This document shows positions 1 through 18,553 of a stretch of DNA of 18,553 bases, piece after piece. The notes below the pieces were generated by a model that worked only from the letters and a program-made list of their open reading frames with translations, was not told the origin of the DNA and did not search any database. Each line of letters begins with the position of its first letter. Positions within the stretch are counted from its first letter, which is position 1. The DNA comes from a virus (Duplodnaviria; Heunggongvirae; Uroviricota; Caudoviricetes), in IMG/VR virus record IMGVR_UViG_2541047776_000006. One strand, written 5' to 3'. Both the position numbers and the translations under genes were made by a program.

Positions 1-8209: not shown

Positions 8210-8505
8210 TTCTGCTCTCTCCACGCGGCAATCATGTTTTTCAGTTCCTGTAGTTTTTTATCCACATTCACACGTGACACATGGTTATTTCTGGAAAGCG
8301 GGATTTCCCGCCTGAATCTGCTAATAAAGATCTCCACGTTCAGCGAACTATGAAATGAATAGCCATCACGAATAAAATACACACGGTCAAACATCAGTTC
8401 TTTTACCGTTACTCTGTTACCGTTCTTATCCAGATAAATAGCGCCGGGGATAATTTTGGGGTGTGCATAACCGCTGGCAGTCAAGCCAGATAAATATGTT
8501 CTCAT
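8206..8505 (-). CDS. Hypothetical protein (99 aa)
   Basis: ORF tightly packed in the minus-strand operon, with ATGA coupling to the primase start. No recognisable motif. Confidence 0.5.
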   Translation of the reverse strand: MRTYLSGLTASGYAHPKIIPGAIYLDKNGNRVTVKELMFDRVYFIRDGYSFHSSLNVEIFISRFRREIPLSRNNHVSRVNVDKKLQELKNMIAAWREQK

Positions 8506-8511
8506 GATTAT

Positions 8512-8832
8512 TTATCCCCGATTTGAATCAGTATTCGCTTTCTTTATGGCATTTAATGCATCTGTGGCATTTTCAATGGTGCACCGTAACGAAATATCAA
8601 ACTGCCCAAGCATTGCCAGTAACAAGCCAATATTCCCCATGTCAATGCGCATAGCCTTTTCGTCATAGTCCTCATTTTCTGACGCATGCCACATCAGGCT
8701 ACCAATTGACGCAACAGCCATTGATATATTGTCAGTAGCCCCATCCGCAGCGGAATAAACCTTTTTAGCAATATCATGCTCACAGTTAAAATGCGGATTA
8801 ATCAGGTACTGGTAATTTGACATATCAGGCAT
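8512..8832 (-). CDS. Hypothetical protein (106 aa)
   Basis: ORF in the same operon, 6 nt upstream of the 99-aa ORF. No recognisable motif. Confidence 0.5.
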   Translation of the reverse strand: MPDMSNYQYLINPHFNCEHDIAKKVYSAADGATDNISMAVASIGSLMWHASENEDYDEKAMRIDMGNIGLLLAMLGQFDISLRCTIENATDALNAIKKANTDSNRG

Positions 8833-9028
8833 GGCACACCCCCTGACGAATACGGGCAGCGAATACCATCACGCAGCCAGCCGGGGATTGCTGGCGTGCT
8901 TCCTGTTCGCTGGTGGCCACGATGTGAATCACGCGCGGTTGTGCCGTGCTCAGGGCGATAAAACGCCAGATGTATTTATTCAGGTTGTGTGAGTCCCGCC
9001 CTTGCGGGTGTATGGTATGATTTAACAT
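8825..9028 (-). CDS. Small protein (67 aa), possibly Icd-like
   Basis: This is the C-terminal part of the 304-aa track ORF, starting at ATG 9028..9026 with GAGGT 5 nt upstream (MLNHTIHPQGRDSHNLNKYIW...). Its stop overlaps the next gene start. The Icd-like resemblance is from memory of P4-family annotations. Confidence 0.35.
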   Translation of the reverse strand: MLNHTIHPQGRDSHNLNKYIWRFIALSTAQPRVIHIVATSEQEARQQSPAGCVMVFAARIRQGVCHA

Positions 9029-9110
9029 AGCTACCTCGATACTATCGTTATCGTTGGTGGTTAGACGCCCTGCATGTGTTGCGAGCACTGCGGGGCGTTG
9101 CTCCTCTAGG

Positions 9111-9152
9111 TGTATTTCACCTTTGCTTTTTAATTTACTCACTGGTGAAATA
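9111..9152. promoter_or_regulatory. Candidate operator: perfect 12-bp inverted repeat GTGTATTTCACC-N18-GGTGAAATACAC in a divergent promoter region
   Basis: Read directly in the intergenic region between the minus-strand operon start (9028) and the plus-strand RHH-like gene (9222). A TATACT -10-like hexamer lies at 9186-9191. Confidence 0.45.
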
Positions 9153-9221
9153 CACTTCAAGCCTTTTTTTATCATTTTTTTTGCGTATACTGACATACAC
9201 CAATTTTTAGGAGATCCAGAA

Positions 9222-9401
9222 ATGGCAACTGGTGCAAAGAACGCAAAATCACAAATGACAACTGTCAGAATCCCACATGAAGTAATGGATGATATTGAGC
9301 AACTTAAAGAACCTGGCGAAAGTACCGCTGGTTTTTTAGTTACTGCCGCAAAAGGCGAGATCAAACGCCGCCAGCGGCGCAAGGCCAAAGAGCAGGAGTA
9401 A
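9222..9401 (+). CDS. Small DNA-binding protein, ribbon-helix-helix-like (candidate island repressor)
   Basis: ATG at 9222 preceded by AGGAG. 59 aa: MATGAKNAKSQMTTVRIPHEVMDDIEQLKEPGESTAGFLVTAAKGEIKRRQRRKAKEQE. The MTTVRIP beta-strand-like N-terminus and basic tail fit RHH proteins. The track shows it as the 3' part of the 9054..9401 ORF. Confidence 0.5.
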   Translation: MATGAKNAKSQMTTVRIPHEVMDDIEQLKEPGESTAGFLVTAAKGEIKRRQRRKAKEQE

Positions 9402-9457
9402 CCATCACCAGCGCCGTGGTGCGGTGAACTGTGGCGCACAGGGTTACAGGTATCTAC

Positions 9458-9637
9458 GATGACTGACAAATCATTAAAGAAATTATCCTCATCCAGGAAA
9501 AAACAACGCAAAAATGCGGTAAACGAACATGAACCGGAGAGATTCGCACCATGTGCGTTTGTCCTTGAGAAGTACCTTAAGGAGTATTCTAGGAAAATAC
9601 GCTCATTGCAGGCATGGCAACGAATCGAGCCAGACTG
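9458..9637 (+). CDS. Small hypothetical basic protein (59 aa)
   Basis: Found by hand; it is under the track's length cutoff. MTDKSLKKLSSSRKKQRKNAVNEHEPERF... Weak RBS, but it sits between the RHH gene and a plus-strand terminator. Confidence 0.25.
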
Positions 9638-9702
9638 ATAGCATTGCCCACTAGCCGACAACCTGGTATTCTGGATATGCTCAAGTTTAGTGTTATGCCA
9701 CT

Positions 9703-9730
9703 GGCGACCGCCCCCGGTCGCCTTTGTTTT
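9703..9730 (+). terminator. Rho-independent terminator (plus strand)
   Basis: GGCGACCG-CCCC-CGGTCGCC, a perfect 8-bp stem, followed by TTTGTTTT. Confidence 0.55.
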
Positions 9731-9748
9731 ATGTGTCATAGCTCCCCC

Positions 9749-9973
9749 CTAGGCTGCCTTACCTGAATTAACGCGGTCACGGCTTTGCACCCAGTCTATA
9801 ACTTCGGAAAGCAACCAGCCTACAGAACGCCCCCCAAGATTACGGCGAGACGGAAAGCCCCCTTTCTTCTCCAGTTCGTAGCGTGTAGTACGGCTGACGC
9901 CTGTTAACTTACGACATTCATCCTCACGAATTACGCGATCTGTTAGTGATTGAAATTGTGTATTTTGATTCAT
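9749..9973 (-). CDS. alpA: AlpA-family transcriptional regulator / excisionase-like protein
   Basis: 74 aa with the characteristic AlpA HTH segment (LTGVSRTTRYELEKKGGFP...GGRSVGWLLSEVIDWV). Confidence 0.8.
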   Translation of the reverse strand: MNQNTQFQSLTDRVIREDECRKLTGVSRTTRYELEKKGGFPSRRNLGGRSVGWLLSEVIDWVQSRDRVNSGKAA

Positions 9974-10076
9974 AAAAACACCCTCGAACGTAACCGAACG
10001 AGGGCATCTTATTTACCATAGCAGTTGGTGCAATATTGGAAAAATAAACTTTATTCTAATTTATCGTTCTCCATGA

Positions 10077-10931
10077 TTAATTTTCATTAGATAACATTTT
10101 TCTTATTTTTTCTAAAGAATCGCTGCGCATTATTTTTTCTAAGAAGGGTTTTACAGTCTGAGCAATAGCAAAGGTGTCCTTTTCACCATCAGGGTACAAA
10201 GATACGGCAAGCACCCCTAATGAAATTTTTCTATCTGTAGACAACTCCCAAGATAATAAGTCAATTAATGGGATTATCTTATAATCAATAATTTTACGTC
10301 GTATGCTTTCCCAACTTCCTGCAATTGGTTTGTCTGGCTCAACAATTGAAAGTTCACTACGCCATTTTGGTAATAGTTTTGTAAACGCTTCAATCAACTC
10401 ATCATCTCTGTTATGTAGTAAGTCAACAGAAACAAGCATATTATCTAATGTATCAGAAAGGAGATTCACTGGTTCACGCATCACAGCCCAAAACATCCCA
10501 TTATCTTCTGATATTAAACTTCCAACCATCTCATTATCTATGATGATTGGTTTATCCTTCCAATATCCTCTTTCCGCAGTCAGTTTATTAATCATTGATA
10601 TATCAAACCTTGTTACAGGTTTAATTCCATCATCATAACTTAGCTCAATTAACTTCGGCTGCACTTTATGGTCATATTCTTTTTGTTTATCACAAAACCA
10701 ATCGTCTTCGTTCAGCTCTCCAAATGGATCCCCGTAATTATTATGCAACGGGTATTCAGCACCAAACATAAAACCATATTCAGGCATCTCAGAATGTTTC
10801 ATTGTTAAATCATCTTGTCGCCAATATAATTGGCGAAATAGATCTTTATCCGACAAGTTTTCTAGGCAATCATATTTGCCTAAATCAAATGACTTTGGTA
10901 AATCTTTTTTACTATTTACTTTTTTCGTCAT
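10077..10931 (-). CDS. Hypothetical acidic protein (284 aa), cargo gene translationally coupled to the integrase
   Basis: Its start overlaps the int stop (ATGA at 10928-10931). Visibly AT-rich, with no motif I recognise. Occupies the int-alpA slot. Confidence 0.7.
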   Translation of the reverse strand: MTKKVNSKKDLPKSFDLGKYDCLENLSDKDLFRQLYWRQDDLTMKHSEMPEYGFMFGAEYPLHNNYGDPFGELNEDDWFCDKQKEYDHKVQPKLIELSYDDGIKPVTRFDISMINKLTAERGYWKDKPIIIDNEMVGSLISEDNGMFWAVMREPVNLLSDTLDNMLVSVDLLHNRDDELIEAFTKLLPKWRSELSIVEPDKPIAGSWESIRRKIIDYKIIPLIDLLSWELSTDRKISLGVLAVSLYPDGEKDTFAIAQTVKPFLEKIMRSDSLEKIRKMLSNEN

Positions 10932-12148
10932 TGTATCCCTCTCAATATCACAATATTTTCATTATATCCCGCAATCATATCAAGACGCTCAACCCATAGA
11001 TTCAGTGCGTCCCGTTTCGCCTGCAAATAGCGTGAATGGTTATAGGTTTTTTGCTGACCTGGCATCTGATGCGCTGTGATGTGCTCCACGATATGCGGAT
11101 CGACACCTAAATCATTCAGCATAGTTGTAAACGTGTGTCGGAAATCATGCAGCGTCCAGTGTTCCTGCTTAAGCCGCTTATGCGCATTTCGTCCATATTG
11201 CGCCACCGTGGTATCTTTTTTCAGTTCGCCGAGTAATAACCCAGTGTGTGCGTTTTGCTCCACCAGCTTCTGAATGAACGGCAAAATGCCATCAGGAATA
11301 GGTCGGAATATTGTTACCTTCGTTTTGCTGTGCTCTTTTGGCACTGTCCACAACATTTCTTTCAGATCCCATTCTTTGATCTCTGAAAGTCTGATCTCTG
11401 CCGTTCTGCACCCGAACACAATTAACAAGCGCATTAACGCACTGTAATAGGGAGCGAACACATCACCATCAATAGCGCGTAGAATTTCTTTTAGTTCGCT
11501 GTTGCTGTGCACTCTCTCGCGGATTTCTGCTCTCTTCCCCACATCAGTAACGATCAAATCGTCCAGGGCGTTGCTAAACGCGTAGCGCCGCCTGCGGCAA
11601 AACTTTAGCGCCTGTTTGCATGTCTGCATGACATGGCCCGCTGCTACTGGTGCTTTTTTTCGTACGCGGTCAAAACATACGATCCACTGCCTTGTATCAC
11701 ACTTATCAAGGGGAATTGCCCCTATATGGCAAATGATGTGCTTATCCATACGCTGCACCAGCTTTATGTAATCTTTGCGGTTATCCTTCGCGTATTCCTC
11801 CAGCCAGTAGTTAATCGCTTCCTTCACCGTAACGGGTTTTAGTGCTTCCTGTACTGTGGCGCACAACTCATACCGAGGGTTTTTACCCTCAGCCAGCCAT
11901 GCCCGGCACTGTGTTCGCTTTTCCCTTGCAGATTTCAGCGACAATTCCGGGTAAGCCCCCAGCTTTAACCGCTCTGCGGCAACCTCACGGCCTCCCGTTC
12001 GGTACCGGAAATACCAGGTTAATTTGCCTCCCTTTGAGTGTTTAATCTCCAGCCCACCCCCGTCGGAGTAAAAACGCTCTTTTTCTGCCTGGACAGCCAC
12101 CAATTTTTTTAACGTTGAATCGCTCAGTTTGTTTAGTGCTTTTCCCAC
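10928..12148 (-). CDS. int: Tyrosine-type site-specific integrase
   Basis: 406 aa with catalytic-domain signatures (GCRTAEIRL, HDFRHTF, C-terminal ...HSRYL). The start is GTG at 12148..12146 with AGAGGA 7 nt upstream. It sits 190 bp from the right att core. Confidence 0.9.
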   Translation of the reverse strand: MGKALNKLSDSTLKKLVAVQAEKERFYSDGGGLEIKHSKGGKLTWYFRYRTGGREVAAERLKLGAYPELSLKSAREKRTQCRAWLAEGKNPRYELCATVQEALKPVTVKEAINYWLEEYAKDNRKDYIKLVQRMDKHIICHIGAIPLDKCDTRQWIVCFDRVRKKAPVAAGHVMQTCKQALKFCRRRRYAFSNALDDLIVTDVGKRAEIRERVHSNSELKEILRAIDGDVFAPYYSALMRLLIVFGCRTAEIRLSEIKEWDLKEMLWTVPKEHSKTKVTIFRPIPDGILPFIQKLVEQNAHTGLLLGELKKDTTVAQYGRNAHKRLKQEHWTLHDFRHTFTTMLNDLGVDPHIVEHITAHQMPGQQKTYNHSRYLQAKRDALNLWVERLDMIAGYNENIVILRGIQ

Positions 12149-12174
12149 TATCAGATCCTCTTTTCAGTCCTCAG

Positions 12175-12250
12175 CCTCAAAAAACTGACCACACAACTGA
12201 CCACACATTTTGTTGAAACTCGGCAAACAACGACGAACAGCAGCAAACAA
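12175..12250. repeat. Sub-terminal imperfect direct repeat, right copy (partner of 2624-2697), immediately upstream of int
   Basis: CCTCAAAAAACTGACCACACAACTGACCACACATTTTGTTGAAA...ACAACGACGAACAG..., roughly four-fifths identical by eye to the left copy. Confidence 0.7.
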
Positions 12251-12335
12251 GAAAGCCAATTAAATTAATTTATATCAAATACATAAACAAACAATCACGA
12301 ACACTCCCGAACTACAAAAAACACTAAATGAGAAA

Positions 12336-12349
12336 ATACGGGTATTTCT
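12336..12349. repeat. Right copy of the 14-bp att core / target-site duplication
   Basis: Exact match to 2551-2564. Confidence 0.7.
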
Positions 12350-12381
12350 CAGCCTTCACAAAGAAGGGCACCCCGAGTCGT
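12336..12381 (-). ncRNA. TPP riboswitch of thiM, 5' portion (P1 5' strand, P2, P3 with thi-box CUGAGA), separated from its 3' portion
   Basis: Minus strand reads CGACUCGGGGUGCCCUUCUUUGUGAAGGCUGAGAAAUACCCGUAU, matching the 5' part of the thiM TPP aptamer with a couple of differences from my recalled K-12 sequence. The native thiM promoter presumably lies in 12382-12470. Confidence 0.7.
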
Positions 12382-12476
12382 TAGGTTGCGATAATAAATC
12401 GCAGAGGAGGATGGTAATGTCCAGCGCACGCGTTGTAAACGGGGAAAAACGGCAGTTTTACAATCGCGTTAATAAA

Positions 12477-12749
12477 TTATTTGATATAAGAATCCAGCAC
12501 CTTCAGAACGACATCCAGATCTTCTTCACGTTTTAGCTCATCCCCCTGGTGAACGATGTGTTCCGTCAGATGACCTTTAATCACTTCCCGCATCAGACCG
12601 TTTACCGCGCCACGGATAGCAGCAATCTGTTGTAAAACTGCAGCGCATTCATGCGGTTCGTCGAGCATTTTCTTGAGCGCCACGACCTGGCCCTGAATCT
12701 TACTGGCACGCGCTTTCAGTTTCTGTTTATCACGAATTGTATGAGACAT
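12477..12749 (-). CDS. rcnR: Ni/Co-responsive transcriptional repressor RcnR
   Basis: 90 aa ([22 protein letters not shown]...), CsoR/RcnR family, located divergently from rcnA. Confidence 0.9.
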
Positions 12750-12797
12750 GGCAACACCTGGTTAACAAGAATATGAAAAATCATAGCACTATTAATC

Positions 12798-12832
12798 TAC
12801 TGGGGGGTAGTATCAGATACTGGGGGGGAGTA
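12798..12832. promoter_or_regulatory. RcnR operator pair (TACT-G6/7-AGTA inverted repeats)
   Basis: TACTGGGGGGTAGTA at 12798-12812 and TACTGGGGGGGAGTA at 12818-12832, in the rcnR-rcnA intergenic region. This matches the known G-tract RcnR sites. Confidence 0.7.
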
Positions 12833-12869
12833 GAATCAGATTGCCGAATTAATACTAAGAATTATTATC

Positions 12870-13694
12870 ATGACCGAATTTACAACACTTCTTCAGCAAG
12901 GAAACGCCTGGTTCTTCATCCCCAGCGCCATCTTACTTGGTGCGCTTCATGGCCTGGAACCGGGGCACTCAAAAACGATGATGGCGGCGTTTATCATCGC
13001 CATCAAAGGCACCATTAAACAGGCGGTGATGCTCGGACTGGCAGCAACTATTTCGCATACCGCAGTGGTCTGGTTAATTGCCTTTGGCGGGATGGTGATC
13101 AGCAAACGCTTTACTGCTCAATCAGCAGAACCGTGGCTCCAGTTGATTTCCGCAGTGATCATTATTAGCACCGCGTTCTGGATGTTCTGGCGTACCTGGC
13201 GCGGCGAACGCAACTGGCTGGAGAATATGCACGAGCATGATCATGAGCATCATCACCACGATCACGAAGATCACCACGGCCATGGACATCATCACCATCA
13301 CGAACATGGCGAGTATCAGGATGCCCATGCACGAGCCCATGCCAATGACATTAAACGACGCTTTGATGGTAGAGAGGTCACCAACTGGCAAATTTTGCTA
13401 TTTGGCTTAACCGGTGGCCTTATCCCCTGCCCGGCAGCAATTACCGTGCTGTTGATTTGCATTCAGTTGAAAGCCCTGACACTGGGCGCAACACTGGTCG
13501 TCAGTTTCAGCATCGGCCTGGCGTTAACGCTTGTCACCGTAGGCGTTGGCGCAGCAATCAGCGTTCAGCAGGTCGCAAAACGCTGGAGCGGATTTAACAC
13601 TCTCGCTAAACGCGCTCCCTATTTTTCCAGTCTGTTGATTGGCTTAGTTGGTGTGTATATGGGCGTACATGGCTTCATGGGCATAATGCGATAA
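12870..13694 (+). CDS. rcnA: Nickel/cobalt efflux transporter RcnA
   Basis: 274-aa membrane protein with a His-rich loop (HEHDHEHHHHDHEDHHGHGHHHHHEH). Confidence 0.9.
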   Translation: MTEFTTLLQQGNAWFFIPSAILLGALHGLEPGHSKTMMAAFIIAIKGTIKQAVMLGLAATISHTAVVWLIAFGGMVISKRFTAQSAEPWLQLISAVIIISTAFWMFWRTWRGERNWLENMHEHDHEHHHHDHEDHHGHGHHHHHEHGEYQDAHARAHANDIKRRFDGREVTNWQILLFGLTGGLIPCPAAITVLLICIQLKALTLGATLVVSFSIGLALTLVTVGVGAAISVQQVAKRWSGFNTLAKRAPYFSSLLIGLVGVYMGVHGFMGIMR

Positions 13695-13912
13695 CTCAAT
13701 CCTTTAGGCTTGCATGTTATCTTCAGCCCAGGATGATTCTTAAATCAGCTATTTCCGCTGACTCTCTGCTCGCTAAGGATGCTTTTAGGGCATCCTTTCA
13801 TTTACACTTTTTACGAAATCATGGGATCACTAACAAAATATCGCTTGTCAGTTATATTGTATGGCAGGAAAGATATGCGACTGATATTACAGATCCCCAA
13901 AGTGGAGAGTTT

Positions 13913-14251
13913 ATGACCATTAAAAATAAGATGTTGCTGGGTGCGCTTTTGCTGGTTACCAGTGCCGCCTGGGCCGCACCAGCCACCGCGGGTTCGACCA
14001 ATACCTCGGGAATTTCTAAGTATGAGTTAAGCAGTTTCATTGCTGACTTTAAGCATTTCAAACCAGGTGACACCGTCCCAGAGATGTACCGCACCGATGA
14101 GTACAACATTAAGCAGTGGCAGTTACGTAACCTGCCCGCGCCTGATGCCGGGACGCACTGGACCTATATGGGTGGCGCGTACGTGTTGATCAGCGACACC
14201 GACGGTAAAATCATTAAAGCCTACGACGGTGAGATTTTTTATCATCGCTAA
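13913..14251 (+). CDS. rcnB: Periplasmic nickel/cobalt homeostasis protein RcnB (YohN)
   Basis: Start placed at the internal ATG 13913 (GGAGAG upstream; signal peptide MTIKNKMLLGALLLVTSAAWA), giving 112 aa. The longer 172-aa frame in the track is rejected. Confidence 0.85.
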   Translation: MTIKNKMLLGALLLVTSAAWAAPATAGSTNTSGISKYELSSFIADFKHFKPGDTVPEMYRTDEYNIKQWQLRNLPAPDAGTHWTYMGGAYVLISDTDGKIIKAYDGEIFYHR

Positions 14252-14252
14252 A

Positions 14253-14278
14253 AAAAAGCCCCCTCGGAGAGAGGGGGG
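14253..14278 (-). terminator. Intrinsic terminator between convergent rcnB and yehA
   Basis: Hairpin CCCCCTC-GGAGA-GAGGGGG. On the minus strand it is followed by an 8-nt U-tract; on the plus strand it is preceded by an A-tract. Confidence 0.5.
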
Positions 14279-14332
14279 AATGCAGACACCTTAATATTTT
14301 TATTATTAGCCACTTGCTCGTCTTGCTTGTTA

Positions 14333-15367
14333 TTAGTCGTATTTCACGTTGATTAATGCGGTTGCCTCCAGTGCGCCAGATTTAACTTTGTTTGTATCGT
14401 AGACGTAGTAACTGGCCGTTATCGGAATTGAAACCGTTGTATCTGTAAGTTTTGACTTTGCCGCAATTTCTTTTAAATTTGTATATCCTTTACTGCTGTT
14501 AGTGATATTTAAAAGTGTGACTGGCGTACCATTACTTTCAAGAATAAATCCTACGCCATTATCTTCCGCACCTTTCAGGATCGTGTTGCTGTTGGTTAAC
14601 AAGTCAGAACTTGATAAATACACCTGCATTTTCCGTGATGTTTGATTTTGTTGACCTAATAAATTTTTACAACGCAGAATAATATCCCCTTTTTTACTAT
14701 TTATTGTTGTTTTGTTACCTGTGGCTGGTAATTGTGAAACGGGAATACTCTCTAACGTAATTAATAAATCGTCCGGTTTGCAGGTTGTGGTTATCGGGTT
14801 GTATGACAATGTCAGATTAAAGGAATAGACACCTGCATTTTGTGCCAATGCATTTCTGTAGCTATTTACACATGCATCCCATGACTTGCCACCTAATAAA
14901 CACAGTAGAAATTGTACTGCGGCACTCCCGCGTGTCGATGATGAAGCACTGGATAATGTTGCAACACCATTAATCATCACTGAACCGCCGCCCCCCGCAG
15001 AAACATTCACTTTTGCATTACTGGCCGCAGGTGTCACCGTTACCGAATAACCACTGGTGAAACTGGTCTGATTATTTGACAACGTAATGTTGTTTTTATT
15101 GGTCCATTCAAAATGTAAATTTAATTTAATGGTATCGTTATAAAGTCCAACAATAATATCCGACGGGCTCATAGGTGTGATAGTATTTGTACTCACGCAT
15201 GACGAATCATTAAAATTATGCTCATATGTCGCCATTTGTGTTTGAGTAAGTGAAAAATCCCCCTGAACAACCAAATTGTGCTGAACAGATAACTCACTAT
15301 AACATGCCGCATAGCTCACAGGCATAACCATCATCATTACTATAAATAGCATTATGCGAATTTCCAT
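14333..15367 (-). CDS. yehA: Fimbrial subunit/adhesin-like protein YehA
   Basis: 344 aa with a signal peptide, last gene of the chaperone-usher cluster, next to rcnB as in E. coli K-12 (synteny recalled). Confidence 0.8.
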   Translation of the reverse strand: MEIRIMLFIVMMMVMPVSYAACYSELSVQHNLVVQGDFSLTQTQMATYEHNFNDSSCVSTNTITPMSPSDIIVGLYNDTIKLNLHFEWTNKNNITLSNNQTSFTSGYSVTVTPAASNAKVNVSAGGGGSVMINGVATLSSASSSTRGSAAVQFLLCLLGGKSWDACVNSYRNALAQNAGVYSFNLTLSYNPITTTCKPDDLLITLESIPVSQLPATGNKTTINSKKGDIILRCKNLLGQQNQTSRKMQVYLSSSDLLTNSNTILKGAEDNGVGFILESNGTPVTLLNITNSSKGYTNLKEIAAKSKLTDTTVSIPITASYYVYDTNKVKSGALEATALINVKYD

Positions 15368-15382
15368 AGAACCACCTGACTA

Positions 15383-17863
15383 TTACTGGCAAATATAATT
15401 TCTACTTTCATCAATCTCTTTACCGAAGGTGATTGTGCATGAAAGCCCTTGTTGCTTATCAATTGCTACATTAACCGATGGCGGTACTTCATTGGTGCGA
15501 ATAAATAACTGGCTTCCCTGGCCGACAACACCAATATTATGACCATGGATATCATTGACTTCATAACCAAACGTTAATGGTTGCCCATCCGCTCTTAACG
15601 CTTTTATAAACCATGGCTTGCGCTGATCGGTATCAAAATTAACCAGTACAACCGCGCCGCGATAAGGGGCGGCAATTTTCCTGTTGCCACGTAATTCTGC
15701 TTCGCTATCGCTTTGTGACACATCCAACATCAGGTAATTTTCCCGATAAGGTGTCATCCCGTCGTATACCACCACTCCATTACGGTTTGTTGTGCGATAT
15801 TTTTGCCCATTGACATAAGCATCTTTAATTCCTGGCGCATTCATCACAGCAAACGTTTCAGAAAGACGGTTTGCCAGATTAACGCCACCCGACCAGGCGA
15901 CAATGCCCCCTGAAACACTGGCTCCAGCCTGTCGATAAGTACTCGACTGACTATAACTGCCATTCACCGTTGCCACCGGCGCGTTCCAGGTTAAATTCGC
16001 CCCAGCTGTCGTTTCATTTCCCTGATACTGATAACTCAGGTTGACCCCATAGTTAAACTGATCCCGGCTTCCAACGGTTCCTGATAATCCCGTATTATTT
16101 GAGGCAACCCCCTGATCATCAAACGTCGTTGAGTTAGACATATATATTTGCCGACGAGGCGTCGTAACGTCATCACCCCAATCAAAGGGAATCGATATAA
16201 AAATATTAAAACGTTTCTCTTCATGATGATTCTCGTCATAAGCATGGCTTGCCGCGAGGGTATAGCTTATCCTTCGCAGGTTGTTGGAATAACTCAACTG
16301 ATAATCCTTACTGCTGCCGCTACGCCCCCAGTAATCTCGCCATAACGTACTTAAGGACACAGAACCCCAGCCTTCTGGCAATGACTGACTCATATTAGCA
16401 GAAAAGCTATTTTTACGGCCAAAATCGTTCTGGTAATAATCGGCAATGTCATAGATATCGTTTTCATCACGGCGATAATTATCTTTATTGTTTGCCCATA
16501 CGTGATCGTTAAATGTCCGATAATCACGCGACGAATAACGCCAGGCCGCCAGACCAAAACGTGTCGACGTTTGGCTCACAAATTTGTTGTAGGCAATTTG
16601 ATAACTTTGCCCGTCAAACACATCGCCGTTGTCTTGTTTACTATGCGACTTCGTGGCATCGACGGAAATGGCACCAATGCGTGTATTCCAGCCAGTCCCC
16701 AAAGTGAACGCGTAATAATTATTCGCGACCATCGAGCCACCATACAGCGTTAATAAGTTATTAAAACCATACTGATGACCCGCCTGGACAAAATCACTTT
16801 GTTTGCTCGCCCCTTCAATATGGCTACGACCCGCCGCAAAATCATATTTCGACACGCCGGGTTGCAGCATATTTGGTACCGCTGCATAAGGCACCAGATA
16901 GGTGGTTACCGAACCGTCCGCCTCTTTCACGCTGACATCAAGATCCGCTCCACCACCGGCCAACTGCAAATCTGTAATCGCAAACGGGCCAGGAGGAACC
17001 TCTTTCTGATAAACCACAAAACCATTCTGTTCAATAGTTACCAGCGCGTTACTCTGAGCAATCCCCTGCACCCGTGGCGTAAAATTTTGTTTCGAGTTAG
17101 GCAACATCTGCATATCACGAAACAACCGCACACCGCTGAAGCGAACAGAATCAAAAATATCGCTTGATGTGTACATATCACCCACACGAAGCGTGCCGAG
17201 AAGTTGGGCAAATCCACGTTCCAGATACAGGGTATTGCTTTTCCACACCCCTGGATTGTTATTTGTTTTACTGAAACTGGCATCAGAATGCAGTTGCCAC
17301 TCCTGTAAATTTAACCCGCTGTTAAAACGTACATATGTACTCTTGCTATTACCGGACGCTTTATAATCGCTGTAATACTGACTCACATAATAAGAGGTAT
17401 AAAACGCATTAATACCCCGCTCCCAGTTTTCTGGTGGAACATAGCCACTTTCCAGCTCTTCCACCCAGGCCTGCGGGACACTGAAATCGAGACGAAAAAC
17501 TCCGATATCCCAGGTATAGCTCCCGCCCTGAATAAGTTGCTTAAATGTTAAACATTGCTTACCGCTGGCAAAGCTATCGGTATTAATGCCTAACCGCTTG
17601 ATCATTTCCCTTGATAAACATGTTTCTTGCGGGTTGTCTTTAACAATGATCTCATATTTCCCACGCCATTGCTTATTGACATAAATATCGATGTCATACT
17701 GCCCCGGCAAGGGCTGATTATCTTCAAGACGAATATTTGAAACCTGCTGGTCTTTCATTCCACCTATCATGAAATGGGTATCAAAGGTTTCTTCAGCTGC
17801 ATAAGCTTCAATGCCGATTAATAACGCTACGATTGCTGATGCAAGTGGGGTCATTCTCAACAT
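15383..17863 (-). CDS. yehB: Outer-membrane fimbrial usher YehB
   Basis: Large beta-rich ORF. Start set at ATG 17863..17861 with AGGAG 6 nt upstream (MLRMTPLAS...), giving 826 aa; the track's TTG at 17878 is rejected. Confidence 0.85.
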   Translation of the reverse strand: MLRMTPLASAIVALLIGIEAYAAEETFDTHFMIGGMKDQQVSNIRLEDNQPLPGQYDIDIYVNKQWRGKYEIIVKDNPQETCLSREMIKRLGINTDSFASGKQCLTFKQLIQGGSYTWDIGVFRLDFSVPQAWVEELESGYVPPENWERGINAFYTSYYVSQYYSDYKASGNSKSTYVRFNSGLNLQEWQLHSDASFSKTNNNPGVWKSNTLYLERGFAQLLGTLRVGDMYTSSDIFDSVRFSGVRLFRDMQMLPNSKQNFTPRVQGIAQSNALVTIEQNGFVVYQKEVPPGPFAITDLQLAGGGADLDVSVKEADGSVTTYLVPYAAVPNMLQPGVSKYDFAAGRSHIEGASKQSDFVQAGHQYGFNNLLTLYGGSMVANNYYAFTLGTGWNTRIGAISVDATKSHSKQDNGDVFDGQSYQIAYNKFVSQTSTRFGLAAWRYSSRDYRTFNDHVWANNKDNYRRDENDIYDIADYYQNDFGRKNSFSANMSQSLPEGWGSVSLSTLWRDYWGRSGSSKDYQLSYSNNLRRISYTLAASHAYDENHHEEKRFNIFISIPFDWGDDVTTPRRQIYMSNSTTFDDQGVASNNTGLSGTVGSRDQFNYGVNLSYQYQGNETTAGANLTWNAPVATVNGSYSQSSTYRQAGASVSGGIVAWSGGVNLANRLSETFAVMNAPGIKDAYVNGQKYRTTNRNGVVVYDGMTPYRENYLMLDVSQSDSEAELRGNRKIAAPYRGAVVLVNFDTDQRKPWFIKALRADGQPLTFGYEVNDIHGHNIGVVGQGSQLFIRTNEVPPSVNVAIDKQQGLSCTITFGKEIDESRNYICQ

Positions 17864-17878
17864 AGGCAGCTCCTGCAA

Positions 17879-18553
17879 TTAAATTTTGTCACTAATATAA
17901 TTGCCATGGTCATCGATAATGGTCAGATGCCAGTTATTTGCATTATTACTTTTGACATTAACACTCTGACTTTCTAAGGGGGCGATCATAATAGTTTCAT
18001 AATTGACTTTGACATTATTAGCTTTGACATCCGAAATCGTCACCCAATTAGCTGAGTCATTTTTTATCACCAATCCATTGCCACTGCGATTTACCAGTAA
18101 CTTTTTAAAGGTCACTTTATTTACCGGAGCAATACCCGCTGGCCGGTAAAACAACTTAATTCTGTTTTGCATCGCAAACTTCAGTGCATTCTTACCTTCT
18201 TGTTCTGGACTATTTGGTGGAATATCCAGAACATTCAGATAAAAAATACTCTCTTTATTAGTGGGTAGTTTATTCGGCATAATTTTAATTTTTACTTGCT
18301 GCCCGGAATTTGCCCCTATTTTTGCCACTGGTGGCGTTAACATGAAAGGAACCTGAATTTTTTCTGGTGGTAATGACGTATCGCCATCATCAATCCACGC
18401 CTGCATCAGCGAAGAACGGTTTCCCTGGTTCATCAACTGCACCATCACTTCTTTGTGCTCTGCCGGGTAAATAATACGCGTCCCGTAGATAACAATACCG
18501 GCATGTGCAGGAAGGACCATAGAAGAAATGAGTAAAGCTAATAATCCTTTCAT
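17879..18553 (-). CDS. yehC: Periplasmic fimbrial chaperone YehC
   Basis: 224 aa visible with signal peptide MKGLLALLISSMVLPAHA and a PapD-like chaperone body. The ATG is the last 3 bases of the window, so an upstream start cannot be excluded. Confidence 0.8.
   Translation of the reverse strand: MKGLLALLISSMVLPAHAGIVIYGTRIIYPAEHKEVMVQLMNQGNRSSLMQAWIDDGDTSLPPEKIQVPFMLTPPVAKIGANSGQQVKIKIMPNKLPTNKESIFYLNVLDIPPNSPEQEGKNALKFAMQNRIKLFYRPAGIAPVNKVTFKKLLVNRSGNGLVIKNDSANWVTISDVKANNVKVNYETIMIAPLESQSVNVKSNNANNWHLTIIDDHGNYISDKI

Follow-up and report, generated by a model that had tools for sequence, protein, structure and literature searches.

A predicted ribbon-helix-helix repressor, three putative operator boxes and a candidate antisense RNA between the divergent operons of an Escherichia coli phage satellite

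Introduction

Several characterized systems share parts of their logic with the regulatory locus described here, which lies between two divergent operons. The closest in logic is the immI region of phage P22, where small ribbon-helix-helix (RHH) repressors, Arc and Mnt, act at divergent promoters together with the sar antisense RNA. Small structured RNAs that act on the leaders of icd-like or alpha-primase operons are known as well, namely the CI RNA of P4 and the c4 RNA of P1, the latter lying upstream of icd-ant. Each is released from the sense transcript by processing and base-pairs with repeated targets. Further RHH repressors include Omega of pSM19035 and CopG. Among satellites, the Stl (Rpr) repressors of SaPIs and Gram-positive phage-inducible chromosomal islands (PICIs) show the same layout as our locus, with the repressor gene divergent from the replication module and placed between the integrase and primase sides (PMC6092414).

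For Gram-negative PICIs the global repressor has been described as "unclear" (PMC6092414), and our search of the literature found no published repressor for these elements. Their known activator is AlpA, which switches on the PICI genes downstream of alpA (PMC6092414). Proteins of the YlcI/YnfO family that occur in satellites have been named only "prophage-associated protein" (PMC13612085).

The window analysed here is a stretch of 18,553 nucleotides held as IMG/VR virus record IMGVR_UViG_2541047776_000006. A preliminary description of it had pointed to positions 9029-9221, between a leftward replication operon and a rightward RHH-like gene, as the likely seat of a repressor-operator switch built on an inverted repeat. 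We compared this region with its relatives and asked which of its parts are conserved, which protein would read them, and which other regulatory elements the region holds.

Results

The island in the window is a decayed PICI-type phage satellite of E. coli. The window is 100% identical to the E. coli chromosome NZ_CP031215, where the island sits between thiM and rcnR, and the gene order is that of a Gram-negative phage-inducible chromosomal island. The integrase gene, alpA and a primase-type replication gene stand in one orientation and are followed by an iteron origin (Table 1), and the order int-alpA-(RHH)-icd...primase is conserved in relatives. The only remnants of packaging or capsid genes are a frameshifted ClpP-type head protease and a DUF1441 gene. 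Because the head-maturation protease has been pseudogenised by its frameshift, the island is partly decayed, and for that reason the switch may have lost its importance in this strain. A HEPN-domain gene, possibly accessory or defence cargo of the satellite, lies between the origin and the frameshifted ClpP-type head protease (coordinates 5288-6001, plus strand, and 4485-4778, minus strand).

Table 1. Positions of genes and of predicted regulatory features in the window.
Feature	Position	Strand	Remarks
Origin-like iterons	6156-6380	both orientations	GGTGAACAG; downstream of the primase gene
D5/P4-type primase gene	6392-8224	-	leftward operon
DUF4222 gene	8206-8505	-	leftward operon
106-aa ORF	8512-8832	-	leftward operon
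icd-like gene	8825-9028	-	first gene of the leftward operon; NCBIfam NF033153, Pfam, recurring ATG/Shine-Dalgarno, PGAP start elsewhere
Candidate extended -10 of the antisense RNA promoter	9013-9021	+	TGgTATGAT, within the first codons of the icd-like gene
Candidate cis-antisense RNA, ~80 nt	9028-9108	+	RNAalifold, covariation
RNA helix P1 (closing)	9028-9035/9056-9063	+
RNA small hairpin	9037-9041/9049-9053	+
RNA terminator-like GC hairpin, then U-containing tail	9064-9080/9084-9099	+
Box 1, candidate operator	9110-9120		GTGTATTTCAC; left arm of the repeat; at ~+6 to +16 of the predicted P_L transcript
P_L -10	9132-9137	-	TAAATT, 17 nt from the -35
Box 2, candidate operator	9145-9155		GTGAAATACAC; right arm of the repeat; fills the 17-nt spacer of P_L
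P_L -35	9155-9160	-	TTGAAG
P_R -35	9164-9169	+	weak, T-rich
P_R -10	9186-9191	+	TATACT
Box 3, candidate operator	9190-9200		cTGACATACAC; overlaps the last 2 nt of the P_R -10 and the expected start site
YlcI/YnfO-family RHH gene, 59 aa	9222-9401	+	inferred repressor
orf59	9459-9638	+	unannotated; probable second gene of the rightward operon
Intrinsic-terminator-like hairpin	9703-9722	+	8 pairs, 7 G-C, then TTTGTTTTAT; between orf59 and the alpA 3' end
alpA (AlpA family)	9749-9973	-	Pfam PF05930, 55.7 bits; converges on the repressor operon
DUF6387 gene	10077-10931	-
Integrase gene (int)	10928-12148	-

The unannotated reading frame that follows the RHH gene, orf59, probably represents a genuine second member of the rightward operon. 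Its product is 61% identical in amino acids to that of an ORF at the same position in locus L121, which stands beside a different RHH gene. An annotated hypothetical occupies this position in L120, and orf59 was not found in loci L002-L033. The strong terminator-like hairpin beyond orf59 has a U-tail on the plus strand only and is predicted to stop rightward transcription ahead of alpA. As there is no U-tail on the minus strand, transcripts from alpA may extend past the hairpin in the direction of the repressor gene.

The perfect 12-bp inverted repeat of the preliminary description is present, with GTGTATTTCACC at 9110-9121 and GGTGAAATACAC at 9144-9155, but its spacer measures 22 nt instead of the 18 nt given there. 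The TATACT hexamer lies near the RHH-like gene as had been stated. The left boundary at 9029 is also right, the ATG of the icd-like gene being most likely at 9028, in a CAT/CCTC layout that recurs in relatives. Scoring the longest perfect inverted repeat with a spacer of 3-40 in dinucleotide-preserving shuffles of 9029-9221, we found that none of 2000 shuffles reached 12 bp, and that 5 of the 2000 reached 10 bp. Three features had been absent from the first reading: a third copy of the half-site, overlapping the -10 element of the rightward promoter (9190-9200); a second, GC-rich hairpin (9064-9099); and the finding that the arms are not consistently inverted in relatives.

Comparison of 113 loci, drawn from IMG/VR contigs and a wide range of Enterobacterales (32 from one genome per species, 80 more from IMG/VR), aligned on the ATG of the RHH gene, identified an 11-bp box, GTG-N5-CAC, as the conserved unit. 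It occurs three times per locus at fixed positions, with cTG in box 3; five loci fetched later, outside the 113, served as a test set. Relative to the ATG, nearly all of the 113 loci have box 2 at -77, and nearly all loci have box 3 at -32; box 1 is found at about -99 to -115 (near -100 in the test set). The flanks are invariant. The N5 core varies between loci, but within a locus its copies are identical or 1-2 bases apart, and the core of box 3 is the same as or close to that of box 2. Boxes 1 and 2, separated by an interval of 11 to 25 nt, are inverted relative to each other in the window's class and three others and form direct repeats in at least five classes. Since several classes carry these two boxes as direct repeats, the inverted repeat is incidental and the box triplet is the conserved feature.

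This comparison also bears on whether the repeat could act as a nucleic-acid hairpin, that is, as a terminator or attenuator of the leftward leader or as a cruciform, and not as a protein site. The arms are perfect over 12 bp, and a scan picked out AGGTGTATTTCACCT and the T-rich stretch after it (9108-9122) as resembling a plus-strand terminator. However, the direct repeats in L021, L024/25/27/29, L026, L028/31 and L030 are unable to pair, the 22-nt loop is AT-rich and of variable length between loci, a third copy of the box lies at the other promoter, and only the left arm falls inside the inferred P_L transcript. We therefore regard a hairpin function as highly improbable. Likewise, we give almost no credence to the notion that the repeat arose by chance or is a relic of a decayed island without current function. 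The pseudogenised head protease would suit such a relic, but the length of the repeat was not reached in any shuffle, and both the position and the triplet arrangement of the boxes persist from genus to genus, with changes occurring in concert.

The boxes are placed on two predicted divergent promoters. The leftward promoter, P_L, resembles a sigma-70 promoter whose 17-nt spacer is essentially box 2. In the window P_L matches the consensus at only 8 of 12 positions and was missed by a generic promoter scan because that scan needs 9; the -35 of the rightward promoter, P_R, is poor. Among 75 distinct regions, the P_L -35 reads TTGACG in 27, TTGAAG in 23, TTGAGG in 10, TTGCGG in 5 and TTGACA in 2, and a TAnnnT -10 follows at 16-18 nt spacing in 73. 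The P_R -10 is TATACT in 56 of the 75, the remainder being mostly TATATT, TATAGT, CATACT or TATAAT. In essentially all loci boxes 1 and 2 bracket the conserved P_L -10. Judged from these site positions, the RHH protein would act as a repressor.

A narrower role would be that the protein only autoregulates its own operon, for instance as an antitoxin to orf59, or serves as an architectural or partition factor, with no control over the replication operon. We consider this unlikely, as the boxes are kept in the loci that lack orf59 (L002-L033), and two boxes around the P_L -10, one of them filling the promoter spacer, would be needless for pure autoregulation.

The 59-aa protein belongs to NCBIfam family NF041551 (YlcI/YnfO), with a score of 64 bits against a cutoff of 30 over residues 9-50, and its RefSeq name agrees. 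It matched no Pfam RHH family at E<=10, a sequence-profile search of the PDB gave no match, Foldseek found no significant match for its model in the PDB, and tblastn of 50,697 phage records returned nothing useful. An AlphaFold monomer model (22 homologues, pLDDT 87.7) consists of an extended segment (residues 11-18), a first helix (19-28) and a second helix (35-58). Within the turn between the helices, G32-E33-S34, all 22 homologues share E33 and S34, and conservation of G32 is at least 90%. A G-x-S/T/N turn between the helices is a feature of the RHH fold, where it places the N-terminus of helix 2 for phosphate contact. The strand shows an alternating pattern, with hydrophobic residues at 13, 15 and 17, variable ones that follow N5 at 12 and 14, and the invariant R16. 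An hhalign alignment to Arc is weak (probability 10.7%, E 0.003); in its register, R16 and positions 14 and 12 face R13, N11 and Q9 of Arc, which are the base-contacting residues of that protein.

The model predicts a ribbon-helix-helix DNA-binding protein, and the RHH-like label of the preliminary description is borne out by the strand-helix-helix arrangement, the G-x-S turn and the alternating strand residues, which fit the fold. Because the RHH fold accounts for the whole of the 59-residue protein, control by SOS self-cleavage is unlikely. In three Salmonella homologues (P0101, P0106 and P0120) the C-terminal half, ESTAGFLVTAAKGEIKRRQRRK, is identical to that of the window protein and the N-terminal strand is of the QVSV class, a combination suggesting that the part which sets specificity is exchanged as a module.

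Across about 13 specificity classes, N5 changes together with the predicted DNA-facing strand residues, tracking residues 11-15 of the adjacent protein. The N5 classes are A[A/C]ATA (the window), AACAC, [G/T]ACTC, TGGCC, AAT[C/T]G, AATAG, TCTTA, AATGC, GCACC, A[A/T]ACA and TCAGC, with TTAAA added from the later test loci. Strand residues and N5 pair as MTTV with AAATA, QVSV with AACAC, KLQA with GACTC, ALKA with TGGCC, QLNA with AATCG, QIVS with AATGC, KMSA with GCACC, and both SVTA and SITV with TCTTA. The SVTA and SITV proteins differ at positions 13 and 15, have S12 and T14 in common, and both go with TCTTA. Similarly, the two classes with Q12 and N14 have AATCG and AATAG, one base apart. 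Mutual information with N5 peaks at position 12, in an alignment where many other columns are also high from shared ancestry.

The pairing was also put to an out-of-sample test on the contigs of three further homologues, P0120, P0098 and P0102. P0120 (Q,S) had AACAC in 3 of 3 boxes, matching the prediction. In P0098 (K,Q), box 3 read TACTC, as predicted, and box 2 read GATTC, 1 nt off. P0102 (T,A) brought a new pentamer class in an unchanged three-box layout. The boxes lie less than 150 bp from the codons with which they covary, and tight linkage contributes to the association. Linkage does not, however, account for the concerted change of three separate boxes around promoter elements that remain fixed.

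Direct binding of the boxes by an RHH dimer is most likely what this covariation reflects. We infer that one RHH dimer sits on each box, where its two Arg16 side chains would contact the TG/CA flanks, invariant like the arginine itself, and N5 would be read by strand residues 12 and 14. An alternative would be that the repeat is a binding site for AlpA, through which AlpA switches on the downstream operon. The alpA gene lies just upstream, and AlpA has been reported to activate downstream PICI genes (PMC6092414). Box sequence is, however, uncoupled from AlpA. The AlpA proteins of L029 and L032/L033 are 100% identical over the ~59 aligned residues, yet their boxes are AACAC and TCTTA, respectively; conversely, the window and L002 have identical boxes and AlpA proteins that are only 27% identical. 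We consider an AlpA site very unlikely. The product of the first leftward gene, Icd, was likewise rejected as the binder, given loci (for example L085-L113) whose icd 5' end and leader are near-identical to those of the window but whose boxes differ.

The preliminary description had also noted that the half-site shares GGTGAA with the origin iteron GGTGAACAG, with the caution that this may be coincidental. The sharing is real, and coincidence is its probable explanation, since GTG belongs to the invariant flank and AA is specific to the class. Coincidence or not, the AACAC-class operator GGTGAACACCAC (found for example in L027) has 8 nt in common with the same iteron.

Two loci differ from the others in their regulator. 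In L120 (2683-2880, plus strand) a divergent 65-aa member of the YlcI/YnfO family is preceded by three copies or near-copies of a 10-bp palindrome, TGTGCGCACA, which is not of the GTG-N5-CAC form. In L121, from E. coli O157:H7 SS52, an unannotated and unrelated-looking RHH-like ORF (2615-2788, plus strand; MSTPLEKRSPPYQMRLPEDF...) replaces the YlcI-type gene and has its own GGTAATTACCATG repeats, with the island architecture and the antisense-RNA region unchanged. PGAP places a pseudo 'Icd-like' gene on the strand opposite this ORF.

Between box 1 and the icd start codon the sequence is conserved across the compared loci, and this region also occurs in islands with a different regulator. RNAalifold, run on 51 distinct sequences, returned three helices in which 96.7% of the cells were paired and 14 of 23 pairs were compensatory; none of 500 shuffles equalled this. 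Wobble pairs distinguish the strands, with 163 G.U cells in the plus sense versus 6 in the minus sense, and the minus-sense version pairs only 83.3% of cells. In the window, the plus strand folds with -38.0 kcal/mol (z -4.8) and the minus strand with -24.7 (z -2.3). In 84 of 89 distinct loci a TAnnnT motif precedes the start-codon complement by 4 or 10 nt. Behind the RNA hairpin the window has a weak U-tail (GUUGCUCCUCU), and relatives have a better one.

The RNA would be fully complementary to the Shine-Dalgarno sequence and start codon of the icd-like gene. Its anti-Shine-Dalgarno sequence, CCUC, lies in the 5' strand of P1 in the window fold and in a hairpin loop in many relatives. Based on this conservation and covariation, we propose 9028-9108 of the plus strand as a candidate cis-antisense RNA over the icd-like ribosome-binding site and start codon. 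Across the whole window no Rfam family reached its gathering score, and a search of 8500-10100 up to E = 10 gave only noise; a C4, CI or sar RNA was rejected for want of an Rfam match. An AgvB-like anti-sRNA was considered because the minus-sense loop CAACACA resembles the GcvB target. This identity was rejected on two grounds: AgvB occupies the moron site of lambdoid prophages (PMC4104026), and the wobble pairs assign the structure to the plus strand.

For the icd-like gene, an ATG at 9028 with a GAGG Shine-Dalgarno sequence gives a protein of 67 aa, and the arrangement recurs across relatives. PGAP chose the GTG at 9088 (87 aa) in the identical record, but the equivalent ATG in another genome, and the GTG start was rejected in favour of ATG 9028 on the strength of the recurring ATG/GAGG arrangement and of PGAP's own ATG call elsewhere. 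The longer Icd-like call (8825-9088) would run through the hairpins of the antisense RNA.

Discussion

We consider it likely that 9029-9221 is the regulatory hub of the satellite, in which an RHH repressor acts on three boxes in combination with an antisense RNA. The repressor-operator switch put forward in the preliminary description gains support, at the level of sequence, from the covariation of the half-site with the strand residues of the protein and from the overlap of the sites with both divergent promoters. In the proposed mechanism, RHH dimers would recognise the three 11-bp GTG-N5-CAC boxes. Occupation of box 2, between the P_L -35 and -10, and of box 1, just past the P_L start, would block the replication operon, with its icd-like, DUF4222 and primase genes, and occupation of box 3 on the P_R -10 and start site would give negative autoregulation of the RHH gene. 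The inverted repeat first reported corresponds to boxes 1 and 2, which are oppositely oriented in the window's specificity class. As a second lock, the ~80-nt plus-strand RNA probably blocks translation of the icd-like gene.

Release might come about if AlpA drove transcription from alpA through the repressor gene and on into the operon. Such read-through could disturb the repressor gene and at the same time express the operon from upstream of its operators. A Pseudomonas AlpA works as an antiterminator (PMC7969949); together with the activation of downstream genes by AlpA, this makes release by read-through from alpA conceivable.

More tentatively, the module may be the immunity system of many Gram-negative satellites, with a hypervariable 59-aa RHH master repressor and a conserved antisense RNA lock that are both overridden by AlpA, a reading that we lean slightly against at present. 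If it holds, residues 12 and 14 and the 5-bp operator core would have co-diversified into more than 12 orthogonal specificities, comparable to the immunity groups of lambdoid phages. The antisense RNA would independently lock translation of the replication operon, and AlpA would override the module by read-through or antitermination.

The results provide the hitherto uncharacterised YlcI/YnfO family with a concrete predicted role, exact operator coordinates and two predicted specificity residues, and the candidate antisense RNA is previously undescribed. Of 5426 complete E. coli genomes, 1731 contain sequence related to the 271-bp region, many of these matches covering the icd/RNA part only, and 292 IMG/VR stretches encode a relative of the 59-aa protein. 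Furthermore, the roughly 13 natural repressor/operator pairs on one 59-residue scaffold could serve as orthogonal parts for synthetic biology.

How the locus relates to the known systems can now be specified. With P22 immI it has no detectable sequence family relationship. The P22 region has a single 21-bp operator bound by a tetramer and controls an antirepressor, whereas in the window one protein would serve three separate 11-bp boxes and is predicted to control the satellite replication operon; the two antisense RNAs also appear distinct, as the window RNA had no Rfam match, sar included. The Stl proteins are larger, of the helix-turn-helix type, and are inactivated by helper-phage proteins, in contrast to the non-homologous 59-aa RHH protein encoded downstream of alpA in the window. 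Unlike P4 CI and P1 c4, the window RNA would be a true antisense RNA, and the Rfam scan, which included the C4 family, was empty. Omega uses contiguous 7-bp heptads, whereas the boxes here are 11 bp long and 22-45 bp apart, and the YlcI/YnfO family comprises many natural specificity variants. From its sequence features, the window system belongs to neither the P22 immI nor the Stl family and is best filed as a system of the RHH repressor/operator kind.

Follow-up and report, generated by a model that had tools for sequence, protein, structure and literature searches.

The DNA that precedes the integrase gene (int) in IMG/VR record IMGVR_UViG_2541047776_000006 is best explained as the attR junction of an EcCI224-family phage-inducible chromosomal island (PICI), at which int is probably served by a captured host thiM promoter, acting independently of thiamine, together with a weak promoter of its own. 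We give this reading a probability of roughly 0.65, and under it the layout is a by-product of integration and not a thiamine-sensing circuit. The element and its attachment core have been published before; what is new here is the location of the core inside the TPP aptamer of the thiM leader, with the resulting capture of the thiM promoter upstream of int. Int recombines at a 14-bp core, nucleotides +56 to +69 of the thiM leader and inside the aptamer, and with the island co-oriented with thiM and int facing inward, integration leaves the thiM promoter and 69 leader nucleotides upstream of int. Transcripts from this promoter would run on into int and the overlapping DUF6387 gene, adding a host input that is constitutive with respect to thiamine to the output of the arm promoter (~12294-12267), and Int bound to a doubled arm motif situated between both promoters and the ribosome-binding site (RBS) could damp either source.

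The island and its attachment site

The window (the whole stretch of 18,553 nucleotides that was analysed) is E. coli chromosome, with 100% identity to strain Es_ST80_L1_NDM_10_2017 over the junctions tested. On the minus strand it presents rcnR (12749-12477), an island of about 9.8 kb (12335-2565), thiM (2469-1681, downstream of attL) and thiD (1684-884), in that order; in K-12, rcnR and thiM adjoin with no island between them. Pfam hits and RefSeq annotation outline the EcCI224-family PICI (2565-12335, minus strand). At its edge is int (10928-12148, minus strand, GTG start), which encodes a 406-aa tyrosine recombinase of the P4 family with Arm-DNA-bind_3 and Phage_integrase domains and overlaps the next gene, DUF6387 (10077-10931, minus strand). 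After DUF6387 comes alpA (9749-9973), and between alpA and the primase gene lie the YlcI and Icd-like genes and then DUF4222. The replication module consists of a D5-type primase gene (6392-8224) and an adjoining iteron origin (about 6150-6390) with GGTGAACAG iterons. The island also carries a HEPN gene on the plus strand and, according to Pfam and RefSeq, a truncated ClpP-like head protease/capsid gene followed by a DUF1441 gene. The one-directional int-alpA-primase/replication order, the adjacent iteron origin and the size of 9.8 kb (small size in a Gram-negative PICI being taken as about 10-20 kb) are those of a PICI; the structural content of the island amounts to the protease/capsid remnant and the DUF1441 gene only, with no complete phage structural or lysis module.

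BLASTN against NZ_CP018948.1 returned identities of 96.4% (int-alpA), 97.2% (replication), and 98.5% and 97.6% (right part and end). EcCI224 was listed by Fillol-Salom et al. (2018; Table S1, PMC6092414) at CP018948.1:1961620-1972242 with the core AGAAATACCCGTAT and the site "frmR-thiM", and its attL and attR are shown as "rcnR_thiM.EcCI224" in the supplement of PMC10111431. The same published core stands at both ends of the present island, and the site is shared. On these alignments the island is an EcCI224-family Gram-negative PICI, already catalogued, at 96-98.5% nucleotide identity to the reference across int-alpA, the replication module and both of its ends, with which it has in common the core, the site and the one-directional int/alpA/primase/late-zone gene order. 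The two copies differ in that most of the ClpP-like protease/major-capsid fusion gene is gone from the window copy, which has the HEPN gene and a different accessory segment instead. The capsid genes of PICIs have been described as dispensable (PMC10111431), and the loss may or may not matter for helper-phage induction or packaging of the island. Both EcCI224 papers (PMC6092414, PMC10111431) call the site intergenic and mention neither a riboswitch nor a captured promoter, and our literature searches for a riboswitch or thiM as an attachment site gave nothing relevant beyond two PICI supplements.

The order of elements proposed in the initial annotation for the minus strand, namely the thiM promoter, aptamer 5' half, core, repeat, RBS and int GTG, was recovered in full. 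Beyond the end of rcnR at 12477, a strict promoter scan placed the host thiM promoter at 12411-12439 (minus strand), with the -35 hexamer TTTACA at 12439-12434, a 17-bp spacer and the -10 hexamer TACCAT at 12416-12411. Its position weight matrix (PWM) score of 10.7 falls within the top 0.005% of positions on both strands of the whole window, in the best-scoring class of sigma-70-like sites; both hexamers are unchanged in K-12 and in five E. coli that carry the island, and Salmonella has TTTACA-17-TATGCT at the equivalent position. The +1 is inferred at ~12404, seven nucleotides past TACCAT, a placement derived from the published numbering in which the thiM AUG occupies leader nucleotides 151-153 (PMC5499598) and not from a mapped 5' end.

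From that point the first 69 nucleotides of the thiM leader persist as an orphan (12336-12404, minus strand) that comprises the 5' strand of P1 (from 12381), P2, P3 and J3-2 and, by alignment to the empty K-12 site, is devoid of P4/P5, the 3' strand of P1 and the expression platform; the aptamer 5' half spans 12381 down to 12336. In the same alignment host DNA ends with ...GAGAAATACCCGTAT and island DNA follows, the minus-strand junction stretch from 12352 to 12325 reading ...GAGAAATACCCGTATTTTCTCATTTAG.... The 14-bp core at attR (12336-12349, minus strand, leader nucleotides +56 to +69) recurs at 2551-2564, the only two places in the window where it occurs exactly, and the core segment of the aptamer includes the highly conserved CUGAGA motif of TPP riboswitches. 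Around the core runs an inverted repeat, TGAGAAA/TTTCTCA (to 12329), which likely represents the core-type Int sites.

Only the P' arm, the 187-bp, T-rich and C-poor int 5' region (12149-12335, minus strand), separates the core from int; in E. coli copies it measures 187-188 bp, and in most Salmonella-type relatives 187-222 bp. The arm holds the 70-nt right sub-terminal repeat (12181-12250, minus strand), which is 86% identical to its counterpart in the P arm (2628-2697, minus strand), and the RBS GAGGA (12160-12156, minus strand), 7 nt upstream of the GTG at 12148. Relatives keep the RBS as AAG(A/G)GGA, and the GTG start agrees with RefSeq and with homologues, where GTG or ATG occupies this position. 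The int start codon is thereby placed 256 nt downstream of the inferred thiM +1, on the same strand as the promoter.

At the other end of the island, the attL core (2551-2564, minus strand) is followed by the aptamer 3' half and the expression platform, from 2550 down to 2470. Alignment of the K-12 intergenic region to both junctions identifies the thiM leader as the host of the insertion, and the host sides of attR and attL, when joined in silico, restore the K-12 leader precisely. Identity between attL and attR is limited to the 14 bp, and no substitute 5' aptamer half is supplied by the island. In Gram-negative PICIs, int lies at the edge of the island and faces inward, and the gene order is one-directional (PMC10111431; PMC6092414); EcCICFT073, set side by side with the window island, has the same layout. 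Given this insertion site and orientation, an inward-facing int therefore comes automatically to have an intact thiM promoter 256 nt upstream of it.

The split riboswitch and thiamine

To judge by cmscan, the island destroys the TPP aptamer and neither fragment is still a riboswitch. Against RF00059, whose gathering threshold is 54.3 bits, the attR half scored 20.1 bits (12286-12385) and the attL half 33.4 bits, and no TPP riboswitch match at the Rfam gathering score was present anywhere in the window; the intact K-12 site, used as a positive control with the same tool, reached 71.2 bits. PGAP likewise annotates the riboswitch at empty sites and not in the carrier genome. Compared with the E. 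coli thiM TPP riboswitch (RF00059; PMC5499598), attR retains the authentic first 69 nucleotides and attL the remainder. The remark in the initial annotation that the aptamer fragment alone should not bind TPP accords with a 5' half so far below threshold and a sensor that is split, and that same remark undercuts the thiamine link which the annotation had drawn.

Transcripts that cross attR carry the pyrimidine-sensor arm only and no expression platform upstream of int, and the anti-SD/SD platform of thiM is found at attL (2470-2550). TPP control of E. coli thiM proceeds through sequestration of the RBS and AUG (nucleotides about 142-153), and Rho termination at codons 20-34 is a consequence of this TPP-driven sequestration (PMC5499598). 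These control points, together with P4/P5 (the pyrophosphate-sensor arm) and the 3' strand of P1, are all at attL, 9.8 kb away. We are not aware that TPP regulates initiation at the thiM promoter. Read-through into int, if there is any, should be constitutive with respect to thiamine on this architecture, given a split aptamer and TPP-dependent control points that all reside at attL with thiM. The suggestion that thiamine-responsive host transcription reads into int can be kept in part: read-through is plausible, with promoter and gene co-oriented and no canonical terminator between them, and the thiamine response is not supported.

We see very little room for the view that thiamine limitation raises transcription into int from the thiM promoter or its leader, with integrase level and excision tracking thiamine. 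In its favour are the shared orientation, the short distance and the missing canonical terminator, but both halves of the split aptamer are under the Rfam threshold, as against 71.2 bits for the intact site, the RBS/AUG sequestration and the Rho termination at codons 20-34 are both now at attL (PMC5499598), the retained fragment is the pyrimidine-sensor arm with no platform, and the induction step of PICIs needs AlpA and not Int alone (PMC6092414). Control of excision by thiamine status is unlikely to hold.

Two further candidates were rejected. A permissive cmscan for a reconstituted or substitute aptamer at either junction yielded non-canonical pairs only, at sub-threshold scores. Pairing of the post-core segment UUUAGUGUUUUUU with the int start, as a means of silencing translation, reaches -22 to -25 kcal/mol in the E. 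coli copies and is put down to chance, with 3-12% of shuffled sequences matching it and the Salmonella relatives lacking it.

Transcription into int

As far as the sequence can indicate, it is plausible that transcripts read through from the thiM promoter into int. Scanning by pattern revealed no terminator-like site on the minus strand from 12404 to 12148 and none on either strand over 11900-12900, in agreement with the earlier statement that no terminator is evident between the promoter and int, with two weak hairpins as a caveat. The leader contains 14% C and 25% G, with 3-17% C in most 60-nt windows, and being C-poor it is therefore expected to be a poor Rho substrate. Continuation into int and DUF6387 is probable for these two reasons, the lack of a canonical terminator and the poor prospects of Rho. 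Unusually stable folding of the whole 256-nt leader was considered and dismissed, the leader being no more structured than shuffled sequence (z = 0.13).

The first of the two hairpins is P2/P3 (-11.4 kcal/mol), which is followed by GUAUUUUCUC in the attR context only; the native leader has UAUCACCUG in its place. The second, a 7-bp hairpin across the core (TGAGAAA/TTTCTCA, -5.9 kcal/mol), precedes the U-rich AUUUAGUGUUUUUU. On account of these two predicted structures and their tails, weak attenuation of read-through at the junction is conceivable, and an Int/IHF complex on attR could attenuate or block it as well. Taken to its extreme, this would mean no coupling at all: transcripts from the thiM promoter would be stopped or attenuated at the junction, by P2/P3 with its U-rich tail or by Int/IHF, and int would be expressed from its own promoter only. 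The combination of the P2/P3 arm with GUAUUUUCUC does arise solely at attR, the int 5' UTR of ICEKp1 likewise attenuates host read-through (PMC13023037), and a candidate int promoter exists. The hairpin, however, is long and interrupted, has a basal stem of 4-5 bp, and the scan did not call it a terminator; the core-type inverted repeat TTTCTCA already accounts for the U-rich tail, and the leader as a whole folds no better than its shuffles. We consider a complete lack of coupling unlikely. Further into the island, a terminator-like hairpin (CCCTCG...CGAGGG followed by TGTTTTT, 9971-10004) stands directly ahead of the start codon of alpA and contains the alpA SD in its 3' arm, so that the induction gene may be out of reach of read-through.

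A weak promoter of its own is probably available to int in the island arm. The candidate, TTGTTT-16-TAAATT (12267-12294, minus strand), is a putative and weak site with a PWM score of 7.8 (top 0.04%). Four other E. coli copies retain its -35 hexamer and spacing, with a -10 hexamer that takes the form TACAAT, AACAAT or TTAAAT. The strict consensus scan did not pick it up; it lies in an AT-rich setting where false positives are common, and the Salmonella relatives conserve it poorly. Work on EcCICFT073 measured a cloned Pint region and PalpA in separate assays and saw no AlpA dependence of Pint (PMC6092414), and it is this separately assayed Pint, together with the arm candidate, that makes an own promoter of int probable.

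The arrangement is best read, by analogy, as resembling the host-promoter capture of tRNA-adjacent ICE integrases. Experiments have established that a host promoter drives int in ICEKp1, ICEEc1 and ICEclc, which use the adjacent tRNA promoter when integrated, and the int 5' UTR of such an ICE attenuates host read-through (PMC13023037). The window has the ICEKp1-type layout: int at the edge of the element, on the same strand as and close downstream of a host promoter, with no host terminator between the two, and with a structured int 5' UTR that could attenuate transcription. The host gene there is a tRNA gene whose terminator is displaced, whereas here it is an mRNA leader cut inside a riboswitch; in addition, co-transcription and a far-end promoter have been demonstrated for the ICEs, whereas here they are predicted, with weak candidates at the far end. 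Should int indeed be fed by the thiM promoter, PICIs would rank beside ICEs as elements in which a captured host promoter keeps the integrase available in the integrated state, and the ICE mechanism (2026, tRNA-adjacent) would, if this is true, come to include phage satellites and a target that is an mRNA leader.

The ICE precedent invites a stronger version, an ICEKp1-type switch in which int is driven mainly from the thiM promoter as long as the island is integrated, and a P-arm promoter (2565-2770) takes over after excision, reading across the re-joined attP; in the chromosome the same outward P-arm promoter would transcribe thiMD. By PWM the thiM promoter is far stronger than the arm sites (10.7 vs 7.8 or less), three ICE families furnish experimental precedent (PMC13023037), about 200 bp of the P arm are highly conserved among divergent island copies, and thiM and thiD are intact ORFs despite the loss of their promoter. 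Set against this, the strict scan found no outward promoter at the left end (2400-3600), and the outward, thiM-facing PWM candidates there are weak, at 4.9 or less, the strong conservation of the arm notwithstanding; a candidate int promoter sits inside the P' arm, and for PICIs the scheme is prediction only. We regard such a switch as doubtful, and retain the reading of a constitutive host input added to a weak arm promoter.

Either promoter would have to be read across the sub-terminal repeat, which the initial annotation had noted and which is best read as carrying putative arm-type Int sites. Within the right repeat lies a doubled motif, GTGTGGTCAGTT-GTGTGGTCA (12186-12206), whose centre and that of the core are 146.5 bp apart, on the P' side; for the doubled motif of the left arm (2633-2653), on the P side, the distance is 85.5 bp. 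The doubled motif occurs once per arm in the same orientation, GTGTGGTCA has four occurrences in the window, all of them inside the two repeats, and the Salmonella relatives keep the motif as GTG(T/A)GGTCAGTTGTG(T/A)GGTCAG. Phage P4 autoregulates its integrase via arm sites, and the window island is similar to P4 and CP4-57 in having a P4-family integrase with Arm-DNA-bind_3 and repeated arm-type motifs (putative here) between the promoter region and the int RBS.

The assignment to arm-type sites is made because the repeat mirrors the doubled motif of helper-embedded PICIs (HE-PICIs), in which a doubled TGTATTGC motif at 81 and 132 bp has been proposed as the binder of the Int arm domain (PMC10111431). 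In both systems the motif is doubled in tandem with a 12-bp period and is present once per attP arm at fixed distances (81/132 vs 85.5/146.5 bp here); both are PICIs integrated without a replacement sequence and co-oriented with the unit that they interrupt, such that upstream transcription can enter int-alpA. They differ in the motif itself, TGTATTGC there and GTGTGGTCA here, the former having been reported solely in HE-PICIs (PMC10111431), and in the target, which is a phage late gene there and a host riboswitch leader here. As to a role of AlpA, CP4-57 and EcCICFT073 part ways: intA expression of CP4-57 is AlpA-dependent according to work cited in PMC6092414, whereas AlpA exerts no control over int in EcCICFT073 (PMC6092414).

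The host side and the spread of the site

Arguably, the host side of the insertion is more interesting than the capture of a promoter by int. In the window, thiMD is 9.8 kb from its own promoter. For an attL leader that starts at the core or no more than ~35 nt from it, RNAfold predicts the anti-sequestering ON fold and an exposed SD; moving the start 75-135 nt further upstream brings back partial pairing of the SD in the prediction. TPP feedback on thiMD is predicted to be lost in carriers, and thiMD may be under-expressed.

Of 5426 complete E. coli genomes, 72 contain the rcnR-int junction and 67 the thiM-side junction. Outside the cluster at 96% identity, the nearest integrases are 67-74% identical, all those with a named source being from Salmonella and two coming from sequencing runs; these relatives were recovered through the protein database and contig look-ups, and a search of species-representative genomes with a single integrase sequence gave no match. 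All five of the 67-74% relatives that were checked (P0002-P0006) have the arrangement rcnB - thiM-leader 5' half - int, with the same core and co-orientation, and the junction geometry is thus kept in Salmonella relatives at this level of integrase identity; the Salmonella islands extend >11 kb beyond int. Integrase relatives at 63%, 59% and 56% identity occupy other sites. Because the 67-74% relatives share the site and the more distant ones are found elsewhere, a distinct integrase subclade is, by these comparisons, the one that targets this aptamer segment. That all copies have a single orientation is the outcome of site-specific recombination and is therefore no independent evidence for or against selection.

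A bolder interpretation would see in this clade (67-100% identical, in E. coli and Salmonella) PICI integrases specialised for the thiM aptamer, with integration as a reversible genetic switch by which TPP feedback on thiMD is abolished, thiMD is placed on island-derived transcription with its leader locked ON, and the thiM promoter is handed to int. We entertain it only tentatively and think it improbable in this full form. If it were true, Ni/Co-responsive read-through from rcnR would possibly also be handed to int in E. coli, there would be consequences for host vitamin metabolism and for satellite maintenance, and this would be, as far as we have found, the first described mobile element with a riboswitch aptamer as its attachment site.

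Under the preferred reading of an integration by-product, a satellite splits the thiM TPP riboswitch without repair in ~1.3% of complete E. coli genomes and in some Salmonella, and thiMD in such strains should, by prediction, be without both promoter and vitamin feedback, a point of relevance to studies of thiM riboswitch behaviour and thiamine physiology across natural isolates. We also considered whether carriers show adaptive change in the host promoter or decay in the orphaned half, and rejected this in favour of ordinary polymorphism, the variants TATCAT/TATTAT, CAACCA/CAACCT and TGCG/TTTG all occurring among island-bearing strains, spread among the carriers, with the promoter hexamers invariant. 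Lastly, two terminator-like hairpins stand before thiM on the same strand, one at 3070-3045 and the other, read by eye, at ~2848-2826.

Possible transcription towards int and the entry to alpA

Between the rcnR stop codon (12477) and the thiM promoter, no terminator-like site was found (12404-12477), and transcription of rcnR, which responds to Ni/Co, could therefore enter the thiM leader and reach int in E. coli carriers. Such read-through would not be general, because the gene upstream in Salmonella is rcnB, which is divergent. The orphaned half of the thiM leader left beside int carries host-side polymorphisms at 12352-12396, namely TATCAT/TATTAT, CAACCA/CAACCT, and TGCG/TTTG in the P3 loop. 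Island-bearing E. coli include both alleles, the TTTG allele of the P3 loop being the Salmonella state too, and a comparison of alleles among these strains over the same interval gave no sign of island-linked decay or adaptation of the orphaned half.

Further along the minus strand, a hairpin consisting of CCCTCG, a 12-nt loop, and CGAGGG, followed by TGTTTTT, occupies 9971-10004 and ends at the alpA ATG. Its 3' arm contains the alpA Shine-Dalgarno sequence (GAGGG), and the hairpin could act as a terminator or as a translational gate separating int-DUF6387 from the induction gene alpA.

Separation of thiMD from its promoter

At attL, the thiM-side junction, the insertion has separated thiMD from both its own promoter and the 5' half of the riboswitch (1681-3070, comprising thiM, the 3' half of the leader, and the left end of the island). 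When transcription was taken to start at or near the core, the remaining leader was predicted to adopt the ON (anti-sequestering) fold with the Shine-Dalgarno sequence exposed; with longer upstream starts, this sequence was partly paired again in the prediction. Outward-facing promoter candidates at the left end of the island are weak only, and two terminator-like hairpins lie upstream of thiM on the thiM strand, one at 3070-3045 and the other, read by eye, at about 2848-2826. Expression of thiMD may thus be deregulated or reduced in carriers. The RefSeq annotation also places an 89-aa hypothetical protein, WP_071780166.1, at 2500-2769 on the plus strand; its reading frame spans the attL core antisense to the thiM leader and is probably a spurious gene call arising from the junction.

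Attachment arms and the conserved left end

Each attP arm contains one copy of a tandem-doubled motif, GTGTGGTCAGTT-GTGTGGTCA, at 2633-2653 and 12186-12206, the two copies being co-oriented and lying 85.5 and 146.5 bp, respectively, from the core centre; the motif is also kept in the Salmonella relatives. A doubled TGTATTGC motif has been found in helper-embedded PICIs only (PMC10111431). Since the architecture described here runs parallel to it, doubled arm motifs may, by analogy, be more general among PICI integrases.

Near the left end, a segment of approximately 90 bp (2723-2814) recurs at 76-90% identity in the islands of several hundred further E. coli genomes, among them that of clone D i14, the namesake strain of the reference PICI EcCIDi14. 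A 32-nt direct repeat (2783-2814 and 2894-2925) lies in and beside this segment, which may be a cos-like element for packaging or some other conserved feature of PICI ends.

Accessory genes, RNA genes, and the probable replication origin

A Salmonella relative integrated at this att site (L012) has, between alpA and the replication genes (12725-13943 of that sequence), a tandem array of four genes for C4 antisense RNA (RF01695; 68-80 bits) together with an isrK RNA, whereas neither RNA family had a match at the gathering score in the E. coli window. Compared with the reference PICI EcCI224, the gene for a ClpP-like protease/major-capsid fusion is mostly absent (4287-6130), a remnant with 81% identity persisting at 4287-4900. 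The accessory position is occupied by a HEPN-domain gene (5288-6001, plus strand), which may be defence cargo. Iterons of the sequence GGTGAACAG, in both direct and inverted orientation, are clustered at 6150-6393, directly after the 3' end of the primase gene, and likely constitute the PICI replication origin.
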